Of a stretch of DNA of 64,000 nucleotides, positions 1 through 64,000 are shown piece by piece. Where the stretch lies: the NCBI RefSeq assembly GCF_044647545.1, contig NZ_CP172818.1; one strand, given 5' to 3'. Source of the stretch: Escherichia coli. Lineage in GTDB: Bacteria > Pseudomonadota > Gammaproteobacteria > Enterobacterales > Enterobacteriaceae. How positions within the stretch are numbered: position 1 is the first letter of the stretch; each line of letters opens with the position of its first letter. The position numbers and the translations under genes are program-made. Under the pieces are notes generated by a model. The model was not told the DNA's origin. It saw only the letters and a program-made list of their open reading frames with translations, and searched no databases.

Positions 1-1358
1 GAAGTAAACGCGGCGTGCCCCGGGGTGTCCAGGAAGGTGATCATGCCGTTTTCAGTTTCAACGTGGTATGCACCAATGTGCTGGGTAATGCCGCCCGCTT
101 CGCCAGAGGCCACTTTCGTTGAACGAATGTAGTCCAGCAGAGAGGTTTTACCGTGGTCAACGTGACCCATGATGGTCACAACCGGCGCGCGCGGTTCAGC
201 CGCTGCACCCGTGTCACGGTCGCTCATTACCGCTTCTTCCAGCTCGTTTTCACGACGCAGAATAACTTTGTGGCCCATCTCTTCAGCAACCAGCTGTGCG
301 GTTTCCTGATCGATAACCTGGTTGATGGTTGCCATTGCGCCCAGTTTCATCATCGCTTTGATGACCTGAGAGCCTTTAACCGCCATCTTGTTCGCCAGTT
401 CGCCAACGGTGATGGTTTCACCGATCACAACGTCACGGTTAACGGCCTGAGCAGGCTTCTGGAAGCCTTGCTGCAGCGAAGAACCTTTACGTTTTCCGCC
501 TTTACCGCCACGTACTGCTGCGCGTGCTTCTTCACGATCAGCTTTTGATTCAGCGTGTTTGTTGCCTTTCTTCGGACGCGCAGCTTTCGCGTTACGACCA
601 CGGCCACGGCCGCCTTCGACTTCACGATCGCTTTCGTCTTCTGCCTGGCGAGCATGTTGAGAAGTAGTGACGTGATAATCGCTGGAATCTTCAGTCGGTT
701 CCGCGTTATCAGTCCATTTGTTTTCTTCCGCCATACGACGTGCTTCTTCAGCAACGCGACGTGCTTCTTCTTCGAGTTTACGACGCGCTTCTTCTTCGGC
801 TTTACGCTTGAGCTCTGCAGCTTCCTGCTCACGGCGGGCTTTTTCAGCCTGGGCGTTTTTAGTCATATCGTCTTGTTGATTGCTCACTTTGTCTTTTTCC
901 GCAGCTTCACGTTTCGCTTGTTCAGCAGCTTCGCGCTTAGCTTGTTCTGCGGCCTCACGTTCAGCTTTTTGTTGCGCCTCACATTTGGCCGATTCTTCTG
1001 CCTCACGACGGGCTTGCTCTTCCGCTTCACGCTGCGCTTGCTCTTCCGCAGCAAGGCGTTCAGCCTCTTGCGGATCGCGTTTCACAAAGGTGCGTTTCTT
1101 GCGGACTTCGATTTGTACCGATTTGCTTTTTCCACCGGTACCAGGAATGTTAAGGGTGCTGCGTGTTTTACGTTGCAGCGTCAATTTGTCCGGGCCTGAA
1201 TTTTTCTGATTCAGGTGGTCAATCAAAGTCTGTTTCTCTTGTGCAGACACAGAGTCGTCAGCAGACTTCCGGATACCTGCATCAGCAAATTGCTGTACCA
1301 GGCGTTCCACGGAGGTCTGTCGCTCTGCGGCCAGCGTTTTAATCGTTACATCTGTCAT
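1..1358 (-). CDS. infB: Translation initiation factor IF-2, N-terminal ~452 codons; gene continues beyond window start
   Basis: Minus-strand frame from ATG at 1356-1358 translates [16 protein letters not shown]..., recognised as the IF2 N-terminus; missing from ORF track because it runs off the window edge; low-complexity A/E/R/K repeat region. Confidence 0.9.
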
Positions 1359-1382
1359 GCTGTTCCTTCCTGCTACAGTTTA

Positions 1383-2870
<1,488 letters not shown>

Positions 2871-2897
2871 CGCGGGCTTTTCACCTCATCCAGACTA

Positions 2898-3350
2898 TTA
2901 AAAGTGGGGAACCAGGTTCGCCTTCTGGATATTACTCAGCGCGAACACTTCATCTTTACCTTCGACGGTAACTGTGATCATTTCACCGTCTACCGCTTTG
3001 ATAACGCCCTGCCATTTACGACGGTTTTGTACCGCCATGCGGAGAACCAGAGTCACCTCTTCTCCGACGAAACGGGCGTAGTGTTCAGCCGTGAACAGTG
3101 GGCGATCGAGACCCGGTGAGGAGACTTCCAGGTTATAAGCAACGGTGATGGGATCTTCAACATCCAGCACAGCACTTACCTGGTGGCTCACATCAGCACA
3201 ATCATCAACATTGATGCCATCTTCACTATCAATATAGATGCGCAGTGTGGATGTGCGACCGCGAATAAATTCGATGCCAACCAGTTCAAAACCCAGGGCC
3301 TCAACTGGCGCAGTAATCATCTCTGTTAATTTTTGCTCTAATGTGGACAA
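2898..3350 (-). CDS. rimP: Ribosome maturation factor RimP
   Basis: ORF contains ...[27 protein letters not shown]...; start placed at an in-frame TTG to give the 150-aa form; located between metY and nusA. Confidence 0.85.
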
Positions 3351-3367
3351 GCCCACCCCCAAGACAT

Positions 3368-3432
3368 AAAAAAAGGGCCTAAAGCCCAGTTATTCTGTAG
3401 TCAGATAACAAAAAACCCCGATAAATCGGGGC
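3368..3432 (-). terminator. Two tandem hairpin plus U-run structures between metY and rimP (intra-operon terminators/attenuator)
   Basis: Minus-strand RNA: ccccgau-uu-aucgggg followed by uuuuuug (3410-3432), and a weaker gggc...gccc hairpin followed by U7 (3368-3387). Confidence 0.5.
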
Positions 3433-3556
3433 TTTATATAACTGAACCCTATAACCGCAACTGCGGTCTGGAGCACTTTCCAGAAGGATTTTTTCAAATC
3501 CCACTACGAAGGCCGAAGTCTTCACAGTATATTTGAAAAAGGACTCTAAGGGAAAG

Positions 3557-3633
<77 letters not shown>

Positions 3634-3965
3634 CCTGAAACGTGGCAAATTCTACTCGTTTTGGGTAAAAAATGCAAATACTGCTGGGATTTGGTGTACC
3701 GAGACGGGACGTAAAATCTGCAGGCATTATAGTGATCCATGCCACATTTTGTCAACGTTTATTGCTAATCACGTGAATGAATATCCAGTTCACTTTCATT
3801 TGTTGAATACTTTTGCCTTCTCCTGCTCTCCCTTAAGCGCATTATTTTACAAAAAACACACTAAACTCTTCCTGTCTCCGATAAAAGATGATTAAATGAA
3901 AACTCATTTATTTTGCATAAAAATTCAGTGAGAGCGGAAATCTAGGCTCATCATCAGTTAATTAA

Positions 3966-5324
<1,359 letters not shown>

Positions 5325-5331
5325 TTCGACA

Positions 5332-6957
5332 TCAACCCTGCCCTTCAGGGGTGGGGTTACCTTGCTTATCCTCAGTAAACTCCTTTCTTAGCATCACAAA
5401 ATCGAAAACATCATGGTTTGCATCTACAACCCGTGAGTCTCCTTTATAGTGTGCAATCACTTCCTCAAGCGTTTGCGGCTGTTCCGGCTTTGTTACCCCC
5501 ATCCACGCATTAATAAGGTAATTATTGTACGCAGTGGAAAAGATATCGTTTTCCGTTGTGCGATCCACGCCATCCCCAAGAACGGGGCTATACCAGATAA
5601 ACATCGGGACATGATATGCCTGCTGGCTGGCCTCCCTGCCTCCATGAAAATAGACGTTCTTCTTCGTAGGGTCGCGTTCCAGGCCGTGGTCGGCAAAATA
5701 CATGACCGAGGCGCGGCGATCTTTTAATAATTCAAAAACCTGACCTAGCAAACTATCTGTGTAATGAATGGAGTTGTCATAGCAGGCATCCTGATCGTCC
5801 TGCGGTTGAAACACGGCGCTGGATTGCGGATAGGCGCTACAAGCCGGTTCATGGCTTCCATTTAAATGAAGAACAATCAGTTTCTTTTGCTGCGTCTTTT
5901 GCTGTAACGCTTGCGATAAATGCGGCAACAACAATTCATCAAATCCTCTGACATAGACTGTTTCCATGGCGCGCATGGCGATACTGGTAACTGCTGTACC
6001 ATTCTGCCGAAAAGCGGATTGCGAGCTTAGCCAGAAAGTCTGAAATCCTGCTTGATTAGCCATATTAATAATGTTGTCCGGGTAATTATGAATGTCATGA
6101 CTCAAAACAGAATCAGCAGTTAAAGAAAGGGGAACCGACAGCGCAGTGTAAGGTGCACCGCTTATTGCTTGATTAAACAGTTTGATCTGTTTTCTTTGTG
6201 CTTCGACTTGCGGTGTCGTAGAGCGTGTGTATCCATACAAAGACATATTGTCGACACGTACAGACTCCCCCACAATCAACACGTAGGTATCAATACCTGT
6301 ATCCCTGACTGATAATTGAAAATACGGCACCGTGTTTGCAATTGAGAGTAATCTTTGATGCTCTTTCGCTGCTAAAGCAAAATAATTGAGATTGAAAAAC
6401 GGTGTATAGGTAGCAAATCGCGACGCTAGTATATATGGACTGAACGCTTTTTTATTTTTTGCATCTTTATAAGCAAATTGACAAGCGGAAAATAAACTGC
6501 CCGAAATGACAATCAGCAATAATATTCCTGTCACTTTTTTTGTCGGCAAGGAAACATCATATTTTATTATTACTGCCAAAAAAAGAAGGGATAAAAAAGC
6601 AAAAGCACATAGATAAGGGATATACATCCCCAGCATTTTCACAACTTCATCCGGATCACTCTGCAGCACACTAATCGCAAATCCATCATTGAAAGTTGTA
6701 CCAAAGGTACACCATGAATAGAGGCTAATACTCATGTCTGCCGCAGTCAGTAACACAAATGGTGCGGCAACAAGCAGGCGAAGCGGAAGGGATGATATAC
6801 GTTTAACAACCAGGATGGTCAGAACGAAAAACAGCAATCGCTGAACCATATGCGCTCCGGAAGAGGCGACTAAGTTCGTAATACCAAAAACAATAACACA
6901 AAGATACAACAACCAATGAGATTTAAAACTTCTAACAAATTTGTTGAATACTGTCAT
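5332..6957 (-). CDS. yhbX: Inner-membrane sulfatase-family (phosphoethanolamine transferase-like) protein YhbX
   Basis: ORF of 552 aa; start moved to internal Met (MTVFNKF...) for the ~541-aa form; N-terminal TM helices then sulfatase-like domain; convergent with argG, 7-bp gap. Confidence 0.75.
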   Translation of the reverse strand: MTVFNKFVRSFKSHWLLYLCVIVFGITNLVASSGAHMVQRLLFFVLTILVVKRISSLPLRLLVAAPFVLLTAADMSISLYSWCTFGTTFNDGFAISVLQSDPDEVVKMLGMYIPYLCAFAFLSLLFLAVIIKYDVSLPTKKVTGILLLIVISGSLFSACQFAYKDAKNKKAFSPYILASRFATYTPFFNLNYFALAAKEHQRLLSIANTVPYFQLSVRDTGIDTYVLIVGESVRVDNMSLYGYTRSTTPQVEAQRKQIKLFNQAISGAPYTALSVPLSLTADSVLSHDIHNYPDNIINMANQAGFQTFWLSSQSAFRQNGTAVTSIAMRAMETVYVRGFDELLLPHLSQALQQKTQQKKLIVLHLNGSHEPACSAYPQSSAVFQPQDDQDACYDNSIHYTDSLLGQVFELLKDRRASVMYFADHGLERDPTKKNVYFHGGREASQQAYHVPMFIWYSPVLGDGVDRTTENDIFSTAYNNYLINAWMGVTKPEQPQTLEEVIAHYKGDSRVVDANHDVFDFVMLRKEFTEDKQGNPTPEGQG

Positions 6958-7371
6958 CCAGAAATCCAAGTTCACAACCAATATAAACAATTATCAACAA
7001 TGTTCAATTTTATATCAGACATGTTTTTCAACTCTGATCCATATCAGACCGAAACACTGTTAGTTTTTTCTTTTTAAATGATGCGGCCATTGTTCTCAGT
7101 AATTAAATAACATTATCAATGCGTCTCTAAACATTACGCAGAACGTAGCCATCAGTAGTTATACTGACAGGAGCAGGATGGTTTATCGAGAAGTAAACAT
7201 ATCCGTATTCGTACCGGAACTGGAGTTGACACAATAAAGTGCCAATTATGTCAGCAGAAGGGAAAAGTTTATAACTAAGGCGTACCGGCACCATCGTTTC
7301 AAGGTACCAGCTACGAGTAAAGCAACTGGACGAGATACAGATACCTGACAACCATTCCTCAGACCAGGACC

Positions 7372-7402
7372 AAAACGAAAAGAGACGCTTTTCAGCGTCT
7401 CT
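7372..7402 (-). terminator. Rho-independent terminator downstream of leuU (end of secG-leuU transcript)
   Basis: Minus-strand hairpin agagacgc-ugaaaa-gcgucucu followed by a U-rich run, immediately 3' of the tRNA. Confidence 0.5.
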
Positions 7403-7413
7403 TTTCTGGAATT

Positions 7414-7500
7414 TGGTACCGAGGACGGGACTTGAACCCGTAAGCCCTATTGGGCACTACCACCTCAAGGTAGCGTGTCTACCAATTCCACCACCTCGGC
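7414..7500 (-). tRNA. leuU: tRNA-Leu, 87 nt with long variable arm
   Basis: Reverse complement reads GCCGAGGTGGTGGAATTGGTAGACACGCTACCTTGAGGTGGTAGTGCCCAATAGGGCTTACGGGTTCAAGTCCCGTCCTCGGTACCA. Confidence 0.9.
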
Positions 7501-7514
7501 ACGGATACTACTTT

Positions 7515-7847
7515 TTAGTTCGGGATATCGCTGGTCGGCTTAGCCGGAGCAGCTGGCTGAGTTTGTTCGGTTTTCGCCGGCGCACTCAGGTTTTCCCATT
7601 CGCTACCTTTATTGGTTTTATTGCTATTGATGTTACCCAGCACCAGACTGATGATGAAGAATAACGTTGCCAGCAGCGCCGTCATGCGGGTCATGAAGTT
7701 ACCAGAACCACTTGAACCAAACAGCGTAGCGGAAGCGCCTGCTCCGAAGGAGGCTCCCATATCAGCGCCTTTACCTTGCTGCAGCATGATCAGACCAACA
7801 AGGCCAATTGCCACAATAAGGAAAACTACTAAAAGAGCTTCGTACAT
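7515..7847 (-). CDS. secG: Protein-export membrane protein SecG
   Basis: ORF contains MYEALLVVFLIVAIGLVGLIMLQQGKGADMGASFGAGASATLFG...; start moved to the Met giving the 110-aa protein; directly upstream of leuU. Confidence 0.9.
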   Translation of the reverse strand: MYEALLVVFLIVAIGLVGLIMLQQGKGADMGASFGAGASATLFGSSGSGNFMTRMTALLATLFFIISLVLGNINSNKTNKGSEWENLSAPAKTEQTQPAAPAKPTSDIPN

Positions 7848-8074
7848 AATCAACCTGTTCCTTGCGGAGTTGCCGCGTACCAATGCTTCAACCAATAAAG
7901 CGGGAGTTTTTAATCTTTCCCACTGAAGCGGGTGTGAATACTAACCAAAGCGAATGACCTTCGCAAGGGCAATTTTATCGCATTGTATCAACTGCGGAAA
8001 AAAACAGCAAAACCGATGTATTCGCCGAGAAAAAAGGCGACAATCGCCGCCTTTTTAGCCAGTTATCTAACGCT

Positions 8075-9412
8075 TTAAACGGCTTTTACTGCATCGGCGA
8101 TGCGGTGTGCAAATTCAGTCACCTGCGCTTCGTCTTCGCCTTCCACCATCACGCGAATTAACGGTTCGGTGCCGGATTTACGCAACAGCACACGTCCACG
8201 GCTACCCAGCGCCGCTTCAACTTCTGCAGTCACAGCTTTGACTGATTCATGCTCCAGCGGATCGCCGCTACCTGCGGTGTAACGCACGTTTACCAGGATT
8301 TGCGGGAACATTTTCATGCCGCTGCAAAGGTCGTGCAGGCTCATATGGTTACGCGCCATCGCCGCCAGCACCTGCAAACCAGCAACGATGCCGTCACCGG
8401 TAGTGGTTTTATCCAGCAGGATCACATGACCGGAGTTCTCTGCACCGATACGCCAGCCTTTCTCCTGCATTTTTTCCAGTACGTAGCGGTCACCCACTTT
8501 CGCGCGCGCAAATGGAATACCTAACTGTTTCAGCGCCAGTTCAAGCCCCATGTTGCTCATCAATGTACCCACAGCACCTCCACGCAGCTGGCCCTGACGA
8601 AGACCCTCACGCGCGATGATATACATGATCTGATCGCCATCGACTTTATTGCCTTCATGGTCAACCATAATCACGCGATCGCCGTCGCCGTCGAAGGCAA
8701 TACCGAGATCCGCTTTTTCAGCCAGCACACGAGCCTGGAGCGCGCGAACGTCGGTAGCCCCCACTTCGGCATTGATGTTTACACCGTTTGGCTCACAACC
8801 GATAGCGATAACGTTCGCCCCCAGTTCACGCAGCACGTTCGGCGCGATGTGGTAAGTCGCACCGTTTGCACAATCCACCACAATCTTCAGTTCACTGAGG
8901 CTAAGTTCGTTCGGGAACGTGGCTTTGCAAAACTCGATATAGCGACCCGCAGCATCAACGATACGGCTGGCTTTACCCAGTTCTGCCGAATCAACACAGC
9001 TGATCTCTTTTTCCATTTCCGCTTCGATGGCCTCTTCTACTGCATCCGGTAGTTTGGTGCCGTCGATAGAGAAAAATTTAATGCCATTATCGTAGAACGG
9101 GTTATGCGATGCAGATATCACAATTCCGGCCTCTGCGCGGAAGGTACGCGTCAGATAAGCCACGGCCGGTGTTGGCATCGGACCAGTGAAGAGTGCGGAA
9201 AGGCCCGCAGCCGCCAGACCCGCTTCCAGTGCTGACTCCAGCATATAGCCAGAAATACGCGTGTCTTTACCAATAATGATCTTACGGGAGCCGTGGCGCG
9301 CCAGCACTTTACCCGCGGCCCAACCCAGCTTAAGCACAAAATCAGGTGTGATCGGCGCATCCCCTACACGACCACGAATCCCATCGGTACCGAAATATTT
9401 ACGATTACTCAT
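8075..9412 (-). CDS. glmM: Phosphoglucosamine mutase
   Basis: 445-aa [40 protein letters not shown]... with the [10 protein letters not shown] active-site serine motif. Confidence 0.95.
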
Positions 9413-10253
9413 AGCGTTTGTTTTCCTTTGCAGACAGAGTGGCTTCCACCACCCGCATCGCTTCTACGGTTTCTTTGACGTCATGAACACGAATGATGTG
9501 CGCGCCTTGCATTGCGGCAATGACCGCACAGGCCAGACTACCGCTCAGGCGCTCGGACGGCCCCACGTTCAGCAGCTGCCCAATCATCGATTTTCGTGAC
9601 ATACCCACCAACAGCGGCAGGTTGAAATGGTGAAATTCAGCCAGGCGCGCCAGTAATGAATAGTTATGGGAGAGATTTTTACCGAAACCGAATCCGGGGT
9701 CGAGCAACAATTTCTCTTTTGCGATACCCGCCTGCTCGCAACGTGCTATTTGCTCAATAAAGTAGCGATTCACTTCTGCAAAGACATCGTCATACTTCGG
9801 CGCTTCCTGCATGGTTTTTGGATTTCCCTGCATATGCATCAGACAAACCGGTAAACCGGTTTCTGCAGCCGCCTCCAGAGCGCCAGGTTCGGAAAGGGAG
9901 CGGATATCGTTAATAATGTGAGCGCCAACTTTCGCTGACTCACGGATGACTTCTGGTTTGGATGTATCTACCGAGATCCAGACTTCGAAGCGTTGAGCAA
10001 TTGCCTCAACCACAGGAATAACACGTTGCAACTCTTCTTCAACGCTAACTTCCGCCGCTCCTGGGCGCGTGGACTCGCCACCAACGTCAATGATCGTCGC
10101 GCCAGCGTTGATCATCAGATTCGCATGTTTCACCGCATCTATCAGCGAGTTATGCGTGCCGCCATCCGAAAAGGAATCAGGCGTGACGTTGAGGATCCCC
10201 ATTACGTGAGGATGGCTAAGGTCCAGTGAAGTGCCCTGGGCAAAGAGTTTCAT
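9405..10253 (-). CDS. folP: Dihydropteroate synthase
   Basis: ORF contains [32 protein letters not shown]...; start moved to the internal Met (282 aa); overlaps glmM start by 8 nt. Confidence 0.9.
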
Positions 10254-10342
10254 GGTGTTATCCCTGGTATGAATTGATAAGAAAAAACCCCGGAGCACGC
10301 CCCGGGGTTTTCGGTACAAATACAGTCATCTGATGCGGGAAC

Positions 10343-12277
10343 TTACTTGTCGCCTAACTGCTCTGACATGGTGTTACCCGGGTTCGGCGTACGCGGTTCA
10401 TCAACCGGACGTGGAGCCTTTGGACTACCATTGTCGCCAGAATTGTTAGAAGCGCCTGGTTCTTCCCAGCCCGCTGGCGGACGTACATCGCGACGTGCCA
10501 TCAGGTCATCAATCTGCGGTGCGTCGATAGTCTCATATTTCATGAGAGCATCTTTCATCGCATGCAGAATATCCATATTGTCGGTCAGAAGCTGACGCGC
10601 ACGATTATAGTTACGCTCAATCAGTGCTTTCACTTCCTGGTCGATGATACGTGCAGTTTCATCGGACATATGTTTCGCTTTCGCTACGCTACGGCCGAGG
10701 AACACTTCACCTTCTTCTTCCGCGTACAGCAGTGGACCCAATTTCTCAGAGAAGCCCCACTGAGTCACCATGTTACGTGCCAGGTTGGTCGCAACTTTAA
10801 TATCGTTGGACGCACCGGTAGAAACATGTTCCGGCCCGTAGATGATCTCTTCTGCCAGACGACCACCGTACAGCGTAGAAATCTGGCTTTCCAGTTTCTG
10901 ACGGCTGGCGCTGATTGCGTCGCCCTCAGGCAAGAAGAAAGTCACACCCAGCGCACGACCGCGTGGGATAATCGTCACTTTGTGCACCGGATCGTGTTCC
11001 GGCACCAGGCGACCGATAATCGCGTGACCCGCTTCGTGGTAAGCCGTCGATTCTTTCTGCGCTTCCGTCATCACCATGGAGCGACGTTCCGCACCCATCA
11101 TGATTTTGTCTTTCGCTTTCTCGAACTCAACCATCGACACAACGCGTTTGTTGCCACGAGCAGCGAACAGTGCCGCTTCGTTTACCAGGTTCGCCAGGTC
11201 AGCACCGGAGAAACCAGGAGTACCACGGGCAATGATTGCCGCGTCGATATCGGGTGCCAAAGGTACGCGACGCATGTGAACTTTCAGGATCTGCTCACGA
11301 CCACGAACATCTGGCAAGCCAACCACAACCTGACGGTCGAAACGGCCTGGACGCAGCAGGGCCGGGTCAAGAACGTCCGGACGGTTAGTCGCGGCGATAA
11401 CGATGATACCTTCGTTACCTTCGAAGCCATCCATCTCAACCAGCATCTGGTTCAAAGTCTGTTCACGTTCATCGTGACCACCGCCCAGACCTGCGCCACG
11501 CTGGCGGCCTACGGCGTCGATTTCATCGATAAAGATGATGCACGGTGCCGCTTTCTTCGCCTGTTCGAACATATCACGAACACGGGATGCACCCACACCG
11601 ACGAACATTTCTACGAAGTCAGAACCGGAGATAGTAAAGAACGGAACTTTTGCTTCGCCTGCAATCGCTTTCGCCAGCAGCGTTTTACCGGTACCCGGAG
11701 GACCGACCATCAGGACGCCTTTCGGGATCTTACCGCCGAGTTTCTGGAAGCGGCTCGGCTCGCGCAGATACTCAACCAGTTCAGCAACTTCTTCTTTTGC
11801 TTCGTCGCAGCCCGCAACGTCAGCAAAGGTCGTTTTGATCTGATCTTCCGTCAGCATGCGCGCTTTGCTCTTACCAAACGACATGGCACCTTTGCCACCG
11901 CCGCCCTGCATTTGACGCATGAAGAAGATCCAGACACCAATCAGCAACAGCATCGGGAACCAGGAGATGAAGATAGAAGCCAGCAGACTTGGTTCTTCAG
12001 GCGGTTCACCGACAACCTTGACGTTCTTGGTCAACAGGTTATCCAGTAATTTCGGATCCTGAACCGGAATGTAAGTGGTATAACGGTTACTATCTTTCTT
12101 GGTAACGTTGATTTCACGTCCGTTGATACGCGCTTCACGAACCTGGTCGTTATTGACCTCTTGTAGGAAGGTAGAGTAATCCACCTTACGGCCATTAGAC
12201 TCGCTGGGCCCAAAGCTCTGGAATACTGACATCAGCACAACGGCAATGACCAGCCAGAGTATTAGGTTTTTCGCCAT
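10343..12277 (-). CDS. ftsH: ATP-dependent zinc metalloprotease FtsH (AAA+)
   Basis: ORF ...[22 protein letters not shown]... with Walker A GPPGTGKT and HEAGH zinc-binding motif; start placed at MAKNLILW (644 aa). Confidence 0.95.
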
Positions 12278-12376
12278 GTCACTCAAGGGATTAACCTCTT
12301 ATTACAACTGTGTTAAAAACAGCGTCAGGATACTCTATATCCAGCATCTTTCAAACTTTCGTCTGAAATCTCCCGG

Positions 12377-13006
12377 TTAGGGTTTACGCCCGGTCGCTAC
12401 AATATACACTTCCCGCGAACGTGCACGAGAAGAGTCCGGCTTACGAACTTTGACCTTCGTAAACAGGGAGCGAATTTCCCTTAGATACTCATCGAAACCT
12501 TCGCCCTGGAACACCTTCACAACAAAACTGCCACCTGGAGCTAATACATCACGACACATTTCTAGCGCCAGTTCCACCAGATACATGGCACGGGGGATAT
12601 CCACCGCCGGTGTTCCGCTCATGTTTGGTGCCATATCGGACATGACAACCTGGACTTTGCTGTCGCCAACGCGCTCCAGCAGTGCTTTCATCACCAGTTC
12701 ATCACGAAAATCGCCCTGAAGAAAGTCCACACCAACGATAGGATCCATAGGTAAAAGATCGCAAGCGATGATGCGGCCTTTGCCGCCAATTTGGGTGACC
12801 ACATATTGTGACCAACCACCCGGAGCAGCACCAAGGTCGACAACCGTCATTCCCGGTTTAAAGAGTTTGTCACTTTGCTGTATTTCATCAAGTTTAAACC
12901 AGGCACGGGAACGTAACCCCTTTTTCTGTGCCTGTTGAACATATTTATCGCTAAAGTGTTCCTGAAGCCAGCGGCTGGAGCTGGCAGAACGCTTCTTACC
13001 TGTCAT
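12377..13006 (-). CDS. rlmE: 23S rRNA (uridine2552-2'-O)-methyltransferase RlmE (FtsJ)
   Basis: 209-aa [44 protein letters not shown]... with SAM-binding [13 protein letters not shown] motif; upstream of ftsH. Confidence 0.9.
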
Positions 13007-13131
13007 TTAACTTTCCCATTGGGATAACTCATCGTAACCAATTGCGTAAATTTTTACGCGCCTATTTGGTGATATATGGGAGATGGCGGTAGAATGACCC
13101 GTTTTCAATCCCAACGTAAGCAAAAAATACG

Positions 13132-13425
13132 ATGAATCTGAGTACTAAACAAAAACAGCACCTGAAAGGTCTGGCACATCCGCTCAAGCCAGTTGTTCTG
13201 CTTGGCAGTAATGGTTTGACCGAAGGGGTGCTGGCCGAGATTGAACAAGCGTTAGAGCACCATGAACTCATCAAGGTGAAAATCGCCACCGAAGATCGCG
13301 AAACTAAAACCTTGATCGTGGAAGCTATCGTGCGCGAAACCGGCGCCTGTAATGTACAGGTCATCGGTAAAACGCTGGTGCTTTATCGCCCAACTAAAGA
13401 ACGTAAAATCTCGCTGCCACGCTAA
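13132..13425 (+). CDS. yhbY: CRS1/YhbY-family RNA-binding protein
   Basis: 97-aa ORF MNLSTKQKQHLKGLAHPLKPVVLLGSNGLTEGVLAEIEQALEHHELIKVKIA...; divergent from rlmE. Confidence 0.85.
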   Translation: MNLSTKQKQHLKGLAHPLKPVVLLGSNGLTEGVLAEIEQALEHHELIKVKIATEDRETKTLIVEAIVRETGACNVQVIGKTLVLYRPTKERKISLPR

Positions 13426-13513
13426 GATTATCCTAAAGTTACACACATTTGCTGTGTAAAACGAGGGGTTTTCCGCAGGCAGGAGAGCAAAATGCCACGC
13501 TCTGTTCGTTGAT

Positions 13514-13537
13514 AAAAGGCCGCATAGCGGCCTTTTT
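13514..13537. terminator. Bidirectional rho-independent terminator between convergent yhbY and greA
   Basis: aaaa-ggccgc-ata-gcggcc-ttttt: GC stem flanked by an A-run and a T-run. Confidence 0.5.
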
Positions 13538-13580
13538 CCTTTCTTTACAATACATCAACATCTTGAGTATTGGGTAATTC

Positions 13581-14057
<477 letters not shown>

Positions 14058-14149
14058 TTGTTATACCTCTTGAATATTCCTGATGGGGCAAGTCTTCACC
14101 CACCCCGGCTGTTCGGCCTGCCCGGCATAACTCCTCACCGGGACCAGAA

Positions 14150-14190
14150 GCAAAAAAAATACCGACCCGGGTACAGGTCCCAGGTCAGCT
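14150..14190 (-). terminator. graL: Terminator-like hairpin plus U8 in the greA leader (expected 3' end of the GraL leader RNA)
   Basis: Minus-strand RNA gaccugg...ccggguc hairpin followed by gguauuuuuuuug, about 95 nt upstream of the greA start codon. Confidence 0.4.
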
Positions 14191-14305
14191 ACAATTCACA
14201 TTTTGATAGTCATTTTACCCTGAAGTTCCCGAAGGGTCATCGTTTACTTTATAGGGCGTTGCGCCGTAGTATGACGGCTCGATTCCAGGTTGTTAGCGCG
14301 AGATT

Positions 14306-15739
14306 ATGCGATTTTCCAGATTTATCATCGGATTGACCAGCTGTATAGCGTTCAGTGTTCAGGCCGCAAATGTTGATGAGTACATTACTCAACTCCCCGC
14401 TGGTGCCAACCTTGCCCTGATGGTGCAAAAAGTCGGCGCGTCGGCCCCCGCTATTGATTACCACAGTCAGCAGATGGCGCTGCCCGCCAGTACGCAGAAA
14501 GTGATTACTGCGCTGGCGGCGTTGATTCAACTCGGCCCCGATTTTCGTTTTACCACGACGCTTGAAACCAAAGGTAATGTGGAAAACGGTGTACTTAAGG
14601 GTGACTTAGTAGCGCGATTTGGTGCCGATCCGACGTTAAAACGTCAGGATATTCGCAATATGGTCGCGACTTTGAAAAAATCTGGCGTCAACCAAATCGA
14701 TGGCAATGTGTTGATAGATACCTCCATTTTCGCCAGCCACGATAAAGCCCCCGGCTGGCCATGGAATGACATGACACAATGCTTTAGCGCTCCGCCTGCC
14801 GCCGCCATAGTTGACCGCAACTGTTTCTCCGTCTCGCTCTATAGTGCCCCAAAACCTGGTGATATGGCTTTTATACGCGTGGCATCTTATTACCCCGTTA
14901 CGATGTTCAGCCAGGTACGCACCCTCCCCCGTGGTTCTGCCGAAGCGCAATACTGCGAGCTGGATGTGGTGCCAGGCGACCTGAACCGCTTTACGCTGAC
15001 CGGATGCCTGCCACAACGTTCTGAGCCGCTCCCGTTGGCTTTTGCCGTGCAGGATGGTGCCAGCTATGCTGGGGCAATTCTGAAAGATGAGTTAAAACAG
15101 GCAGGTATCACCTGGAGCGGAACACTGCTACGCCAGACTCAGGTTAACGAACCTGGAACGGTAGTTGCCAGTAAACAGTCGGCCCCGCTGCACGATCTGC
15201 TTAAGATTATGCTGAAAAAGTCGGACAACATGATTGCCGATACGGTTTTCCGCATGATCGGCCATGCGCGCTTCAATGTGCCTGGAACATGGCGGGCCGG
15301 GTCGGACGCCGTGCGTCAGATCCTGCGCCAGCAAGCCGGTGTCGATATTGGTAACACCATTATTGCCGATGGTTCAGGGCTTTCGCGGCATAACCTGATT
15401 GCCCCCGCCACCATGATGCAGGTGCTGCAATACATTGCCCAACACGACAATGAACTTAACTTTATCTCTATGCTGCCGCTGGCGGGCTATGACGGCTCTT
15501 TGCAGTACCGTGCAGGTCTGCATCAGGCGGGCGTGGATGGCAAAGTCTCAGCGAAAACCGGCTCGTTGCAGGGGGTATATAACCTGGCGGGATTCATTAC
15601 CACGGCGAGCGGGCAACGAATGGCGTTTGTGCAATATCTTTCTGGCTATGCAGTAGAACCGGCGGATCAGCGTAATCGCCGTATTCCGTTAGTGCGTTTT
15701 GAAAGCCGTTTGTATAAAGATATTTATCAGAACAATTAG
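14306..15739 (+). CDS. dacB: D-alanyl-D-alanine carboxypeptidase/endopeptidase PBP4
   Basis: 477-aa ORF MRFSRFIIGLTSCIAFSVQAANVDEYITQLPAGANLALMVQKVGASAPAIDYHSQQMALPASTQKV... with signal peptide and STQK active-site motif. Confidence 0.9.
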   Translation: MRFSRFIIGLTSCIAFSVQAANVDEYITQLPAGANLALMVQKVGASAPAIDYHSQQMALPASTQKVITALAALIQLGPDFRFTTTLETKGNVENGVLKGDLVARFGADPTLKRQDIRNMVATLKKSGVNQIDGNVLIDTSIFASHDKAPGWPWNDMTQCFSAPPAAAIVDRNCFSVSLYSAPKPGDMAFIRVASYYPVTMFSQVRTLPRGSAEAQYCELDVVPGDLNRFTLTGCLPQRSEPLPLAFAVQDGASYAGAILKDELKQAGITWSGTLLRQTQVNEPGTVVASKQSAPLHDLLKIMLKKSDNMIADTVFRMIGHARFNVPGTWRAGSDAVRQILRQQAGVDIGNTIIADGSGLSRHNLIAPATMMQVLQYIAQHDNELNFISMLPLAGYDGSLQYRAGLHQAGVDGKVSAKTGSLQGVYNLAGFITTASGQRMAFVQYLSGYAVEPADQRNRRIPLVRFESRLYKDIYQNN

Positions 15740-15750
15740 TCAAAAAGAAA

Positions 15751-15769
15751 CCCCGGCACATGGCCGGGG
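15751..15769. terminator. GC-rich hairpin in the 33-bp gap between convergent dacB and obgE
   Basis: ccccggc-acat-ggccgggg inverted repeat; no strong T-run, so terminator function is tentative. Confidence 0.3.
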
Positions 15770-15772
15770 TGA

Positions 15773-16960
<1,188 letters not shown>

Positions 16961-17926
16961 TCATTCGCCTGCGCGGGGTTGCGATACCACCGTTGTATGC
17001 TTACGTAATCCGCCCCAAATACGATGACCAATGGCGGAATACATCGCGCCCGCAACCACGACAAACGCACCGAGATAACCTAAAAGGTTTAACATCGGTC
17101 TGGCGAAGAAATCGGGCCAGGCCAGTGACAAAAGATCTGAAAAAAACAGCGTAAACAGTGGGGTGAGCGTGATGATCGCGCTCACCTGCGCTGCCTGCCA
17201 GCGAGCCATCGCTTCCGCCAGGGCGCCATATCCTACCAAGGTATTCAGTCCGCAAAAAATTAAACATGCGAGCTGCCAGTGGCTAAGCTGCGCTATCACT
17301 CCAGGCTTTGCCAGAGGGAAGAGCGCAATTGTACATAAAGTGTACAGTAAAAACAGGATCTGCGGTGAGGCCAGCCGACGCAATAAAACCTTTTGCGCCA
17401 CGCCATAACTCACCCACACCGTCGCCGCACCGACCCCAAAGATTACTCCCCAGGTGTAATCGGTGAGCTTTGTAAATATCTCGACCAGACTGGTGTTAAA
17501 AAACATCACCAGGCCGCTCAGGAGCATCAATGCCCCTACAACCTGAGTGCTGCGCATTTTCTCTTTCAGGATAAATACGCTGGCAACCATCATGCCAACT
17601 GGCGAGAGTTGCCCAATCACCTGCGAAGCGGTCGGACTCAGGTATTGCAAGGATGAGCTGAACAGGATGAAGTTCCCAAACAGCCCGGCGGTCGCCACTG
17701 CCAACAAAATCAACCAGCGTGGCTTACGAAACACGCGTAATGGCGGCAACCTCTTCTTCACCGCAAGAATGGCACCAAGGCCAATACTCGCCATCAAGAA
17801 ACGGTAAAACACGATTGTCGGAGGTTCCATCACCTCCAGCACCTGCTTCATTGCGATTGGCAACGCCCCCCAGCAAATTGCTGTGGTGAGCGCCAAAAGA
17901 ATGCCAATGCCTGCCTGCTGCTTCAT
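16961..17926 (-). CDS. yhbE: EamA/DMT-family inner membrane transporter
   Basis: 321-aa hydrophobic ORF MKQQAGIGILLALTTAICWGALPIAMKQVLEVMEPPTIVFYRF...; ~10 predicted TM segments; downstream of obgE. Confidence 0.8.
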   Translation of the reverse strand: MKQQAGIGILLALTTAICWGALPIAMKQVLEVMEPPTIVFYRFLMASIGLGAILAVKKRLPPLRVFRKPRWLILLAVATAGLFGNFILFSSSLQYLSPTASQVIGQLSPVGMMVASVFILKEKMRSTQVVGALMLLSGLVMFFNTSLVEIFTKLTDYTWGVIFGVGAATVWVSYGVAQKVLLRRLASPQILFLLYTLCTIALFPLAKPGVIAQLSHWQLACLIFCGLNTLVGYGALAEAMARWQAAQVSAIITLTPLFTLFFSDLLSLAWPDFFARPMLNLLGYLGAFVVVAGAMYSAIGHRIWGGLRKHTTVVSQPRAGE

Positions 17927-17995
17927 ACCGTATTCCCTGCAAAGCGCATTTGCGGATTAACGTCGCACCATGCGCATTTTTACCGGTTATCGAAT

Positions 17996-18024
17996 GTAAA
18001 AAGCCCCGCAACGTGTTGCGGGGC
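17996..18024 (-). terminator. Rho-independent terminator of the rplU-rpmA operon
   Basis: Minus-strand hairpin gccccgcaac-ac-guugcggggc followed by a U-run, just 3' of rpmA. Confidence 0.55.
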
Positions 18025-18052
18025 TTTCATCCGTTACCGGGACGCGAAAAAC

Positions 18053-18678
<626 letters not shown>

Positions 18679-18900
18679 TCAGAGTGCGCTATAAATATTC
18701 ACAATAGGGCGCGAATATTACGCAAAACGCACGCCTTTGACAAGTGCTACAGTCAATACACGAAGAAAAAAAACACAACTTGTACGGTAACGTTTATCTG
18801 TGCCATTTTTTCAGTACAATCACCCTATATTCCTAACCATAAACCCTAAGTTGCCTTTGTTCACAGTAAGGTAATCGGGGCGAAAAGCCCGGCTTTTGCG

Positions 18901-19872
18901 ATGAATTTAGAAAAAATCAATGAGTTAACCGCGCAAGATATGGCGGGTGTTAATGCGGCAATCCTTGAGCAGCTTAATTCCGACGTCCAACTGATCAATC
19001 AGTTAGGCTATTACATCGTCAGCGGCGGCGGTAAACGTATTCGTCCGATGATTGCTGTACTGGCTGCACGAGCTGTTGGCTATGAGGGAAATGCGCATGT
19101 CACCATTGCTGCCCTGATCGAGTTTATCCACACGGCGACTCTGCTGCACGACGACGTTGTGGATGAATCAGATATGCGCAGGGGTAAAGCTACCGCCAAC
19201 GCCGCATTTGGCAATGCCGCCAGCGTGCTGGTAGGCGATTTTATTTATACCCGCGCGTTCCAGATGATGACCAGCCTCGGCTCGCTCAAAGTGCTGGAAG
19301 TCATGTCAGAAGCCGTAAACGTCATCGCAGAAGGTGAAGTTCTGCAACTGATGAACGTTAACGATCCGGACATCACTGAAGAAAACTACATGCGCGTTAT
19401 CTATAGCAAAACCGCGCGTCTGTTTGAGGCTGCCGCGCAGTGTTCCGGGATTCTGGCTGGCTGTACGCCGGAGGAGGAGAAAGGCCTGCAGGATTATGGG
19501 CGCTATCTCGGCACTGCTTTCCAGTTGATCGACGATTTACTCGATTACAATGCCGATGGCGAACAGTTAGGTAAAAACGTCGGCGACGATCTGAACGAAG
19601 GTAAACCGACGCTGCCGCTGCTGCATGCAATGCATCATGGCACACCAGAACAGGCACAGATGATTCGTACCGCCATCGAACAGGGTAACGGTCGCCATCT
19701 TCTGGAACCGGTTCTGGAAGCAATGAACGCTTGTGGATCTCTTGAATGGACGCGTCAGCGTGCCGAGGAAGAAGCAGACAAAGCCATCGCAGCGTTACAG
19801 GTGCTCCCGGACACCCCTTGGCGAGAAGCACTCATCGGCCTCGCGCACATCGCTGTTCAACGCGATCGTTAA
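18901..19872 (+). CDS. ispB: Octaprenyl diphosphate synthase
   Basis: 323-aa ORF with polyprenyl synthase aspartate-rich motifs LLHDDVVDESDMRRG and FQLIDDLLDY. Confidence 0.9.
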   Translation: MNLEKINELTAQDMAGVNAAILEQLNSDVQLINQLGYYIVSGGGKRIRPMIAVLAARAVGYEGNAHVTIAALIEFIHTATLLHDDVVDESDMRRGKATANAAFGNAASVLVGDFIYTRAFQMMTSLGSLKVLEVMSEAVNVIAEGEVLQLMNVNDPDITEENYMRVIYSKTARLFEAAAQCSGILAGCTPEEEKGLQDYGRYLGTAFQLIDDLLDYNADGEQLGKNVGDDLNEGKPTLPLLHAMHHGTPEQAQMIRTAIEQGNGRHLLEPVLEAMNACGSLEWTRQRAEEEADKAIAALQVLPDTPWREALIGLAHIAVQRDR

Positions 19873-20100
19873 TCCCCTCCCCCTCATCCCGCGCAGCGCG
19901 CGGGATGATTCCAGTAAATTCCATAAAAACACTTATTCAGCTCTATAAAACCTGAAAAATAGGGCTGTACATCTTTATATATTCTGAATATTCACACTCT
20001 TTACAGGAACTTTTTAGAGCAATAGGCCATCAGGAGTATAGTGATGCTCGACAGAAGAAGTGTTCTGAATGAAAGCGACTAACTTAAGGAGTGAGGAAAG

Positions 20101-20379
20101 ATGGAAAGTAATTTCATTGACTGGCATCCCGCTGACATCATTGCGGGTTTGCGCAAGAAGGGAACGTCAATGGCGGCGGAATCTCGCAGAAATGGTTTGA
20201 GTTCCTCAACGCTGGCGAACGCATTATCGCGCCCCTGGCCGAAAGGAGAGATGATTATTGCGAAAGCCCTGGGAACTGACCCCTGGATTATCTGGCCATC
20301 TCGCTACCATGATCCGCAGACCCATGAGTTTATCGACAGAACGCAGTTGATGCGTAGCTACACTAAACCGAAAAAATGA
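20101..20379 (+). CDS. sfsB: Ner-like DNA-binding transcriptional regulator SfsB (Nlp)
   Basis: 92-aa ORF MESNFIDWHPADIIAGLRKKGTSMAAESRRNGLSSSTLANALSRPWPKGEMIIAKALG... Confidence 0.8.
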   Translation: MESNFIDWHPADIIAGLRKKGTSMAAESRRNGLSSSTLANALSRPWPKGEMIIAKALGTDPWIIWPSRYHDPQTHEFIDRTQLMRSYTKPKK

Positions 20380-20426
20380 GTGGTCTGGCGGTAGCCCCGC
20401 GAACGGGGCTGCCAGCTCTCAGACAA

Positions 20427-21686
<1,260 letters not shown>

Positions 21687-21740
21687 TTAGTTTGTTCTCA
21701 GTTAACAATTCATATCCGCTACCGGCGAATCGCCCATAGC

Positions 21741-21995
21741 TCAAAAGCCGTTCAGTTTGCGATCGCGCGCCCACTCCGCAGGGGTATACGCTTTGATCGA
21801 CACAGCATGAATGCGGTTATCCGCAATATATTCCATCAGCGGGCCATAGACCGTCTGCTGTTTTTTAACCCGACTCATGCCGTCAAACAACTCACCCACG
21901 GCAATAACCTGAAAGTGGCTGCCATCGCCGGAAACGTGGACTTCCTGGAGGGAGAGAGCGTTCATCAACACGCTCTGAATTTCATTATTTTCCAT
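21741..21995 (-). CDS. ibaG: BolA-family acid-stress protein IbaG (YrbA)
   Basis: ORF ...[75 protein letters not shown]...; start moved to MENNEIQ (84 aa). Confidence 0.8.
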
Positions 21996-22114
21996 GGGAT
22001 CTTCAATCATCAGTTAATAAATCAGCGAAACATCTTAGAGCAAAGTTGCGCTGGCATAAATAAGCAAAAAGCCTCGCTGATAAATCAGACAAGGCTCGAC
22101 TTGCAGGCAGGTTT

Positions 22115-22147
22115 GCCGGACAGGCGGTTAACGCCATATCCGGCCTG
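22115..22147. repeat. REP (repetitive extragenic palindrome)-like element between ibaG and mlaB
   Basis: gccggacaggcggttaacgccatatccggcctg resembles the E. coli REP consensus GCCGGATG..GCG....CGC..ATCCGGCCTAC. Confidence 0.4.
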
Positions 22148-22154
22148 AAAAAAT

Positions 22155-22447
22155 TTAACGAGGCAGAACATCAGCAGGCAAATTATACAATTTCGCCAGG
22201 GTATACACTTTGTCGTTTACCCCCTGAAGCGTCACATTGTTGCCCTGCTTTTTCGCCAGATCGATAAGATGGAGCAGCAGTGCCAGTCCACCCGTATCCA
22301 CGCGAGACACACGGCTAAGATCGATGCTGGTAATCCCCTTCACCGCTTCCTCACGTATTTCCCAAAGCGGTAGCAGAACGTCCTGATCCAGCTCTCCGGA
22401 TAACGCCAGCGTGTCACCCGTCTGCATCCAGCTCAGTGACTCGCTCA

Positions 22448-22448
<1 letters not shown>
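22155..22448 (-). CDS. mlaB: Phospholipid ABC transporter STAS-domain protein MlaB
   Basis: ORF contains MSESLSWMQTGDTLALSGELDQDVLLPLWEIREEAVKGITSIDLSRVSRVDTGGLALLLHLIDLAKKQG...; start moved to MSESL (97 aa); last gene of the mla operon. Confidence 0.8.
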
Positions 22449-23101
<653 letters not shown>

Positions 23102-23653
23102 TTATTTCGTTGTACCCACAGGTTCAGTGGTTTCATTATTACCTGGCGCAGCAGCTGGCGCATCGCCACTATTCTTATTGTCATCGCCTTTACTACCGTA
23201 AAGGAACTGACCAATGAGATCTTCCAGCACCATCGCAGACTTGGTGTCCTGAATTGTATCGCCATCCTTCAGGATAGCAGTCCCCAGTTCCGGGTCTTCA
23301 AAACCGACGTTTAATGCCAGATATTGTTCCCCCAGCAGGCCGGAAGTACGAATGCTCAGCGAACTGGTATCAGGAATGTGGTTATAACGTTGTTCAATTT
23401 CCAGCGTTACGCGCGGCAGATAGGTTTTCGGGTCCAGCGTAATATCCGCCACCCGGCCCACAACAACGCCACCAATGCTGACCGGAGAGCGCGCTTTCAG
23501 GCCGCCAATGTTATCGAACGTCGCATAAAGCGTATAGGTCGGTTCAGTACGTATGGACGTCACGTTCGCCGCCTTCAGGCAAACAAACAGCGCCGCCAGT
23601 AGTGCTGCTAATAAAAAGATACCCACCCAAATTTCATTTTTTTTCGTTTGCAT
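23102..23653 (-). CDS. mlaD: MCE-domain phospholipid transport protein MlaD
   Basis: ORF ...MQTKKNEIWVGIFLLAALLAALFVCLKAANVTSIRTEPTYTLYATFDNIGGLKARSPVSIGGVVVGRV...; start moved to MQTKK (183 aa). Confidence 0.9.
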   Translation of the reverse strand: MQTKKNEIWVGIFLLAALLAALFVCLKAANVTSIRTEPTYTLYATFDNIGGLKARSPVSIGGVVVGRVADITLDPKTYLPRVTLEIEQRYNHIPDTSSLSIRTSGLLGEQYLALNVGFEDPELGTAILKDGDTIQDTKSAMVLEDLIGQFLYGSKGDDNKNSGDAPAAAPGNNETTEPVGTTK

Positions 23654-23657
23654 GAAC

Positions 23658-25257
<1,600 letters not shown>

Positions 25258-25466
25258 AATTCACCCTTCGTCTTGCGTTGATTTTCTAAGCATGGCGCTC
25301 AATTTAACCTTGAACCCAACATATTTACAGAATATTACCCGCCGTGGTTAGCGAAAGCTGGCATTTGTTTTACTTTTTAGCCGCATAAAGTCAAAATTAA
25401 GAATCCGTTACGGCTTTCTGAAAATCTTCAGCGGACCGGCGAGTATACCTGAAGAAAGGACGTTAG

Positions 25467-26444
25467 ATGCTTTTAGCTACGGCACTGTTAATTGTTGGTT
25501 TACTTTTGGTCGTTTACAGTGCCGACCGCCTGGTTTTTGCCGCGTCTATTCTTTGCCGAACCTTTGGCATCCCGCCGCTAATCATCGGCATGACGGTGGT
25601 CAGTATTGGTACATCGTTACCAGAAATCATCGTCTCGCTTGCCGCGTCTTTGCACGAACAACGCGATTTAGCCGTTGGTACAGCCCTCGGCTCAAACATT
25701 ATCAATATATTGCTGATCCTCGGTCTTGCTGCGCTGGTTCGTCCTTTTACCGTCCATTCTGATGTTCTACGCCGTGAATTACCCTTAATGTTGTTGGTCA
25801 GCGTGGTGGCCGGTTCCGTACTCTATGACGGACAACTTAGTCGCAGCGATGGTATCTTTCTCCTCTTTCTGGCTGTGCTATGGCTGCTGTTCATTGTTAA
25901 ACTTGCACGTCAGGCTGAACGTCAGGGGACTGACAGCCTGACCAGAGAGCAGCTTGCAGAGTTGCCGCGTGACGGTGGATTGCCCGTCGCGTTTTTATGG
26001 CTCGGCATTGCGCTTATCATCATGCCAGTGGCCACGCGGATGGTGGTTGATAACGCCACGGTGCTGGCGAATTACTTTGCCATCAGCGAGTTGACGATGG
26101 GTCTGACGGCAATTGCTATCGGAACCAGCCTGCCGGAACTGGCAACCGCAATAGCGGGGGTTCGCAAAGGTGAAAACGACATTGCTGTCGGAAATATCAT
26201 TGGCGCAAACATTTTTAATATTGTCATCGTGTTGGGTTTACCCGCGCTGATAACGCCAGGAAAGATTGATCCACTGGCGTACAGTCGTGACTACAGCGTG
26301 ATGTTGCTGGTGAGCATTATTTTTGCGTTGCTGTGCTGGCGGCGCTCCCCGCAATCGGGCCGTGGTGTAGGGGTATTATTAACTGGCGGATTTATCGTAT
26401 GGCTGGCGATGTTGTACTGGTTATCGCCAATACTCGTTGAATAA
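25467..26444 (+). CDS. yrbG: Ca2+/Na+ antiporter-family inner membrane protein YrbG
   Basis: 325-aa hydrophobic ORF MLLATALLIVGLLLVVYSADRLVFAASILCRTFGIPPLIIGMTVVSIGTSLPEIIVSLAASL... with two alpha-repeat GTSLPE motifs. Confidence 0.85.
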   Translation: MLLATALLIVGLLLVVYSADRLVFAASILCRTFGIPPLIIGMTVVSIGTSLPEIIVSLAASLHEQRDLAVGTALGSNIINILLILGLAALVRPFTVHSDVLRRELPLMLLVSVVAGSVLYDGQLSRSDGIFLLFLAVLWLLFIVKLARQAERQGTDSLTREQLAELPRDGGLPVAFLWLGIALIIMPVATRMVVDNATVLANYFAISELTMGLTAIAIGTSLPELATAIAGVRKGENDIAVGNIIGANIFNIVIVLGLPALITPGKIDPLAYSRDYSVMLLVSIIFALLCWRRSPQSGRGVGVLLTGGFIVWLAMLYWLSPILVE

Positions 26445-26457
26445 CTGGAAACGCATT

Positions 26458-27444
26458 ATGTCGCACGTAGAGTTACAACCGGGTTTTGACTTTCAGCAAG
26501 CAGGTAAAGAAGTCCTGGCGATTGAACGTGAATGCCTGGCGGAGCTTGATCAATACATCAATCAGAATTTCACGCTTGCCTGTGAAAAGATGTTCTGGTG
26601 TAAAGGGAAAGTTGTCGTCATGGGGATGGGGAAATCGGGGCACATCGGGCGCAAAATGGCGGCAACGTTTGCCAGCACTGGTACACCTTCATTTTTCGTC
26701 CATCCTGGTGAAGCCGCGCATGGTGATTTAGGCATGGTCACCCCACAGGATGTGGTGATTGCTATCTCTAACTCAGGTGAATCCAGCGAAATCACGGCCT
26801 TAATTCCAGTGCTTAAGCGTCTTCACGTACCGTTAATCTGCATCACCGGTCGCCCGGAGAGCAGCATGGCGCGCGCCGCAGATGTGCATCTGTGTGTTAA
26901 AGTAGCGAAAGAAGCCTGTCCGTTAGGGCTGGCACCGACCAGCAGCACCACCGCCACGCTGGTTATGGGCGATGCCCTCGCTGTCGCGCTGTTAAAAGCA
27001 CGCGGCTTTACTGCTGAAGATTTTGCGCTCTCACACCCAGGCGGCGCACTGGGTCGTAAACTTCTGCTGCGCGTAAACGATATTATGCATACGGGCGATG
27101 AGATCCCGCATGTTAAGAAAACGGCCAGTCTGCGTGACGCATTGCTGGAAGTTACCCGCAAAAATCTTGGTATGACTGTCATTTGCGATGACAATATGAT
27201 GATTGAAGGCATCTTTACCGACGGTGATTTACGCCGTGTCTTCGATATGGGCGTGGATGTTCGTCAGTTAAGTATTGCCGATGTGATGACGCCGGGGGGA
27301 ATACGTGTGCGCCCTGGCATTCTGGCCGTTGAGGCACTGAACTTAATGCAGTCCCGCCATATCACCTCCGTGATGGTTGCCGATGGCGACCATTTACTCG
27401 GTGTGTTACATATGCATGATTTACTGCGTGCAGGCGTAGTGTAA
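26458..27444 (+). CDS. kdsD: D-arabinose 5-phosphate isomerase KdsD
   Basis: ORF ...MSHVELQPGFDFQQAGKEVLAIERECLAELDQYINQNFTLACEKMFWCKGKVVVMGMGKSGHIGRKMAATFASTGTPSFFVHPGEAAHGDLG...; SIS plus tandem CBS domains; start moved to MSHVELQ. Confidence 0.9.
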   Translation: MSHVELQPGFDFQQAGKEVLAIERECLAELDQYINQNFTLACEKMFWCKGKVVVMGMGKSGHIGRKMAATFASTGTPSFFVHPGEAAHGDLGMVTPQDVVIAISNSGESSEITALIPVLKRLHVPLICITGRPESSMARAADVHLCVKVAKEACPLGLAPTSSTTATLVMGDALAVALLKARGFTAEDFALSHPGGALGRKLLLRVNDIMHTGDEIPHVKKTASLRDALLEVTRKNLGMTVICDDNMMIEGIFTDGDLRRVFDMGVDVRQLSIADVMTPGGIRVRPGILAVEALNLMQSRHITSVMVADGDHLLGVLHMHDLLRAGVV

Positions 27445-27464
27445 AGATTCAAGGATAAACAACA

Positions 27465-28031
27465 ATGAGCAAAGCAGGTGCGTCGCTTGCGACCTGTTAC
27501 GGCCCTGTCAGCGCCGACGTTATGGCAAAAGCAGAGAACATTCGTCTGCTGATCCTCGATGTCGATGGCGTACTGTCAGATGGCCTGATTTATATGGGCA
27601 ATAATGGCGAAGAGCTGAAAGCGTTCAATGTTCGTGACGGTTATGGCATTCGTTGTGCGCTCACCTCTGATATTGAAGTCGCTATCATTACCGGGCGAAA
27701 GGCTAAACTGGTAGAAGATCGTTGTGCCACATTGGGGATCACTCACTTGTATCAGGGGCAGTCAAACAAACTGATCGCCTTTAGCGATCTGCTGGAAAAA
27801 CTGGCGATTGCCCCGGAAAATGTGGCTTATGTCGGCGATGATCTCATCGACTGGCCGGTAATGGAAAAAGTGGGGTTAAGCGTCGCCGTGGCCGATGCGC
27901 ATCCATTGTTGATCCCGCGCGCCGATTACGTGACGCGCATTGCTGGCGGTCGTGGCGCAGTGCGAGAAGTTTGCGACTTATTACTCCTGGCGCAGGGCAA
28001 ACTGGATGAAGCCAAAGGGCAATCGATATGA
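27465..28031 (+). CDS. kdsC: KDO 8-phosphate phosphatase KdsC
   Basis: 188-aa ORF MSKAGASLATCYGPVSADVMAKAENIRLLILDVDGVLSDGLIYMGNNGEELKAFNVRDGYGIRC... with HAD motif DVDGVL. Confidence 0.9.
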   Translation: MSKAGASLATCYGPVSADVMAKAENIRLLILDVDGVLSDGLIYMGNNGEELKAFNVRDGYGIRCALTSDIEVAIITGRKAKLVEDRCATLGITHLYQGQSNKLIAFSDLLEKLAIAPENVAYVGDDLIDWPVMEKVGLSVAVADAHPLLIPRADYVTRIAGGRGAVREVCDLLLLAQGKLDEAKGQSI

Positions 28032-28603
28032 GTAAAGCCAGACGTTGGGTTATCATTGTGCTATCACTGGCGGTTCTGGTGATGATCGGCATTAATATGG
28101 CCGAAAAAGACGATACCGCCCAGGTGGTCGTCAACAACAATGATCCCACCTATAAAAGCGAGCATACGGACACGCTCGTCTATAACCCAGAAGGGGCACT
28201 AAGCTATCGATTGATTGCTCAACATGTTGAATATTATTCCGATCAGGCCGTTTCGTGGTTTACGCAGCCGGTACTTACCACGTTTGATAAGGATAAAATC
28301 CCGACATGGTCAGTAAAAGCAGATAAAGCCAAGCTGACCAATGACCGGATGCTCTATTTATATGGACACGTTGAAGTCAACGCACTTGTGCCGGACTCTC
28401 AACTTCGCAGAATCACGACGGATAACGCGCAGATCAATCTGGTGACGCAGGATGTTACCTCTGAAGACCTCGTCACGTTATACGGAACAACATTTAACTC
28501 CAGCGGTCTGAAAATGCGCGGCAACTTACGCAGCAAGAACGCCGAGCTGATTGAAAAGGTTAGAACATCCTATGAAATTCAAAACAAACAAACTCAGCCT
28601 TAA
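28028..28603 (+). CDS. lptC: LPS export protein LptC
   Basis: 191-aa ORF MSKARRWVIIVLSLAVLVMIGINMAEKDDTAQVVVNNNDPTYKSEHTDTLVYNPEGALSYRLIAQHVEYY...; start overlaps the kdsC stop (ATGA). Confidence 0.9.
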   Translation: MSKARRWVIIVLSLAVLVMIGINMAEKDDTAQVVVNNNDPTYKSEHTDTLVYNPEGALSYRLIAQHVEYYSDQAVSWFTQPVLTTFDKDKIPTWSVKADKAKLTNDRMLYLYGHVEVNALVPDSQLRRITTDNAQINLVTQDVTSEDLVTLYGTTFNSSGLKMRGNLRSKNAELIEKVRTSYEIQNKQTQP

Positions 28604-29129
28604 TCTTGTGCTTGCCAGCTCACTTCTGGCCGCCAGCATTCCGGCATTTGCTGTAACCGGAGACACTGATCAGCCGATCCACATTGAATCGGACCAGCAA
28701 TCTCTTGATATGCAAGGCAACGTGGTTACCTTTACCGGTAATGTCATCGTCACCCAGGGCACCATCAAAATTAATGCCGACAAAGTGGTCGTTACCCGTC
28801 CGGGCGGCGAACAAGGTAAAGAAGTGATTGACGGCTACGGTAAACCGGCAACGTTCTACCAGATGCAGGACAATGGTAAACCCGTTGAAGGTCACGCTTC
28901 CCAGATGCACTACGAACTGGCAAAAGATTTTGTCGTTCTGACGGGTAATGCTTATCTGCAGCAGGTCGATAGCAACATTAAGGGCGATAAGATCACTTAC
29001 CTGGTGAAAGAGCAGAAAATGCAGGCTTTCAGCGACAAAGGTAAGCGCGTAACCACCGTTCTGGTGCCGTCGCAGCTGCAAGACAAAAACAACAAAGGCC
29101 AGACCCCGGCACAGAAGAAGGGTAATTAA
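28572..29129 (+). CDS. lptA: LPS transport periplasmic protein LptA
   Basis: ORF ...MKFKTNKLSLNLVLASSLLAASIPAFAVTGDTDQPIHIESDQQSLDMQGNVVTFTGNVIVTQGTIKINADKVVVTRPGG...; start moved to MKFKT (185 aa); overlaps lptC 3' end. Confidence 0.9.
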   Translation: MKFKTNKLSLNLVLASSLLAASIPAFAVTGDTDQPIHIESDQQSLDMQGNVVTFTGNVIVTQGTIKINADKVVVTRPGGEQGKEVIDGYGKPATFYQMQDNGKPVEGHASQMHYELAKDFVVLTGNAYLQQVDSNIKGDKITYLVKEQKMQAFSDKGKRVTTVLVPSQLQDKNNKGQTPAQKKGN

Positions 29130-29135
29130 TTCGTT

Positions 29136-29861
29136 ATGGCAACATTAACTGCAAAGAACCTTGCAAAAGCCTATAAAGGCCGTCGCGTGGTAGAAGACGT
29201 CAGCCTGACCGTCAACTCCGGGGAAATTGTCGGTCTGCTGGGGCCAAACGGTGCCGGTAAGACCACCACTTTCTACATGGTTGTAGGCATTGTGCCGCGC
29301 GATGCGGGCAACATCATTATTGATGATGACGATATCAGTCTGCTGCCTCTGCATGCACGCGCGCGCCGCGGTATCGGCTATCTGCCACAGGAAGCCTCCA
29401 TTTTCCGTCGCCTCAGCGTTTACGATAACCTGATGGCGGTACTGCAAATTCGTGACGACTTGTCTGCTGAACAACGTGAAGACCGCGCGAACGAGCTGAT
29501 GGAAGAGTTTCACATTGAGCACCTGCGTGACAGCATGGGGCAGTCACTCTCCGGGGGTGAACGTCGCCGTGTAGAAATTGCCCGCGCACTGGCTGCGAAT
29601 CCGAAATTTATTCTGCTCGACGAACCGTTTGCCGGGGTTGACCCGATCTCGGTTATCGACATTAAACGCATCATTGAACACCTGCGCGACAGCGGCCTGG
29701 GCGTACTGATCACTGACCACAACGTGCGTGAAACACTGGCGGTTTGTGAACGCGCTTATATCGTCAGTCAGGGGCATTTGATCGCCCACGGCACGCCTAC
29801 AGAAATCTTACAAGACGAACACGTTAAGCGTGTATACCTTGGGGAAGACTTCAGACTCTGA
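29136..29861 (+). CDS. lptB: LPS export ABC transporter ATPase LptB
   Basis: 241-aa [56 protein letters not shown]... with Walker A and [16 protein letters not shown] signature. Confidence 0.95.
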
Positions 29862-29908
29862 TAGGGTAGAAGTTTGCGACGTTTTAGCAGGAGAGTACGA
29901 TTCTGAAC

Positions 29909-31342
29909 ATGAAGCAAGGTTTGCAACTCAGGCTTAGCCAACAACTGGCGATGACGCCACAGCTCCAACAGGCAATTCGTCTGTTGCAGTTGTCGACGCT
30001 GGAACTTCAGCAGGAGCTACAGCAGGCGCTGGAGAGTAATCCGCTGCTTGAGCAAATCGACACTCATGAAGAAATCGACACCCGCGAAACGCAAGACAGT
30101 GAAACACTGGACACCGCCGACGCGCTCGAACAAAAAGAGATGCCGGAAGAGCTGCCGCTCGATGCCAGTTGGGACACCATTTACACCGCTGGTACACCAT
30201 CCGGCACCAGCGGTGACTACATTGACGACGAGCTGCCGGTCTATCAGGGCGAAACGACGCAGACCTTGCAGGATTACCTGATGTGGCAGGTCGAGTTGAC
30301 ACCGTTTTCCGACACTGACCGCGCTATTGCTACCTCTATCGTCGATGCCGTTGATGACACTGGTTATCTGACTGTCCCGCTGGAAGATATTCTCGAAAGT
30401 ATGGGCGATGAAGAGATTGACATCGACGAAGTTGAAGCCGTCCTTAAGCGGATCCAACGGTTTGATCCGGTCGGTGTGGCGGCAAAAGATCTGCGTGACT
30501 GCCTGCTGATCCAACTCTCCCAATTCGATAAAACCACGCCGTGGCTGGAAGAGGCCAGACTGATTATTAGCGATCATCTCGATCTGTTAGCCAATCACGA
30601 CTTCCGCACTTTAATGCGCGTCACGCGTCTGAAAGAAGATGTGCTGAAAGAAGCCGTCAATCTGATCCAGTCGCTCGATCCGCGCCCCGGGCAGTCGATC
30701 CAGACTGGCGAACCTGAGTATGTCATTCCAGATGTGCTGGTGCGTAAGCATAACGGTCACTGGACGGTAGAACTCAACAGTGACAGCATTCCGCGTCTGC
30801 AAATCAACCAGCACTACGCCTCGATGTGCAATAACGCGCGCAACGATGGTGACAGCCAGTTTATCCGCAGCAATCTGCAGGATGCCAAATGGTTGATCAA
30901 GAGTCTGGAAAGCCGTAACGATACGCTACTGCGCGTGAGTCGCTGTATCGTTGAACAGCAGCAAGCCTTCTTTGAGCAAGGTGAAGAATATATGAAACCG
31001 ATGGTACTGGCCGATATCGCCCAGGCTGTCGAAATGCATGAATCGACGATATCTCGCGTGACCACGCAAAAATACCTGCATAGTCCACGAGGCATTTTTG
31101 AACTGAAGTATTTCTTTTCCAGTCACGTCAATACCGAGGGCGGCGGCGAAGCTTCCTCCACGGCGATTCGTGCGCTGGTGAAGAAATTAATCGCGGCGGA
31201 AAACCCAGCGAAACCGTTGAGCGACAGCAAGTTAACCTCTTTGCTGTCGGAACAAGGTATCATGGTGGCACGCCGCACTGTTGCGAAGTACCGAGAGTCT
31301 TTATCCATTCCGCCGTCAAACCAGCGTAAACAGCTCGTTTGA
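29909..31342 (+). CDS. rpoN: RNA polymerase sigma-54 factor
   Basis: 477-aa [52 protein letters not shown]... with C-terminal RpoN box [10 protein letters not shown]. Confidence 0.95.
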
Positions 31343-31364
31343 CCCAACCGATAAGGAAGACACT

Positions 31365-31652
31365 ATGCAGCTCAACATTACCGGAAATAACGTCGAGATC
31401 ACCGAGGCACTGCGCGAATTTGTTACAGCCAAATTTGCCAAACTTGAGCAATATTTTGACCGAATCAACCAGGTCTATGTTGTTCTGAAAGTGGAGAAAG
31501 TCACCCACACCTCAGATGCAACACTGCATGTAAACGGTGGTGAAATTCATGCCAGCGCGGAAGGTCAGGACATGTACGCTGCCATTGATGGCTTAATTGA
31601 TAAGCTGGCACGCCAGTTGACCAAACATAAAGATAAACTGAAACAACACTAA
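31365..31652 (+). CDS. hpf: Ribosome hibernation promoting factor
   Basis: ORF contains MQLNITGNNVEITEALREFVTAKFAKLEQYFDRINQVYVVLKVEKVTHTSDATLHVNGGEIHASAEGQDMYAAIDGLIDKLARQLTKHKDKLKQH; start at ATG 31365 (95 aa). Confidence 0.9.
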   Translation: MQLNITGNNVEITEALREFVTAKFAKLEQYFDRINQVYVVLKVEKVTHTSDATLHVNGGEIHASAEGQDMYAAIDGLIDKLARQLTKHKDKLKQH

Positions 31653-31769
31653 TTGTCCGGGCAATTAGCATGTGCATGGCGGCCTGTTGTGCGGCACAAC
31701 GGGCCATTTGTACGGTTAATGCTCCGAGCCTGTTCCACTGTTTGAGTGGGCAGGTTCTTAGGTGAAATT

Positions 31770-32261
31770 ATGACAAATAATGATACAACTCTACAGCTTA
31801 GCAGTGTTCTTAACAGGGAATGTACGCGAAGCCGCGTCCACTGTCAGAGCAAAAAACGCGCCCTGGAAATCATCAGCGAGCTGGCGGCGAAACAACTTAG
31901 CCTGCCGCCTCAGGTGGTTTTTGAAGCTATCCTGACGCGGGAAAAAATGGGCAGTACCGGTATCGGCAATGGTATTGCCATTCCGCATGGCAAACTGGAA
32001 GAAGATACTCTGCGTGCCGTTGGCGTTTTCGTTCAGCTCGAAACGCCTATAGCTTTCGATGCCATCGACAACCAACCGGTGGATTTACTTTTTGCCCTGC
32101 TGGTGCCGGCAGACCAAACTAAAACGCACCTGCATACTCTGTCACTGGTGGCGAAACGTCTGGCGGACAAAACCATCTGCCGCCGTTTACGCGCAGCCCA
32201 GAGCGATGAAGAGCTGTATCAAATCATTACGGATACCGAAGGTACTCCGGATGAAGCGTAG
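31770..32261 (+). CDS. ptsN: Nitrogen-related PTS EIIA-Ntr protein PtsN
   Basis: ORF ...MTNNDTTLQLSSVLNRECTRSRVHCQSKKRALEIISELAAKQLSLPPQVVFEAILTREKMGSTGIGNGIAIPHGKLEED...; start moved to MTNND (163 aa). Confidence 0.9.
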   Translation: MTNNDTTLQLSSVLNRECTRSRVHCQSKKRALEIISELAAKQLSLPPQVVFEAILTREKMGSTGIGNGIAIPHGKLEEDTLRAVGVFVQLETPIAFDAIDNQPVDLLFALLVPADQTKTHLHTLSLVAKRLADKTICRRLRAAQSDEELYQIITDTEGTPDEA

Positions 32262-32306
32262 TTATTCGGTAATGTCTCTTTTAGACGTTGTGAGGAGAAA
32301 CAGTAC

Positions 32307-33161
32307 ATGGTACTGATGATCGTCAGCGGACGTTCAGGTTCAGGTAAATCTGTCGCCCTGCGTGCGCTGGAAGATATGGGTTTTTACTGCGTGGATAACC
32401 TTCCCGTAGTGTTGTTACCCGATCTGGCTCGAACTCTGGCCGATCGCGAGATTTCTGCCGCCGTCAGCATTGATGTTCGTAATATGCCGGAGTCACCAGA
32501 AATATTCGAACAGGCGATGAGTAACCTGCCTGACGCTTTCTCACCGCAACTACTGTTCCTGGATGCCGACCGTAATACCTTAATTCGTCGTTACAGTGAC
32601 ACGCGCCGACTGCATCCGCTTTCCAGCAAAAACCTGTCGCTGGAAAGTGCTATCGACAAAGAAAGCGATTTGCTGGAGCCTCTGCGTTCGCGAGCGGATC
32701 TGATTGTCGATACCTCAGAAATGTCCGTTCACGAGCTGGCTGAAATGCTGCGTACCCGTCTGCTGGGTAAACGTGAACGCGAACTGACCATGGTCTTTGA
32801 GTCTTTTGGCTTCAAACACGGTATCCCTATCGATGCAGATTACGTCTTTGACGTGCGCTTCTTGCCGAACCCGCACTGGGATCCGAAACTGCGTCCAATG
32901 ACAGGTCTGGATAAGCCTGTCGCCGCGTTCCTCGACCGCCACACAGAAGTACACAATTTTATCTACCAGACGCGAAGCTATCTTGAGCTATGGTTACCTA
33001 TGCTGGAAACCAACAACCGTAGCTACCTGACGGTCGCCATTGGTTGTACCGGCGGGAAGCACCGTTCGGTGTATATTGCAGAGCAACTGGCAGACTACTT
33101 CCGCTCGCGCGGTAAAAACGTCCAGTCACGCCATCGTACGCTGGAAAAACGCAAACCATGA
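32307..33161 (+). CDS. rapZ: RNase adapter protein RapZ (YhbJ)
   Basis: 284-aa [75 protein letters not shown]... with P-loop GRSGSGKS. Confidence 0.9.
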
Positions 33162-33430
33162 CCGTCAAGCAAACTGTTGAAATCACAAACAAGCTGGGCA
33201 TGCATGCCCGGCCTGCAATGAAGCTGTTTGAATTAATGCAAGGTTTTGACGCTGAAGTGCTGTTACGTAATGACGAAGGCACCGAGGCTGAAGCCAACAG
33301 CGTTATTGCACTGCTGATGCTGGATTCTGCCAAAGGACGGCAGATTGAAGTTGAAGCGACCGGTCCGCAGGAAGAGGAAGCACTGGCCGCCGTTATCGCC
33401 CTCTTTAACTCTGGTTTTGATGAAGATTAA
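33158..33430 (+). CDS. npr: Phosphocarrier protein NPr (HPr paralog of the nitrogen PTS)
   Basis: 90-aa [93 protein letters not shown]; overlaps rapZ stop by 4 nt. Confidence 0.9.
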
Positions 33431-33575
33431 TCTTCATCACTTTGACATTCAAATCCCTTCAAGCTCCCCCGGCAATAAGAAAAGCGCGTACTGAAATCGT
33501 TATCAATCAACGTCAATTGTACATTTCGTGCGCTTTTTACTTTCAGAAGAACCTTAAGAAAACCTTAAGAAGCAT

Positions 33576-33592
33576 TGTTTAGATTTCGTTTA
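33576..33592 (+). promoter_or_regulatory. Candidate PhoP box (direct hexamer repeat TGTTTA-5nt-CGTTTA) upstream of yrbL
   Basis: tgtttagatttcgttta lies 51-67 bp upstream of the yrbL ATG; matches the (T/G)GTTTA-N5-(T/G)GTTTA PhoP-binding architecture. Confidence 0.4.
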
Positions 33593-33642
33593 AGTTAATC
33601 GACCATACTGGAGATCGTCAGAAAATATTTCCAGGAGATGGC

Positions 33643-34275
33643 ATGATTCGCTTATCTGAACAAAGTCCCCTGGGCACCGGAAGACATCGGAAATGTTATG
33701 CGCATCCGGAAGATGCCCAACGCTGTATCAAGATTGTCTACCATCGTGGCGATGGTGGCGATAAAGAGATCCGCCGTGAGTTAAAGTACTACGCGCATCT
33801 TGGTCGTCGGTTAAAAGACTGGAGTGGAATACCGCGCTATCACGGTACCGTTGAGACGGATTGCGGAACCGGTTATGTCTACGATGTGATTGCAGATTTT
33901 GACGGCAAACCCTCCATTACGCTGACCGAATTTGCTGAACAATGCCGTTACGAAGAAGACATTGCACAACTGCGCCAGATACTGAAACAGCTGAAGCGTT
34001 ATTTGCAGGATAACCGTATCGTGACGATGTCGCTGAAGCCGCAGAATATCCTCTGTCACCGCATCAGTGAGTCAGAGGTTATCCCCGTCGTCTGCGACAA
34101 CATTGGTGAAAGCACATTGATTCCACTGGCGACCTGGTCGAAGTGGTGTTGTCTGCGTAAGCAAGAGCGGTTATGGAAACGATTTATCGCCCAACCGGCG
34201 CTGACTATTGCCCTGCAGAAAGATCTGCAACCTCGTGAAAGCAAAACGCTGACCCTCACTTCGCGCGAAGCTTAA
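33643..34275 (+). CDS. yrbL: PhoP regulon protein YrbL (Mg2+-starvation induced)
   Basis: 210-aa [92 protein letters not shown]... Confidence 0.8.
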
Positions 34276-35000
34276 TCCAGCTGGTGTTGTTGCATAAACG
34301 ACTCACCGCCTAACTGATACATCTGCCGTAAAATCCACGCCTGACGGCTACGCACGTAGCCCGATGGCGCGGAGACTTTGAAACGAAGTGGATTAGGTAA
34401 TACAGCTGCCAGTAATGCAGCTTCCGACCGGGTAAGCTTGCTCGCGGGTTTGTGGAAATAACGTTGTGCCGCAGCTTCGACGCCAAACACACCGTCGCCA
34501 AATTCGGCGATATTCAGGTAAACCGTCAGGATACGCTTTTTGCTCCAGACCGTTTCTATCCCCAGCGTTAATCCAGCTTCCAGCCCTTTTCGAACCCAGC
34601 TACGCCCATCCCATAAAAAGAGATTTTTGGCAGTCTGCTGAGAAATCGTTGAAGCACCGCGAATACGGTTTTCATTGCGCTCGTTGTGCGCCAGGGCTTT
34701 CTCAATGGAAGCGACATCAAAGCCCCAGTGCTCAGGAAATGTCTGATCTTCTGCGGCAATCACCGCCAGTCCCATCCACGGCGAGATTTGATCCATACTG
34801 ACCCAGTCAGAATGTGCCACGTAACGAAAATTGCCATGCAGCCAGGCGCTGACCTGTCGCTCGACCATTACCGCTGAGAAAGGAACAGGCGCAACGCTAA
34901 ACAACGCGATGCCCCCGCCCCAAAAAACGGCGAGGACAACCATTAACCGCAAAAGAAAACGGCGAACGAAACTAAACACCGTTAAGCGGCTTTTACTCAT
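34272..35000 (-). CDS. mtgA: Monofunctional peptidoglycan glycosyltransferase MtgA
   Basis: 242-aa ORF with N-terminal TM segment and transglycosylase motifs ...[16 protein letters not shown]... and [13 protein letters not shown]... Confidence 0.9.
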
Positions 35001-35650
35001 TCAGCCAGAACCAGCACGCGGGAAACCAGCTTATCAATGCCGCTCGCCGCTTCTGCAATGTTCTGCGCCAGCATATATGCCGGGGTGGTGACAATCTTAT
35101 TGTCTTCATCAACCACGATATCATCGACAGGACACGGCACATGCTCCGCGCCCATCTCTTCCAGCACTTCTGCGGTATCAATATCAGTACCGATGGTCAA
35201 ACGCAGCGGGAAATCGAAAATTTTCGGCAGCATCGCCGGGGCAATACACATAAAACCAAGCGGTTTTCCGGCCTGATGCATCGCTTGTGCCAGCGCCTTT
35301 AATTCACGGTCAACGGTGCATTCGCGACCAAGACTGGCAAAATTGCTTAAATTCTTCGCCGCGCCAAACCCCCCCGGCACAATCAACGCATCCAGTTCAG
35401 CGGCATCGGCCTGGGCCAGAGGACGGATTTCACCGCGCGTTATTCGTGCCGCTTCAATCAGCACATTGCGCGTTTCCGTCATCGCTTCGCCCGTTAAATG
35501 GTTGATAACATCAACCTGCTGCTTATCCGGTGCAAAGCAGACCGCCTGCGCACCGCTGCGTGAAATAGCTAACAACGTCAACACCGCTTCATGAATTTCA
35601 GAACCGTCATAAACGCCGCATCCGCTCAGAATTACGCCAATTTTCTTCAT
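34997..35650 (-). CDS. elbB: DJ-1/PfpI-family glyoxalase-like protein ElbB
   Basis: ORF ...[78 protein letters not shown]...; start moved to MKKIGV (217 aa); overlaps mtgA start. Confidence 0.85.
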
Positions 35651-35767
35651 TGTGATCATCCTTTCGCAATTGACTGAAACACATTAATTTTTTTAATAAA
35701 AATGCTACGCATCACACATTTAACTGATTCATGTAACAAATCATTTAAGTTTTGCTATCTTAACTGC

Positions 35768-35888
35768 GTGCGGCCTGAAAAACAGTGCTGTGCCCTTGTA
35801 ACTCATCATAATAATTTACGGCGCAGCCAAGATTTCCCTGGTGTTGGCGCAGTATTCGCGCACCCCGGTCTAGCCGGGGTCATTTTTT
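35768..35888 (+). ncRNA. arcZ: ArcZ (RyhA/SraH) Hfq-dependent sRNA, convergent with and overlapping the arcB 3' end
   Basis: Sequence GTGCGGCCTGAAAAACAGTGCTGTGCCCTTGTAACTCATCATAATAATTTACGGCGCAGCCAAGATTTCCCTGGTGTTGGCGCAGTATTCGCGCACCCCGGTCTAGCCGGGGTCATTTTTT, ending in a hairpin plus T-run. Confidence 0.8.
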
Positions 35889-38216
35889 AGTGGCTTTTGC
35901 CACCCACGCTTTCAGTACTTCTACGTCGTGACGCCACTCTTCTTTCATCTCTTCAATCCATTCACCGACGTTATCTTCCCAGGCGGGAAGGTCAGGAGAC
36001 TGAATTTGCTGACCCAGCTGTTGCAGATGGCGTAACCCCACTGACCCCGCCGCACCTTTAATTTTATGTCCTTCCTCAACAATGCCTTTTTTATCCTGCG
36101 CCGTCAGATTCGACTCCAGCACGCTGACATAGCCCGGCATCATCTTCTCAAACACCGCTAACCCGTCGGTGATCAGCTTCGGTCCTACAAGTTCGAGATA
36201 CTGTTCCAGCATGGGAATATCGAGCAATGCTTCTGATTTACTGTTCTCTTCTGTCGTCACCGTACTTTCCTCATCATCCTGGGTATCCCAGAATTTCTTG
36301 ATCATCGCGGTTAGCGCCGGAACAGAAAGCGGCTTACTCAGCACATCATCCATTCCAGCATTGAGGTACTCTTGTTTGTCTTTCAGCACGTTAGCGGTTA
36401 AGGCCACCAGCGGTGGTAAATCCTCGCGCGGATAACGCTTCGTCAGTTCACGAGAGATATCCAGCCCGGTCATATCTGGCAACTGAATATCCAGCAACAC
36501 CAGGTCGTATTCGCCCGGTTTAAACATCTCCAGCGCCGCCTTGCCGGTCATGGCGACATCAACGCTGTTACCTAATTTTTCCAGCACAGAGCGTGCGACA
36601 ATCACGTTCAGTTCAATGTCTTCCACCAGCAGCACATTCAGCGCCGGTAAAGGCATATCGTCTTCATCAAACGCATCATCAACCTCTTCTGCTACCGACG
36701 GTGCGTGGATCGTCAACGTAAAGGTTGAACCTTTGCCCTGTTCGCTGGTAACCGTAATATCGCCGCCCATATTTTTCGCCAGACGACGAGAAACGGCCAG
36801 ACCAATACCGGTGCCGGTGGCAGGTTTACCGCCATGACTGTCTTTCACCTGGTAATACATGGCGAAGATTTTATCCAGCTCATCCTGCGGAATGCCGATA
36901 CCAGAGTCTTCCACTTCAAAATGCAGCATATCGCCTTCATCGTAGCGCACGCGCACGGTAACCTGGCCTTGCTGGGTGAATTTGACGGCGTTACTGATGA
37001 GGTTCCACAGGATCTGCCGTAAACGCGTCCCGTCGGTAATGACCTGATGCGGTAATGGCAGCGTCGGCTCCAGATTAAAGCGCAATCCTTTTTGTTGCGC
37101 CTGCAAGGCGGAGAGATTTTCCAGATCGGCAAGGAAGCTGGTGAAATCAACCGGCTGATTATCAAGCTGGACCTTGCGCCGTTCCATCTTATCCATGTCG
37201 ATAATATCGTTGAAGATATTCCCCAGCGTGACGGCCGAAACATGGATGGTTTTGAGGTATTTTTCCTGCTCGGCGGTGAGTTCGGTATCCAGCAGAATGC
37301 GGCTCAGGCCGACGATACCATTCAGCGGTGTACGCAATTCGTGACTGATGGTGGAGATAAACGTCGTTTTGTCGCGGCTGGCCCGTTCAAGCGCATCCTG
37401 ATACCGCTTACGCTCGGTAATGTCGCGACCAAAGCCCATCAAACCGTGACGTTTACCCACGCGGTCGTAGTACGGCACTTTACGGATTTCAAAGCAGGCT
37501 TTGCGCCCGTCCGGGTAATCCAGCCACTGTTCATAGGTCAGTGACACATTATGACGGAACACTTTTTCATCGGTTTCAATGACTTTTGCGGCGGCTTCCG
37601 GTGAGTAAACATCAGCAGGTTTCAGGTGAACCAGTTGTTTTTCGCTTTTTCCGGTCAGCAGCTCCATCGCGCGGTTACAGCCGGAAAACTCTTTATCTTC
37701 GTTACGATAAAAAACCAGGTCGGGTGAAGCATCAAGGAAGGAACGTAAGAATGAGGATTGCTGCTCGAGCTGAATTTGTGTCTCTTCGCGCTCTTTGATT
37801 TCAATTTTCAGTTGGCCGAAGGTTTCCTGCAGTTCTGCTTCCGCTTTTTCACGAACGGCGATTTCCTGATTTAGCTGGGCAATATTATCTTTTAACTGAA
37901 CGTTGAGGCTCAAATCGCGCTCGCGCATCTCCTCCAGTTTTTGCACCAGTCGTGACAGACGTTGCCGTGACTCCTCCAGTTGCTCGACGACCACCGATAG
38001 AAAGTAGACCGCCCACGGCGTAATCAGCAAACCAAAGAAGATAGAACGAATAACATCAATGCTTTCGACCTGACCATGCAGCACCATGGTTACCGCCATT
38101 TGTACCACAATGGCAAGAACGACGAGGGCCAGCGCCAGCAACATTGAGAAGCGCACCAGACCTAACTTCATCATCAGGTCAACATAATACTGCGCCAGCA
38201 GACGAATTTGCTTCAT
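35880..38216 (-). CDS. arcB: Aerobic respiration control sensor histidine kinase ArcB
   Basis: 778-aa ORF MKQIRLLAQYYVDLMMKLGLVRFSMLLALALVVLAIVVQMAV...; HisKA H-box ISHELRTPLNG, receiver domain and C-terminal HPt domain. Confidence 0.95.
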   Translation of the reverse strand: MKQIRLLAQYYVDLMMKLGLVRFSMLLALALVVLAIVVQMAVTMVLHGQVESIDVIRSIFFGLLITPWAVYFLSVVVEQLEESRQRLSRLVQKLEEMRERDLSLNVQLKDNIAQLNQEIAVREKAEAELQETFGQLKIEIKEREETQIQLEQQSSFLRSFLDASPDLVFYRNEDKEFSGCNRAMELLTGKSEKQLVHLKPADVYSPEAAAKVIETDEKVFRHNVSLTYEQWLDYPDGRKACFEIRKVPYYDRVGKRHGLMGFGRDITERKRYQDALERASRDKTTFISTISHELRTPLNGIVGLSRILLDTELTAEQEKYLKTIHVSAVTLGNIFNDIIDMDKMERRKVQLDNQPVDFTSFLADLENLSALQAQQKGLRFNLEPTLPLPHQVITDGTRLRQILWNLISNAVKFTQQGQVTVRVRYDEGDMLHFEVEDSGIGIPQDELDKIFAMYYQVKDSHGGKPATGTGIGLAVSRRLAKNMGGDITVTSEQGKGSTFTLTIHAPSVAEEVDDAFDEDDMPLPALNVLLVEDIELNVIVARSVLEKLGNSVDVAMTGKAALEMFKPGEYDLVLLDIQLPDMTGLDISRELTKRYPREDLPPLVALTANVLKDKQEYLNAGMDDVLSKPLSVPALTAMIKKFWDTQDDEESTVTTEENSKSEALLDIPMLEQYLELVGPKLITDGLAVFEKMMPGYVSVLESNLTAQDKKGIVEEGHKIKGAAGSVGLRHLQQLGQQIQSPDLPAWEDNVGEWIEEMKEEWRHDVEVLKAWVAKATKK

Positions 38217-38311
38217 TAGGGAATTCCTTCACGACAACCTGCCCCAATAATACCCAATTCTGACAGTTACGTTATAAATTGTGTGAGAAATGCGGAATTC
38301 CCCTCAATGGC

Positions 38312-39241
38312 CTACGCCGTTGGAGGTAGCCACGGACGTCCCAGCGCCGATCCCTGTACGCCATGTTCATTCAGATAACGATCCAGCTCGACCATTCCCG
38401 TCCAGCGATTTTCGCACCACAGAGGAGCAAGCAGCGTCGGGCGACGGGCGCTGGCGGAAATGCGGTGGTAGATCACTTCCGGTGGCGTATGGCGAATCAT
38501 TTCTCCGGCAGTGAGCGTGTAATCTTCCAGTTCAATACCGTTCAAACGCCCCGCTTCCCAGGCTTTCGCCATAATGCTGCCTTTCACAATATGCAGCGGA
38601 TGCAGCTTTATGCCGTCCACGCCAGTTTCAACGACTCGCTCCAGCGTTTGCAAACATTCAGCCTGCCCTTCACCAGGCAGGCCGACAATTAAGTGAGAAC
38701 ACACCTTCAGCCCACGCTCACGCGCCAGCTGCGTCGTGCGCTGATAACAGGCAAAATCATGACCGCGATTGATGCGATGCAGCGTTTTGTCGTGGGCGGT
38801 TTGTAGCCCCAGCTCCAGCCACACTTCGTAACCCTGGTCCTTATATTCGCAAAGCAGATCCAGCACCGCATCCGGCACGCAGTCCGGGCGGGTACCAACA
38901 CACAAACCGACAATATTGGCCTGGCTCACCGCCTGCTGATACATAGAACGCAGCACCTGAACTTCCGCAAAGGTGCTGGTATACGCCTGAAAGTAGGCCA
39001 GATAGCGTTTAGCGCGGTTAACTAAATTCGCCTGGTGCGCCAGTTGCTCGGCAATGGAACGATGCTGCTGCGCTTCATCGGCAAACGAGGCCACATTACA
39101 GAATGTGCAGCCACCACGCCCGATGGTACCGTCACGGTTAGGGCAGCTAAAACCGCCGTGCAGCGTCAGCTTATGCACCTTTTGCCCATAACGACGGGTG
39201 AGATCACCACCAAACATATTGACTAATTTCTGTAACTGCAT
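38312..39241 (-). CDS. yhcC: Radical SAM protein YhcC (TIGR01212 family)
   Basis: ORF ...MQLQKLVNMFGGDLTRRYGQKVHKLTLHGGFSCPNRDGTIGRGGCTFCNVASF... with Cx(8-9)CxxC cluster motif; start moved to MQLQK (~309 aa). Confidence 0.8.
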   Translation of the reverse strand: MQLQKLVNMFGGDLTRRYGQKVHKLTLHGGFSCPNRDGTIGRGGCTFCNVASFADEAQQHRSIAEQLAHQANLVNRAKRYLAYFQAYTSTFAEVQVLRSMYQQAVSQANIVGLCVGTRPDCVPDAVLDLLCEYKDQGYEVWLELGLQTAHDKTLHRINRGHDFACYQRTTQLARERGLKVCSHLIVGLPGEGQAECLQTLERVVETGVDGIKLHPLHIVKGSIMAKAWEAGRLNGIELEDYTLTAGEMIRHTPPEVIYHRISASARRPTLLAPLWCENRWTGMVELDRYLNEHGVQGSALGRPWLPPTA

Positions 39242-39274
39242 AATCTGATAGACCGCGCCTTGAAAAGAGGCCAA

Positions 39275-39914
39275 AGCCTGCCATTTTTAGCTCAATTCGG
39301 CGATGACCTGGATCAATCGTCCCGGCCTGCTTTTATCAACTGCATAATCAATCAAAATTACCGAAATTTCATGCACAATCACATAAATCACTTTTGCTTA
39401 TCTTGTGTCAGATTTTTTTATCTCCTTATGGATTTTAGGCAAAAACAGTAGCATGAAACGTTATTACCAATTAAGGCAGTATAAAATGCTGGTTTTCTCG
39501 TCAGTTCAAGGCAGGATAAGGGTTAACACGCCTTTATGACAGTCAGGAATTGACTGTTTCTCTAACGACGCCCTTTTAGCCTTAAATAGAAAATCCACTT
39601 TAATTTCAGACAATTAATAAAGAATTTTGCGCTAAAGCACATTTCTGTACCAATAAGCTTGCCATTTGACCTGTATCAGCTTTCCCGATAAGTTGGAAAT
39701 CCGCTGGAAGCTTTCTGGATGAGCAGCCTGCTCATCATATTTATGCAGTAATTGAGATCCCCTCTTCACCGTATTAACCGATGCGAAAAGGACAACAAGG
39801 GGGCGAATGCGAGGCGCGCGTATGACACGCAAACCCCGTCGCCACGCTCTTACTGTGCCCGTGCGCAGCGGTTCGGAAGTGGGGTTCCCGCAGAGCCTGG
39901 GGGAGGTTCACGAT
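39275..39914 (+). promoter_or_regulatory. Long AT-rich gltBD promoter/leader region
   Basis: About 640 bp non-coding upstream of the gltB start, AT-rich with A/T tracts; position matches the multi-regulator gltBDF promoter of E. coli; individual sites not resolved by eye. Confidence 0.45.
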
Positions 39915-42900
39915 ATGTTGTACGATAAATCCCTTGAGAGGGATAACTGTGGTTTCGGCCTGATCGCCCACATAGAAGGCGAACCTAGCCACAAGGTAGT
40001 GCGTACTGCAATACACGCACTGGCCCGCATGCAGCACCGTGGCGCGATTCTCGCCGATGGTAAAACCGGTGACGGTTGCGGCTTGCTGTTACAAAAACCG
40101 GATCGCTTTTTTCGCATCGTTGCGCAGGAGCGCGGCTGGCGTTTAGCAAAAAACTACGCTGTCGGGATGCTCTTCCTGAATAAAGATCCTGAACTCGCCG
40201 CTGCCGCACGCCGCATCGTTGAAGAAGAGCTGCAACGCGAAACATTGTCGATTGTGGGCTGGCGTGATGTCCCCACTAACGAAGGCGTGCTGGGTGAAAT
40301 CGCCCTCTCCTCTCTGCCACGCATTGAGCAAATTTTTGTGAACGCCCCGGCAGGCTGGCGTCCACGCGATATGGAGCGCCGTCTGTTTATCGCCCGCCGC
40401 CGCATTGAAAAGCGTCTCGAAGCCGACAAAGACTTCTACGTCTGTAGCCTGTCGAATCTGGTGAACATCTATAAAGGTCTGTGTATGCCGGCGGATCTGC
40501 CGCGCTTTTATCTGGATCTTGCGGACCTGCGTCTGGAATCGGCCATTTGCCTGTTCCACCAGCGCTTTTCCACTAACACCGTACCGCGCTGGCCGCTGGC
40601 ACAGCCGTTCCGCTACCTCGCGCATAACGGTGAAATCAACACCATCACTGGTAACCGCCAATGGGCGCGTGCGCGTACCTATAAATTCCAGACGCCGCTG
40701 ATCCCTGACCTGCACGACGCCGCGCCGTTCGTCAACGAAACCGGCTCTGACTCCAGTTCCATGGATAACATGCTGGAACTGCTGCTGGCAGGCGGGATGG
40801 ATATCATCCGCGCCATGCGTCTGTTAGTGCCACCCGCCTGGCAGAACAACCCGGATATGGACCCGGAACTGCGTGCCTTCTTTGACTTTAACTCCATGCA
40901 TATGGAGCCGTGGGATGGCCCGGCAGGCATCGTGATGTCTGACGGTCGTTTTGCCGCCTGTAACCTCGACCGTAACGGTCTGCGTCCGGCACGCTATGTC
41001 ATCACCAAAGATAAGCTCATTACCTGCGCCTCTGAAGTCGGTATCTGGGATTATCAGCCTGACGAAGTGGTCGAAAAAGGCCGCGTCGGGCCAGGCGAAC
41101 TGATGGTGATCGACACCCGCAGTGGGCGTATTCTGCACTCGGCAGAAACCGATGACGATCTGAAAAGCCGCCATCCATATAAAGAGTGGATGGAGAAAAA
41201 CGTCCGCCGACTGGTACCGTTTGAAGATCTGCCCGATGAAGAAGTGGGTAGCCGCGAACTGGACGACGACACGCTTGCCAGCTACCAGAAACAGTTTAAC
41301 TACAGCGCGGAAGAGCTGGACTCCGTAATTCGCGTACTGGGTGAAAACGGTCAGGAAGCCGTCGGTTCGATGGGCGATGATACCCCATTCGCCGTGCTCT
41401 CCAGTCAGCCGCGCATTATTTACGACTACTTCCGCCAGCAGTTTGCTCAGGTAACCAACCCGCCAATCGACCCGCTGCGTGAAGCGCATGTTATGTCGCT
41501 CGCCACCAGCATTGGCCGCGAAATGAACGTCTTCTGCGAAGCTGAAGGCCAGGCGCACCGTTTAAGCTTTAAATCGCCGATTCTGCTCTATTCCGATTTC
41601 AAACAGCTCACGACGATGAAAGAGGATCACTACCGCGCAGATACGCTGGATATCACCTTTGACGTCACTAAAACCACGCTCGAAGCGACGGTGAAAGAGC
41701 TGTGCGACAAAGCCGAAAAAATGGTACGTAGCGGCACCGTGCTGCTGGTGCTCTCCGACCGGAATATCGCTAAAGATCGCCTGCCGGTTCCGGCTCCGAT
41801 GGCGGTTGGCGCGATCCAGACCCGTCTGGTCGAGCAAAGCCTGCGTTGCGATGCCAACATCATCGTCGAAACCGCCAGCGCCCGTGATCCGCACCACTTC
41901 GCCGTGTTGCTGGGTTTCGGCGCGACGGCTATTTATCCGTACCTTGCCTATGAAACGCTGGGCCGTCTGGTAGACACCCACGCGATTGCCAAAGATTATC
42001 GTACCGTGATGCTCAACTATCGTAACGGCATCAACAAAGGCTTGTACAAAATCATGTCCAAAATGGGCATCTCCACCATCGCCTCTTATCGCTGCTCGAA
42101 ACTGTTTGAAGCGGTCGGTCTGCACGATGATGTCGTGGGCCTGTGCTTCCAGGGCGCGGTTAGCCGCATTGGCGGGGCGAGCTTTGAAGACTTCCAGCAG
42201 GATCTGCTGAATCTGTCGAAACGTGCCTGGCTGGCGCGTAAGCCCATCAGCCAGGGCGGCCTGCTGAAATACGTGCACGGTGGCGAATACCACGCCTACA
42301 ACCCGGACGTGGTGCGCACACTGCAACAGGCGGTACAAAGCGGCGAGTACAGCGACTATCAGGAATACGCGAAGCTGGTTAATGAGCGTCCGGCAACCAC
42401 GCTGCGCGATCTGCTGGCAATTACGCCGGGTGAAAACGCAGTCAACATTGCCGATGTTGAACCGGCAAGCGAACTGTTTAAACGCTTCGATACCGCTGCG
42501 ATGTCTATCGGCGCGTTAAGCCCGGAAGCCCACGAGGCGCTGGCTGAAGCGATGAACAGCATCGGCGGTAACTCGAACTCCGGTGAAGGGGGTGAAGATC
42601 CGGCGCGCTACGGTACCAACAAAGTCTCACGCATCAAGCAGGTGGCGTCCGGTCGCTTCGGTGTTACTCCGGCGTATCTGGTCAATGCTGACGTCATTCA
42701 GATTAAAGTCGCCCAGGGCGCGAAGCCGGGCGAAGGCGGTCAGTTGCCGGGTGATAAAGTCACTCCTTACATTGCCAAACTGCGCTATTCGGTGCCCGGA
42801 GTGACGCTGATCTCCCCGCCGCCGCACCACGATATCTACTCTATCGAGGACTTAGCGCAGCTCATTTTCGACCTCAAGCAGGTTAACCCGAAAGCGATGA

Positions 42901-44375
42901 TCTCCGTGAAGCTGGTGTCCGAACCGGGCGTCGGCACCATCGCGACTGGCGTGGCGAAAGCTTATGCGGACTTGATCACCATCGCAGGCTATGACGGCGG
43001 CACCGGCGCAAGTCCGCTTTCATCGGTGAAATACGCAGGCTGTCCGTGGGAGCTGGGGCTTGTTGAAACCCAACAGGCGCTGGTTGCCAACGGCTTGCGT
43101 CACAAGATCCGTTTGCAGGTTGATGGCGGCCTGAAAACCGGCGTTGATATCATCAAAGCGGCGATTCTCGGCGCAGAAAGCTTCGGCTTCGGCACTGGCC
43201 CGATGGTGGCGCTCGGCTGTAAATATCTGCGTATTTGCCATCTGAACAACTGCGCGACGGGTGTTGCAACTCAGGATGACAAACTGCGTAAGAATCACTA
43301 TCACGGCCTGCCGTTCAAGGTGACTAATTACTTTGAGTTTATCGCACGTGAAACCCGCGAGCTGATGGCACAGCTGGGGGTAACGCGTCTGGTGGATCTG
43401 ATTGGTCGCACCGACCTGCTGAAAGAGCTGGACGGTTTCACCGCCAAACAGCAGAAACTGGCGCTGTCGAAGCTGCTGGAAACTGCCGAGCCACATGCAG
43501 GTAAGGCACTCTACTGCACCGAAAACAACCCGCCGTTTGATAACGGCCTACTGAACGCGCAGTTGCTGCAACAGGCAAAACCGTTTGTCGATGAACGCCA
43601 GAGCAAAACCTTCTGGTTCGATATCCGCAACACCGATCGTTCTGTCGGCGCGTCGCTTTCAGGCTATATCGCCCAGACGCACGGCGATCAGGGGCTGGCT
43701 GCCGATCCGATCAAAGCATACTTCAACGGCACCGCAGGCCAGAGCTTCGGTGTGTGGAACGCGGGCGGCGTGGAACTGTATCTGACCGGCGATGCTAACG
43801 ACTATGTCGGTAAAGGCATGGCGGGCGGCTTAATTGCCATTCGTCCTCCGGTTGGCTCAGCCTTCCGCAGCCATGAAGCAAGCATTATCGGCAACACCTG
43901 CCTGTATGGCGCGACCGGAGGTCGTCTGTATGCCGCAGGCCGCGCGGGTGAACGTTTCGGCGTACGTAACTCCGGTGCTATCACCGTGGTAGAAGGCATT
44001 GGCGACAACGGCTGTGAATATATGACGGGCGGTATTGTCTGTATTCTGGGTAAAACCGGCGTTAACTTCGGCGCGGGCATGACCGGCGGCTTCGCTTACG
44101 TTCTCGATGAAAGCGGCGATTTCCGCAAACGCGTTAACCCGGAACTGGTCGAGGTCTTAAGCGTTGACGATTTGGCGATCCATGAAGAGCATCTGCGTGG
44201 TCTTATCACCGAGCATGTGCAGCATACCGGTTCCCAGCGCGGTGAAGAGATTCTGGCGAACTGGTCAACCTTCGCCACGAAATTCGCGCTGGTTAAACCG
44301 AAGTCCAGTGATGTAAAAGCACTGCTGGGTCACCGTAGTCGTAGCGCAGCAGAGTTGCGCGTGCAGGCGCAGTAA
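39915..44375 (+). CDS. gltB: Glutamate synthase (NADPH) large subunit
   Basis: ORF track 39807..44375 (1522 aa); start placed at MLYDKSLERDNCGFGLIAHIEGEPSHK... for the 1486-aa form; glutamine amidotransferase, FMN and Fe-S domains. Upstream in-frame Met at 39822 is an alternative. Confidence 0.93.
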   Translation: MLYDKSLERDNCGFGLIAHIEGEPSHKVVRTAIHALARMQHRGAILADGKTGDGCGLLLQKPDRFFRIVAQERGWRLAKNYAVGMLFLNKDPELAAAARRIVEEELQRETLSIVGWRDVPTNEGVLGEIALSSLPRIEQIFVNAPAGWRPRDMERRLFIARRRIEKRLEADKDFYVCSLSNLVNIYKGLCMPADLPRFYLDLADLRLESAICLFHQRFSTNTVPRWPLAQPFRYLAHNGEINTITGNRQWARARTYKFQTPLIPDLHDAAPFVNETGSDSSSMDNMLELLLAGGMDIIRAMRLLVPPAWQNNPDMDPELRAFFDFNSMHMEPWDGPAGIVMSDGRFAACNLDRNGLRPARYVITKDKLITCASEVGIWDYQPDEVVEKGRVGPGELMVIDTRSGRILHSAETDDDLKSRHPYKEWMEKNVRRLVPFEDLPDEEVGSRELDDDTLASYQKQFNYSAEELDSVIRVLGENGQEAVGSMGDDTPFAVLSSQPRIIYDYFRQQFAQVTNPPIDPLREAHVMSLATSIGREMNVFCEAEGQAHRLSFKSPILLYSDFKQLTTMKEDHYRADTLDITFDVTKTTLEATVKELCDKAEKMVRSGTVLLVLSDRNIAKDRLPVPAPMAVGAIQTRLVEQSLRCDANIIVETASARDPHHFAVLLGFGATAIYPYLAYETLGRLVDTHAIAKDYRTVMLNYRNGINKGLYKIMSKMGISTIASYRCSKLFEAVGLHDDVVGLCFQGAVSRIGGASFEDFQQDLLNLSKRAWLARKPISQGGLLKYVHGGEYHAYNPDVVRTLQQAVQSGEYSDYQEYAKLVNERPATTLRDLLAITPGENAVNIADVEPASELFKRFDTAAMSIGALSPEAHEALAEAMNSIGGNSNSGEGGEDPARYGTNKVSRIKQVASGRFGVTPAYLVNADVIQIKVAQGAKPGEGGQLPGDKVTPYIAKLRYSVPGVTLISPPPHHDIYSIEDLAQLIFDLKQVNPKAMISVKLVSEPGVGTIATGVAKAYADLITIAGYDGGTGASPLSSVKYAGCPWELGLVETQQALVANGLRHKIRLQVDGGLKTGVDIIKAAILGAESFGFGTGPMVALGCKYLRICHLNNCATGVATQDDKLRKNHYHGLPFKVTNYFEFIARETRELMAQLGVTRLVDLIGRTDLLKELDGFTAKQQKLALSKLLETAEPHAGKALYCTENNPPFDNGLLNAQLLQQAKPFVDERQSKTFWFDIRNTDRSVGASLSGYIAQTHGDQGLAADPIKAYFNGTAGQSFGVWNAGGVELYLTGDANDYVGKGMAGGLIAIRPPVGSAFRSHEASIIGNTCLYGATGGRLYAAGRAGERFGVRNSGAITVVEGIGDNGCEYMTGGIVCILGKTGVNFGAGMTGGFAYVLDESGDFRKRVNPELVEVLSVDDLAIHEEHLRGLITEHVQHTGSQRGEEILANWSTFATKFALVKPKSSDVKALLGHRSRSAAELRVQAQ

Positions 44376-45788
<1,413 letters not shown>

Positions 45789-45909
45789 GGTGTTCTGGAA
45801 AGCGCCTCGCATAATCTGAAGAAAACCAATGTAATACGCACATCTGGATTGTTACCGGCCGATGCAGATCCCGGCGTATAGCTGATTCCATTATTCAACA
45901 CTGCGCCAT

Positions 45910-47037
45910 ATGAAGGGACAGATAATGGAATCGCTCTCAGAAGGAACCACAGCAGGCTACCAGCAAATCCACGACGGCATTATTCATCTGGTCGATAGCG
46001 CCCGGACGGAAACGGTACGTAGTGTTAACGCGTTAATGACCGCCACATACTGGGAAATTGGCCGACAAATTGTCGAATTTGAACAAGGTGGCGAGACCAG
46101 GGCTGCGTATGGTGCGCAGCTAATCAAGCGACTATCAAAGGATTTAAGTCTAAGGTATAAGCGTGGGTTTTCCACCAGGAATTTATGGCAGTTTAAGAAT
46201 TTTTATATTTGTTTTCAACGAATTGAAATTGTGCAGACACTGTCTGCACAATTCACCCCCACAATTCGCCAGACACTATCTGGCGAATCTTGCCATTTAG
46301 CGCAACTTGCCAAATCTTTCCCCCTGCCCTGGTCCACTTACGTCCGTTTGCTTTCTGTTAAAAACGCTGACGCTCGTAGCTTTTATGAGAAAGAAACACT
46401 CCGCTGTGGCTGGTCTGCTCGTCAGCTCGAACGGCAAATTGCGACCCAATTTTATGAGCGGACACTACTGTCACATGACAAATCAGCCATGCTGCAACAA
46501 CACGCTCCTGCCGAGACGCATATTCTTCCGCAACGGGCGATACGCGATCCCTTTGTGCTCGAATTTCTGGAATTGAAAGATGAATATTCAGAATCCGATT
46601 TTGAGGAGGCGCTGATCAACCACCTGATGGATTTCATGCTGGAACTTGGGGATGATTTTGCCTTTGTTAGTCGACAGCGAAGGTTACGCATTGATGACAA
46701 CTGGTTTCGTGTCGATCTGCTGTTTTTCCACCGCCGTTTACGCTGCCTGCTAATCGTCGATCTAAAAGTGGGCAAATTCAGCTATAGCGATGCCGGACAG
46801 ATGAATATGTATCTCAACTACGCCAAAGAGCACTGGACGCTACCGGATGAAAATCCGCCCATCGGTCTGATTCTCTGTGCAGAGAAAGGAGTCGGAGAAG
46901 CGCATTATGCACTGGCTGGTTTACCTAACACCGTTCTGGCGAGTGAATATAAGATGCAACTACCTGATGAAAAACGACTCGCGGATGAACTCGTTCGAAC
47001 ACAGGCGGTGTTAGAGGAAGGCTATAGACGCCGTTAA
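45910..47037 (+). CDS. yhcG: DUF1016 / PD-(D/E)XK nuclease-superfamily protein YhcG
   Basis: 375-aa ORF MKGQIMESLSEGTTAGYQQIHDGIIHLVDSARTETVRS...; C-terminal region has restriction-endonuclease-like D...(E/D)xK spacing (RVDLLFF, IVDLKVGKF); alternative start at ATG 45925 (MESLSEG). Confidence 0.8.
   Translation: MKGQIMESLSEGTTAGYQQIHDGIIHLVDSARTETVRSVNALMTATYWEIGRQIVEFEQGGETRAAYGAQLIKRLSKDLSLRYKRGFSTRNLWQFKNFYICFQRIEIVQTLSAQFTPTIRQTLSGESCHLAQLAKSFPLPWSTYVRLLSVKNADARSFYEKETLRCGWSARQLERQIATQFYERTLLSHDKSAMLQQHAPAETHILPQRAIRDPFVLEFLELKDEYSESDFEEALINHLMDFMLELGDDFAFVSRQRRLRIDDNWFRVDLLFFHRRLRCLLIVDLKVGKFSYSDAGQMNMYLNYAKEHWTLPDENPPIGLILCAEKGVGEAHYALAGLPNTVLASEYKMQLPDEKRLADELVRTQAVLEEGYRRR
46227..46253. 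repeat. 27-bp palindrome, copy 1 (inside yhcG CDS)
   Basis: aattgtgcagaca-c-tgtctgcacaatt: perfect 13-bp arms around a single central base. Confidence 0.7.
46263..46289. repeat. 27-bp palindrome, copy 2 (inside yhcG CDS, 9 bp after copy 1)
   Basis: aattcgccagaca-c-tatctggcgaatc: 11 of 13 arm positions complementary; same AATT....CAGACAC core as copies 1 and 3. Confidence 0.7.
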
Positions 47038-47051
47038 TTTCAGCGGTTTCG

Positions 47052-47078
47052 AATTCTCCAGACACTGTCTGGAGAATC
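47052..47078. repeat. 27-bp palindrome, copy 3 (14 bp downstream of yhcG stop)
   Basis: aattctccagaca-c-tgtctggagaatc: 12 of 13 arm positions complementary; differs from copy 2 by compensatory changes (cgcc/ggcg to ctcc/ggag). Confidence 0.7.
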
Positions 47079-47096
47079 TTTAAAACGAACTAAGTT

Positions 47097-48429
<1,333 letters not shown>

Positions 48430-48433
<4 letters not shown>

Positions 48434-49119
48434 AGCACCGCCTTTTTCATCGCTGTGTTGTACCACTGACAAATGTGTTCAAGACGCGTAATGGCAGAAC
48501 CGACCGTCACCGCCCACGCGCCGTGGCGCATCGCATCCGCCGCCTGAGCAGGCGTGTTGTAACGCCCTTCGGCAATCACCCGACATCCGGCGTCGCTCAA
48601 CGTTTTCACCAGCGCCAGATCCGGCTCTTCTGGCGTTTCAGGTGTGGTATAGCCAGAAAGCGTGGTGCCAATAATTTCGGCTCCCAGCTTTTGGCAAGCC
48701 AGGCCGTCTTCCGGCGTTGAGCAGTCGGTCATCGCCAGTAAACCGTGATGGTGAATACGTGCCAGCAGCGTTTCAACAGGCACCGGACGCGGACGATCGG
48801 TGCCATCAATCGCGATGATATCCGCGCCTGCCTGCGCCAGCGCATCGACATCTTCAATATAGGCCGTGATGCGTACCGGAGAATCCTCCAGATCGCGTTT
48901 CACAATCCCGATAATCGGCACACTCACCACCGCACGCGTGGCTTGCAGATTTGCCACACCTTCAATGCGAATGGCGACCGCACCCGCCTGCTCTGCAGCT
49001 AATGCCATGGCGGCGACGATTTCGGGTTTATCGAGCGGGCTGTCAGGAACCGGCTGGCAGGAGACAATCAGGCCACCGTTAGCAGCGATTTTTTGATCCA
49101 GTTGTGCAAGTAACGACAT
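48430..49119 (-). CDS. nanE: N-acetylmannosamine-6-phosphate 2-epimerase
   Basis: ORF ...[77 protein letters not shown]...; start moved to MSLLAQ (229 aa). Confidence 0.9.
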
Positions 49120-49166
49120 ACATCTTCCCTTAGCGAAAGGCCCGGTACAGAGACCGGGCAACAGGA

Positions 49167-50657
49167 TTAACTTTTGGTTTTGACTAAATCGTTTTTGGCG
49201 CTGCCAAACGGCACGGCACCGCTAAATGGTTTGCCGTCGATAGCGTCATGAGTACGCAATGCTTCCGGGCGCAGCCAACGCTGAACGCGAGAAGGCATAT
49301 CCAGACCAATCAGCAGGATCACCACAAACGTCAAACTGAACGAGAGCGATGCCAGCGCAGTACCCAGATCCAGACGTTGAGCGATCAACGCGCCGATGAT
49401 TGGGGCCAGTGCGCCGCCCAATGCGCCAACGTTGTAGGTAAAGCCCAGGCCCGCTGCACGCTGGTCGGTATCGAAATAACCGCCAATCAGTTTCGGTAAG
49501 ATCCCGGCGATCCCTTGTCCAAGCATTTGCTGGAAGAACAGTAACAGACCGAGCACCCAGACGTTTGCGCCGCCAATCGCAAATACCGGAATAATCAGCA
49601 GCTGCGAGGCCAGCAGACTACAAACGTACGCTTTGCGGGTTCCCAGCCAGTCACCGAGGAAGCCACCGACGCAGCACCCCACCGCCGCGCCAAAGCCACT
49701 AAAGAACAGCACATTGGCGACAGTATGCGGGTCATAAGCCAGATCGGTTTTCAGATATGTTGGCAGCAGCGCCTGAATCGGCCATGAGTAGAGGAAAGCA
49801 AACAACACGACCACCATCAGCATTACGCCCGTTGGCCAGCGTTTGCCCGTACTCTGCACCATAAAGCTGATAAAGATTGCGGCGCATAACAGCCCAAGAA
49901 CAGCGACGATCGCGGCATTTTGCAGGTTACCGGCGAAGCAGAACCACAGCGCAGTAGCCGCCGCCAGTGTCATTACGATATTGGCAATGCGATGTTCACC
50001 ACGGTAGAGAATATCCACCATTGTGCGTACCGGTGCTTTACCCCCGTGTTTCTCTTTCCAGTCTTCCGCTTCCGGGATGTTTTTACGCAGCCAGAGAGCA
50101 AAGATGATTGGCAAAATGCCGATAAAGAACAGCGCACGCCAGCCCCAGACCGGAACCACCAGACTATAGACCTGAGCGGCAACGACGGCCCCCACTGAGA
50201 AGCCTGAAATCAGAAAACCACTGGCTTTGTTACGCAGATGCTTTGGCCAGCTTTCAATGACATAGGTGGCGCTGGAACCGTATTCACCCGCCATCCCCAT
50301 GCCGATGACCAGACGAGCGATAAACATGGTGATGTAGCCTGGCGCAAAGCCGCAGGCCAGCGTCCCGGCCGAGAAGAGAACGATGCTGGTGACCATTGCC
50401 AGACGACGCCCGTAGCGGTCACCCATAGCGCCGAGCATCAGGCCGCCGAACCAGCGAGAGATAAAGGCTGCGGAGATCAGACTTGCCGCCTGCACCGTCG
50501 TGAGCCCGAATTCACCCTGTACTTCGGTGAGTACTAGGGCGATTAAAACGAAATCAAAACCGTCAAGCAGATATCCCAACCAGGCAGCGGAAAATGCCCG
50601 CCATTGTGCGCGGTTAAGATGGCGATACCACGGGATATTCTGGGTTGTAGTACTCAT
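49167..50657 (-). CDS. nanT: Sialic acid transporter (MFS)
   Basis: ORF ...[65 protein letters not shown]...; start moved to MSTTTQ (496 aa). Confidence 0.9.
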
Positions 50658-50765
50658 TGTGAGTCTCCCGCGGTGGGCGATGCCCACACGCTTTGGTATG
50701 AAAATTGTAGGGTACAGATGCGTTTATTTCCCCTCACCCGGTAGGGGCGAGCGAGGGGAAAAAAC

Positions 50766-51659
50766 TCACCCGCGCTCTTGCATCAACTGCTGGGCCAGCG
50801 CCTTCAGTTCTGGCAGATATTTTTCATCTACCGGACCAAACGGTTTGCGGCACAGCGGCACAGAAACGACATCCATATAATGCAGGACAGTTTTCAGGCC
50901 GCGGAATACGCCCGTTTTGATCAGTAAATCAATGACTTTGTTGCACTCAGTTTGCAGTTTCTGCGCGGTCTGGATATCGCCTTCTTTCAGCGCCTTAACA
51001 ATGCCCTGATAACGCCAGCCCATGATGTTGTAGGTACTACCGATACCACCATCAGCGCCCGCCAGAAGACCAGAGGCGAAGATTTCGTCGTAACCGTTAT
51101 AGAGCACCAGATCAGGATGTTCACGACGGATCTGCTCCATCTGATAGAGATCGCCAGAAGTCTGTTTCAGCGCACCGACGCCAGGCAACGTAACAAGTGT
51201 GTTGATCTGATCCAGGGTAAGTTTTACCCCACTCAGGGCTGGAATGTTGTACACCACCATCGGCAAACCATCCGCTGAATCAATAATTGCCCGATAGTGA
51301 TCGCAGTGTTCTTCAAAGCTGAAAGGATAGTAGAACGGCGTAACGGCAGAGACGGCATCGAAGCCATAACGTTTAGCCGATGCCGCAAGTTGTTGGCTTT
51401 CAGCAGTGCTGACGCAACCTACGTGAGCGATGAGTTTAATCTTGCCTTTCGCCTCTTCGGCGACGATTTCCAGTACCTGTTCACGCTCGGAAAGGCTTTG
51501 TACAAAGGCTTCGCCGGTAGAACCACCCACGTATAAACCGTCGATGCCCTGCTGAATATTGAACTGAACCAGGCGACGCAGACTCGCTTTATCCAGTGCT
51601 TGTTGTTGATCAAAAGGAGTCAGGAGTGCGGCCATTACGCCACGTAAATTCGTTGCCAT
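50766..51659 (-). CDS. nanA: N-acetylneuraminate lyase
   Basis: 297-aa [85 protein letters not shown]... Confidence 0.95.
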
Positions 51660-51694
51660 AAATACCTCTGAAGTGATGCTTGTCTGATAAACGA

Positions 51695-51717
51695 TATACC
51701 TTTATACCTGTTATACC
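51695..51717 (-). promoter_or_regulatory. NanR operator: three direct GGTATA hexamer repeats (Nan box) in the nanA promoter
   Basis: Plus strand tatacc-tt-tatacc-tgt-tatacc (GGTATA x3 on the nanA strand), about 40-60 bp upstream of the nanA start. Confidence 0.55.
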
Positions 51718-51780
51718 AGATCAATTAAGCAACACCCCATACAGAAAGCTTATAATGCGATCTGCTTCACTAAAGTGGCA

Positions 51781-52572
51781 TTATTTCTTTTTGTTGGTGG
51801 TCTGACCGAAGGCGTGCCAGGTAGCAGAGACGCTGTTGAGATGCGATTGCAACGCGCGATCGGCTTCATCGGGATCGTGGCGGCGGATCGCGTCAACGAT
51901 CGCAATATGCTGTTGATAGCTAACGTTGTTATGCTCGTGCAGAGCCTGATCAGCCACGGTTGGACGTGCGGCGATCAGCCAGTCGAGCAGGGCAACGTGG
52001 ATCGCCATGAAGATTGGGTTACCGGGGATCTCCGCCAGCACGCGGTGGAAATCAACGTCTGAACGAATGAATGCCGCGTTGTTATCCAGCGACTGACTGT
52101 TGATTTCCAGTGCTTTTGCCAGCAAATCGATTTGCTCATCGGTGGCGTGTTCAGCCGCATAGCGCACCAGGCTGGATTCAAAGAACAGACGTAATTGTTC
52201 GAAATGGGCAATCCCGCCAGGATGAGAAAGGAAATCTTTCGCCATGCCGGAAAGCTCGCCGATGATGGTGTCCGCAGAAGGACGTGAGACGCGAGCGCGT
52301 TCGCCGTTGTTTATCTGCACCAGACCTTTGCGTTTTAACGCTGCCAGCGCTTCACGCACCGAAGGACGCCCGACATTAAAGAACGCCATCAGTTCGCGTT
52401 CAGACGGTAATTGTTCACCTTCGCCAAATTCACGACGGCGGATCATCTGTTCCAGCTCTTCTTCCACCATTTCGGAGAGTTTTTTACGCGCCAGCGGGCG
52501 GCTGCGTAAGTTGCGGCCAATTACAGGTGAAGAATCTTCGGTTTGCGAATCAAATGCGTTCATAAGGCCCAT
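51781..52572 (-). CDS. nanR: GntR/FadR-family transcriptional repressor NanR
   Basis: 263-aa [89 protein letters not shown]... Confidence 0.9.
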
Positions 52573-52951
52573 TCTGTAAGGTCAGTGTGATTAACATCAT
52601 CAGTGACATCCTATCACAGGATTGAAAGTAGGGGGAAATGGCGGGGTTTTCTCTTTGTGCCTCATCATTACTATGATTAACTGAATAATTAACTATTGCG
52701 AAAAATTAATGTAACGCAGATAAAAACATCCCGATTGAATTATTCATAAGACTATTAACAAGTATTATGAATATTATGAATGTGTTCTTACAAAATAATC
52801 ATAAGCGCATATTTTTTAATGAAAAATCACCTCATCTACAATTAAAAACACGACATCCGCACCATAAATAGCCTTGCAAAAAATATAACATCATTGTTTT
52901 CAATCTGCCGTTTATGGGATTGACCGTTTTCTTTTGACACGGAGTTCAACA

Positions 52952-54319
52952 ATGTTCGGCATAATTATATCTGTCATCGTATTAATTACGATGGGCTATT
53001 TGATCCTGAAAAACTACAAACCTCAGGTGGTGCTGGCTGCCGCAGGTATCTTCCTGATGATGTGCGGTGTCTGGTTAGGGTTCGGTGGTGTGCTCGATCC
53101 CGCCAAAAGCAGCGGCTACTTGATCGTCGATATTTATAATGAAATCCTGCGCATGCTGTCCAACCGCATTGCCGGATTGGGGCTGTCGATTATGGCAGTG
53201 GGCGGTTATGCCCGCTATATGGAGCGCATAGGGGCAAGTCGCGCGATGGTGAGCTTGTTAAGCCGCCCGTTAAAACTCATTCGCTCGCCGTATATTATTC
53301 TGTCGGCAACTTACGTCATCGGCCAAATCATGGCGCAGTTTATTACCAGCGCCTCCGGTCTGGGTATGTTGCTGATGGTCACCTTATTTCCGACGCTGGT
53401 GAGTCTGGGAGTAAGTCGTCTCTCTGCGGTGGCGGTTATCGCAACCACCATGTCCATTGAGTGGGGGATTCTGGAAACGAACTCCATTTTTGCTGCCCAG
53501 GTCGCAGGAATGAAAATTGCCACTTACTTCTTCCACTACCAGCTTCCGGTCGCCTCTTGCGTCATTATCTCGGTGGCGATCTCCCACTTTTTCGTGCAAC
53601 GCGCTTTCGACAAAAAAGATAAAAATATCAATCACGAACAGGCAGAGCAAAAAGCTCTCGATAATGTCCCACCGCTCTATTACGCCATTTTACCGGTGAT
53701 GCCGTTAATCCTGATGCTCGGCTCGCTGTTCCTTGCCCACGTCGGGCTGATGCAGTCAGAACTGCATCTGGTGGTGGTGATGTTACTGAGTTTGACGGTG
53801 ACGATGTTTGTTGAGTTCTTCCGCAAGCATAACTTGCGCGAAACAATGGACGATGTGCAGGCGTTTTTTGACGGCATGGGTACGCAGTTTGCCAACGTGG
53901 TAACGCTGGTGGTCGCGGGTGAAATATTTGCGAAAGGCTTAACGACGATTGGCACTGTCGATGCGGTTATCAGGGGGGCGGAGCATTCTGGTCTGGGCGG
54001 TATTGGCGTGATGATTATTATGGCGCTGGTCATTGCCATTTGTGCCATCGTGATGGGCTCAGGCAATGCGCCGTTTATGTCATTTGCCAGTCTTATTCCG
54101 AATATCGCAGCCGGACTACATGTACCAGCGGTTGTAATGATTATGCCGATGCATTTTGCCACGACGTTAGCGCGCGCTGTTTCGCCGATTACTGCGGTGG
54201 TGGTCGTTACGTCAGGAATTGCAGGCGTTTCGCCTTTTGCGGTAGTGAAGCGGACAGCGATCCCCATGGCAGTCGGTTTCGTGGTGAATATGATTGCCAC
54301 TATCACGCTATTTTATTAA
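52952..54319 (+). CDS. dcuD: Anaerobic C4-dicarboxylate transporter DcuC-family protein DcuD
   Basis: ORF track starts at a TTG (52934); start placed at ATG 52952 ([43 protein letters not shown]...) with GGAG 8 bp upstream; multi-TM, 455 aa. Confidence 0.85.
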
Positions 54320-54362
54320 GCGATTAAAAAGACAAAACAGGCCGCCAGGGCCTGTTTTAGTA

Positions 54363-54860
54363 TTACTTCACAACGCGTAATGCTGGTCGACCACCACGTG
54401 GTGGCTGCGGTGGTTCATCGTCAGGATGAGTGTCATCATCGTGATCTGGCTTGTCGCCATCAATAACCGACATAACGGTTTCGTTGTCTGCCGATGCCTC
54501 TTCATCATTCATGATGCTGGCATCTTCATCGTAGGCAGCTTCAGGTTCAAACATCGTGCCTGCGCCATTTTCACGGGCGTAGATAGCCAGCACGGCAGCC
54601 AGCGGCACAGAAACCTGACGCGGAATGCCACCAAAGCGCGCGTTAAAGCGCACCTCATCATTCGCCAGTTCCAGATTGCCGACAGCTCGCGGCGCAATGT
54701 TGAGTACGATTTGCCCGTCACGCGCATATTCCATAGGAACCTGCACGCCAGGGAGCGTCACATCCACCACCAGGTGCGGCGTGAGCTGGTTATCCAGCAA
54801 CCACTCATAGAATGCACGCAGCAGATAGGGACGACGTGGTGTTAGCTGTGACAAATCCAT
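54363..54860 (-). CDS. sspB: ClpXP adaptor (stringent starvation protein B)
   Basis: 165-aa ORF MDLSQLTPRRPYLLRAFYEWLLDNQLTPHLVVDVTLPGVQVPMEYARDGQIVLNIAPRAVGNLELANDEVRFNARFGGIPRQVSVP... Confidence 0.9.
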   Translation of the reverse strand: MDLSQLTPRRPYLLRAFYEWLLDNQLTPHLVVDVTLPGVQVPMEYARDGQIVLNIAPRAVGNLELANDEVRFNARFGGIPRQVSVPLAAVLAIYARENGAGTMFEPEAAYDEDASIMNDEEASADNETVMSVIDGDKPDHDDDTHPDDEPPQPPRGGRPALRVVK

Positions 54861-54865
54861 ACAGA

Positions 54866-55504
54866 TTAACTCCGGCCCAGACGCATTTCACGTTCAGCTT
54901 CAGTTAAAGAAGCAAGGAAAGAGTCACGCTCAAAGACGCGGGTCATATAGCCTTTCAGCTCTTTCGCACCCGGGCCGCTGAACTCGATACCCAGTTGCGG
55001 CAGACGCCACAGCAGCGGAGCAAGGTAGCAATCGACCAGGCTGAATTCATCGCTCAGGAAGTACGGCTTCTGGCCGAAGACCGGCGCAATCGCCAGCAGT
55101 TCTTCGCGCAGTTGCTTACGTGCGGCATCTGCTTCAGAAGCTGAACCGTTGATGATGGTGTTCATCAGCGTGTACCAGTCTTTTTCGATGCGATGCATGT
55201 ACAGACGGCTTTCACCGCGAGCTACCGGGTAAACAGGCATCAGTGGCGGATGCGGGAAACGCTCATCCAGATATTCCATAATGATGCGAGATTCCCACAG
55301 GGTCAGCTCACGATCCACCAGGGTCGGAACGCTCTGATTCGGGTTGAGGTCAATCAGATCCTGAGGCGGATTGTCCTTTTCCACGTGTTCGATCTCGAAA
55401 CTTACACCTTTCTCAGCCAGCACAATGCGGACCTGATGGCTATAGATGTCAGTAGGACCGGAAAACAGCGTCATTACCGAACGTTTGTTGGCAGCGACAG
55501 CCAT
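54866..55504 (-). CDS. sspA: Stringent starvation protein A (GST-like RNAP-associated protein)
   Basis: 212-aa ORF MAVAANKRSVMTLFSGPTDIYSHQVRIVLAEKGVSFEIEHVEKDNPPQDLIDLNPNQSVPTLVDRELTLWESRIIMEYLDERFPHPPLMP... Confidence 0.95.
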   Translation of the reverse strand: MAVAANKRSVMTLFSGPTDIYSHQVRIVLAEKGVSFEIEHVEKDNPPQDLIDLNPNQSVPTLVDRELTLWESRIIMEYLDERFPHPPLMPVYPVARGESRLYMHRIEKDWYTLMNTIINGSASEADAARKQLREELLAIAPVFGQKPYFLSDEFSLVDCYLAPLLWRLPQLGIEFSGPGAKELKGYMTRVFERDSFLASLTEAEREMRLGRS

Positions 55505-55838
55505 GAAAACCTCCAGGTATAGTCAGAATTTTTACTGCTACCAGCCACCAGGTGGCCAGTCAGAAGTTGTGTTACCCAGTAAGGAACGACTCTCTTTGTT
55601 CGAAAATCAAACAAAAAATGAGCAATACCCGACATTTGGGCAGAAAATTGGATGATAGTTTACCAGATTTTGCGACCTTTGTGGTGAGTCGATGCCGGAA
55701 ATGGGGAAAAAGAGATGCGCTTTAGTCTGAAATAGTTGACTTAGTCCCTTATTGGCGATGTGGTTTTTGTTTTGCCTGTTGTCAGACGGCAGCAAAAAGC
55801 AACTTTCCATTTTTTACGCTGATTCAGAATTTAGCCAT

Positions 55839-55865
55839 AAAAAAACCCGCCGAAGCGGGTTTTTT
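55839..55865 (-). terminator. Rho-independent terminator downstream of rpsI (end of rplM-rpsI operon), symmetric A/T flanks
   Basis: aaaaaaa-cccgc-cgaa-gcggg-tttttt. Confidence 0.55.
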
Positions 55866-55897
55866 CGCAAATTGTTTTCTGCCGGAGCAGAAGCCAA

Positions 55898-56293
<396 letters not shown>

Positions 56294-56305
56294 CTATAAT
56301 CCCGA

Positions 56306-56821
<516 letters not shown>

Positions 56822-56952
56822 CTACCCCTTCGAATAGCCTATGCCAGCACACAAAAAGTTTTGGGAAAAAAACTTTCTTGTAACGTGGGGTCGCAGGATT
56901 ATAGAGAAGTCGGGGTCAAAGATCGACCCCTTTTTGTGATTTGTGGCAGGTT

Positions 56953-58080
56953 TTAACCCGCTAAATGCTCGCGCTTCAGATACTCTTCGCTTTGCATCTC
57001 TTGCAGACGTGACAGGCAACGCTGGAACTCAAATTTCAGCCGCTCGCCCTGATAAATGTCATATAGCGGCACTTCTGCACTCACCACTAATTTGACATGG
57101 CGCTCGTAAAACTCATCCACCAGCGCAATAAAGCGCCGCGCTTCGCTCTCCATCAACCGCGTCATAACTGGTACATCAAACAACATGACCGTGTGAAAGA
57201 GGCGTGAGAGCGCAATATAGTCATGCTGACTGCGGGCGTCGACGCACAGCGTAGTAAAAGAGACCGCCAGCGTCTGGTTCTCGACGCCCATTGTCGCCAA
57301 TGGCCGATGGTTGATTTCTAATGTCGGTGAATTTTCTCGTTTCGCCCCCGCCAGCGCCAACCATAGTTTATCCATTTGCGCCCGGGTTTCATCGTTGAGG
57401 GGCGAAAGCCACAGATGCGCCTGAGTGAGTGTACGCAGTCGATAATCAACACCAGCGTCCACGTTCATTACATCACAATGCTGTTTAATGGCATCGATTG
57501 CAGGCAAAAAACGCGCACGTTGTAGGCCATTTCGATAAAGTTCGTCCGGCGGAATATTTGACGTCGCTACCAGCGTTATTCCGCGAGCGAACAGGGCTTT
57601 CATCAGGCCGCCAAGTAGCATGGCGTCGGTAATATCAGAAACAAAAAATTCGTCAAAACAGAGCACGTCAGTTTCTGCTTTAAAGCGATCGGCAATAATT
57701 TCCAGCGGATCGGTCTGCCCCTGCAAAGCAGTTAGCTCTTCATGTACCCGCAGCATAAACCGGTGAAAGTGCAGACGCTGTTTCCGCTCTCCCGGCAGGC
57801 TTTGATAGAAAAGGTCCATCAGCCAGGTTTTCCCGCGTCCTACCCCGCCCCACATATATAAGCCACGCACTGGCGTATGCTTTGTGTCTTCGCGTTTACC
57901 CCACAGCTTACCGACCCGCGCCATTAGCCCACTCGTCCTGGGGGCTGGTGGCGTGCTATTGATGAGTTCCTGATAAATAATTTCCAGGCGGCTGACGGCC
58001 TCTTTTTGAACGTCGTCGGGTTGATGGCTGCCTTCATTGAGCGCCTTCAGGTATTGCGATGTTGGGGTAATGCTTTGCAT
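56953..58080 (-). CDS. zapE: Cell division ATPase ZapE (YhcM, AFG1-like)
   Basis: 375-aa ORF MQSITPTSQYLKALNEGSHQPDDVQKEAVSRLEIIYQELINSTPP... with Walker A GGVGRGKTW. Confidence 0.85.
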   Translation of the reverse strand: MQSITPTSQYLKALNEGSHQPDDVQKEAVSRLEIIYQELINSTPPAPRTSGLMARVGKLWGKREDTKHTPVRGLYMWGGVGRGKTWLMDLFYQSLPGERKQRLHFHRFMLRVHEELTALQGQTDPLEIIADRFKAETDVLCFDEFFVSDITDAMLLGGLMKALFARGITLVATSNIPPDELYRNGLQRARFLPAIDAIKQHCDVMNVDAGVDYRLRTLTQAHLWLSPLNDETRAQMDKLWLALAGAKRENSPTLEINHRPLATMGVENQTLAVSFTTLCVDARSQHDYIALSRLFHTVMLFDVPVMTRLMESEARRFIALVDEFYERHVKLVVSAEVPLYDIYQGERLKFEFQRCLSRLQEMQSEEYLKREHLAG

Positions 58081-58273
58081 GATCTTATTGTTATTCCTTG
58101 AATAATCGGTGCGCCGTTGTTCACGGTTGACGAAAAAAAGGCCGTTCTACACTACGCGATATGCAGTCGGGATTCCACTTCTGTGGAATTAACGGTTATA
58201 GTGGCATAATCAGCCGCAGGCATGGAGCCTGAAGCCAACACCCTACGGAAACAAAAGACAACGGGAGATGTTC

Positions 58274-58672
58274 ATGACCTGGGAATATGCGCTAATTGGG
58301 TTAGTCGTCGGCATCATTATTGGTGCTGTGGCCATGCGTTTTGGTAATCGTAAACTACGCCAGCAACAGGCGTTGCAGTACGAACTGGAAAAGAATAAAG
58401 CTGAACTGGACGAGTATCGCGAAGAGCTGGTTAGCCACTTTGCCCGCAGCGCGGAATTACTGGATACCATGGCGCACGACTATCGCCAGCTGTATCAACA
58501 CATGGCGAAAAGCTCCAGCAGCCTGCTGCCGGAACTGTCTGCTGAAGCAAACCCGTTCCGTAATCGTCTGGCAGAGTCTGAAGCCAGCAACGATCAGGCA
58601 CCGGTGCAAATGCCTCGCGACTATTCTGAAGGCGCATCCGGCCTGCTGCGTACTGGCGCGAAGCGCGACTAA
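58274..58672 (+). CDS. zapG: Z-ring associated inner membrane protein ZapG (YhcB)
   Basis: ORF ...MTWEYALIGLVVGIIIGAVAMRFGNRKLRQQQALQYELEKNKAELDEYREELVSHFARSAELLDTMAHDYRQLYQHMAKSS...; start placed at the second Met (132 aa). Confidence 0.8.
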   Translation: MTWEYALIGLVVGIIIGAVAMRFGNRKLRQQQALQYELEKNKAELDEYREELVSHFARSAELLDTMAHDYRQLYQHMAKSSSSLLPELSAEANPFRNRLAESEASNDQAPVQMPRDYSEGASGLLRTGAKRD

Positions 58673-58825
58673 TTTATTTTTCGGGCGCAGCCATTGCGCC
58701 CTCCTCTTCTCTCCCTCCCCGACTATCATTTAATCTGGTGTCTCATTGTTAGCCGTCTGAAAATTCAATAACATCAAACTGTTTTGAATCTCTTTTCTTA
58801 TCATTCAGGTACGAGAGCAGGAATA

Positions 58826-60193
58826 ATGAAAAAACAAACCCAGCTGTTGAGTGCATTAGCGTTAAGTGTCGGGTTAACTCTCTCGGCGTCATTTCAGGCC
58901 GTTGCGTCGATTCCAGGCCAAGTTGCCGATCAGGCCCCTCTCCCCAGTCTGGCCCCAATGCTGGAAAAAGTGCTTCCGGCAGTGGTGAGCGTACGGGTGG
59001 AAGGAACGGCCAGTCAGGGACAGAAAATCCCGGAAGAATTCAAAAAGTTTTTTGGTGATGATTTACCGGATCAACCTGCACAACCCTTCGAAGGTTTAGG
59101 CTCCGGTGTCATCATCAACGCCAGTAAAGGCTATGTGCTGACCAACAACCATGTGATTAATCAGGCACAGAAAATCAGTATTCAGCTCAATGATGGGCGC
59201 GAGTTTGATGCAAAACTGATTGGTAGCGATGACCAGAGCGATATCGCCCTGTTACAAATTCAAAACCCGAGCAAATTAACGCAAATCGCTATTGCCGACT
59301 CCGATAAATTGCGCGTCGGTGATTTTGCCGTGGCGGTCGGTAACCCATTTGGCCTTGGGCAAACCGCCACCTCTGGCATTGTTTCCGCATTAGGCCGCAG
59401 CGGGTTGAATCTTGAAGGTCTGGAAAACTTTATCCAGACAGATGCTTCCATTAACCGCGGTAACTCCGGCGGTGCACTGTTAAACCTTAACGGCGAGTTA
59501 ATTGGCATCAACACTGCAATCCTTGCGCCTGGCGGCGGGAGCGTCGGGATTGGATTTGCCATCCCCAGTAATATGGCGCGAACACTGGCGCAGCAGCTTA
59601 TCGACTTTGGTGAAATCAAACGCGGTTTGTTAGGCATCAAAGGCACCGAGATGAGTGCCGATATCGCCAAAGCCTTCAACCTTGACGTGCAGCGTGGCGC
59701 GTTTGTCAGCGAAGTGTTGCCAGGTTCTGGCTCGGCGAAAGCGGGCGTCAAAGCGGGCGATATTATTACCAGCCTCAACGGCAAACCGCTGAATAGCTTT
59801 GCTGAGTTGCGCTCTCGTATCGCGACCACCGAGCCGGGCACAAAAGTGAAACTTGGCCTGCTGCGTAACGGCAAACCACTGGAAGTAGAAGTGACGCTCG
59901 ATACCAGCACCTCTTCGTCGGCCAGCGCTGAAATGATCACGCCAGCGCTGGAAGGTGCAACGTTGAGCGATGGTCAGCTAAAAGATGGCGGCAAAGGTAT
60001 TAAGATCGATGAGGTTGTCAAAGGAAGCCCAGCTGCTCAGGCTGGCTTGCAAAAAGACGATGTGATCATTGGCGTCAACCGCGATCGGGTGAACTCGATT
60101 GCTGAAATGCGTAAAGTGCTGGCGGCAAAACCGGCCATCATCGCCCTGCAAATTGTACGCGGCAATGAAAGCATCTATCTGCTGATGCGTTAA
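58826..60193 (+). CDS. degQ: Periplasmic serine endoprotease DegQ (HtrA family)
   Basis: ORF ...MKKQTQLLSALALSVGLTLSASFQAVASIPGQVADQAPLPSLAPMLEKVLPAVVSVRVEGT...; GNSGGAL catalytic-serine motif, two PDZ domains; start moved to MKKQTQ (455 aa). Confidence 0.9.
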   Translation: MKKQTQLLSALALSVGLTLSASFQAVASIPGQVADQAPLPSLAPMLEKVLPAVVSVRVEGTASQGQKIPEEFKKFFGDDLPDQPAQPFEGLGSGVIINASKGYVLTNNHVINQAQKISIQLNDGREFDAKLIGSDDQSDIALLQIQNPSKLTQIAIADSDKLRVGDFAVAVGNPFGLGQTATSGIVSALGRSGLNLEGLENFIQTDASINRGNSGGALLNLNGELIGINTAILAPGGGSVGIGFAIPSNMARTLAQQLIDFGEIKRGLLGIKGTEMSADIAKAFNLDVQRGAFVSEVLPGSGSAKAGVKAGDIITSLNGKPLNSFAELRSRIATTEPGTKVKLGLLRNGKPLEVEVTLDTSTSSSASAEMITPALEGATLSDGQLKDGGKGIKIDEVVKGSPAAQAGLQKDDVIIGVNRDRVNSIAEMRKVLAAKPAIIALQIVRGNESIYLLMR

Positions 60194-60282
60194 TGTCGTA
60201 AACCGGGCATCAGGCTGACGTGTGATGTCCGGTTAACTCGTGGTATGCTGCTGCCGTTCCCTTTTTTAATGACGCCTCCATC

Positions 60283-61350
60283 ATGTTTGTGAAGCTCTTA
60301 CGTTCCGTTGCGATTGGATTAATTGTCGGCGCTATTCTGCTGGTTGCCATGCCTTCGCTGCGCAGCCTTAACCCGCTTTCCACTCCGCAATTTGACAGTA
60401 CCGATGAGACGCCTGCCAGCTATAATCTGGCGGTTCGCCGCGCCGCGCCAGCGGTGGTTAACGTTTACAACCGTGGTTTGAACACCAACTCTCACAACCA
60501 GCTTGAGATCCGCACCCTGGGATCCGGTGTAATCATGGATCAACGCGGTTATATCATCACCAATAAACACGTCATCAACGACGCCGATCAGATCATCGTC
60601 GCCTTACAGGATGGACGTGTATTTGAAGCATTGCTGGTGGGATCTGACTCTCTAACCGATCTGGCGGTACTTAAAATTAATGCCACTGGCGGTTTACCTA
60701 CCATTCCAATTAATGCACGTCGCGTACCGCACATTGGCGACGTGGTACTGGCGATCGGTAACCCGTACAACCTCGGGCAGACCATTACCCAGGGGATTAT
60801 TAGTGCCACGGGTCGAATCGGTCTGAACCCGACCGGGCGGCAAAACTTCCTGCAAACTGATGCTTCCATTAACCACGGTAACTCTGGCGGCGCGCTGGTG
60901 AACTCGCTGGGCGAACTGATGGGCATTAACACGCTGTCGTTTGATAAGAGTAACGATGGCGAAACGCCGGAAGGTATCGGCTTTGCGATTCCTTTCCAGT
61001 TAGCAACCAAAATTATGGATAAACTGATCCGCGATGGTCGCGTGATCCGCGGCTACATTGGTATCGGCGGACGTGAGATCGCACCACTGCACGCGCAGGG
61101 CGGTGGTATAGATCAACTGCAAGGGATCGTGGTTAATGAAGTGTCACCTGACGGCCCGGCGGCGAATGCGGGTATTCAGGTCAATGATTTGATTATTTCG
61201 GTGGATAACAAACCGGCCATCTCTGCTCTGGAGACGATGGATCAGGTGGCGGAAATTCGCCCTGGCTCGGTGATCCCGGTTGTAGTGATGCGTGATGATA
61301 AGCAGTTAACGCTGCAGGTCACCATTCAGGAATATCCGGCAACCAATTAA
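60283..61350 (+). CDS. degS: Sigma-E pathway site-1 serine protease DegS
   Basis: 355-aa ORF MFVKLLRSVAIGLIVGAILLVAMPSLRSLNPLSTPQFDSTDETPASYNLAVRRAAPAVVNVYNRG...; GNSGGAL motif, single PDZ domain. Confidence 0.9.
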   Translation: MFVKLLRSVAIGLIVGAILLVAMPSLRSLNPLSTPQFDSTDETPASYNLAVRRAAPAVVNVYNRGLNTNSHNQLEIRTLGSGVIMDQRGYIITNKHVINDADQIIVALQDGRVFEALLVGSDSLTDLAVLKINATGGLPTIPINARRVPHIGDVVLAIGNPYNLGQTITQGIISATGRIGLNPTGRQNFLQTDASINHGNSGGALVNSLGELMGINTLSFDKSNDGETPEGIGFAIPFQLATKIMDKLIRDGRVIRGYIGIGGREIAPLHAQGGGIDQLQGIVVNEVSPDGPAANAGIQVNDLIISVDNKPAISALETMDQVAEIRPGSVIPVVVMRDDKQLTLQVTIQEYPATN

Positions 61351-61365
61351 GTCGTGCGCTCAAAA

Positions 61366-61396
61366 CAAAAAACCGGAGTCTGTGCTCCGGTTTTTT
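61366..61396. terminator. Bidirectional rho-independent terminator between convergent degS and mdh
   Basis: aaaaaa-ccggag-tctgtg-ctccgg-tttttt. Confidence 0.55.
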
Positions 61397-61412
61397 ATTA
61401 TCCGCTAATCAA

Positions 61413-62426
<1,014 letters not shown>

Positions 62427-62723
62427 TTACAATGACCACATCTCAAGAATGTGTAGTCACGCAAGTTTAGCGTTTATGCATTTAATTGCCGTAATCAGGA
62501 ACCTAACTTACGTAATTAACAGTCGCTTATGCATTAGCGCAACATTCCAACAGGTGGTGACAATATACCCTACCGTTCAGCCAAAACAACATCAATTTGA
62601 TAACAATTAATTTACTTTTAAGCAGAATTTGCATGCCGTGACGCAGGCATGTTTCTCAATAACGAAATTTGATAAAATCCCGCTCTTTCATAACATTATT
62701 TCAGCCTTCTTCAGGGCTGACTG

Positions 62724-62765
62724 TTTGCATAAAAATTCATCTGTATGCACAATAATGTTGTATCA
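62724..62765 (+). promoter_or_regulatory. Candidate tandem ARG boxes (ArgR autoregulatory operator) in the argR promoter
   Basis: tttgcataaaaattcatc followed by tgtatgcacaataatgttgtat, 20-60 bp upstream of the argR ATG; resembles the TNTGAAT-W4-ATTCANW consensus. Confidence 0.35.
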
Positions 62766-62782
62766 ACCACCATATCGGGTGA

Positions 62783-63256
<474 letters not shown>

Positions 63257-63620
63257 TCTCTGCCCCGTCGCTTCTGGCGGCGGGGAAAATGTTGCTTATC
63301 CCTCTCAACCCCCTGCTTTCCCCTGCGATTGATTTAACGAATAGTGCGTTTTACTGCGACATGTCATTCACACAATGAATACATACGGTAAAAAAAGCAC
63401 ATTATGCAAAATTCATTATCTAATTGAAAATACTAGAATTAAAAATAAATAACCGTGTTTTTAATTCTTTTTTGTTATTAAAATTCACATTTTTAACACT
63501 TAGTATCAACTGAAACAGTTAGCGTGGTATTAATTAGTTCAATAATTAGTGTATACTTGATTTTGTGATATGGGTCACGAAACAAAGGCCCAGCTAAAAG
63601 ATTATGTCGAGGTAAAAATC

Positions 63621-63884
63621 ATGAAAATCAAAACCACTGTTGCTGCATTAAGCGTACTTTCTGTTCTCTCTTTCGGTGCATTCGCTGCCGACTCCATTGA
63701 TGCTGCACAAGCACAAAATCGTGAAGCAATCGGGACCGTATCCGTAAGTGGTGTGGCGTCTTCGCCAATGGATATGCGTGAAATGCTGAACAAAAAAGCA
63801 GAAGAGAAAGGCGCAACGGCCTACCAGATTACGGAAGCTCGTAGCGGTGACACCTGGCACGCTACGGCTGAACTGTACAAATAA
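63621..63884 (+). CDS. yhcN: YdgH/BhsA/McbA-like (DUF1471) periplasmic stress protein YhcN
   Basis: ORF ...MKIKTTVAALSVLSVLSFGAFAADSIDAAQAQNREAIGTVSVSGVASSPMDMREMLNKKAEEKGATAYQITEARSGDTWHATAELYK; start moved to MKIKT (87 aa), signal peptide. Confidence 0.8.
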   Translation: MKIKTTVAALSVLSVLSFGAFAADSIDAAQAQNREAIGTVSVSGVASSPMDMREMLNKKAEEKGATAYQITEARSGDTWHATAELYK

Positions 63885-63911
63885 ACCCTCATCGTCTTGT
63901 CCGACGATATT

Positions 63912-63937
63912 GCCCCCGGTTCGGGGGCTTTTTTTTT
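63912..63937. terminator. Rho-independent terminator after yhcN, likely shared with a convergent minus-strand gene
   Basis: gcccccg-gttc-gggggc followed by T9. Confidence 0.55.
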
Positions 63938-63940
63938 GCG

Positions 63941-64000
63941 CTAATGACGAACATTAAAACGCAAATGCCCTTCCAGCTCTTCCTCTGCCTCATCAAACAG
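63941..64000 (-). CDS. 3' end (last 19 codons) of a convergent minus-strand gene running off the window; position suggests yhcO
   Basis: Minus-strand frame reads ...LFDEAEEELEGHLRFNVRH then stop at 63941-63943; no full ORF visible, identity inferred from synteny only. Confidence 0.35.
   Translation of the reverse strand: MFDEAEEELEGHLRFNVRH

Follow-up and report, generated by a model that had tools for sequence, protein, structure and literature searches.

What sets the expression of yrbL, an Escherichia coli gene with a kinase-like product, and what is the perfect tandem repeat that lies beside a PhoP-like box in its upstream region? In the window analyzed here, i.e., the whole stretch of 64,000 nucleotides of E. 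coli DNA, the map of open reading frames places rpoN, hpf, ptsN, rapZ, npr and then yrbL in this order on the + strand, with mtgA, elbB and arcB on the − strand beyond yrbL. The yrbL coding sequence (33643–34275, + strand) specifies 210 aa with the Pfam domain PF10707 (YrbL-PhoP_reg), and the npr–yrbL intergenic region measures 212 bp. This region and the start of the reading frame were matched in 5425 of 5426 complete E. coli genomes, and in all matched genomes the reading frame is labeled 'PhoP regulatory network protein YrbL'; annotation and Pfam domain agree in assigning the repeats to the yrbL upstream region, where an earlier note had placed them. The genes yrbL (ending at 34275) and mtgA (34272–35000, − strand) are convergent, with stop codons that overlap by 4 nt, and yrbL is mentioned in a paper on 'excludons'. 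Separately, a 420-bp contig of the Tannerella forsythia ATCC 43037 assembly carries a YrbL fragment 98% identical to that of E. coli, probably because the assembly is contaminated with E. coli DNA.

Our answer is that positions 33550–33612 very probably constitute the core of the yrbL promoter, with inputs from two response regulators, PhoP and PmrA/BasR. Both inputs to yrbL are already known, having been described since 2003–2005 and entered in database annotations.

The PhoP box, TGTTTA-GATTT-CGTTTA (TGTTTAgatttCGTTTA), occupies 33576–33592 on the + strand in direct orientation and overlaps the −35 region; the PhoP-like direct repeat of hexamers that had been pointed out earlier is present exactly there. 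It matches KGTTTA-N5-KGTTTA at 11 of 12 positions, the mismatch being the C that opens the second hexamer, a variant covered by the published PhoP submotifs, (C/T/G)GTTTA. By itself, the pattern is no better than chance in the window: allowing at most one mismatch, the 64 kb contain 2 matches where 0.9 would be expected, and a count of 2 is reached in 28 of 100 shuffles. Because the pattern is not rare in the window, the weight of the box must come from its position, its conservation and the literature. As for position, the −10 hexamer CATACT (33604–33609, + strand) agrees in sequence and spacing with the S1-mapped Salmonella promoter and is unchanged in 17 of the 19 sequences aligned, and 11 nt lie between the end of the PhoP box (33592) and the start of CATACT (33604), the same as in Salmonella yrbL. 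The earlier estimate that the box stands 'about 30 bp before the −10' is right when counted from the start of the box (28 nt) and wrong when counted from its end (11 nt). By transfer from the Salmonella S1 mapping, transcription in the window strain would start near 33611–33612 (+ strand); the distance of 2 nt from the −10 hexamer that is carried over in this way is atypical. A Shine-Dalgarno sequence, AGGAG, can be read at 33633–33637 (+ strand) in the conserved 5′ UTR.

A consensus scan of 33300–33800 yielded neither a canonical sigma-70 promoter nor an intrinsic terminator, and the absence of the former fits an activator-dependent promoter without a −35 element. We rejected the idea of an RNA element or known RNA family, the sole Rfam match in 33100–33900 being a sub-threshold snoRNA hit that we regard as chance. 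Within the 5′ UTR, a near-palindrome, GAAAATATTTCC, lies at 33621–33632 (approximately +10 to +21 relative to the predicted start), just 5′ of the Shine-Dalgarno sequence, and is conserved across genera in the alignment; it could be an operator, or merely an A/U-rich translation context. The sequence of E. coli strain 720632 (locus positions ~480–779) departs from the other E. coli within the yrbL −10 hexamer, directly after CATAC; ~30 nt past this divergence point, the annotation has tnpC, a transposase gene of the IS66 family. We read this as an IS66-family insertion that severs the yrbL promoter from the rest of the locus in that isolate.

The literature on orthologous promoters bears directly on the PhoP box. 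Salmonella yrbL has one S1-mapped, PhoP-dependent start and a single PhoP-footprinted direct box (TCGTTTAGGTTTTGTTTAA) that lies 11 nt from a CATACT −10 hexamer, with the start 2 nt after the hexamer and a 32-nt leader; its promoter has been assigned to 'architecture I', in which the box overlaps the −35 region in a class II-type manner. PhoP-P shifts the K-12-type box (tTGTTTAggtttTGTTTAa) of Shigella yrbL in an EMSA, deletion of phoPQ there lowers yrbL mRNA to 0.02, and yrbL is among 11 genes listed as PhoP-regulated by EMSA and beta-galactosidase assays. The reading of the hexamer repeat as a PhoP site is thus borne out by PhoP-dependent orthologous promoters and by the footprint in Salmonella, and by analogy with these orthologs, the window allele should likewise bind PhoP-P and depend on low Mg2+.

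Upstream of the PhoP box, the tandem consists of two perfect, abutting 11-mers, AACCTTAAGAA, at 33550–33560 and 33561–33571 (22 nt). The second direct repeat described in the earlier note is therefore real and located at 33550–33571, but the 'a' that was placed between its copies does not exist, as 11 + 11 accounts for all 22 nt. A perfect 11-nt tandem of this kind is expected 0.013 times per 64 kb and appeared in 4 of 300 dinucleotide-preserving shuffles. The repeat, which had been called 'of unknown significance', contains in its core an identifiable PmrA/BasR box: CTTAAG-AAAAC-CTTAAG (33553–33569, + strand; the core of the doubled AACCTTAAGAA) has 0 mismatches to YTTAAK-N5-YTTAAK and is the sole exact site in 64 kb. 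According to a structural study of PmrA, the half-sites CTTAAG/xTTAAT are separated by a 5-bp spacer and are bound by a PmrA dimer arranged head-to-tail; a hexamer plus a 5-bp spacer accounts for the 11-bp period of the tandem. The box lies 6 bp upstream of the PhoP box, or 23 bp from center to center, and in Salmonella, the distance between the PmrA and PhoP boxes of yrbL is ~24 bp.

PmrA binds to and represses E. coli yrbL (Zwir 2005, as relayed by citing papers), and a study of ExPEC gives the regulators of yrbL as 'BasR, PhoP'. The suggestion that the tandem might be an additional regulator site has therefore held up, with an exact consensus match on the one hand and PmrA repression in the literature on the other; the PmrA footprint on E. 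coli yrbL is taken second-hand from citing papers. In Fe(III)-adapted E. coli B (2026 transcriptome), basR, eptA and arn are up-regulated and yrbL recurs among the genes with the strongest down-regulation. This drop of yrbL while the BasSR regulon rises is a supporting correlation that provides independent support for BasR input. In a Fur ChIP-seq and transcriptome study, yrbL was described as a previously unreported Fur-regulated operon with an additional O2 dependence, and given this report, BasR may not be the sole cause of the iron-linked fall in expression; the best match to a Fur box in 33431–33700 scored 11/19, which equals the window background.

To examine conservation, we aligned 19 Enterobacteriaceae sequences over the 140 nt that precede yrbL, namely the window, K-12, six other Escherichia, four Citrobacter, two Salmonella, Siccibacter, Pluralibacter, Superficieibacter, Erwinia and a non-syntenic copy from Enterobacter hormaechei. 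Between genera, the upstream DNA is mostly scrambled, and islands stand out at fixed spacing: the PmrA box with its AAAAC spacer, the PhoP box, CATACT, and the 5′ UTR with the Shine-Dalgarno sequence. Most of the aligned sequences keep both boxes, their spacing and the −10 hexamer. The form (C/A)TTAAG-AAAAC-CTTAA(G/A) is found in Escherichia, Citrobacter, Salmonella and Pluralibacter, with ATTAAG as the first half-site in E. albertii, Citrobacter and Salmonella, and closely related variants occur in Siccibacter (spacer AAAAA) and Superficieibacter (spacer AAAAC). Since the pair of half-sites is found in all genera examined, the two copies predate these genera and do not represent a recent duplication.

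Some more distant loci are arranged differently. In Cedecea colo, at ~−125 from the ATG, there is an exact reverse complement of the E. coli PmrA box, CTTAAGGTTTTCTTAAG, so that this PmrA-type 17-mer is inverted and farther from the start codon than the E. coli box; an Erwinia sp. has an inverted version with one mismatch, CTTAAGGTTTTATTAAG, at ~−100. In both inverted 17-mers, the spacer is retained together with the palindromic hexamers. The Enterobacter hormaechei locus (positions 400–700) contains a second, non-syntenic yrbL homolog (192 aa, 60% identity) downstream of an apparent tRNA 3′ end, and its promoter keeps the block found further upstream (see below), the PhoP box (TGTTTAATGTCCATTTA) and a −10 hexamer, CATAAT, with a degenerate PmrA box (CTTATGTAAGTCTAAAG).

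Within E. coli, K-12 and other strains have both boxes. The window differs from the K-12 yrbL promoter by three core-promoter SNPs, 33571 G→A, 33583 G→A and 33587 T→C (K-12 to window). At 33571, the A of the window completes the perfect 11-mer tandem, whereas the G of K-12 leaves the second copy at 10/11; position 33583 (A in the window, G in K-12) belongs to the spacer of the PhoP box; and at 33587, the C of the window gives CGTTTA, whereas the T of K-12 gives TGTTTA and hence a perfect box (TGTTTAGGTTTTGTTTA, 12/12). With a 61-nt probe over both boxes, the exact window allele was found in 1189 of 5409 matching genomes. These three lineage SNPs might retune the affinities for PhoP and PmrA. 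A stronger version of this idea is that CGTTTA and the G→A change in the spacer weaken PhoP binding, such that the window allele is a poorly PhoP-responsive, decaying site, and in its favor can be counted the one-position departure from the (T/G)GTTTA consensus and the fact that, of the reporters tested in E. coli and Salmonella, yrbL was the weakest and responded least to PhoP. We regard this reading as unlikely, however: CGTTTA occurs in proven PhoP boxes, namely in slyB and in the first half of the Salmonella yrbL box; Shigella yoaE has the same combination, TGTTTA-N5-CGTTTA, and is listed as validated by EMSA and lacZ assays; and the allele is unchanged in those 1189 genomes, which marks it as a stable lineage allele. 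The C variant does not speak for decay; a reduced PhoP responsiveness of the window allele would be a matter of degree.

The tandem itself invites a different objection, i.e., that it serves some regulator besides PmrA/BasR, such as one of the OmpR family or of the RcsB type that recognizes TAAGAA-like repeats, and that the PmrA repression of yrbL is indirect. The AAAAC spacer matches the hexamers in conservation, more than would be needed for the published PmrA consensus; the footprint of PmrA at E. coli yrbL is cited second-hand, and Fur has also been reported to act at yrbL. Nevertheless, this explanation appears highly improbable in view of the exact match to the PmrA box, including the correct 5-bp spacer, the expression of yrbL opposite to that of the BasSR regulon, the lack of any Fur box above window background, and three independent papers that have PmrA directly binding or repressing the yrbL promoter. 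Among the specific candidates considered, the RcsAB (TAAGAATATTCCTA) and MqsA (ACCT-N2-4-AGGT) motifs do not fit the tandem in length or symmetry.

Lastly, a neutral slippage duplication (micro-VNTR) beside the PhoP box with no binding function, for which the full identity of the copies and their head-to-tail junction would speak, as in a recent duplication, is barely conceivable, because the core of the tandem equals the PmrA consensus, because the second copy is 10/11 in K-12 such that the perfect repeat of the window required one SNP and no fresh duplication, because length is constant in sampled alignments among the 5409 matching E. coli genomes, and because Salmonella, Citrobacter, Siccibacter, Pluralibacter and Superficieibacter already have both half-sites, with differing flanks of the first copy (AATATTAAGAA, AACATTAAGAA), which makes the duplication ancient and maintained. 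Each sampled full-length alignment from these genomes covers 61 nt in query and record alike, and no copy-number variation of the tandem was seen; the tandem does not look like a variable-number repeat. We accordingly retain the PmrA/BasR box as the reading of the tandem.

The arrangement of the two boxes resembles that of promoters already characterized. The yrbL genes of E. coli K-12, Shigella flexneri and Salmonella enterica occupy an orthologous locus with the same gene order, npr-yrbL-mtgA, and share with the window the PmrA box, the PhoP box, the 11-nt spacing to CATACT and the 5′ UTR. In these three organisms, the yrbL promoter has been described as activated by PhoP and repressed by PmrA (Minagawa 2003, Zwir 2005, Zwir 2012). 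The closest relative outside yrbL is Salmonella pmrD (Kato 2003), which likewise has a single architecture-I PhoP box at −35 and a repressing PmrA box upstream, and the pmrD and yrbL promoters have been described together as a 'bi-fan' motif. The two differ, however, in that the PmrA and PhoP boxes are ~38 bp apart in pmrD versus ~23–24 bp in yrbL, and in that pmrD is part of a PhoP-activated, PmrA-repressed feedback loop, whereas YrbL has no known feedback on PmrA. The PmrA element of yrbL, with CTTAAG/xTTAAT hexamers 5 bp apart, is the same as that of pbgP/arnB, pmrC/eptA and ugd; PmrA activates these promoters, whereas at yrbL the box lies upstream of the site of another activator and results in repression. 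Like yrbL, the promoters of mgtA, phoP and slyB have a single direct PhoP box over the −35 region, one helical turn from the −10 hexamer in a class II-type arrangement, but yrbL differs from them in its spacing of 11 nt rather than 12, in a start unusually near the −10 hexamer and in the added PmrA input.

These features can be combined into a model of dual regulation. When PhoQ senses low Mg2+ or cationic peptides, PhoP would be phosphorylated, and a PhoP-P dimer would bind TGTTTA-N5-CGTTTA (33576–33592), which would stand in for a recognizable −35 element. PhoP would then recruit RNA polymerase in the class II arrangement ('architecture I' of Salmonella), with transcription starting near 33611–33612. 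Activation of BasS/PmrB, classically by Fe3+, would place PmrA-P head-to-tail on the 11-bp tandem and lower yrbL transcription. In such a circuit, yrbL would be on in low Mg2+ and shut when Fe3+ activates BasSR, the same logic as that of pmrD. To the identity, position and conservation of the boxes established here, the cited experiments on orthologous promoters add PhoP dependence and PmrA repression, and the window allele is expected to behave as its orthologs do. As to how PmrA represses, we infer that the likeliest mechanism is steric, with PmrA hindering either PhoP-P or the contacts of polymerase just upstream of PhoP, given that the boxes are only 6 bp apart and that winged-helix dimers protect DNA beyond their 17-bp cores. 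Repression through an alpha-CTD block is less attractive, since mgtA, a related promoter, reportedly does not need the alpha-CTD of RNA polymerase.

The alignment also contains a third conserved element. The block TTGTACATTTnGTGCkCTTT (33517–33536, + strand) lies 13 nt upstream of the 11-bp tandem, a fixed distance without gaps, and its conservation is close to that of the PhoP and PmrA boxes. It is 20 bp long and asymmetric, and is present in Escherichia, Citrobacter, Salmonella and Superficieibacter, with a variant form in Pluralibacter, Siccibacter and the non-syntenic Enterobacter copy; in each genus with the block, its TGTACA precedes the PhoP box by 57–58 nt. Because the block accompanies the non-syntenic yrbL of E. 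hormaechei, it belongs with yrbL and not with npr, and it is probably part of the yrbL promoter. We consider it possible, if somewhat doubtful, that the block is the site of a third input, i.e., of a regulator in helical phase with PmrA and PhoP, and it could possibly be linked to the reported Fur- and O2-dependence of yrbL.

We tried several other explanations of the block. In the window allele, a long hairpin (33479–33538, z = −3.1) ends in UUUUU, and the block can form its 3′ arm; a role as the npr terminator was nevertheless rejected, as the 5′ arm of the hairpin is not conserved and carries two disrupting changes in K-12, and C. amalonaticus, Siccibacter and Pluralibacter have canonical terminators of their own upstream of the block. 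In E. coli, the consensus scan of 33300–33800 found no canonical npr terminator. At the npr end of the region, a perfect palindrome with 11-nt arms (TGATGAAGATT/AATCTTCATCA) spans the npr stop codon at 33418–33439. A small ORF was likewise rejected, since the TTG/ATG-TAC-ATT frame runs into TAG at codon 4 in two Citrobacter and has no Shine-Dalgarno sequence. There is no second copy of the block in the window at ≤3 mismatches, and none was found in E. coli genomes at the sensitivity of blastn, which is a weak test. Judged by eye, the block lacks the GG doublet of sigma-54 promoters, has a spacing off by one from a marbox, and does not convincingly resemble an MlrA half-site or the sites of OmpR, CpxR, ArcA, CRP, Fis or Zur. 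The RstA box was also rejected: 8 of the 12 specified positions of its consensus, TACATNTNGTTACA, which we confirmed from the literature, match the block, and the second TACA is absent. The block is a lead and not a finding.

Taken as a whole, the yrbL region is a textbook-style two-input promoter, and its recognition as such carries little significance beyond correct annotation. What the present analysis adds is the identification of the tandem, the observation that the PmrA box and its spacer are as constrained as the PhoP box, and the flagging of an extra conserved block. This block offers a cheap entry point for studying how the expression of yrbL is set.

Follow-up and report, generated by a model that had tools for sequence, protein, structure and literature searches.

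A convergent arcZ small RNA gene and its nine-nucleotide overlap with arcB in an Escherichia coli genome

Introduction

In enterobacteria, the small RNA ArcZ ties oxygen and redox sensing by the ArcB/ArcA system to the RpoS general stress response, motility, mutagenesis and virulence. The molecule is bound by Hfq and matured by RNase E, and it is only the resulting 56-nt form that regulates targets (PMC11331407, PMC5222698). Translation of rpoS is activated through competition of ArcZ with an inhibitory hairpin in the leader (PMC4281340), and in rGRIL-seq ArcZ, encoded between elbB and arcB, ranked first among the sRNAs ligated to the rpoS mRNA (PMC8545128). In this regard, DsrA and RprA behave like ArcZ, as both are Hfq-dependent and activate rpoS through base-pairing to the inhibitory hairpin of the leader at its upstream arm, and RprA is also matured by RNase E (PMC4281340, PMC5222698). 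Their sequences and loci are, however, unrelated to those of ArcZ, they respond to temperature (DsrA) and to Rcs (RprA), and neither of them is known to have a cis-antisense partner gene. For this last feature a closer parallel is found in GadY/gadX, where an sRNA gene and a protein-coding gene likewise converge and the sRNA is complementary to the 3′ UTR of the mRNA (PMC3937726, PMC4152358). The outcome for the partner mRNA differs, with stabilisation or processing in the case of GadY and a lowered level of the arcB mRNA in that of ArcZ, which in addition has a large set of targets in trans.

Here we describe the arcZ locus in a window of 64,000 nt, the whole stretch of DNA that was analysed, from an E. 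coli genome (GCF_044647545.1, contig NZ_CP172818.1), and establish the identity, anatomy and conservation of the gene, the covariation of its terminator and, by folding, the exposure of its seed after processing. Publications already cover the gene, its processing and targets as well as its antisense relation to arcB, and the sequence-only reading that this analysis followed up was right in calling the ArcZ gene and its interplay with arcB known biology. For discovery the locus brings nothing new; the insertions of IS1 in the arcZ promoters of K-12 derivatives and the absence of a recognisable ArcA box are of modest interest.

Identity of the Gene and Its Neighbours

An Rfam scan of the whole window gave a match to RF00081 (ArcZ) at 35768-35875 on the plus strand, with 120.8 bits (E = 4.1e-27) and covering positions 1-106 of the 106 of the model; the gathering score of this family is 66 bits, at or above which a match over the full model counts as a member. 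The model ends within the terminator, and the gene itself extends to 35888. Alignment with the known ArcZ, which the sequence-only reading had proposed as a check, showed that the stretch 35768-35888 (GTGCGGCCTGAAAAACAGTGCTGTGCCCTTGTAACTCATCATAATAATTTACGGCGCAGCCAAGATTTCCCTGGTGTTGGCGCAGTATTCGCGCACCCCGGTCTAGCCGGGGTCATTTTTT) is identical at 121 of 121 positions to arcZ (b4450) of MG1655 (3350577-3350697, +). Over 241 nt around the gene the sole difference from MG1655 lies at 35705, 63 nt before the arcZ start, where a C is found here and a G in MG1655.

The genes involved are the following:

35768-35888, plus strand: arcZ primary transcript (aliases SraH, RyhA), 121 nt, from Rfam RF00081 and identity to b4450
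34997-35650, minus strand: elbB, upstream neighbour divergent from arcZ, from the NCBIfam ElbB equivalog (357 bits), with the start taken from the MG1655 annotation
35880-38216, minus strand: arcB, sensor kinase of the ArcB/ArcA system, convergent with arcZ, 778-aa ORF, from NCBIfam NF008302 and the MG1655 annotation

The product of arcB matches the NF008302 ArcB equivalog with 1483 bits against a cut-off of 838, and the MG1655 annotation of arcB (3350689-3353025, −), which has 9 nt in common with arcZ, maps exactly onto the coordinates given above. Between the elbB start codon and the start of arcZ there are 117 bp, the mechanical elbB ORF reaching 35659, and mtgA comes next after elbB in the same orientation as arcB and elbB (−). 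The RF00081 match and the identification of both neighbours thus bear out what had been read from the letters, namely that the ArcZ sequence occupies the plus strand of the elbB-arcB spacer, and so does the 778-aa ORF for the end of arcB, which had been placed at 35880.

The covariance-model score, the complete identity to the annotated K-12 gene and the synteny together support the identity of ArcZ, and we are practically certain that 35768-35888 (+) is arcZ, which stands as a gene of its own and encodes a small regulatory RNA dependent on Hfq. Compared with ArcZ of E. coli K-12 (b4450, RF00081), the locus has the same neighbours, 9-nt overlap, RNase E site, seed and terminator, with no difference within the gene. 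In what follows, the transcription start, Hfq dependence, RNase E cleavage, targets and arcB feedback, like the expression of ArcZ in stationary phase under aerobic conditions, are those of the literature on the K-12 sequence, which is identical to arcZ of the window.

The gene is nearly universal in the species: a 261-nt query spanning the locus found a match in 5416 of 5426 complete E. coli genomes, with arcZ covered to at least 80% in all 5416 and at least 99% identical in 5395. Of the 5417 arcZ matches, one falls on a record classified as plasmid, and ten complete genomes gave no match. As for annotation, every sampled RefSeq E. coli record (PGAP) lists only arcB under the arcZ match, and the curated MG1655 record has an ncRNA feature. 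Correct recognition of arcZ matters in this respect, since the sampled PGAP-annotated genomes leave it unannotated.

Processing and Folding of the RNA

Five elements describe the transcript upstream of its terminator and the form that processing would release:

35787-35827, plus strand: 5′ stem-loop in which GCUGUGCC (35787-35794) pairs with GGCGCAGC (35820-35827), the first helix of the Rfam consensus structure
35831-35835, plus strand: RNase E maturation site GA↓UUU, recognised by motif, with predicted cleavage between A35832 and U35833
35833-35888, plus strand: processed active ArcZ of 56 nt (121 − 65), predicted from GA↓UUU and matching the published form in size
35836-35851, plus strand: conserved seed box CCCUGGUGUUGGCGCA, exact match
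35847-35861, plus strand: short stem-loop GCGC-AGUAUUC-GCGC, from folding

The 3′ arm of the 5′ stem-loop stops 5 nt before the RNase E cut. This GA↓UUU site was mapped in vivo and in vitro, together with the 56-nt form of ArcZ, by Chao et al. 2017 (PMC5222698), and a 2024 review restates it and describes the seed box as the conserved element after the cleavage site (PMC11331407). The processed 3′ fragment of about 55 nt that the sequence-only reading had expected agrees, at the level of the motif, with the 56 nt predicted here. Divergence in the seed had been named there as the observation that would count against ArcZ, and the box is present without a single change.

When the 56-nt form is folded alone its first 14 nt are unpaired, and in the full-length RNA the minimum-energy fold has these bases paired. 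A seed that is unpaired in the 56-nt fold and paired in that of the precursor fits the published proposal that processing frees it (PMC11331407, PMC5222698).

The Terminator and the Overlap with arcB

The 3′ end of the RNA comprises two further elements:

35862-35880, plus strand: intrinsic terminator hairpin with a stem of 8 pairs, core CCCCGG/CCGGGG at 35863-35879 and loop CUA, from a terminator scan
35880-35888, either strand: region common to both genes, read as the ArcZ 3′ tail UCAUUUUUU / TCATTTTTT on the plus strand and as arcB AAA AAA TGA (Lys-Lys-stop) on the minus strand, from sequence and annotation

The hairpin CCCCGGTCTAGCCGGGG occurs once in the window, and a search of both strands of 35500-36100 for terminator-like sites returned only the one at 35862-35880 (+), with the tail CATTTTTTAG. 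There are six U inside this tail. A terminator with a U-tail constitutes the 3′ Hfq-binding module of class I sRNAs.

Seen from arcB, the stop codon takes up 35880-35882 (TCA, the complement of TGA) and the six T that follow (35883-35888) correspond to two Lys codons on the minus strand, the C-terminus of ArcB being ...AKATKK. An overlap of the hairpin together with its T-run with the last arcB codons had been proposed at the outset, which is correct for the 9-nt tail and not for the hairpin core: the latter lies just outside the arcB coding sequence, in the would-be 3′ UTR, and the stop codon is reached solely by the optional A-U pair (U35880) with which the stem closes. The review gives the arcZ-arcB overlap as ‘usually ten bases’ (PMC11331407), and it is 9 nt here. 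A literature search found no description of arcZ/arcB as a bidirectional terminator.

Conservation across Enterobacterales

A scan for the 16-mer seed in a genome collection of 298 Gb gave 120 loci, about half of them chance matches in unrelated phyla, which is to be expected with a 16-mer in a collection of this size; from these loci the true arcZ loci were kept by means of the flanking GCGC[A/G]CCC motif. Besides MG1655, 56 such loci were obtained, among them loci of Yersinia, Serratia, Dickeya, Photorhabdus, Xenorhabdus, Proteus, Providencia, Pantoea, Erwinia, Hafnia and Edwardsiella. The 3′ half of ArcZ, from the UUU to the U-tail, is nearly invariant in them, and the 5′ half is not alignable. 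The seed CCCUGGUGUUGGCGCA was the search key, hence its invariance in the 56 loci is by construction; the UUU of the RNase E site that flanks it is invariant too, and the flanking GCGC...GCGCACCCC is likewise conserved. Because there is no variation at any of the four pairs of the GCGC stem, this element is uninformative for covariation. The terminator, on the other hand, is paired in 99.5% of cells of the 56 loci, with compensatory changes from G-C to A-U at two pairs (13 and 12 sequences), and sliding its partners by 1-3 columns makes the paired cells drop to 27-47%.

Folding each sequence by itself, as distinct from a structural alignment, gave a 5′ stem of 7-12 bp ending 4-6 nt before the cut in most of the 56 species. 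Its arms differ from one species to another (e.g., UUUACUCGCC/GGCGAGUAAA and CUAGUUACGCA/UGCGUAGCUAG), and a stem kept despite different arms supports a structural role for it. RNAalifold on a MAFFT alignment, in which the 5′ halves are too divergent to be aligned, did not recover this stem. Altogether, ArcZ of Salmonella and of other Enterobacterales (Yersinia, Serratia, Dickeya, Photorhabdus, Xenorhabdus and Pantoea, among others) has the same 3′ half, terminator, position convergent with arcB and stem 5′ of the cleavage site as the RNA of the window, whereas outside Enterobacteriaceae the 5′ half diverges from it almost wholly in sequence and length.

The overlap with arcB is also widespread. 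In 43 of the 56 other loci the arcB stop (TGA or TAA) abuts the hairpin, ArcB ends in KK and the overlap comprises 9-11 nt, in agreement with the ‘usually’ of the ten-base overlap in the review (PMC11331407). The stop does not abut the hairpin in the other 13: it lies at least 4 nt further downstream in 12 of them (overlap of at most 2 nt), and in Pantoea sp. 1.19 the ORF search put it within the hairpin. Non-abutting loci are found in Pantoea (six), Tatumella (two), Mixta, Rosenbergiella, Morganella, Hafnia, Pluralibacter and Superficieibacter. Where the stop is further downstream, all loci except that of Rosenbergiella (TAA) retain a T(C/T)A ahead of the T-run, which hints that the retained trinucleotide may matter to ArcZ itself.

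Two by-products of the seed scan can be mentioned at this point. In Mixta sp. Marseille-Q2659 the ArcZ seed occurs a second time, at a site distant from arcB (L085, 1746-1790, +), followed by a short GCGC stem and a terminator of its own (ACCCCGCATTACGCGGGTTTTTTTT), preceded by AT-rich sequence and located about 70 bp from an IS1 end. The copy scores below the Rfam gathering score and resembles a paralogue of the 3′ half of ArcZ, one for which processing by RNase E would be unnecessary. In Serratia oryzae (L049, 1247-1277), the seed 16-mer lies on the strand opposite to a gene, at 10 nt from its start codon. The predicted leader UGCGCCAACACCAGGGAAAUUGUAUUACAUG is a perfect complement of at least 24 nt of the ArcZ of this species, including the seed, and covers the ribosome-binding site, which makes the gene, whose product begins MKKTKNPHQAILGALYGQAVGDAMGMPSELW, a candidate ArcZ target.

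Putative Promoter of arcZ and Control by ArcB/ArcA

Two elements of a putative promoter were found upstream of the gene:

35733-35738, plus strand: −35-like hexamer GTAACA, four of six matches to TTGACA, 17 bp upstream of the −10, read from the sequence and invariant in 17 Enterobacteriaceae loci
35753-35761, plus strand: extended −10 TGcTATCTT, with TGc at 35753-35755 and the hexamer TATCTT at 35756-35761, from cross-genus conservation

We infer both hexamers from comparison and spacing. The promoter would be of the extended −10 type, as recognised by its conservation across genera, and the spacing to the published transcription start suggests GTAACA as its −35-like element. Six nt separate the end of TATCTT from the start at G35768. 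The sequence TTGCTATCTT is unchanged across all 17 aligned Enterobacteriaceae genera, where a block of about 50 bp (35711-35761, −57 to −7) is nearly invariant and the remaining elbB-arcZ spacer varies; this block could additionally serve the promoter of the divergent elbB. A sigma-70 consensus scan requiring at least 9 of 12 matches found no arcZ promoter. In published work, the route used to knock out arcZ was a ‘-10 promoter mutant’ (PMC3937726).

The same promoter is a site of insertion of IS1, which was found within it (window equivalents 35747-35759) in 54 of the 5426 complete E. coli genomes, for the most part laboratory derivatives of K-12, as a result of at least two independent insertions; the promoter of the window itself has none. 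The first insertion, at the equivalent of 35747-35754 and with an 8-bp target duplication (AAGTTTTG), is that of the K-12 laboratory derivatives C600, GM4792, RV308, NEB Turbo, CV601 and DTU-1 (in GM4792, an E. coli K-12, the element occupies L123 489-1256). It brings a hexamer of the IS1 end, TTGGCA, to exactly 17 bp upstream of the retained TGcTATCTT, and both could form a hybrid promoter separated from the conserved upstream block. The second insertion, in the UPEC strain HSP60 (L122, 2233-3000), has a 9-bp duplication (TTGCTATCT) and leaves just 12 bp as spacer, a distance that probably weakens the arcZ promoter. The same strain also carries arcZ G5A.

Repression of arcZ by ArcB/ArcA under low oxygen has been reported, including by genetic means (PMC11331407, PMC4281340). 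The sequence-only reading, in which ArcB is the kinase that controls the repressor of arcZ, is in line with published data as far as repression by the system is concerned. For an ArcA box, the promoter should have two or more direct repeats similar to TGTTA whose centres are 11 bp apart; simple consensus scans of 35650-35770 found none, either as GTTAATTAAATGTTA with up to 3 mismatches or as TGTTA-N6-TGTTA with up to 2, and in the ChIP-seq data of Park et al. 2013 the region upstream of arcZ is without an ArcA site (PMC3798270). The sequence thus lends no support to direct repression by ArcA, and binding of ArcA at the arcZ promoter is less certain than the repression itself. The best match of the window to the 15-mer ArcA consensus is GTAAATTAATTGTTA at 62601-62615 (−), with 2 mismatches, and such matches are as numerous as chance predicts.

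Function of ArcZ and Its Interplay with arcB

A working model for the locus can be assembled from these elements and the literature on K-12. Transcription from the extended −10 promoter would begin at G35768 and stop at the plus-strand intrinsic terminator, giving a precursor of 121 nt. The 5′ stem-loop would end just before GA↓UUU, where RNase E, guided by Hfq, would cut to leave a stable 3′ fragment of 56 nt with its first ~14 nt, including the start of the invariant seed, single-stranded. This fragment would pair in trans with target mRNAs, opening the inhibitory hairpin of the rpoS leader for translation and repressing tpx, sdaC, flhD and mutS among other targets. Since arcZ is convergent with arcB and has its last 9 nt in common with the stop region of that gene, ArcZ would be a perfect complement of the arcB mRNA at its 3′ end, a pairing that would lower the level of this mRNA. 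With repression of arcZ by ArcB/ArcA under low oxygen, both regulators would be connected through mutual negative regulation.

For the step at rpoS, the best RNAduplex energies between ArcZ and the MG1655 leader did not surpass those of shuffled ArcZ (199-869 of 500-1000 shuffles as good). The inputs were the 56-nt form and seed segments of 21-34 nt against the full 567-nt leader and its last 150 nt, with accessibility ignored, and the best sites had long internal loops. The method is uninformative for this pairing, which we take from the literature.

For the step at arcB, ArcZ is described as lowering the mRNA by pairing with its 3′ UTR and 6 nt of coding sequence, in the passages of three papers that cite Mandin & Gottesman 2010 (PMC4281340, PMC3937726, PMC4152358). 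These 6 nt plus the stop codon equal the 9-nt overlap seen at 35880-35888. In the opposite direction, the arcB mRNA has been speculated to act as an antisense RNA that destabilises ArcZ (PMC11331407). The antisense interplay between the sRNA and the kinase gene that had been read from the arrangement has accordingly a published counterpart in the destabilisation of arcB mRNA by ArcZ (PMC4281340, PMC3937726, PMC4152358).

Accounts in which arcZ has no such role were also considered. The hairpin and its flank might merely be the 3′ end or terminator of arcB, with no independent RNA gene on the plus strand, as the hairpin follows directly on the arcB stop, is a near-palindrome that also folds in the minus-strand RNA (−20.1 kcal/mol, z = −3.9) and is preceded on that strand by an A-run. 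The T-run, however, follows the hairpin on the plus strand only, the minus-strand stem is followed by UGCGCGAAUAC, and the scan gives no terminator on this strand. Moreover, the full-length covariance-model match (+) reaches 95 nt upstream of the hairpin, the promoter and the seed of arcZ are conserved, the ArcZ transcript and its targets are documented experimentally (PMC11331407, PMC5222698, PMC8545128), and a plus-strand transcript ending at the equivalent of 35888 has already been reported for the identical K-12 sequence, so that we give this account next to no credence. It is just as hard to believe that the region codes for a small protein. A 62-aa ORF (35702-35890, +) is present in the mechanical ORF list, but it matches no NCBIfam family, its ATG precedes the mapped transcription start by 66 nt, and the 5′ half in other genera contains numerous indels and substitutions by which the stem is preserved and the reading frame is not; for these reasons it was rejected as a coding gene.

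A different question is whether the convergent overlap acts chiefly through transcriptional interference, either by collision of polymerases or by arcB read-through that silences the arcZ promoter, instead of through RNA-RNA pairing. No minus-strand intrinsic terminator exists between the arcB stop and elbB, and arcB transcription may therefore cross the whole of arcZ and its promoter, co-directional with elbB-mtgA; from the same lack we infer that the arcB 3′ UTR probably covers more of arcZ than 9 nt. Against this, Rho could terminate arcB transcription, and the literature credits destabilisation of the arcB mRNA by ArcZ and, speculatively, antisense action of the arcB mRNA on ArcZ (PMC11331407, PMC4281340, PMC3937726, PMC4152358). 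The papers found on arcZ/arcB support antisense destabilisation at the RNA level, and none was found that tests transcriptional interference, which we regard as an improbable main role of the overlap. A broader proposal is that arcB, devoid of an intrinsic terminator of its own, is transcribed through arcZ and its promoter into elbB-mtgA and that the locus forms an excludon-like switch, in which ArcZ and the read-through RNA would antagonise each other over at least 120 nt, arcZ transcription would gate elbB-mtgA and the Lys-Lys-stop end of ArcB would be held in place by the U-tail of ArcZ. We put it forward tentatively, as an unlikely scenario.

Apart from ArcZ, the Rfam scan of the window gave four further matches above the gathering score, namely the greA leader at 14154-14275 (−) with 125.8 bits, the rimP leader at 3368-3468 (−) with 102 bits, and tRNAs at 3560-3633 (−) and 7417-7500 (−).

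Follow-up and report, generated by a model that had tools for sequence, protein, structure and literature searches.

The control region of the glutamate synthase operon gltBDF is already known, since few promoter regions of E. coli have been characterised so well. The K-12 gltB promoter (PgltB) has been studied by Ernsting, Wiese, Paul, Blumenthal and Matthews, and Lrp, IHF, Crp and ArgR were mapped there as direct regulators (Paul et al. 2007, PMC1784095). RNA polymerase leaves a footprint on this promoter only if Lrp and IHF are both present, or if Crp is (PMC1784095). It shares with other promoters activated from a distance by Lrp plus IHF the multiple, phased, far-upstream Lrp sites, the IHF bend in between and the weak promoter, as well as AT-rich DNA with an A/T phasing of about 10 bp. 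It differs from them, according to Paul et al. (PMC1784095), in that Lrp is leucine-insensitive and is bound unusually far away (>150 bp); in addition, Crp represses it from −65.5. This published K-12 work ends at transcription initiation, and the leader is not treated there as RNA. For the same gene, a post-transcriptional repression around the start codon has been described in Vibrio alginolyticus, where it is exerted by CsrA (PMC12298160). The protein binding, the effects on transcription, the transcription start sites (TSSs) and the RNA 3′ ends cited below are the work of others; the placement of the features, the A/T phasing, the true gltB start and the conservation and covariation of the leader are added here.

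The window, a stretch of 64,000 nucleotides from E. coli (contig NZ_CP172818.1), contains a chromosomal locus with the gene order arcB-yhcC-gltB (RefSeq annotation). Positions 39200-39960 match E. coli FDAARGOS_497 at 100% identity and K-12 derivatives at 98.3% (the latter figure over 761 bp); of 5426 complete E. coli genomes, 5416 contain them. Compared with K-12 PgltB, this strain carries few polymorphisms, e.g. CACAATCAC here versus CATAATCAC under the primer gltP1, and a length difference of 1 nt; K-12 coordinates were converted to those of the window by subtracting 3314809. The first-pass annotation had separated yhcC from gltB by about 640 bp. The gap is real, but its left edge, which had been set at 39275, is wrong:

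39239..39241, minus strand: ATG start codon of yhcC (mnmL in newer records), as annotated by RefSeq in K-12 and in the 100%-identical strain; actual left boundary of the gap

The mechanical open reading frame of yhcC starts at a TTG at 39274, 11 codons upstream of the annotated ATG at 39241, from which a product of 309 amino acids is annotated. Because yhcC starts at 39241 and gltB at 39915, the gap extends from 39242 to 39914, i.e. 673 bp. It had been called unusually long, and it is: in K-12 the corresponding 674 bp make it the longest of about 48 intergenic gaps in the 50-kb neighbourhood, ahead of gaps of 559, 394 and 379 bp.

The same annotation described the region as AT-rich with phased A/T tracts. 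The AT-richness holds for the first 457 bp (GC 0.381 at 39242-39698, and 0.347 at 39333-39698) and not for the last 216 bp, which are transcribed and have a GC content of about 57% (0.57 at 39700-39899); the genes flanking the gap lie at 0.50-0.61. In the AT-rich part the AA/TT power peaks at 10.0 bp, at a height reached by 0 of 500 dinucleotide-preserving shuffles, and the centres of A/T tracts of at least 4 bases are also phased (p=0.008). The number of such tracts in the gap is not above expectation (23 versus 19.6). The phasing is thus real, in a description that fits only the upstream two thirds.

It is very probable that the gap is the complete control region of gltBDF, made of three modules in series, which would be why it is so long. 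The first module (39333-39698) would be an AT-rich, helically phased upstream activating region, in which three Lrp sites and an IHF bend would activate a weak sigma-70 promoter (+1 at 39699) over a distance of more than 150 bp, with repression by Crp at −65.5 and by ArgR at −361 to −318. The second (39699-39914) would be the GC-rich leader of 216 nt, whose conserved stem-loops would add a post-transcriptional layer. The third (39242-39360) would bring together the start region of yhcC, a site bound by FNR and the small transcript G0-10702, which runs divergently.

For the first module, an earlier prediction of a promoter under nucleoid-protein and multi-regulator control proved right, since the published Lrp, IHF, Crp, ArgR and FNR sites map to this gap. 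The published primers and sites fall in a self-consistent register in the window, and the Crp, Lrp, IHF and ArgR sites and the promoter could be placed at their published distances from +1. Position 39699 was assigned to +1 from three anchors that agree: the centre of the Crp site, the ends of the primers gltP1 and gltP2 (gltP1 5′ end, −325 = 39374; gltP2 end, +8 = 39705/6) and the centre of Lrp site 2. The published mutagenic primer gltcrp1 matches the window except for its designed changes and one further base. Regulator binding and its effects on transcription were established in K-12 derivatives (PMC1784095, PMC1802558), and the same sites are predicted from sequence for this strain:

39338..39381, no strand: ArgR operator with two ARG boxes, repressing; DNase I footprint from −361 to −318 (PMC1784095) with +1 = 39699

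39439..39559, no strand: Lrp-binding region; its three sites have their centres at 39453, 39484 and 39547 (−246, −215 and −152; PMC1784095)

39477-39491, no strand: Lrp site 2, CAGTATAAAATGCTG, the best match to the Lrp consensus, whose centre, 39484, is at exactly −215

39539-39557, no strand: Lrp site 1, the palindrome ACAGTCAGGAATTGACTGT, read from the window sequence

39586..39624, no strand: IHF site (−113 to −75; PMC1784095, converted to window coordinates)

39623..39644, no strand: Crp site AATTTTGCGCTAAAGCACATTT (−76 to −55, centre −65.5), repressing; footprint and mutagenesis (PMC1784095)

39666..39699, plus strand: sigma-70 promoter of gltBDF, with −35 element TTGACC at 39666-39671, −10 region at 39687-39694 (GATAAGTT) and +1 at about 39699

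The ARG boxes are kept in the alignment across genera, and the −35 element and the TAA of the −10 region are conserved out to Photorhabdus. A simple consensus promoter scan called no promoter in the gap, that of gltBDF included, which fits the dependence of this promoter on activators.

At the yhcC-proximal end, the gap was found to be bound in vivo by FNR in a ChIP-chip study (Grainger et al., PMC1802558), and a MarA ChIP-seq peak has been reported in the yhcC-gltB gap of Salmonella. This end also bears on a suggestion of the first-pass annotation, that the region might hide a leader peptide or a small RNA. The small RNA is borne out by a candidate non-coding RNA in the gap that has a TSS determined by 5′-specific RNA-seq and a Term-seq 3′ end inside it:

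39298..39321, no strand: predicted FNR site CGGCGATGACCTGGATCAATCGTC in the FNR ChIP-chip target (Grainger et al., PMC1802558)

39255..39360, plus strand: candidate non-coding RNA G0-10702, divergent from yhcC; K-12 3354064-3354169 (+) (PMC7967276)

39257..39271, plus strand: 5′ hairpin of G0-10702, GCCUU-GAAAA-GAGGC, within its first 17 nt, predicted by RNAalifold

39303..39347, plus strand: possible small open reading frame of 14 codons (MTWINRPGLLLSTA) in G0-10702, whose frame is kept across variants

The block of the FNR site is the most conserved piece of the AT-rich half, with 92% identity at 39302-39321 across 10 genera; its position is given as −399.5 by Grainger et al. and is −389.5 here with +1 = 39699. 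Apart from this 10-nt difference, no observation speaks against identifying the gap as the gltBDF control region. The TSS of G0-10702, at K-12 3354064 (+), was confirmed by two 5′-specific RNA-seq data sets, that of yhcC is at K-12 3354077 (39268, minus strand), and G0-10702 overlaps the yhcC 5′ UTR by 15 bp (PMC7967276). The Term-seq 3′ end inside it is at K-12 3354141 (+), i.e. 39332 (Adams et al. 2021, PMC7815308). G0-10702 is the ‘yhcC-gltB’ sRNA detected in E. coli by RNA-seq by Raghavan, Groisman and Ochman (2011); as that work is cited in a paper on Erwinia (PMC4070566), its abundance falls in an hfq mutant and it is described as having no Rho-independent terminator. EcoCyc dropped G0-10702 in 2019 for lack of evidence (PMC7967276), and the RNA is absent from RefSeq and Rfam. 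Our terminator scan found no terminator-like site at 39332 or 39360, and a terminator with a U-tail of the type of Hfq-dependent sRNAs is missing from G0-10702. A possible promoter is formed by TTGACT (39219-39224) and TAATCT (39241-39246), which the consensus scan did not call. ECS018, an antisense RNA assigned to the ‘gltBDF operon’, was also considered as an RNA of this gap and was set aside, as it is located in the gltD-gltF spacer.

To the published description of G0-10702 we add the covarying 5′ hairpin and the possible 14-codon reading frame. The folding energy of the RNA is no better than that of shuffles. A hairpin is kept at its 5′ end in other genera with different stems (GUCCC/GGGAC, CGCCC/GGGCG, CCCCAU/AUGGGG), with two-sided changes at 2 of 4 pairs in the RNAalifold structure. 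As the yhcC TSS at 39268 lies inside this hairpin, only the RNA of the plus strand would carry it whole. The invariant block of the FNR box forms a predicted hairpin loop of G0-10702 and also holds the ATG of the 14-codon frame. Of the 24 variants listed, 21 have this frame open, at lengths of 10-25 amino acids (mostly 13-15); it has no Shine-Dalgarno sequence. G0-10702 may be a second functional RNA, or a 14-codon mRNA.

The small frame belongs to a broader alternative, namely that part of the gap encodes protein, as an N-terminal extension of GltB (from an ATG at 39807 or 39822), a leader peptide or a small protein. We regard this alternative as very unlikely. The small frame speaks for it insofar as it is retained and shows synonymous variation in some codons, with all four synonymous forms seen for the Pro and Gly codons. 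Against this, codons 1-6 are near-invariant at all three positions, like a binding site, and the C-terminal half drifts, with 12 synonymous versus 73 non-synonymous differences. The longest open reading frames of the gap (63, 44, 58 and 66 amino acids) have no Pfam match and sit in stretches that are poorly aligned and rich in indels across genera; the earlier statement that the gap holds no convincing open reading frame was therefore correct.

The GltB extension depends on where gltB starts:

39899-39906 and 39915-39917, plus strand: gltB Shine-Dalgarno sequence GGGGGAGG and start codon ATG, respectively, from cross-genus conservation

In favour of an extension, the gltB frame of E. coli stays open for 53 codons upstream, the ATGs found there are preceded by Shine-Dalgarno-like sequences, and an older annotation starts the protein at 39822 (MTRKPRR). 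Nevertheless, an in-frame TAG interrupts this frame seven codons upstream of gltB in five genera, the peptides it would encode are unrelated between genera and not conserved as protein, and the AUG at 39807 reads ACG in four leaders. In a comparison that covered nine further enterobacterial genera as well as Yersinia and Photorhabdus, conservation of the MLYDK start and of the Shine-Dalgarno sequence extends from Citrobacter as far as the latter two, and among 80 gammaproteobacterial loci the GltB similarity begins in most at residue 1-2. On this comparative evidence, gltB is assigned the start at 39915 and not the older upstream ATG, which makes the segment from the TSS onward a leader of 216 nt predicted to be untranslated.

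39699..39914, plus strand: 5′ leader of gltB, 216 nt, from the TSS to the conserved start codon

39718..39736, plus strand: stem-loop SL1, 8 bp, from covariation among 34 leaders

39737..39765, plus strand: near-invariant unpaired stretch CAUAUUUAUGCAGUAAUUGAGAU(C/U)CCCUCU, from alignments

39743-39751, plus strand: mini reading frame of two codons, AUG CAG UAA, inside the unpaired stretch 39737-39765, without Shine-Dalgarno sequence upstream

39802..39843, plus strand: stem-loop SL3, a long irregular hairpin with variable tip, from covariation

The mini reading frame is the only conserved one in the leader, with AUGCAGUAA present in 32 of 34 leaders and UUA standing in place of the stop in the other two. 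Its retention would favour coding, but it has neither a Shine-Dalgarno sequence nor regulatory codons. The supposed leader peptide is hence not found in any classical form, and nothing of the trp/his type of leader-peptide attenuator for amino acids was seen in the leader, where upstream AUGs are not conserved.

Species-representative genomes and metagenome contigs together yielded 34 distinct leaders; in the metagenome pattern scan, about 22 of 120 stretches were true leaders, the others being chance matches to the 16-mer. The block at 39682-39761 is the best-conserved part of the gap, with 93-99% identity across 10 genera, and the stretch of the Lrp, IHF and Crp sites is the least conserved, with 32-69% identity per 20-bp bin over the same number of genera. 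A second near-invariant unpaired stretch occupies 39699-39717. SL1 shows two-sided changes at 6 of its 8 pairs, with 96% of cells paired in the 34 leaders, and is more stable than shuffles (folding z = −2.43). In all genera but Escherichia and its closest relatives it is followed by SL2 and by a closing helix, CCCUCU/AGAGGG; in Escherichia and its closest relatives SL2 was lost with a 14-nt deletion near 39772. Scored jointly as one structure of 20 pairs, SL1, SL2 and the CCCUCU/AGAGGG helix are 96.6% paired, with a covariation score reached by 0 of 500 shuffles, a count that is not a probability, the leader sequences being related.

SL3 folds as a single hairpin in 28 of 28 distinct variants. 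Its cells are paired in 93.8% of cases, with two-sided changes at 5 of the 9 pairs tested, and here too 0 of 500 shuffles reached the value (a count to be read in the same way). At the base an A-U pair is replaced by G-C in Yersinia; at the tip the compensated forms GCGU/ACGC, GCAUAC/GUAUGC, GGUGC/GCACC and GUGU/ACAC are seen, and in some lineages the tip is wholly missing. Slid controls for SL1 and SL3 dropped to 28-65% paired. The case for a structured leader rests on covariation, because the folding energies in E. coli are ordinary for SL3 (z = +0.32) and for the whole leader (z = +0.45 and +0.37). A pairing of the leader 5′ end with the Shine-Dalgarno region, proposed by RNAalifold, was rejected, as most of its pairs would break in Photorhabdus; it lies beyond a covariation test because both sides are invariant.

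A covariance model of 73 nt, built on the 5′ part of the leader, matches every Enterobacterales locus, which are the loci it was trained on, and gave no match upstream of gltB in Orbaceae, Vibrio, Aeromonas, Shewanella, Pseudoalteromonas, Pseudomonas or Acinetobacter. An Rfam scan of 38200-40500 on both strands (E<=1) gave no match either, and neither the literature searched nor Rfam describes a conserved folding of the gltB leader. The leader has helices with compensatory changes, as is generally expected of a structured cis-regulatory RNA, and we infer that it is itself regulatory.

The conservation past +1 might instead reflect DNA signals, such as the initial transcribed sequence, downstream regulator sites or a second promoter, the RNA having no function. 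This would agree with the fact that the most conserved block begins upstream of +1, at 39682, and continues seamlessly into the transcript, and with RNA polymerase footprints that depend on the bound regulators (Paul et al., PMC1784095). Compensatory double changes in SL1 (6/8) and SL3 (5/9) are however unexpected for DNA that binds protein, and the indels of whole hairpins at the SL3 tip and the loss of SL2 respect helix boundaries. We therefore give little credence to an explanation by DNA signals.

In the K-12 Term-seq data an RNA 3′ end falls inside this leader:

39847, plus strand: published RNA 3′ end, 4 nt past SL3; Term-seq K-12 3354657 (+), score 1304 (PMC7815308)

A leader RNA ending there would be about 149 nt long. 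Adams et al. (2021, PMC7815308) filed 3354657 as ‘internal, 25 nt into gltB’, because the older, longer annotation of gltB was used. With the start at 39915 this end should be classed as a 5′ UTR end and not as internal to the open reading frame, which corrects the published class. It would thus join the premature 5′ UTR ends described in the same data set (PMC7815308), and lies directly after a conserved hairpin.

A premature end 4 nt after the conserved SL3, together with three stem-loops joined by invariant segments in a leader for which no known RNA family accounts, could be taken as conditional premature termination, with SL3 and 39847 forming part of a transcription attenuator or of an element like a metabolite riboswitch (for e.g. 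glutamine, glutamate or 2-oxoglutarate). Such a mechanism seems improbable to us. SL3 has no adjacent U-tract, was not called by the terminator scan and so lacks the features of an intrinsic terminator or of a classical attenuator; two terminator-like matches of the scan in the gap are not above shuffle expectation, and SL1, terminator-like in a loose scan, has no Term-seq 3′ end listed. The position 39847 is absent from the published Rho termination regions, none of which is listed at the leader (PMC7815308), and an end 4 nt past a stem resembles exonuclease trimming. As to a riboswitch, the element occurs in a single order, the complete loss of SL2 in E. coli would be odd for a ligand-binding core, and long invariant unpaired stretches better suit a macromolecular partner. 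The 3′ end at 39847 is more readily understood as the result of trimming or processing up to SL3, which would protect it, than as the product of a classical terminator.

Taken together, the 2-3 covarying stem-loops, the approximately 60 invariant unpaired bases and the 149-nt 5′ fragment, taken as stable, lead us to propose, tentatively and short of calling it probable, that the leader is an undescribed cis-regulatory RNA, present throughout Enterobacterales, which would tune glutamate synthase after initiation in response to CsrA, to an iron- or nitrogen-responsive sRNA or to a metabolite.

A related explanation, which we hold possible but on the unlikely side, is that the leader acts through a trans-acting factor that binds RNA, either CsrA at GGA motifs or an Hfq-dependent sRNA such as RyhB. 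CsrA would bind the conserved GGA motifs at 39706 and 39717 and the Shine-Dalgarno sequence, which contains a GGA itself. These two 5′ motifs lie about 190 nt from the Shine-Dalgarno sequence; one is kept in 34/34 leaders and the other in 30/34. In V. alginolyticus the gltB mRNA is a high-affinity target of CsrA, which represses gltBD more than 10-fold (PMC12298160). The GGA count is nevertheless not above chance (5 versus 4.2 expected) and no GGA motif stands in a hairpin loop. The V. alginolyticus leader has no homology of sequence or structure to the enterobacterial one, the 73-nt model finding nothing outside Enterobacterales.

RyhB would pair with the invariant GCUGGAAGC (39703-39711). 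In support of this, gltB was listed by ribosome profiling as a new candidate for RyhB repression at the translational level, and the RyhB seed UUGCUCACAUUGCUUCCAGU is complementary to 39703-39726. The duplex of −23.1 kcal/mol is however no better than those of shuffled leaders (mean −23.9), and its second half falls in the arm of SL1, which varies between genera while RyhB is constant. Overproduction of OmrA/B lowers the levels of GltB and GltD, an effect that is possibly indirect according to its authors. Full-length RNAduplex runs with RyhB, OmrA/B, ArcZ and G0-10702 returned meaningless whole-length duplexes and were discarded; in a windowed duplex test only OmrB beat 30 of 30 shuffles, and this candidate was rejected too, as the duplex used the terminator hairpin of OmrB. 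If CsrA or an sRNA did act here, it would tune the translation or the stability of an abundant iron-sulfur enzyme.

The control of gltBDF transcription by four global regulators is textbook knowledge, to which finding the region again adds nothing. Two leads arise beside it, chiefly the gltB leader with its conservation and structure, and less so G0-10702. Glutamate synthase stands at the junction of carbon and nitrogen metabolism, and by one estimate its cycle uses about 15% of the ATP turned over in minimal medium (PMC1784095). Across genera the DNA that binds the proteins has drifted, whereas the transcribed leader is near-frozen, with its helices kept by compensatory change. This suggests that the most strongly constrained layer of gltBDF control is the so far unstudied leader.

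The reading frame of gltB is open upstream of its real start at 39915, from 39807 to 39914 on the + strand, and two ATG codons are found in this extension, each of them preceded by a Shine-Dalgarno sequence. Because of this open frame and its two ATG codons, gltB was annotated in older records as a protein of 1517 aa and the Term-seq 3' end at K-12 3354657 (39847 in the window), which lies in the gltB leader, was misfiled as internal to an ORF.

In the cross-genus comparison of gltB leaders, which included loci L004-L012, a 14-nt segment near 39772 is missing in E. coli, in K-12 and in one metagenome relative (L174). In all other genera compared, the same segment forms the hairpin SL2 (GCAAGU...ACUUGU).

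Two further features concern G0-10702, the candidate ncRNA divergent from yhcC:

39303-39347, + strand: 14-codon ORF MTWINRPGLLLSTA within G0-10702, with its start inside the predicted FNR box
39219-39246, + strand: possible G0-10702 promoter (TTGACT, 16 bp, TAATCT), within the first yhcC codons on the opposite strand

The frame and the approximate length of the ORF are retained in most genera, with synonymous variation at Pro and Gly codons; codons 1-6 are invariant at every position and the tail is unconserved. The possible promoter was not called by the consensus scan.

For the yhcC gene itself (38312-39241, - strand), RefSeq records differ in the name: some recent ones give mnmL (tRNA modification radical SAM protein MnmL/YtqA), others 'TIGR01212 family radical SAM protein'. 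The yhcC-gltB region is absent from 10 of the 5426 complete E. coli genomes, and one complete genome carries an extra copy on a plasmid.

The second-longest gap nearby is the gltD-gltF spacer of 559 bp (window ~45807-46365, K-12 3360617-3361175). ECS018, a reported antisense candidate, lies in this spacer, as do two Term-seq 3' ends, at K-12 3360660 and K-12 3360783. The strongest Term-seq 3' end of the neighbourhood is that of the sRNA gene arcZ (window ~35768-35888, K-12 3350577-3350697), which runs antisense to arcB and overlaps its 3' end.

Finally, the seed region of RyhB (nt 42-62) is complementary to 39703-39726 (+ strand), i.e. to the invariant leader sequence GCUGGAAGC and the 5' arm of the stem-loop SL1, a match that is suggestive in the case of an iron-sulfur enzyme but statistically indistinguishable from chance.

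Follow-up and report, generated by a model that had tools for sequence, protein, structure and literature searches.

A dyad-symmetric DNA element at one fixed site of YhcG/DUF1016 nuclease genes conserves its symmetry while its sequence turns over

In this study, we analysed three palindromes at the yhcG locus of Escherichia coli, within a window of 64 kb (the whole stretch of DNA under analysis). Our findings establish that they are copies of a 25-27-bp dyad-symmetric DNA element belonging to the YhcG/DUF1016 gene family. The same odd-centred palindrome occupies one fixed place in YhcG/DUF1016 genes of many bacterial phyla, archaea and phages, namely the stretch of codons that specifies a disordered N-terminal-domain loop and immediately precedes the conserved LSW(S/T)HY motif; at this family site symmetry is conserved while sequence turns over. 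The constraint acts on DNA and not on the peptide, and probably not on the mRNA. The element is apparently undescribed, as had been supposed from the sequence at the outset: Rfam gave no match up to E = 1 on either strand of 45800-47200, and no description of the palindrome or its core was found in the literature searched on YhcG/DUF1016. For the very widespread YhcG/DUF1016 nuclease, the conserved 27-bp site provides a first concrete candidate DNA substrate.

The yhcG locus and its palindromes

The yhcG gene of the window (table 1) is 100% identical to that of E. coli FDAARGOS_497. Its product combines a DUF1016_N domain (PF17761, residues 24-184, E-value 5.9e-43) with a YhcG_C PD-(D/E)XK nuclease domain (PF06250, residues 209-360, E-value 1.9e-55), as delimited by Pfam, and matches the PADLOC family PDC-S02, a phage-defence candidate. 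The nuclease domain resembles restriction enzymes and NucS/EndoMS, the latter acting as a dimer, while the N-domain is helical and bears a weak likeness to ParB; a search by sequence for solved YhcG structures returned none. The in-gene repeat segment encodes roughly residues 102-121 of the 375-aa protein. In the AlphaFold2 model, residues 97-116 of 370 lack helix or strand and mean pLDDT is about 48-54 over residues 101-120, so that the palindrome-encoded peptide is a low-confidence loop. An internal duplication of the N-domain, with the palindrome as a fossil intergenic operator between fused repeats, was considered and rejected (hhalign probability 2%). The gene has been reported as synthetically lethal with dnaB, dnaN and parE hypomorphs (PMC2672614).

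Table 1. Features of the yhcG region, in window coordinates
Feature	Position	Strand	Description and basis
yhcG CDS	45910..47037	+	375 aa; ORF and Pfam matches
In-gene repeat segment	46213..46291	+	Two 36-nt units, one palindrome each; repeat families D1, D2
Palindrome copy 1	46227-46253	.	AATTGTGCAGACA-C-TGTCTGCACAATT; 13/13 arm pairs; inverted repeat search
Palindrome copy 2	46263-46289	.	AATTCGCCAGACA-C-TATCTGGCGAATC; 2 arm mismatches
Palindrome copy 3	47052-47078	.	AATTCTCCAGACA-C-TGTCTGGAGAATC; 1 mismatch (outermost pair)
Relic of in-gene segment	47038..47080	+	Directly after TAA, in frame; translates as FQRFRILQTLSGES
nanQ (yhcH)	47097..47561	-	Convergent neighbour; ORF and annotation

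The three 27-bp palindromes lie where the original prediction had placed them, each with a 13+1+13 layout, yet the four-nucleotide spacer it had drawn between the conserved blocks is in fact of 3 nt, and a pattern with NNNN recovers one site only. With the corrected pattern, AATT-NNN-CAGACA-N-TGTCTG-NNN-AATY, matches start only at 46227, 46263 and 47052, whereas 0 are expected by chance (100 shuffles); pattern searches of the window found no further copies. The inner arms (GTG/CAC, CGC/GCG and CTC/GAG in copies 1 to 3) do differ from copy to copy while each remains self-complementary, and translation returns the predicted peptides IVQTLSAQF and IRQTLSGES from the two in-gene copies. The dyad centre of copy 1 is the first base of a Leu codon, CTG, and as single-stranded DNA this copy has a predicted fold of -12.1 kcal/mol (z = -5.8). 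Copy 2, the palindrome nearest to the conserved LPWSTY motif, departs from symmetry in its right core (TATCTG) and its outermost pair (A/C). Start-to-start spacing is 36 nt between copies 1 and 2 and 789 nt between copies 2 and 3, and the sequences that follow copies 1, 2 and 3 are CACCCC, TTGCCA and TTTAAAAC, respectively.

The post-stop copy is a relic, specific to E. coli, of the in-gene segment; it stands outside any conserved bracket. Over 40 nt it is 78% identical to the sequence surrounding copy 1 (repeat D2), so that it represents a gene fragment that was duplicated rather than an independent motif; copies 2 and 3 also have 29 nt in common, with 90% identity (repeat D1). The copy is non-coding and begins 14 nt past the stop codon, within the 59-nt spacer that separates yhcG from the convergent nanQ, where it may act locally as a 3' hairpin for both transcripts. 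Among four E. coli alleles the spacer differs only at pair 7 (C:G vs G:C, in both arms) and at the centre (C/G), and in a more divergent strain the flank of the relic has changed around an unchanged palindrome. The post-stop segment is present in 3,711 of 5,426 E. coli genomes; it is absent from the Salmonella and Pseudocitrobacter orthologues, and no family-type copy follows the stop codon at any of 80 other DUF1016 loci, the flanks of which carry such a copy only at L038, upstream of the gene. Thus, the proposal that copies 2 and 3 form a functional bracket around the nuclease-coding region is not supported.

Position and symmetry across the gene family

The family was sampled through 91 DUF1016 genes of 29.5-100% identity, from many bacterial phyla and archaea. 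Within the 200 nt that precede the conserved Trp codon, the density of hairpins scoring at least 9 is 4.2 per kb, against 0.10 per kb in the remainder of the same genes, a 40-fold lower value, and 0.07 per kb in flanking DNA. A scan for odd-centred palindromes supplied 82 copies for analysis, all with a single-base centre, as such a scan returns, and in 81 of them it is the first base of a codon that forms the dyad centre. Covariation extends to all 13 arm positions: arm pairing is 0.80-0.99 at positions 1-12 (0.80 at the first position next to the centre, 0.96 at the second) and drops to 0.17-0.21 at positions 15-16. The best palindrome score per gene, 10.2 as observed, falls to a mean of 5.3 in synonymous-codon shuffles, and at all eight codons the third position matches its partner base far above the codon usage of its own gene; synonymous sites are recruited to keep the symmetry. 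A test in which sites were not chosen for being palindromic was provided by 25 minimal-linker genes, where protein alignment alone placed the site 18 nt before the Trp codon. Here 86.5% of cells were paired, compared with 66% in shuffles and 20-37% with slid partners; the covariation score was 0.52 versus 0.17, exceeded in 0 of 500 shuffles, and every one of the 25 genes had at most 5 mismatches in its 13 arm pairs. Pattern scans in which the N3 arms were unconstrained gave 87 of 128 sites with complementarity at 3/3 of these positions (chance, 1/64).

The innermost pair is especially informative as to the molecule under constraint. It is unable to pair in a hairpin around a 1-nt centre; nonetheless it covaries (A:T 50, G:C 11, A:C 9, G:T 4; p = 3e-5), and it is A:T in 21 of the 25 minimal-linker genes, an unselected set. 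Arm mismatches comprise 18 G·T and 38 A·C, so wobble is not favoured. At the centre, C or G occurs in 75 of the 82 in-gene copies, as it does in 35 of 41 solitary copies from non-coding DNA. Covariation, synonymous sites, the innermost pair and the lack of wobble preference together place the constraint on DNA and not on the peptide, and make mRNA an improbable target of it. The claim that arm covariation is selected or driven at the nucleic-acid level, first made from the window, therefore extends to the whole gene family, and the comparison of orthologues set beforehand as its test found symmetry kept while sequence changes. In this light, the DUF1016_N motif I-x-Q-T-L/V-S-x-E/K-L/F appears largely dictated by DNA symmetry: the residue pairs V/AQ, R/GE, W/AK and P/AE covary because their codons are reverse complements. 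The conserved arm bases (A at 12, A at 5, C at 2) fall where codons are constrained as well, for Ile, a polar and a small residue, respectively, and arm positions 7-9 differ between copies within one gene.

Candidate readings of the element

Our best single guess, offered tentatively, is that the family element is a putative duplex site read by a two-fold-symmetric protein, the likeliest being a YhcG dimer itself; of the roles initially proposed, that of an operator for a dimeric protein, possibly YhcG, has thus fared best. The duplex two-fold symmetry that a dyad-symmetric operator would require is present, central base pairs included. A YhcG dimer bound there would permit self-regulation, whether as a roadblock or by substrate-mimic feedback, and the site might also undergo cleavage or recombination. 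Since the site can also fold back, three further properties could follow: slippage, giving the 1-3 tandem units of E. coli; correction of the arms against each other by template switching; and use of the 3' edge as a preferred rearrangement breakpoint, the post-stop copy being one such leftover. Our best guess is that symmetry is maintained partly by such hairpin-templated correction. Given that arm positions 7-9 vary within a gene, recognition would have to ignore them. Several observations count against a duplex site. Templated arm-to-arm copying alone also yields symmetry through the centre, and a compensated C:G to G:C change in a non-coding relic within one species is equally expected from copying; the conserved arm bases fall at codon-constrained positions; the E. 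coli copies in the loci read all lie at yhcG, so that no regulon is visible; the ParB-like similarity of YhcG is weak; and solitary copies are unexplained by self-regulation alone (43 of 159 exact-core matches, see below). To our knowledge, a coding-region operator at a fixed spot across two domains of life is without precedent.

It is possible, if doubtful, that the palindrome is the putative cognate target of the YhcG/DUF1016 nuclease, gene and site forming a self-referential module. The codons of one loop would then contain the site that the nuclease itself recognises or cleaves, and such a site could multiply, leave footprints and seed solitary copies. If true, this would define a new class of nuclease-associated palindromic element, REP/RAYT-like but PD-(D/E)XK-based, present in bacteria, archaea and phages alike and associated with defence islands.

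An unlikely alternative dispenses with function altogether: a self-perpetuating palindrome would persist in a sequence-tolerant loop, its 13-bp arms kept perfect by quasi-palindrome correction, with any change in one arm copied to the other or reverted, and with duplications and breakpoints as side effects. In E. coli, quasi-palindromes are known to be corrected by template switching (PMC7202029). In agreement with such a process, symmetry is perfect through the centre with Watson-Crick pairs only, the relic spacer of the four E. coli alleles shows nothing but the two-arm swap of pair 7 and the flip of the centre, the divergent strain has kept the palindrome intact within an altered flank, and solitary copies remain palindromic outside any coding context. 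However, mere persistence fits poorly with the retention of one site across bacteria, archaea and phages, with the limit of 5/13 mismatches observed in 25 of 25 unselected genes although the loop clearly tolerates in-frame deletions, with the 40-fold scarcity of palindromes in the remainder of the same genes, and with a central pair that stays G·C even in non-coding copies; moreover, some sites have decayed to 2-5 mismatches, which shows that correction is incomplete. In any case, the element offers an instance of deep-time palindrome maintenance in which selection may be separated from template-switch drive.

Rather unlikely, too, is an autonomous recombination or mobile site, either REP/RAYT-like or an attachment site, as a unit able to exist outside the gene and used by YhcG-type nucleases or host recombination for the exchange of defence-island cassettes. 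It draws on the copies found away from yhcG. Among exact-core matches in viral and metagenome contigs, a search that demanded intact arms and so left decayed relics uncounted, 43 of 159 (~27%) lacked any DUF1016 homology out to 2 kb. Most of the solitary copies examined lie between genes and have unrelated neighbours, several being located 1-80 nt past stop codons and some in type I restriction-modification or antiphage loci; they have just 25-33 nt (about 27 bp) in common, and no larger mobile unit was found around them. The palindrome 3' edge also recurs as a rearrangement breakpoint: 4 of 12 right-truncated DUF1016 fragments end exactly there, and at precisely the same edge two E. coli alleles, L002 and L004, give way to foreign DNA. 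Elsewhere, a toxin-antitoxin cassette sits between two 179-nt DUF1016 fragments (L125), a large serine recombinase gene has two palindromes directly next to its ribosome-binding site (L111), and an array of 5 units lies about 1 kb upstream of an intact gene (L038). As for annotation, the element accounts for the solitary palindromes and for the many pseudogenes annotated as a truncated "DUF1016 N-terminal domain"; these may have been left behind by genes that were lost or exchanged. In about 1,000 E. coli genomes a 101-aa "transposase" stands in place of the nuclease part; it matched no NCBIfam, PADLOC or PHROGs family and, without a family match, gives no link to hairpin-binding transposases.

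Against a mobile site stands, first, the low copy number per replicon. In the in-gene segment, E. coli alleles have 1, 2 or 3 tandem units, and up to five occur elsewhere; palindrome places per E. coli genome have a median of 2 and a maximum of 6, and in the loci read both places are at the yhcG locus. BLAST with one palindrome variant against phage and plasmid collections was too insensitive for a copy census. Furthermore, family-type palindromes flank the gene only in L038 among the 80 genome-survey loci, in-gene copies are confined to DUF1016 genes, bar rare cases such as L122, and the constancy of the in-frame position in nearly every family member points to vertical inheritance with the gene instead of repeated insertion. 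The single-base centre of the 82 odd-centred copies also leaves no crossover spacer for tyrosine or serine recombinases (2-8 bp), and a core site of this type was rejected. The possibility, named at the outset as a refutation, that the motif is a common dispersed repeat unrelated to yhcG fails in E. coli, with its median of two places and their location at yhcG in the loci read, and holds in part elsewhere, for the matches distant from DUF1016.

An in-CDS mRNA hairpin, which would slow ribosomes, serve as an RNase III site or stabilise a 5' fragment, with the post-stop copy as a 3' stabiliser or terminator, is improbable. Predicted hairpins are strong (-35.8 kcal/mol and z = -7.2 for a 111-nt RNA), the post-stop copy would form a hairpin without a T-run close behind the stop codon in a convergent spacer, and several solitary copies likewise follow stop codons. 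Nevertheless, G·U is not favoured over A·C among mismatches, the innermost pair, which lies at a synonymous site, is conserved despite the impossibility of a 1-nt loop, and no Rfam family matches. On the same mismatch counts and the covariation of the innermost pair, a structured RNA hairpin under selection was rejected, and the RNA role initially proposed is disfavoured; an intrinsic (rho-independent) terminator was likewise discarded, a consensus scan having found no terminator-like site at any of the three palindromes. Finally, a functional pairing of copy 2 with the post-stop copy, as a loop or excision unit around the nuclease-coding two-thirds, is very hard to credit: both copies are well kept and the post-stop segment is frequent in E. 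coli, but it is missing from the other genera and loci mentioned above, its distance from the in-gene copy varies by allele (762 or 789 nt), and it is the remnant of a longer in-frame duplication.

Comparison with known systems

Among the closest parallels are REP/RAYT systems, in which short palindromes are also tied to one nuclease-type gene family, at or beside the gene, with solitary intergenic copies often just past stop codons and with structure conserved more than sequence. REPs, however, are imperfect and extragenic, occur in tens to hundreds of copies per genome, flank rayt and are cut as hairpins by an HUH enzyme, whereas the DUF1016 element is perfect, odd-centred, in frame within the gene, of low copy number and linked to a PD-(D/E)XK nuclease; no HUH (RAYT) gene was seen at the loci examined. 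An assignment to REP/BIME was rejected, with a median of 2 places per E. coli genome and no additional copies in the window. Coding-region operators are known: lac O2 in lacZ, gal OI in galE and the PurR site in purB are dyad-symmetric, read by dimeric helix-turn-helix proteins, and act by looping or roadblock. The DUF1016 element resembles them as a dyad-symmetric duplex site embedded in coding sequence; yet they are single-gene sites of conserved sequence, whereas here position and symmetry are family-wide and the sequence changes, and the presumed reader is, putatively, the gene's own product.

Other sites share single features with the element. The parS site, of 16 bp and conserved sequence, nucleates ParB partition complexes; unlike ParB, YhcG lacks the N-terminal CTPase domain and has a nuclease domain instead. 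The matS site of MatP has a 13-bp consensus, GTGACRNYGTCAC, with outer GT...AC; it was rejected, as the core here is CAGACANTGTCTG and agrees only in the central GACANTGTC. The spread of the element over many bacterial phyla and archaea is also at odds with matS, MatP being, as far as we know, confined to some Gammaproteobacteria. The TAEL repeats of type IC HsdS are 12 bp long and non-palindromic, their copy number altering linker length; they too are in-frame tandem repeats of variable copy number in the linker of a DNA-recognition protein. Rickettsia palindromic elements are in-frame gene insertions of about 100-150 bp that are restricted to particular lineages and occur in a wide variety of unrelated genes. 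As with these, palindromic DNA is here translated within proteins and tolerated in surface loops; unlike them, the DUF1016 element has 27 bp, one family and one site. An RPE-like or miniature inverted-repeat mobile element was rejected, there being no common unit beyond 25-33 nt and in-gene copies being nearly restricted to DUF1016. Lastly, the arm-to-arm correction of quasi-palindrome hotspots would produce both the through-centre symmetry and one-step compensated changes of the kind found in the post-stop relic, a pattern that selection could equally give; those hotspots are mutational events in reporters or genes and not, like the DUF1016 element, deep-time occupants of one family site (PMC7202029).

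The yhcG palindromes and their counterparts in DUF1016 genes

The palindrome found at yhcG is a family-specific, position-locked element constrained at the DNA level. In the window, the pattern AATT-N3-CAGACA-N-TGTCTG-N3-AATY matches only the three copies in and just after the gene (see table), where shuffles expect 0, and the 64 kb hold no further copy. This bears out the original prediction of three palindromes, except that its four-nucleotide spacers, taken as written (NNNN), matched one site only, the true spacer being N3. Over the yhcG region the window shows 100% identity to E. coli strain FDAARGOS_497. The upstream side of yhcG is a variable junction, since gltD directly precedes it in the window strain (45789-45909 between) and the fimbrial genes yhcD/yhcE/yhcF lie there instead in two K-12-type loci. 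Pfam divides YhcG into DUF1016_N and YhcG_C, and PADLOC files it as PDC-S02, a phage-defence candidate. Its nuclease domain resembles NucS/EndoMS, Can2, and FokI-type and other restriction enzymes, in agreement with Kosinski et al. (2005; PMC1189080). Deletion of yhcG was reported to be synthetically lethal with dnaB, dnaN, and parE hypomorphs (PMC2672614), and in K-12 a stationary-phase antisense RNA, G0-10703, overlaps the 5' region of the gene by 128 bp (PMC7967276; window equivalent about 45800-46040).

Coordinates of genes, palindromes and related features in the window and in comparison loci (L-numbers)
Feature	Locus	Position	Strand	Remarks
gltD	window	end at 45788
yhcG	window	45910-47037	+	ORF
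nanQ (yhcH)	window	47097-47561	-	ORF
Palindrome copy 1	window	46227-46253		perfect 13+1+13
Palindrome copy 2	window	46263-46289		two arm mismatches
Palindrome copy 3	window	47052-47078		one arm mismatch
Other 27-bp near-palindromes	window	17161-17187; 19883-19909; 31680-31706		2 mismatches each, G+C-rich, unrelated sequence
Replaced yhcG segment	L002	4403-4900		E. coli allele
Replaced yhcG segment	L004	4182-4680		E. coli allele
Five tandem palindromic units, family type	L038	about 120-300		about 1 kb upstream of intact DUF1016 gene
Two abutting family-type palindromes	L111	9938-9987		mutually out of frame; directly upstream of ribosome-binding site of large serine recombinase gene
Family-type palindrome	L122	3207-3231		junction of two overlapping ORFs, high-GC viral contig
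Direct repeats, 179 nt, 94% identical	L125	4686-4864; 6008-6186		decayed DUF1016 N-domain fragments, two palindromes each
Solitary perfect palindrome	L179	2612-2636		short hemF-hemB spacer, 10 nt past hemF stop codon

Plasmid-borne DUF1016 genes of 29.5-41% protein identity (Hymenobacter, a Salmonella IncHI2 paralogue, Clostridium, Rhodococcus) have, at the equivalent alignment position, a palindrome that is perfect or nearly so and whose sequence is unrelated. We surveyed 80 further DUF1016 loci from one-genome-per-species contigs, covering bacteria (Proteobacteria, Acidobacteria, Cyanobacteria, Bacteroidota, Firmicutes, Actinobacteria, Verrucomicrobia, and candidate phyla) and archaea (Methanoperedens, ANME-2, and Woesearchaeota among others). 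The density of hairpins scoring at least 9 is 4.2 per kb over the 200 nt that precede the conserved Trp codon, against 0.10 per kb elsewhere in the gene and 0.07 per kb in flanking DNA. The dyad is centred on the first codon base in 81 of 82 copies (centre base C 49, G 26, T 5, A 2), and arm pairing runs at 0.80-0.99 over positions 1-12, falling to 0.66 at position 13 and then to 0.40, 0.17, and 0.21. Several Watson-Crick pair types are found at every arm pair position of the family consensus, R-A-T-T-N-N-S-C-A-G-A-C-A-[C/G]-T-G-T-C-T-G-S-N-N-A-A-T-Y.

The encoded peptide, which AlphaFold2 models with low confidence as an interhelical loop, does not explain this symmetry. With synonymous codons shuffled within genes, the mean best score was 5.3 rather than 10.2, with 71/91 DUF1016 genes scoring above all 20 of their shuffles, and in 8/8 element codons the third position matches its partner base much more often than codon usage in that gene would give. 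Selection on palindromes was avoided by fixing the site through protein alignment only, at -18 nt relative to the Trp codon, in a set of 25 minimal-linker genes; there 86.5% of cells are paired, compared with 66% in shuffles and 20-37% with slid partners, the covariation score is 0.52 versus 0.17 (reached in 0/500 shuffles), and 9 of 13 pairs show change on both sides. The arm changes first described as compensatory covary beyond the protein sequence. Genes seemingly devoid of the element have 2-5 mismatches of 13, and are therefore decayed rather than empty sites. Several residue pairs (V/AQ, R/GE, L/GE, W/AK, P/AE) arise directly from reverse-complementary codons.

Copy number, breakpoints, and copies outside the gene

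Most E. coli genomes have only 90-95% identity to the window allele, yhcG being unusually polymorphic, and the tandem units vary in number: three in-gene units in K-12 (period 39 nt), two in the window allele (period 36 nt), and one in O157:H7, each with a post-stop copy. Database protein lengths of 349, 362, 370, 375, and 382 aa mirror this variation. Salmonella yhcG contains a single palindrome, its arm compensated in yet a further way (CCG/CGG), and none follows the stop codon; Pseudocitrobacter combines two good copies with a decayed one, and has a canonical terminator where E. coli has the relic, that is, the post-stop copy with its flank. Just before the first palindrome, 60 nt (about 46170-46226) are hyperdivergent between E. 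coli alleles (~65% identity), with nearly identical flanks; the window allele resembles Salmonella and Pseudocitrobacter there, which suggests, from sequence likeness, an imported mini-cassette.

The post-stop copy is a lineage-specific relic. A 40-nt stretch starting at 47038 has 78% identity to 46213-46252, and in-frame reading past the yhcG stop codon continues as FQRFRILQTLSGES, so that copy 3 arose by duplication of part of yhcG's loop-coding segment. Across the 59-nt yhcG-nanQ spacer, four E. coli alleles differ only by a both-arm swap at pair 7 and by the centre base, and a more divergent strain has a changed relic flank and an unchanged palindrome. A 46-nt query containing this palindrome finds a median of two places per E. 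coli genome (three to six in some), both at the yhcG locus in the loci read.

Rearrangement breakpoints fall at the palindrome edge. In an allele carried by ~1,000 E. coli genomes, foreign DNA replaces the rest of yhcG from precisely the third palindrome's 3' edge onward, ~470 bp standing in place of the nuclease part; their 101-aa ORF, annotated 'transposase' (WP_000639208.1), has no match in NCBIfam, PADLOC, or PHROGs. A hairpin with a 10-bp stem lies downstream of this ORF.

Viral and metagenome contigs were scanned with ATT-N3-CAGACA-N-TGTCTG-N3-AAT, and despite the free N3 the arms are 3/3 complementary at 87 of 128 metagenome sites. Among 159 sites, 77 lie in an intact DUF1016 gene, 14 in a DUF1016 fragment, and 43 without DUF1016 homology within 2 kb; a contig end cuts the context of 25. 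The palindrome's 3' edge is the exact end of 4/12 right-truncated fragments. Solitary copies, in those examined, are mostly intergenic, often 1-80 nt past a stop codon, some within type I restriction-modification or antiphage loci and others between housekeeping genes such as hemF/hemB, where no DUF1016 homology is found near the palindrome; their mutual similarity is limited to roughly 27 bp. The post-stop copy of E. coli is another such leftover outside the gene. On one viral contig (L125) the repeats flank a two-gene toxin-antitoxin cassette, with a MazF-like ORF by PHROGs, a putative SocA-type antitoxin judged from its sequence, and a putative integrase adjoining. The L122 ORFs both match PHROGs phage ATPase families (clamp-loader-like; 'ATPase') and seem to be the two halves of a single ATPase gene, the upstream one ending in ...IFQTLSGKLEGAC. 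The L038 units encode ICQTLSGIS, IRQTASANL, IRPTLSVEL, IQQTASVES, and IQSTSGES, with no N-domain homology beside the array.

Duplex site, copying process, or transcript

Our preferred reading, held tentatively, is a two-fold-symmetric duplex site: a YhcG dimer would read the palindrome, serving self-regulation and perhaps cleavage or recombination. Several observations speak less for an mRNA hairpin than for a duplex or a copying process. Among the mismatches, G·T (18) shows no preference over A·C (38); the innermost pair, unable to form around a 1-nt centre, covaries (A:T 50, G:C 11, A:C 9, G:T 4; p = 3e-5) and is A:T in 21/25 unselected genes; genes and non-coding solitary copies alike have a G·C pair at the centre, whichever way round (C or G in 35/41 of the latter); and the palindromes have no Rfam family match and no terminator-like site. 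Such hairpins, if formed, would still be stable.

Second in preference, and unlikely as the whole account, is a palindrome that perpetuates itself, maintained solely by template switching. An autonomous recombination or mobile site, for which the solitary copies and edge breakpoints might speak, comes third and is rather doubtful beside the position lock within one gene family. These two and the dimer-read site are not mutually exclusive, and templated arm correction probably contributes whichever holds. An mRNA hairpin, stable as it is predicted to be, is improbable given the mismatch counts and innermost pair. That copies 2 and 3 act as a functional bracket around the nuclease-coding part, as originally proposed, is very improbable, copy 3 being a relic.

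The centre GACA-N-TGTC (46236-46244, 46272-46280, 47061-47069; TATC in copy 2) is identical to the middle of MatP's matS consensus, GTGACRNYGTCAC. We regard this likeness as coincidence: matS has other outer bases, and the element also occurs beyond enterobacteria.

We found no description of the element in the literature or RNA families searched. The conserved palindrome appears to shape a Pfam motif of the nuclease family. Its kind is already known, whether as a self-correcting palindrome or as a cis-acting symmetric site within coding sequence; conservation of both position and symmetry throughout a nuclease family, in two domains of life, appears novel.

Follow-up and report, generated by a model that had tools for sequence, protein, structure and literature searches.

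The gene considered here lies within a window of 64,000 nucleotides (the whole stretch of Escherichia coli DNA that was analyzed), alone between gltD (44388-45788) and nanQ/yhcH (47097-47561, minus strand). In the ORF list it occupies 45910..47037 on the plus strand, as the longest open reading frame, with a 375 amino acid product. A second in-frame ATG at 45925 has a Shine-Dalgarno sequence (AAGGGA) 7 nt upstream and is the RefSeq start in a 99.6%-identical strain; it is likely the true start, yielding a product of 370 amino acids. The gene is yhcG, already catalogued in E. coli and encoding a nuclease-fold protein. Relative to the K-12-like arrangement, gltF-yhcA-yhcD-yhcE-yhcF are missing here, in agreement with a sequence-only reading of this DNA that placed a solitary yhcG at a variable junction. 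The same reading saw no partner genes, and none is present: the flanks consist of gltBD and nan genes only, with no methylase, ATPase, or toxin-antitoxin partner at the locus, and the flanking genes gltB, gltD, nanQ, nanK, nanE, and nanT do not include the cognate methyltransferase expected of a type II restriction-modification (R-M) system.

Both Pfam families of DUF1016/YhcG proteins (COG4804) match in the expected order: DUF1016_N (PF17761; E 5.9e-43) at residues 24-184 (45979..46461, plus strand), a region predicted to be all-helical and broken by a disordered loop at residues 102-123, and YhcG_C (PF06250, PDDEXK; E 1.9e-55) at residues 209-360 (46534..46989, plus strand), the PD-(D/E)XK nuclease domain. 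The catalytic codons, also on the plus strand, are those for E245 (46642-46644), D269 (46714-46716), D284 (46759-46761), and K286 (46765-46767). Among 23- and 57-homolog sets, the larger reaching down to 33% identity, no variation is seen at E245 or D269 (in RVDLLFF), K286 is kept in at least 90%, and residue 284 is D or E. The predicted fold of the nuclease domain includes the restriction-endonuclease-like alpha/beta core; it resembles NucS most closely and also matches Hjc. YhcG has no sequence match to any PDB chain, by single sequence or by profile. These results uphold the two domains and catalytic spacing originally proposed: the HMM and structure comparison suggested for the C-terminal domain recovered the nuclease family, and loss of the catalytic residues among homologs, which would have counted against it, was not seen. 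By these profiles and models, YhcG is shown to combine a predicted helical N-terminal domain with a C-terminal PD-(D/E)XK nuclease of NucS/Hjc/restriction-enzyme type, its E-D-(D/E)xK signature intact; the protein most probably cleaves DNA as a Mg-dependent endonuclease.

The likeness to NucS/EndoMS and archaeal Hjc-type PD-(D/E)XK nucleases is one of predicted nuclease-domain fold only. NucS/EndoMS, to which YhcG has no family-level sequence similarity, has an N-terminal beta-barrel for dimerization and DNA binding; that of YhcG is instead the all-helical DUF1016_N, which places it outside the NucS family. To our knowledge, NucS genes do not carry an embedded palindrome. The predicted fold of the YhcG N-terminal domain is weakly similar to ParB/KorB DNA-binding domains, a family that binds palindromic sites.

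The nuclease-fold reading is not new: it goes back to Kosinski 2005 (PMC1189080) and is built into PF06250/PF17761 and the PADLOC candidate PDC-S02, to whose model PDLC04807 YhcG residues 6-370 match (E 1.3e-133) as a single-gene system. The single PDC-S02 representative tested, from a cold seep, gave E. coli B no protection from T4, T5, or T7 (10.1101/2024.09.26.614923). Approximately 24,000 clusters at 50% identity match the YhcG query, yet, as the sequence-only reading had supposed, no established function is on record: no biochemical report was found in the open-access literature, NCBIfam has no curated protein name, and the PHROG match is to an entry of unknown function.

What is new at this locus is its palindromes. 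There are three, all entered without a strand. Copy 1 (46227..46253; AATTGTGCAGACA C TGTCTGCACAATT) has perfect 13-bp arms and encodes IVQTLSAQF in frame; copy 2 (46264..46288; ATTCGCCAGACACTATCTGGCGAAT) has 10-bp arms and encodes IRQTLSGE, also in frame; and copy 3 (47053..47077; ATTCTCCAGACA C TGTCTGGAGAAT), with perfect 12-bp arms, begins 15 nt past the stop codon. Copy 3 with its left flank resembles a fragment of the internal yhcG region (FQRFRILQTLSGES), and its site is retained in E. coli genomes lacking yhcG. With up to two mismatches allowed, CCAGACANTGTCTGG occurs three times in the 64 kb, vs. 0.15 times expected. A scan of the window with a covariance model of the element puts just these three copies at 36-41 bits (40.9, 35.7, and 40 bits for copies 1 to 3); the next match, at 61366-61397 with 16 bits, is an ordinary terminator. 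The palindromes noticed in the sequence-only reading are real, and they are in fact no local curiosity: as described below they belong to a family-wide nucleic acid element, the most interesting thing at the locus. No description of it was found in open-access literature on yhcG, DUF1016, COG4804, PF06250, or PDC-S02.

Several known kinds of element were considered and rejected. The palindromes are not intrinsic terminators: no terminator-like site is found at them, and no U-tract follows. Nor are they a known RNA family (Rfam 15 gave no relevant match at E values up to 10 in 45700-47300). They are also not dispersed in the manner of REP or MITE repeats: a 41-nt query matches one to six places in an E. 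coli genome (median 2), all of which fit yhcG-type loci. Rickettsia palindromic elements (RPE) are likewise in-frame palindromic insertions within genes, and REP sequences are likewise tied to one nuclease-like gene (RAYT); unlike either, the YhcG palindrome is not dispersed, being found at one homologous position in one gene family.

Nearly all relatives of yhcG in bacteria, archaea, and phages carry a palindrome at one fixed place in the coding sequence. This place is a linker, the stretch coding for the disordered loop of the N-terminal domain. A linker palindrome with 9 or more of 12 pairs is present in 79 of 80 genome loci, vs. 0.37 expected, and 114 of the 133 palindrome centers in this set share one codon phase, at query residues 107-113. 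When genome and viral loci are combined (153 distinct loci), 133 have a best linker palindrome (near query residue 108) with 10 or more of 12 pairs, and 152 have one with 9 or more. A viral clade at first classed as hairpin-less proved to be a product of a frame-restricted, odd-center scan; the palindrome is there in another frame or with an even center. The consensus, ~25-29 nt in length, is (C/G)AATT-nnn-CAGACA-S-TGTCTG-nnn-AATT(G/C). Its apex (CASTG) and base (AATT) keep their sequence, whereas the middle varies by covariation. The covariation score of the element is 0.533 vs. 0.153 when shuffled (none of 500 shuffles reaching the observed value; slid controls 0.05-0.14), and 0.586 vs. 0.174 in an independent viral set. 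Between lineages the arms change by compensatory substitutions, and copies within the same gene differ at 117 stem positions, 50 of them compensated in both copies. Copy number ranges from one to six among homologs. In some loci the DNA core is kept but translated in a different frame (L120/L122, with PEFARQCLTNL; L124; L125; L129; L051), some have even-length palindromes (L132, L137, L138, L140), and some have extra copies 5-80 nt upstream of the start codon (L034, L061, L069, L072, L076, L130, L133). In L076 and L069, the upstream copy lies directly after an extended -10-like sequence (TGTTATGAT) and ahead of the ribosome binding site.

Could the conserved entity be a peptide, with the DNA palindrome as its by-product? 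A motif I-x-Q-T-[LV]-S-x-[EKQ] can be recognized in many homologs, and translation always runs through the region, in frame and with no stop, so that a functional linear motif might be proposed. Other lineages encode wholly different peptides there (ISESLIRKL, IPYTVCRES, PIANALRSQL, ILHEARAEF) while their DNA remains palindromic; amino acid covariations are exactly those the palindrome dictates; some clades translate the core in a different frame (RQCL, DGVC); the encoded peptide is predicted to be disordered (pLDDT <50); and further copies lie outside the ORF altogether. This explanation is very improbable: with such varied peptides and more than one frame in use, a peptide motif as the conserved entity is rejected. 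The compensatory arms, variable copy number, alternative frames, and disordered product together show that what the family conserves in this element is the nucleic acid, not the peptide. A caution for sequence analysis follows: the "QT[LV]S repeat" of YhcG proteins reflects a palindrome in the DNA and is no motif of the protein.

In E. coli the palindrome region is hypervariable, and it forms a boundary of recombination or deletion. The hypervariable patch, 46151..46335 (plus strand), is centered on the internal palindromes; within it, sliding identity to the K-12-type allele falls to 55-70% with indels, whereas elsewhere in yhcG it stays at 94-100%. The E. coli locus occurs in three states, each bounded on the right by the palindrome. 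Among 5426 complete genomes, 947 have an empty gltD-palindrome-nanQ junction in which the palindrome stands alone. The element might be a recombination or self-cleavage site, extruded as a cruciform or hairpin and serving as substrate for the NucS/Hjc-like nuclease or the host SbcCD. Breaks made there would promote gene conversion, alter the copy number, swap N- and C-terminal modules, and let the gene be gained or lost at palindrome-marked sites; its function would then be selfish or diversifying, at the DNA level. The variable number of units (one to three in enterics, up to six elsewhere) and the predicted nuclease fold fit such a role, as do a remnant palindrome pair at the left edge of an island ending in a DUF1016 gene (L022), a step in DNA identity at the linker between L124 and L125 (~50-57% before it, 75-88% after), and the synthetic lethality of yhcG deletion with replication and topoisomerase IV hypomorphs (dnaB, dnaN, parE; PMC2672614). 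In contrast to homing sites, however, the site is left intact where the gene is present; the breakpoints may reflect merely a tolerant disordered linker plus shared microhomology; and the recurrent copies beside start codons go unexplained. This role is conceivable but somewhat unlikely.

The explanation tentatively preferred, as possible rather than probable, is that the conserved embedded palindrome is a putative cis site of YhcG itself, giving the gene built-in autoregulation. It is suggested by the fact that YhcG is the only thing to accompany the element through bacteria, archaea, and phages; a conserved apex and base with a covarying middle is also what would be expected of a protein-recognized structure, and the copies ahead of start codons and the weak ParB/KorB likeness of the N-terminal domain fit it as well. 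The helical N-terminal domain would bind the palindrome, either as duplex or as extruded hairpin, and binding would create negative feedback, as a transcriptional roadblock or operator or by capture of the gene's own mRNA. Such feedback would function wherever a promoter-less copy of the gene happened to land, for example within type I R-M operons, and the start-codon-proximal copies of several lineages would be a second operator. A palindrome at once fragile and conserved would also account, as side effects, for the hypervariability, the mosaic N- and C-terminal modules, and the lone palindromes where deletions or insertions end.

There are precedents for operators of this kind. Intragenic auxiliary operators include lac O2 inside lacZ and gal OI inside galE, and the C-protein operators of R-M systems autoregulate nuclease genes. 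The YhcG element resembles these as a palindromic site in or beside the gene it would regulate, and the lac/gal pairing of a promoter-proximal site with one a few hundred base pairs inside the ORF is also seen in L069, L076, L130, and L133. It differs in that the internal site is constant and the promoter-proximal one optional, and in that its arms covary between copies in a single gene, as those of operators do not. Two observations stand against a cis site. Most homologs have internal copies only, ~300 nt into the ORF, an unusual position for an operator; and the downstream palindrome remains perfect in the 947 E. coli genomes without yhcG, so that at least this copy needs no YhcG. Moreover, a dimer recognizing duplex alone would be unable to hold the uncontacted middle complementary; hairpin formation or homogenization by template switching would be needed.

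Template switching at quasi-palindromes is an established form of mutagenesis in E. coli, and concerted change of two arms is its expected product. The palindrome might thus be self-perpetuating and neutral: an old insertion in a peptide-tolerant loop, with no function of its own, in which intramolecular template switching during replication either erases or copies changes in one arm. In its favor, the encoded loop is disordered and freely variable in length, and the mismatch types show no strand bias. Against it, the apex CASTG and outer AATT are conserved across phyla, at 29-40% protein identity with silent sites saturated; the element is kept in ~99% of the 153 loci despite the proneness of palindromes to deletion; and copies have been independently recruited beside start codons. 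A purely neutral palindrome is judged unlikely.

An RNA antitoxin is less probable still. By analogy with type III toxin-antitoxin systems, hairpins in the yhcG mRNA could act in cis as such an antitoxin, holding the nuclease inactive and releasing it once transcription stops or the message decays, as in phage infection. ToxIN is such a case of a nuclease paired with nucleic acid tandem repeats of ~36 nt that travel with it, in a defense context. Here too the element accompanies a nuclease gene, some E. coli alleles have tandem units of 36-39 nt, and hairpin stability is predicted to be very high (z -7 to -10, with -7.4 for copies 1 and 2 as a pair); the family, besides, is a PADLOC defense candidate often found within R-M loci. 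But ToxI repeats, 5.5 in number, lie 5' of the toxin gene and do not fold as simple hairpins, whereas those of YhcG are inside the ORF and translated, often with a single copy present; most homologs have just one or two, and some of the extragenic copies may not be co-transcribed with the gene. The nuclease has a fold of DNA-enzyme type, its fold relatives acting on DNA. Mismatches read on the sense strand are A:C in 81 cases vs. G:T in 42, without the G:U excess that would support a sense-strand RNA hairpin, although coding constraints may confound this comparison. An RNA antitoxin is judged quite unlikely.

A broader version of the preferred cis-site reading would make the palindrome the recognition, and possibly cleavage, site of YhcG, and DUF1016 genes self-contained nuclease-plus-site modules, in which the site both regulates the gene and, through hairpin or cruciform breaks, sets off gene conversion, the swapping of modules, and insertions or losses at chromosomal sites marked by the palindrome. 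This is speculative, and on balance doubtful; if true, it would be an undescribed kind of selfish or defense gene architecture common to bacteria, archaea, and phages, and a self-site of the nuclease would add a new design principle to those of autoregulated or selfish nuclease genes. The DUF1016/YhcG family is very large, listed in defense-island catalogues and found inside R-M operons, and a frame-independent cis element inside the ORF is a concrete and cheap handle on its function: it supplies a probable ligand for the N-terminal domain and a defined substrate for binding and cleavage assays, and predicts a phenotype for synonymous recoding.

Gene neighborhoods of homologs, proposed earlier as a check on any association with defense or mobile contexts, do include such contexts, although yhcG in the window, with its gltBD and nan neighbors, is in neither. 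The YhcG protein matches PDC-S02 models and its homologs share the R-M settings of other PDC-S02/COG4804 genes, PDC-S02 being a computational candidate only; the window gene differs in standing alone between housekeeping operons. DUF1016 genes are enriched beside phase-variable R-M genes (PMC9881135). Programmed inversion of yhcG itself was considered and rejected, the inversion survey having DUF1016 as a neighbor of inverted genes and not as a target. In 9 of 80 loci hsdM is immediately 5' of the homolog, and some homologs sit between hsdM (5') and hsdS (3'); other neighbors include EcoAI-type hsdR, hsdS, DrmD/DUF1156 (three loci), and a Mod-type methylase (three loci). DUF1016 homologs are also found as 156 confirmed matches in viral contigs and in 508 plasmid records.

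The yhcG gene of the window occupies 45910-47037 on the + strand as its longest ORF (375 aa). A 370-aa product is likelier, because a second in-frame ATG at 45925 has an AAGGGA Shine-Dalgarno sequence 7 nt before it and is equivalent to the RefSeq start in the closest strain. Pfam places DUF1016_N at residues 24-184 and the PDDEXK domain YhcG_C at 209-360, and the product has a NucS-like PD-(D/E)XK nuclease fold whose active site is intact. The sequence-only reading had assigned this fold, correctly, but the prediction dates from 2005, in a paper that also described a helical N-domain of ~200 aa, of unknown kind, and no conserved neighbourhood (PMC1189080). The 1.6-kb yhcG region is matched in 5425 of 5426 complete E. 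coli genomes (top identity 99.6%), where it is annotated “PDDEXK nuclease domain-containing protein / yhcG.” The protein matches the PADLOC candidate single-gene anti-phage system PDC-S02 (E 1e-133); NCBIfam has no model for it, and the matching PHROG carries no function. What appears to be new is a conserved cis element, palindromic DNA within and beside the gene, which that reading had mentioned in passing.

Earlier work gives several contexts for the family. DUF1016 is over-represented beside phase-variable restriction-modification genes and also sits between type I system core genes (PMC9881135); it is found on rickettsial conjugative elements (PMC4316617) and in Wolbachia phage. One PDC-S02 representative, assayed in E. 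coli B against T4, T5, and T7, was outside the four protecting candidates. Deletion of yhcG is synthetically lethal with hypomorphic dnaB, dnaN, or parE alleles (PMC2672614). In K-12-type strains, a divergent stationary-phase ncRNA, G0-10703, is reported to overlap the yhcG 5′ UTR by 128 bp (PMC7967276); this probably does not apply to the window, since the K-12 upstream region is missing from it.

Two palindrome copies lie in frame in the N-domain of the window gene (46227-46253 and 46264-46288), and a third begins 15 nt past its stop codon (47053-47077). In K-12-type alleles the downstream copy is accompanied by three internal ones; Salmonella and Citrobacter have a single internal unit. Distant homologs (34-46% identity) all have, in the same place, one to six units of a peptide resembling I-x-Q-T-[LV]-S-x-[EKQ], and the unit variants (QPVAAES, YTVCRES, HTLCGES, IGQTVSAQ, and others) follow the amino-acid covariation dictated by an in-frame DNA palindrome. 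DNA was compared for 80 genome loci from Proteobacteria, Bacteroidota, Firmicutes, Cyanobacteria, Acidobacteriota, Planctomycetota, Elusimicrobia, Nitrospira, and four archaeal lineages, and for 80 viral-contig loci. A linker palindrome with at least 9 of 12 positions paired is present in 79 of the 80 genome loci, against an expected 0.37 per locus, with its first copy at query residue 107-113; 114 of 133 palindrome centres share one codon phase. Of 153 distinct genome and viral loci, 152 have a best linker palindrome of at least 9 of 12 pairs, and in 133 it reaches at least 10 (background rate 2.8e-4 per centre). The arms themselves are entirely different among lineages (for example ATTTCCGAATCACTGATTCGGAAAT, ATTCCCTACACAGTGTGTAGAGAAT, and CAATTGCGAACGCACTGCGTTCGCAATTG), and one locus, L051, has a 21-bp stem.

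In 95 hairpins, 82% of cells are paired (62% when shuffled), 300 cells are changed on both sides (108 when shuffled), and the covariation score is 0.533, compared with 0.153 for shuffled and 0.05-0.14 for slid controls; none of 500 shuffles reached it. Because these hairpins had been chosen for palindromy, the count was repeated on viral loci found by a covariance model built only from the genome set, giving 0.586 against 0.174 shuffled, again reached by none of 500. All four Watson-Crick pairs are used at positions 7 to 9 from the centre; conserved as sequence are an apex (C-A-S-T-G), the flanking GAC/GTC, and an outer A(TT)/(AA)T. The element keeps to yhcG-type genes: in the whole 64-kb window the covariance model picks out just three sites, and E. 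coli genomes searched with a 41-nt query give hits at a median of two places each. No Rfam family matches it, and a search of the open-access literature found no description. As far as we can tell, these palindromes are a previously undescribed cis element, robust and conserved, of a large family of nucleases.

The element is conserved family-wide, at a fixed position in the gene, as nucleic acid and not as the encoded peptide. Peptides vary freely with palindromy retained. Copies within a gene differ at 117 stem positions, with Watson-Crick pairing in both copies at 50 of them. Two loci read GAATTCGCCAGACAGTGTCTGACGAATC as PEFARQCLTNL, the same DNA core in another frame; the core is likewise frame-shifted in four more (L124, L125, L129, L051), and four others (L132, L137, L138, L140) have even-length palindromes (IVNACVHNL). 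Related copies also occur outside ORFs. The element-encoded residues, ~102-123, are modelled as coil with pLDDT below 50, in full length and as the N-domain only. That the repeat is a functional peptide motif, as its recurrence in distant homologs might suggest, is highly improbable.

At the DNA level, the element coincides with variation. Outside 46151-46335, identity between the window and K-12 alleles is 94-100%; inside, it drops to 55-70%, with indels. This patch covers, besides the palindromes, ~25 codons on their left (STRNLWQFKNFYICFQRIEIV vs. SAKNLRQMRLFYLFFQHVEIR), in a version that the window has in common with Pseudocitrobacter. The downstream copy of the window and its left flank read like a piece of the internal region (FQRFRILQTLSGES vs. 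FQRIEIVQTLS...IRQTLSGES), and N- and C-terminal similarity can be discordant, DNA identity between loci L124 and L125 being 50-57% before the linker and 75-88% after it.

The sequence-only reading had placed yhcG at a variable junction, and this holds, as three states occur in E. coli: gltD-gltF-yhcA-yhcD-yhcE-yhcF-yhcG-nanQ (K-12 type), gltD-yhcG-nanQ (the window), and gltD-nanQ without yhcG (947 of 5426 complete genomes). The right end of all three is the palindrome. In the window, gltB and gltD lie upstream and nanQ (yhcH), nanK, nanE, and nanT downstream on the opposite strand; as also noted there, yhcG has no methylase, ATPase, or toxin-antitoxin partner in its surroundings. Genomes lacking yhcG have a lone perfect palindrome with 13-bp arms (AATTCGCCAGACAGTGTCTGGCGAATT) between gltD and nanQ, as at 1620-1650 of the E. 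coli THO-003 locus, equivalent to window 47053-47077. Lone-copy arms carry compensated changes (GCC/GGC vs. TCC/GGA and TGC/GCA); they match an internal copy of other alleles, not the downstream copy of those alleles. The window gltD is itself truncated at 45780-45795: ~70 nt of the closest strain, comprising the last six codons (MNWLEV), the stop codon, and a terminator-like inverted repeat (CAGCGCCG...CGGCGCTG), are absent, and the gene now terminates ...AADGI*. This contiguous junction was found in none of the 5426 complete genomes.

A cleavage or recombination site driving such exchange is an unlikely explanation for the palindrome. We tentatively propose that it may instead be a built-in autoregulatory site of yhcG. 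YhcG is the most likely reader of the conserved apex and base, being the sole factor to accompany the element through bacteria, archaea, and phages. Autoregulation would suit a gene whose insertions, such as those between hsdM and hsdS, often bring no promoter along, and would account for copies recruited beside start codons; on that view the signs of recombination and hypervariability would be by-products of a palindrome that is fragile and shared. A neutral palindrome with symmetry upheld by template switching is rather unlikely. A selected hairpin and template-switch homogenisation cannot be told apart by compensatory change alone; what argues for selection is that apex and base are conserved and that the element is kept almost universally at protein identities of 29-40%. 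Part of the probability is assigned to none of the explanations considered here and could go, for example, to a host factor. The palindromes make the function of the large yhcG nuclease family directly testable.

At the RNA level, a cis RNA antitoxin is quite improbable. A hairpin in the sense RNA is without support, because in an alignment of 95 sites (L004-L083 and the window) non-Watson-Crick pairs at positions 1-14 of the sense strand are A:C in 81 cases and G:T in 42, an A:C excess of about twofold and the opposite of what such a hairpin would predict; coding constraints may confound this count. The A:C excess could point to the other strand, or be a coding artefact.

Several independent lineages have an extra copy directly ahead of the start codon. 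Three Lachnospiraceae/Enterocloster loci (L069, L072, L076) have it between an extended −10-like TGTTATGAT and the RBS; L130 and L133 have it at a distance of 15-35 nt from the ATG, in the short interval that follows the upstream gene; L034 and L061 have upstream copies too. These look regulatory.

In three Flavobacterium/Patiriisocius loci (L043, L044, L047), the DUF1016 gene (5001-6080) is flanked by type II topoisomerase subunit homologs, judged from motifs to be B-subunit (ParE/GyrB-like) upstream and A-subunit (ParC/GyrA-like) downstream; together with the yhcG/parE synthetic lethality (PMC2672614), this may be coincidence.

In locus L022, two family-type palindromes (2690-2780) are found 2.3 kb ahead of the DUF1016 gene, at the far edge of an island that ends in that gene. 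They fall between a putative UDP-glucose-dehydrogenase-like gene and uncharacterised genes of 414 and 207 aa, within a short ORF reading ...KILQTVSAKS..., apparently what is left of an earlier DUF1016 gene at the boundary of the island. Paired DUF1016 paralogs within a few kb are found in a Woesearchaeota MAG (L053, 2855-3823 and 5001-5969) and in Enterocloster lavalensis (L076, 5001-6029 and 6832-7749); each paralog has its own palindrome, in L076 of odd and then even type.

Follow-up and report, generated by a model that had tools for sequence, protein, structure and literature searches.

REP/BIME elements (PU) are imperfect palindromes of about 35 nt, with a GCC[G/T]GATG...CATC[C/A]GGC core and an adjoining GTAG, and REP stabilisers were reportedly described in malE-malF by Newbury et al. 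in 1987. BoxC is another family of palindromic repeats, of which an older list by Bachellier is said to hold 32 copies. Also known as PIT (potential intrastrand triplex) and TMECO, it was studied by Bachellier et al., Hoyne et al. 2000 and Holder et al. 2015 (PMC4666352). The canonical element reads CCCTCNCCC - N3-6 - GGGNGAGGG - N3 - GGGNGAGGG, and the 23 copies of MG1655 are all intergenic and belong either to type A (TTA linker) or to type B (CCG linker) (PMC4666352). Copy #18 occupies the lldD-trmL spacer of MG1655 (Table 1 of Holder et al. 2015, PMC4666352). BoxC elements display neither promoter nor terminator activity and no function has been assigned to them, their loci are unusually variable, and intact TMECOs gave no triplex footprint in vivo (PMC4666352). 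Finally, within the gal operon, a hairpin at the 3′ end of galE is described as a stabiliser of the promoter-proximal cistron once Rho has terminated transcription or RNase E has cut the RNA, resulting in expression polarity (PMC11925234). The hairpin studied here, located between nanA and nanT of Escherichia coli, would add a degenerate two-block remnant to the BoxC family, which has been catalogued only as intact three-block copies.

The nanA-nanT spacer and its stop-proximal hairpin

We analysed a 64 kb stretch of E. coli chromosomal DNA, referred to as a whole as the window. Its nanA and nanT genes are separated by an intercistronic spacer of 108 nt (50658-50765). In the direction of the mRNA, the locus is laid out as follows:

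50766-51659, minus strand: nanA coding sequence (N-acetylneuraminate lyase), with its stop codon TGA at 50766-50768, from the ORF list, RefSeq and the MG1655 annotation
50722-50765, minus strand: hairpin 1 at its full extent, 18 bp, with a U-run on the 5′ side and an A-run on the 3′ side, as folded by RNAfold
50730-50758, minus strand: G+C core of hairpin 1, made of CCCCTCGCTCG (50748-50758), the loop CCCCTAC (50741-50747) and CGGGTGAGGGG (50730-50740), with two G.U pairs
50692-50721, minus strand: unpaired A/U- and C-rich spacer segment (AUAAACGCAUCUGUACCCUACAAUUUUCAUACCAAA), single-stranded in the centroid fold
50670-50691, minus strand: hairpin 2, GCG-U-GUGGGC-AUC-GCCCAC-CGC, -15.6 kcal/mol, z -3.4
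50655-50669, minus strand: nanT ribosome-binding region, with the Shine-Dalgarno GGGAG at 50665-50669 and the ATG at 50655-50657, read directly
49167-50657, minus strand: nanT coding sequence (sialic acid transporter), from the ORF list, RefSeq and the MG1655 annotation

Of 5426 complete E. coli genomes, 5408 were found by BLAST to have this spacer, once each and flanked by genes annotated as nanA and nanT; in almost all of them it is at least 98% identical, a variation too small for a within-species selection test. MG1655 has a spacer of equal length that differs by 1 base, and its record carries no repeat annotation at this place. In the literature searchable in full text, neither a hairpin between nanA and nanT nor a processing site or an sRNA at this place was found described, and Vimr's review does not mention the spacer. 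To look beyond E. coli, we extracted each nanA-nanT spacer from 80 nanA loci of species-representative genomes. The GGGAG and ATG of nanT could be aligned in nearly all of them; in Leclercia and Silvania the Shine-Dalgarno is GGAG, and the nanT of one locus (L080) starts with GTG. We also noted a strong RNA 3′ end 45 nt into the nanA ORF (MG1655 3373531, minus strand, at about 51614 of the window) in the available part of the Term-seq supplements of Adams et al. 2021, a possible sign of premature termination, or of processing, near the start of the operon.

The original prediction proposed a GC-rich hairpin in the spacer, and its quoted string, ttcccctcacccggtaggggcgagcgaggggaa, is found at exactly 50728-50760, where it had been placed. 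The outer stem that it described (cccctc/gagggg) is correct. The inner stem (cccgg/ccggg) had been misdescribed: on the plus strand only CCC/GGG pair at that place, and it is on the mRNA strand that pairing continues through two G.U pairs. The core of hairpin 1 is thus an 11-bp stem (50748-50758 with 50730-50740) closed by a 7-nt loop (50741-50747), which seven flanking pairs, six U-A and a closing G-C, lengthen to an uninterrupted 18 bp. On the mRNA strand these 44 nt read GUUUUUUCCCCUCGCUCGCCCCUACCGGGUGAGGGGAAAUAAAC and start 1 nt past the nanA UGA.

RNA folding gave a stable structure, with -24.3 kcal/mol and z = -4.81 for the sense RNA, and none of 200 dinucleotide shuffles was equally stable. 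The antisense RNA reaches -18.6 kcal/mol (z = -2.75), and the complete spacer RNA folds at -52.1 kcal/mol (z = -4.77). The hairpin is stable in all eight Escherichia variants (-20.7 to -29.9 kcal/mol), and its 29-nt core occurs only once in the window, even when 3 mismatches are allowed. Hairpin 1 is therefore real, stable and more than chance; in form, it is an ordinary intercistronic hairpin.

It had also been called an attenuation element, which would make it a transcription attenuator or terminator that cuts the read-through from nanA to nanT. A stable GC stem between two cistrons would suit such a role; moreover, the spacer downstream of it is C-rich and G-poor, and Rho loading is possible there in principle. 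However, no U tract follows the stem on either strand: the sense stem is followed by AAAUAAAC and the antisense stem by AAAAAAC. As on both strands the U residues come before the stem and the A residues after it, opposite to the order in a terminator, hairpin 1 is not an intrinsic terminator. In addition, a consensus scan detected no terminator-like site in the spacer, and PIT/BoxC elements, to which hairpin 1 is related below, were found to be without terminator activity (PMC4666352). The available part of the Term-seq supplements of Adams et al. 2021, in which the operon was uninduced, lists no 3′ end in the spacer. An attenuator or terminator is thus largely refuted and hardly credible at this site.

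Probable relationship of hairpin 1 to the BoxC family

The same prediction offered a degenerate REP-like element as a second identity. It was right in that hairpin 1 is probably a degenerate interspersed palindromic repeat, and wrong about the family. A REP/BIME origin could have been expected, since this very spacer holds REP/BIME instead of BoxC in Salmonella, Citrobacter, Enterobacter and Lelliottia (L013-L047 and others). However, when we built a profile from 14 REPs of the same spacer in Salmonella and Citrobacter, the comparison returned no match in 50658-50765 at E <= 10. Over the whole 64 kb it found no convincing REP (best E = 0.4 at 22132-22146), so that the window offers no internal positive control for this profile. 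By inspection, the GTAG..GCCGGATG..CATCCGGC core is absent, and it is the BoxC profile that matches instead. At the level of sequence, a REP identity is already refuted, and we give it virtually no credence. Rfam provided no other candidate: a cmscan of 49000-53000 at E <= 10 gave only two chance-level matches to eukaryotic families, located elsewhere, and no family match for hairpin 2.

We compared the nan element, side by side with its flanks, with 21 BoxC copies. A profile of the three-block 36-nt core ranked it first in the window, yet at E = 3.6; as such a value is unusable alone, this profile was replaced by one that combines type-B copies with their flanks. It was built from seven MG1655 BoxC copies extended by 14-nt flanks, none of them from nan loci, and six further BoxC-bearing regions of MG1655 served for flank comparison. 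The match obtained is the following:

50719-50764, minus strand: BoxC type-B profile match over model positions 7-61, nhmmer E = 6.4e-4, 15.5 bits

This is the sole significant match in the 64 kb, the next one, unrelated, having E = 11. Control loci totalling 486 kb gave 42 matches at E <= 1, every one of them in a true BoxC site or in a nanA-nanT spacer. A two-block regular expression run over 550 kb recovered only Escherichia nan spacers and the collapsed lldD-trmL copy described below, and nothing in 20 shuffles. At 13-16 bits, the significant BoxC score of the nan element is modest, and it hinges on the flanks.

The alignment to the profile indicates what was lost and what was kept. The 12-nt middle G block is deleted and block 1 contains an insertion of 3-4 nt (a CTCG duplication). 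Block 1, the type-B CCG linker, block 3 (GGGTGAGGGG) and the flanks TTTTCY (5′) and GAAAT..CGC (3′) are retained. The nan element thereby carries the type-B signature, which consists of the CCG linker and the flanks TTTTCY (5′) and [G/T]AAAT..CGC (3′). Its membership is further supported by full BoxCs found, intergenic as well, at the orthologous position in relatives. The three-block BoxC regular expression has no match in Escherichia nan spacers, the defining architecture being absent from them. With the middle 12-nt block lost, a three-strand (intrastrand triplex) fold is impossible and a plain hairpin remains. For these two reasons, the element is classed with degenerate remnants rather than with canonical BoxCs. 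In E. albertii and in strain E69 the elements score slightly better on the opposite strand; the orientation of the remnant is ambiguous because it is nearly palindromic. Altogether, the comparison of sequences indicates that hairpin 1 is very probably a decayed type-B BoxC (PIT/TMECO) copy.

The flanks themselves are of interest beyond nan. In MG1655 (loci L003, L084-L089), the 5′ flank of type-B copies is ..GGCAC.(N)TTTTCY and their 3′ flank [G/T]AAAT..CGC; in type-A copies, these are ..CGGTC and GAACAGGCC..GCAC, respectively. As the two types have distinct conserved flanks, the repeat unit is longer than the 36-nt TMECO core.

The collapse from three to two blocks has a parallel elsewhere in the genome. 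In a sensitive BLAST with the 52-nt nan element, the sole match outside nan was partial and lay in the lldD-trmL spacer. The site reads CCCTCGCCCCTCCGGGGAGAGGGCCGGGGTGAGGGG in MG1655, and an allele that lacks the middle block reads TTTTTTCTCCCTCGCCCCTCCGGGGTGAGGGGAAAAGG; the nan element is nearly identical to the latter (TTTTTTCCCCTCGCTCGCCCCTACCGGGTGAGGGGAAATAA). BoxC #18 is polymorphic, with about 2280 E. coli genomes carrying a two-block form and about 1200 a three-block form. In the two-block allele, a 12-13-nt deletion of the middle block leaves a plain hairpin (L002 1501-1535 versus L003 2110-2169). BoxC copies recurrently decay by such a collapse from three blocks to two, a route reported here for the first time, which converts a putative triplex element into a simple hairpin.

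Comparison of the spacers across species dates the nan copy to before the radiation of Escherichia. The two-block hairpin is present in all six other Escherichia representatives (E. albertii, E. whittamii, two further Escherichia species and two E. coli strains). In other genera, full three-block BoxCs lie straight after the nanA stop at three loci (L009, L012, L049) and partial ones at two (L011, L025). The spacer of Pseudocitrobacter faecalis contains two full, inverted BoxCs and that of Enterobacter sp. kpr-6 two full copies. In Kluyvera, blocks 1 and 2 are accompanied by a truncated block 3, whose terminal GGGGAAAT junction is that of E. coli. The positions are homologous across these genera, because the downstream segment with TTCATACCAAAGCG and hairpin 2 is common to all of them. 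The 403-nt spacer of Pseudocitrobacter vendiensis (L012 3388-3742) harbours five BoxCs, of which one is of type B and inverted; the other four are of type A and form a 73-bp tandem array (TRF, 3.4 copies, 94% matches), which shows local BoxC amplification. It is thus largely shown that a decayed BoxC was already in the nanA-nanT spacer of the common ancestor of Escherichia. While the family itself and repeat-derived intercistronic hairpins were already known, the nan hairpin as a two-block BoxC remnant fixed in Escherichia is new.

BoxC is not the only structure found at this place. Raoultella, Edwardsiella, Leclercia and Atlantibacter possess other strong hairpins in the nanA-nanT spacer, and in 52 of the 80 species the spacer folds at z < -2 by means of unrelated elements (REP/BIME, BoxC and others). 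Trabulsiella (L046, L048) has a spacer of only 32-33 nt and no hairpin, and such a structure is therefore dispensable in some species.

Could the element act as DNA instead, as a cruciform, a triplex or a protein site, for instance for the sigma-54 holoenzyme? RpoN gSELEX peaks were reported in the nanT/nanA and ygfF/gcvP spacers (PMC8743547), and by coordinate conversion the latter (L087) holds BoxC #10 and #11. However, the remaining BoxC loci are absent from the text of the gSELEX paper. The best sigma-54-like match, TGGTATGAAAATTGTA at 50694-50709 on the plus strand, lies outside hairpin 1, and this motif is at chance level, with 117 matches in the window for 128 expected. As to the triplex, the two blocks left cannot form one within a strand, and even intact TMECOs produced no triplex footprint in vivo (PMC4666352). 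We consider a DNA-level element very improbable.

Constraint on hairpin 1 and the covarying hairpin 2

Has a decayed BoxC copy been kept for a purpose, or is it a leftover? Among Escherichia sequences, 16 of 265 aligned positions of hairpin 1 differ, for about 17% at nanA synonymous third positions. Evolving about three times more slowly than synonymous sites, hairpin 1 is therefore constrained, less so than the unpaired spacer segment (4/204) or hairpin 2 (5/180). Across the eight Escherichia sequences, the 3′ arm does not vary at all. Four core positions do vary, each of them in the 5′ arm and with pairing preserved in the sense RNA (G.U to A-U, U.G to C-G, C-G to U.G), and all five one-sided changes in the hairpin retain sense-RNA pairing. 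That four of four core changes are confined to one arm is only suggestive, and no two-sided compensatory covariation was seen in hairpin 1 among the Escherichia sequences compared.

We had also considered the greater stability of the sense RNA as a sign of function at the RNA level. It was rejected, since lldD-trmL BoxCs, including intact ones, share this asymmetry; being inherited from BoxC orientation, the sense-strand advantage is not evidence of selection.

These data bear on a neutral reading, in which the hairpin is the relic of a selfish or neutral BoxC insertion in a permissive spacer, with no selected effect on nan expression. BoxC elements have no demonstrated function and occupy unusually variable loci (PMC4666352), and the spacer has received different repeats according to the genus (REP/BIME, BoxC or none), as would a landing pad. 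Hairpin 1 is moreover the fastest-evolving segment of the spacer and lacks compensatory covariation. A relic nevertheless fits poorly with a divergence about one third of that of synonymous third positions, with an invariant 3′ arm facing a 5′ arm in which each change keeps pairing, and with the persistence of the element. Indeed, it is at least 95% identical in 5408 of 5426 E. coli genomes and is found in the six other Escherichia representatives, four of which are outside E. coli proper. We regard a neutral relic as possible, though doubtful.

The interval first proposed for the hairpin-forming element (50688-50765) ends short of hairpin 2, a second and independent hairpin (50670-50691) that directly adjoins the nanT Shine-Dalgarno. 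In a comparison of 21 species (at least 10 genera, from Escherichia to Buttiauxella and Franconibacter), 98.4% of the cells for its six inner pairs are paired, with compensatory changes at four of the six pairs; slid controls pair at 27-50%. It contains sense-strand G.U pairs and is absent from the Salmonella/Citrobacter type of spacer. In Escherichia, five of 180 positions differ. Of the two hairpins, hairpin 2 is the stronger candidate for an RNA structure under selection.

The unpaired segment that separates the two hairpins is the slowest-evolving intergenic segment in Escherichia, with 4 differences in 204 when counted over 50688-50721 (GCAT...AAGCGT). Within it, TTCATACCAAAGCG is near-invariant in 10 aligned sequences, a few of which differ by one base, and it varies as little among the genera that possess hairpin 2. 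Conservation of an unpaired stretch suggests a sequence-specific role, for example as a cleavage, binding or standby site.

Proposed role in nan expression and comparison with known systems

A role of hairpin 1 in mRNA stability or processing is plausible, given its stop-proximal position, its reduced divergence in Escherichia and the presence of other strong hairpins at the same place in other genera. We can propose the following sequence of events. Hairpin 1 would be transcribed within the nanATEK-yhcH mRNA and form its 18-bp stem-loop 1 nt past the nanA stop, without terminating transcription. An endonuclease would then cut in the conserved single-stranded segment downstream of it. The stem would block 3′-to-5′ exonucleases, so that the nanA cistron would outlive nanT-nanE-nanK, and the nanT segment would have the covarying hairpin 2 as its 5′ cap. 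From this, one expects NanA at or above NanT, which fits the known need for the lyase against toxic accumulation of sialic acid (PMC3658417). By analogy with described intercistronic hairpins, we tentatively see as the likeliest role of hairpin 1 that of a passive 3′-exonuclease barrier or processing structure favouring nanA over nanT, at clearly less than even odds for this mechanism taken by itself. Taken jointly, BoxC identity and an mRNA-barrier mechanism form the best explanation of the element, to which we attribute a probability of roughly 55%.

The position of the stem could also have an opposite effect. As it starts 1 nt after the UGA, a terminating ribosome must melt it, and it might act as an obstacle to translation termination that stalls ribosomes, triggers trans-translation and lowers NanA. 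Liang, Rudd and Deutscher are said to have described in Mol Cell in 2015 that a REP within about 15 nt of a stop codon causes ribosome stalling and trans-translation. The stop codon of nanA is at 50766-50768 and the first paired base at 50765, and the stability of hairpin 1 is greater than or comparable to that of the Salmonella REPs at this site (-16 to -20 kcal/mol). However, the lowest seven pairs of the stem are weak U-A pairs, and less NanA conflicts with the physiological need for a lyase excess. Such an obstacle is, in our view, improbable.

Beyond the exonuclease barrier, the whole 108-nt spacer might be a conserved processing module that sets the lyase:transporter stoichiometry. The domesticated BoxC remnant, hairpin 1, would be the 3′ stabiliser of nanA, the unpaired segment an entry site for an endonuclease or a regulator, and hairpin 2 a 5′ cap or a translation element for nanT. 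We hold this broader proposal to be rather unlikely. If true, it would bring a first function for a BoxC-derived sequence together with an unrecognised cis-regulatory hairpin before nanT in many Enterobacteriaceae. Similarly, if hairpin 1 stabilises the mRNA of nanA, this would amount to the domestication of a repeat, again with a first function for a BoxC-derived sequence, and would help to explain the excess of lyase over sialic-acid transporter in E. coli.

The working model for the nan hairpin is the same as that of the REP/BIME stabilisers of malE-malF: a stop-proximal stem acts as a 3′-exonuclease barrier and the proximal gene outlasts the distal one. In contrast with these stabilisers, the nan hairpin has no sequence relation to REP and no GTAG motif recognised by RAYT, and its role is predicted. 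The hairpin of galE is not repeat-derived and its role was shown experimentally, whereas that of the nan hairpin is deduced from the features above.

The closest relatives by sequence are found within BoxC/PIT/TMECO. Blocks 1 and 3 of the nan element (CCCTCG..CCC and GGGTGAGGGG) are identical to those of the family, including the G.T 'mm' position. The CCG linker, the TTTTCY and GAAAT flanks, the intergenic location and the position close behind a stop codon are shared as well. Unlike the canonical copies, the nan element has no middle GGGNGAGGG block, carries a 3-4-nt CTCG duplication and does not figure in the list of 23 MG1655 TMECOs (PMC4666352). The two-block form of BoxC #18 in lldD-trmL has the same architecture as the nan element, a succession of a T-run, CCCTCGCCCC, a short loop, CCGGGGTGAGGGG and an A-run. 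It differs from the nan copy by the absence of the CTCG duplication and by being polymorphic in E. coli, whereas the nan copy is fixed in the genus.

Follow-up and report, generated by a model that had tools for sequence, protein, structure and literature searches.

Between nanR and the divergently transcribed dcuD of Escherichia coli lies an unusually AT-rich spacer, and the locus raises the question of whether this DNA silences dcuD, has drifted without function, or serves both genes as a control region. The question matters as dcuD is among the few E. coli transporter genes for which neither an expression condition nor a physiological role is known. We analyzed the spacer within a window of 64,000 nucleotides from E. 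coli (NZ_CP172818.1), in which open reading frames and RefSeq annotation agree that positions 52573-52951 form the complete spacer of 379 bp. The gene order in RefSeq is nanT-nanA-nanR-'dcuC'-sspB-sspA-rpsI, and the gene labeled dcuC next to nanR is named dcuD (b3227) in K-12 MG1655. When 701 bases spanning the spacer were compared with 5426 complete E. coli genomes, matches were obtained in 5419 of them, with 100% in one. The initial annotation had referred to the region as lying upstream of dcuD, which is correct insofar as it adjoins the ATG start codon of dcuD at 52952, and incomplete insofar as a divergent spacer is also the promoter region of nanR. Its statement that dcuD is poorly expressed or cryptic agrees with the literature: one report states that most of the conditions tested left dcuD unexpressed (PMC6414658, citing Janausch & Unden 1999), and another report terms the gene silent (PMC12886548). 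Phenotypes of dcuD mutants in glycerol fermentation (PMC6414658) suggest some expression of dcuD in certain conditions.

The GC content of the spacer amounts to about 0.326, compared to 0.513 across the 64-kb window, where only 0.28% of all 380-bp stretches are equally AT-rich. On an equivalent annotated genome, ranking of the 29 intergenic regions with a length of 60 bp or more placed the nanR-dcuD spacer lowest in GC, the next spacer having 0.369 and the median being about 0.43. The composition is patchy, with a GC content of 0.44 in the nanR-proximal 88 bp versus 0.263 in the core, which is 74% AT across about 240 bp, and the genes on either side have an ordinary GC content. The spacer contains 11 A/T tracts of at least four bases, and TpA steps occur at 0.087 versus 0.043 in the window, a twofold difference. 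Both the strong AT-richness and the A/T tracts reported in the initial annotation were therefore confirmed by counting. The features of the locus are collected in Table 1.

Table 1. Features of the nanR-dcuD locus, in coordinates of the 64,000-nucleotide window; a point in the strand column marks features without an assigned strand.
Feature	Position	Strand	Basis
nanR, GntR/FCD-family regulator of sialic acid catabolism	51781-52572	-	RefSeq; Pfam GntR + FCD
nanR-dcuD divergent intergenic region	52573-52951	.	ORFs, RefSeq annotation, composition
Conserved block A, predicted nanR promoter; extended -10 TGaTAGGAT, weak -35 TTCCCC	52608-52640	-	Near-invariant in 15 taxa; sigma70 ChIP-seq peak
Segment of ~1.69 kb (AT-rich core + dcuD), absent in 1040/5426 complete E. 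coli genomes (~19%)	52641-54332	.	
AT-rich core, GC 0.263	52661-52900	.	Composition; GC likewise low in 15/15 taxa despite sequence turnover
Inverted near-copy of repeat unit, ATTCATAAG	52742-52750	-	13-nt arms, 92%; not conserved in Citrobacter
Exact 9-bp tandem duplication, TATTATGAA x2.1	52763-52781	+	TRF score 38; shuffle test 0.3%; within block B
Conserved block AAATAATCATAAG; minus-strand -10-like TATGAT (52803->52798)	52793-52805	.	TATGAT in 14/15 taxa; scan match TTTTCA-16-TATGAT
Conserved quasi-palindrome C-ATATTT-N9-AAATCA-C	52808-52830	.	NagC/Mlc operator rule (PMC4288165); <=3 mismatches in 11/15 taxa
Conserved block C (AAAAA..GA......CCATAAA)	52844-52868	.	Invariant columns; identity 0.83 in bin 52841-52852
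Conserved block D, AAAAATATAACATC, 13 invariant bases	52879-52892	.	15/15 taxa; identity 0.89 in bin 52877-52888
dcuD Shine-Dalgarno GGAGT	52941-52945	+	Invariant in 15 taxa; 6 nt 5' of ATG
dcuD, DcuC-family carrier, RefSeq/PGAP label 'dcuC'	52952-54319	+	RefSeq; Pfam PF03606, E = 9.5e-142

A scan for orthologues, using one genome per species, detected dcuD in Escherichia beyond E. coli (three species, with E. whittamii and cryptic clades among them) and in no fewer than 15 species of Citrobacter, and the order nanA-nanR-dcuD-sspB-sspA was constant in all of these loci. Identities to the orthologues were 88-90% for DcuD, 89-91% for NanA, 89-92% for NanR and 87-91% for SspB. In 19 sequences from Escherichia and Citrobacter the spacer measures 356-396 bp with a GC content of 0.29-0.35, and that of the dcuD coding regions is 0.49-0.55. 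As synteny, spacer length and spacer GC are all kept in Citrobacter, the AT-richness is ancestral and vertically inherited and carries no mark of recent transfer. An alignment of 15 taxa was then judged against the four-fold degenerate sites of dcuD, whose identity between E. coli and Citrobacter of 0.37-0.46 was taken as the neutral level. Four short blocks of the spacer turned out to be nearly invariant, with identities of 0.80-0.91, and the remainder is at the neutral level. For block A the identity between E. coli and Citrobacter is 0.80-0.85, and for bin 52793-52804 (AAATAATCATAA) it reaches 0.91 versus a neutral value of about 0.4. Conservation does not exceed the neutral level in stretches such as 52649-52672, 52745-52756 and 52901-52912, and the middle of the spacer (52641-52763) is wholly turned over (identity 0.33-0.46) with a GC content that is still 0.28-0.40 in the 15 taxa. 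The low GC of the spacer could in part reflect the mutational equilibrium of unconstrained DNA. The initial annotation was silent on these short blocks within the AT-rich DNA, which are conserved far above the neutral level. Since they are near-invariant amid neutrally diverged sequence, dcuD seems to keep a selected control region, and the blocks point to specific regulators and not to generic silencing alone. On balance, we consider it probable that the divergent genes nanR and dcuD are both controlled from this spacer, which has been inherited vertically, with dcuD off by default. The spacer belongs to a familiar kind of regulatory DNA, AT-rich regions with divergent promoters, and represents no new type of element.

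That block A is the promoter of nanR is a well-supported inference. The -10 hexamer runs from 52613 to 52608 on the minus strand and is preceded by TG at 52616-52615, with the -35 hexamer (52637->52632) 18 bp upstream. Fourteen of the 15 taxa have the pattern TGnTA(G/C)GAT, a promoter-like score of at least 6 is reached in the same proportion (14/15), and the extended -10 is the top-scoring conserved promoter-like signal when both strands are considered. A sigma70 ChIP-seq peak with a score of 728 is listed at U00096.2 position 3372531 for cells in anaerobic glucose medium (Myers et al. 2013, PMC3688515, Table S1). K-12 coordinates were mapped to the window by anchoring on the sigma54 site of Bonocora et al., whose motif centre at 3370640 equals window position 50693, and the listed sigma70 peak then falls at about 52590, some 20 bp from the predicted nanR -10. 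Adjoining sigma70 peaks of the same table map sensibly onto the promoters of nanA, sspA and rplM, and among the peaks tabulated for anaerobic glucose (PMC3688515) none lies above the AT-rich core. The promoter assignments draw on sequence, conservation and this one ChIP-seq peak of limited resolution. E. coli strains that lack dcuD retain block A in the diverged form TGcTACGAT. In glucokinase-deficient E. coli recruiting NanK, an IS5 insertion in the nanR/dcuD spacer has repeatedly been selected, and the authors class it with the mutations of nan regulation (bioRxiv 10.64898/2026.02.02.703383). No NanR operator, that is, no GGTATA repeat, was found in 52573-52951, and three copies of GGTATA occur only at 51695-51717, before nanA; autoregulation by NanR, or control of dcuD by it, through GGTATA repeats was therefore rejected.

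Towards dcuD the signals are much poorer. A scan of the plus strand of the spacer with the sigma70 consensus gave no match facing dcuD, and the best conserved candidate in this orientation is a weak TATTTT at 52810-52815, found in 12 of 15 taxa with a median score of 5.4. The plus strand of block D gives TATAAC, which lacks the final T, and the minus strand a good extended -10, TGtTATATT (52890->52882), in 15/15 taxa. Likewise, AATCATA corresponds on the minus strand to TATGAT. In all, three conserved -10-like elements read better leftward. Judged by their sequence, blocks B and D might act in leftward transcription instead of on dcuD; they are not essential for nanR, because the strains lacking dcuD are devoid of them. 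A list of RegulonDB sigma54 promoters from 2011 includes dcuD (PMC3118216). In contrast to this listing, the plus strand of the spacer contains no -24/-12 element of the form GG-N10-GC, and the sigma54 ChIP-seq site that was assigned to dcuD by Bonocora et al. is 2253 bp upstream of it, which corresponds to window position 50693 in the nanT/nanA spacer; a sigma54 promoter for dcuD was rejected for both reasons. With no good sigma70 or sigma54 promoter facing it, dcuD would be off by default.

Further regulators and RNA elements were searched for in the spacer. With textbook consensus sequences for FNR, CRP, ArcA, Fur, IHF, NarL, TorR, ArgR, CpxR, PhoP and Lrp, no site was found whose good match is kept at the same place of the alignment across most taxa. 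A perfect match to the ArcA 10-mer WGTTAATTAW is present on the minus strand at 52685-52694 in Escherichia only. A predicted GalR site for dcuD is located within the coding region (about 53089-53104) and was discarded as an element of the spacer. There were no Rfam matches in the spacer at E <= 1 and no conserved RNA fold in the 5' region (consensus of -2.0 kcal/mol, 0 compensatory pairs), so that a riboswitch, small RNA or leader structure was rejected. The sole terminator-like hairpin found lies inside dcuD.

The weak TATTTT facing dcuD is situated within the conserved quasi-palindrome, which in full reads C-ATATTT-TTTAATGAA-AAATCA-C and which also overlaps the -35 of the leftward TATGAT element. 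NagC, whose inducer GlcNAc-6-P is a product of sialic acid catabolism, and Mlc are candidate ligands. Operators of these two regulators are 23-bp quasi-palindromes in which only TT/AA at +/-5,6 is invariant, C/G at +/-11 being typical of high-affinity NagC sites and A/T of Mlc sites (PMC4288165). The E. coli palindrome has TT/AA at +/-5,6 and C at both +/-11 positions, and the one of Citrobacter has A/T at +/-11. In the 64 kb, 52808-52830 is the sole site with at most two mismatches to the consensus TTATTT-N9-AAATAA. The rule is loose in AT-rich DNA, a comparable palindrome being obtained in 10% of spacer shuffles, or in 0.6% if C/G at +/-11 is demanded, a condition that was chosen post hoc. 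The site resembles the NagC/Mlc operators of nagE-nagB and fimB-nanC in its 23-bp quasi-palindromic form, in TT/AA at +/-5,6 and in the C at +/-11 of E. coli; its position is conserved across genera and the spacer adjoins nan genes. It differs from them in that it is a predicted site only, with a 10% chance level and with A/T at +/-11 in Citrobacter. As a prediction from sequence, a NagC/Mlc operator at 52808-52830 is a lead and not a finding. The fuller proposal, that a real NagC (or Mlc) operator covers back-to-back weak promoters and that DcuD belongs to the amino-sugar/sialic-acid regulon, being induced by GlcNAc-6-P and not by C4-dicarboxylates, seems to us quite improbable. If it were true, induction by GlcNAc-6-P would explain the absent expression of dcuD under the conditions tried to date.

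In the reading that we favor, a control region shared by nanR and dcuD, nanR would be transcribed leftward from the extended -10 TGaTAGGAT at 52608-52616, and the AT-rich core (52661-52900) would constitute the control region of dcuD. The best promoter candidate of dcuD would be the weak TATTTT inside the NagC/Mlc-like palindrome, and dcuD would be off by default with a promoter that is intrinsically poor, activator-dependent or operator-blocked. A coat of an H-NS-type nucleoid protein on the AT- and TpA-rich DNA would likely add an extra layer, as distinct from being the demonstrated cause. With ordinary divergent sigma70 regions between a regulator and a transporter gene the spacer shares the back-to-back genes, a conserved extended -10 accompanied by a listed sigma70 peak, and short operator-like conserved blocks amid freely drifting AT-rich DNA. 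It differs from such regions in having no recognizable NanR operator and no convincing promoter facing dcuD.

The alternative that survives best is that the AT-rich tract is chiefly a nucleation and spreading site of H-NS (or StpA), whose filaments would exclude RNA polymerase and keep dcuD silent as in the cases of bgl and proU. As the principal explanation we regard this as possible, if somewhat doubtful; silencing of the spacer by H-NS is plausible, and a contribution of H-NS as one layer in the silence of dcuD is somewhat more probable than the principal role. The composition fits, with 74% AT over about 240 bp, the lowest GC of the 64 kb, in the lowest-GC spacer of 29, a doubled TpA frequency and the 11 A/T tracts, and the predicted curvature, moderate in itself, is in the top 0.7% of positions, the end-to-end ratio of 0.80 at 52647 (with the wedge parameters used) marking the 10th most curved spot in the window. 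Low GC has been kept across genera despite turnover, as if composition were selected, dcuD is reported silent, and the tabulated sigma70 peaks for anaerobic glucose medium leave the core free. A class of short H-NS-binding regions has been described that lie upstream of genes and behave as normal transcription-factor sites do (PMC3064808). Against this, the high-affinity motif TCGATAAATT is not enriched and has one match only in the spacer, 8/10 with two mismatches (52698, GCGAAAAATT); the tract is short with flanking genes of normal GC, the locus is ancestral and not xenogeneic, and the sharply conserved short blocks imply sequence-specific factors. In the supplements of one H-NS ChIP study (Higashi 2016), whose tables are of undefined scope, dcuD and nanR are not named, and literature naming dcuD together with H-NS yielded nothing that bears on H-NS action at dcuD. 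The initial annotation had considered the composition consistent with H-NS-type silencing; what holds of this is the fit of AT content, TpA steps and A-tracts, together with a silent dcuD and a core free of listed sigma70 peaks, and what speaks against it is the near absence of TCGATAAATT and the ancestral nature of the DNA.

For bgl and proU, binding of H-NS and derepression in hns mutants are documented. The dcuD locus resembles the bgl operon and proU with its URE and DRE in that an intact silent gene under purifying selection is preceded by an AT- and TpA-rich tract, in its lineage-dependent presence in E. coli, and in that experimental evolution has yielded IS insertions in the spacer. 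It is unlike them in that its tract is short, lacks the high-affinity H-NS motif and shows no sign of a downstream silencer, and in that the IS5 insertion reported for the spacer was read as affecting nanR and nan expression and not as activating dcuD.

According to a second alternative there is nothing special about the spacer, its composition being due to AT-biased mutation in a long unconstrained sequence and its repeat being a functionless scar of replication slippage. This alternative concerns in particular the direct repeat of tatgaat that the initial annotation had described as tatgaatattatgaat. The repeat, at 52766-52781, is real, and it is better defined as lying inside a longer array in which a 9-bp unit is duplicated exactly and in tandem, TATTATGAA x2.1, at 52763-52781. 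When the region was shuffled 2000 times with its dinucleotide content preserved, exact tandems of 9 bp or more arose in only 0.3% of cases, which places the duplication beyond chance; its TRF score of 38 falls short of the customary cut-off of 50. Besides the inverted near-copy given in Table 1, a second one occurs at 52797-52805. The duplicated ATTATGAAT x2 is also present in K-12, in O157 and in a third E. coli strain, and it is shared with one Escherichia cryptic-clade species and with E. whittamii, a third cryptic-clade sequence having one mismatch. No variation in copy number was detected: all four E. coli sequences and two of the three from other Escherichia have two copies, and the repeat is therefore not of the variable-number type. 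The first TTATGAA copy aligns to a TTATGAA of Citrobacter and the second to CTGCGAAT or a similar sequence, and block B around the repeat has TGA..GAA..TG positions that are invariant in the 15 taxa. Since the second copy differs in Citrobacter and the positions of the block are invariant, the exact duplication appears to be a feature of Escherichia on an older conserved block, or, in terms of the favored reading, the tandem repeat would have been elaborated, in Escherichia alone, from a conserved block that contains TGAA. The repeat is probably part of a predicted protein-binding site. For the neutral alternative it can be said that conservation over the greater part of the spacer (52641-52763 and other stretches) does not exceed that of four-fold sites, that the second repeat copy is Escherichia-specific, and that the repeat comprises 2.1 copies only, with a TRF score of 38 instead of the usual 50. 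It is nevertheless unlikely, as four blocks are 0.8-0.91 identical versus about 0.4 for neutral sites, the length is kept at 356-396 bp in 19 sequences, the GC is well under that of the 28 other local spacers, the repeat lies within a block with positions invariant across genera, and a conserved promoter with a listed sigma70 peak is present.

A small open reading frame of 34 codons (52767-52871, MNIMNVFLQNNHK...) opens within the repeat, and the repeat might accordingly be the start of an upstream ORF or leader peptide whose translation controls dcuD. In all 15 taxa the frame starts at one aligned ATG, GTG or TTG and extends over 16-34 codons with the common pattern M[KN]xxN[MV]x[LV]xN[NY]H[NK]x[LI]F, and its variable columns are distributed over the three codon positions as 11/7/11, the second position being the least variable. 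This skew is not significant, the frame has no upstream Shine-Dalgarno sequence, its stop position and C-terminal part vary across taxa, and its conservation is accounted for by DNA-level elements; in addition, there was no Pfam match and no RefSeq gene at the site, the K-12 record included. The frame is unlikely to be coding, and control of dcuD through its translation is very unlikely indeed.

In the E. coli genomes without the 1.69-kb segment, nanR is followed by 107 bp and then by sspB. This allele keeps block A and the sspB terminator hairpin, block A being the only part of the spacer that is retained. The junction was identical in all five examples that were read, which argues for a single deletion event. 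Among the strains with this allele are ATCC 11775, Nissle 1917, NU14 and one of serotype O25b:H4, all of which belong to phylogroup B2. As dcuD is present in the outgroup Escherichia clades and in Citrobacter, its absence represents a deletion and not an ancestral empty site; a search for the outgroup context by means of the exact SspA sequence returned only the two E. coli arrangements. The gene itself is included in a published 'extended-core' gene list (PMC12595684). From the ancestral control region, the selected blocks and the loss in one lineage only, it follows that dcuD is more readily seen as conditionally used than as decaying. To the earlier description of the AT-rich DNA it is now added that this DNA is ancestral with selected blocks, holds the nanR promoter and was lost together with dcuD in a lineage to which known B2 strains belong, and concrete sites (blocks B-D and the NagC/Mlc-like palindrome) as well as candidate regulators (H-NS/StpA, NagC/Mlc) can be named.

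A clean 1.69-kb segment polymorphic for presence and absence, and the AT-rich flanks typical of islands, would also be in line with the tract being the flank of a dcuD cassette acquired horizontally between nanR and sspB, which would account for the E. coli strains devoid of dcuD, but this origin of spacer and gene was rejected as hardly credible, given that gene order and spacer are also found in the cryptic Escherichia clades and in Citrobacter, that DcuD has diverged as much as its neighbors, that the GC content of dcuD (0.49-0.55) is normal, and that the allele lacking dcuD shows one identical junction limited to one lineage. Remoter homologues of DcuD, with 42-46% identity, occur in Acidaminococcaceae and Succiniclasticum.

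The divergent spacer between the sialic-acid regulator gene nanR and dcuD, which encodes a DcuC-family carrier, contains a putative operator that follows the NagC/Mlc rule, with TT/AA at positions ±5,6 and, in E. coli, C at ±11. A scan of 64 kb revealed this quasi-palindrome as the sole NagC/Mlc match with two or fewer mismatches. The consensus for the ArcA-P 10-mer is WGTTAATTAW, and the spacer includes one such sequence, which is present in Escherichia sequences only and absent from Citrobacter. Coordinates of these and neighboring features are compiled in the table.

Features at and near the nanR/dcuD spacer (window positions).
Feature	Position	Strand	Location or basis
Sigma54 site 'OA06' (TTGGTATGAAAATTGTA)	50693-50709	+	nanT/nanA spacer
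NanR operator, GGTATA x3	51695-51717	-	in front of nanA
ArcA-P 10-mer, perfect consensus match	52685-52694	-	consensus scan
34-codon ORF (MNIMNVFLQNNHK...)	52767-52871	+	start inside tandem repeat
NagC/Mlc-rule quasi-palindrome, conserved, putative operator	52808-52830		rule fit by sequence

The small ORF that starts within the exact 9-bp duplication was also studied. In 15 of 15 Escherichia and Citrobacter sequences an ATG, GTG or TTG at one and the same alignment position opens an ORF, with lengths ranging from 16 to 34 codons. The ORF lacks a Shine-Dalgarno sequence, and its coding signature was not significant.

With regard to sites determined or predicted elsewhere near the locus, the sigma54 ChIP-seq site 'OA06' had been assigned to dcuD at a distance of 2253 bp (Bonocora et al., 2015), and it is oriented antisense to the nan operon. 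Among the sigma70 ChIP-seq peaks of Myers et al. (2013), one maps to about 51763, near the GGTATA repeats, and a weak one (U00096.2 position 3373027, score 138) maps to about 53086, about 134 bp inside dcuD, where it adjoins the sequence at 53089-53104 that corresponds to a GalR site predicted and attributed to dcuD.

Of 5426 complete E. coli genomes, 1040 lack both the AT-rich core of the spacer and dcuD (approximately 52641-54332). In such genomes nanR is followed by sspB after 107 bp (positions 3174-3280 of comparison locus L002), and the junction has the same sequence in all examples read. Carriers of this dcuD-less allele include ATCC 11775, Nissle 1917, NU14 and O25b:H4, all of which belong to phylogroup B2. 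In E. coli ET846 (L003 2288-3002), a 5'-truncated dcuD adjoins an IS1 element and yhcD/yhcE-type fimbrial genes replace the nan genes on that side, which makes this an IS1-mediated rearrangement at the locus.

A contig of 2.8 kb that carries a Negativicutes MAG label encodes a DcuD homologue with 75% identity (L019 710-2074); it may be mis-binned or transferred. Acidaminococcaceae and Succiniclasticum genomes encode homologues with 42-46% identity (L023-L037).

The nanR-dcuD surroundings are 100% identical to those of strain FDAARGOS_497 (NZ_CP033850.1). The two nevertheless represent different genomes: an offset of about 70 bp separates the positions of the upstream genes (1-49000), and FDAARGOS_497 harbors an IS4 insertion beside mdh (around 61400) that the window lacks. 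Two other strongly AT-rich troughs in the window are located at 63286-63665 (GC 0.316, falling to 0.225 in the lowest 200 bp, 63372-63571), downstream of an argR-like ORF as read from the ORF list, and at 6870-7249 (GC 0.332), near the yhbX/tRNA-Leu spacer.
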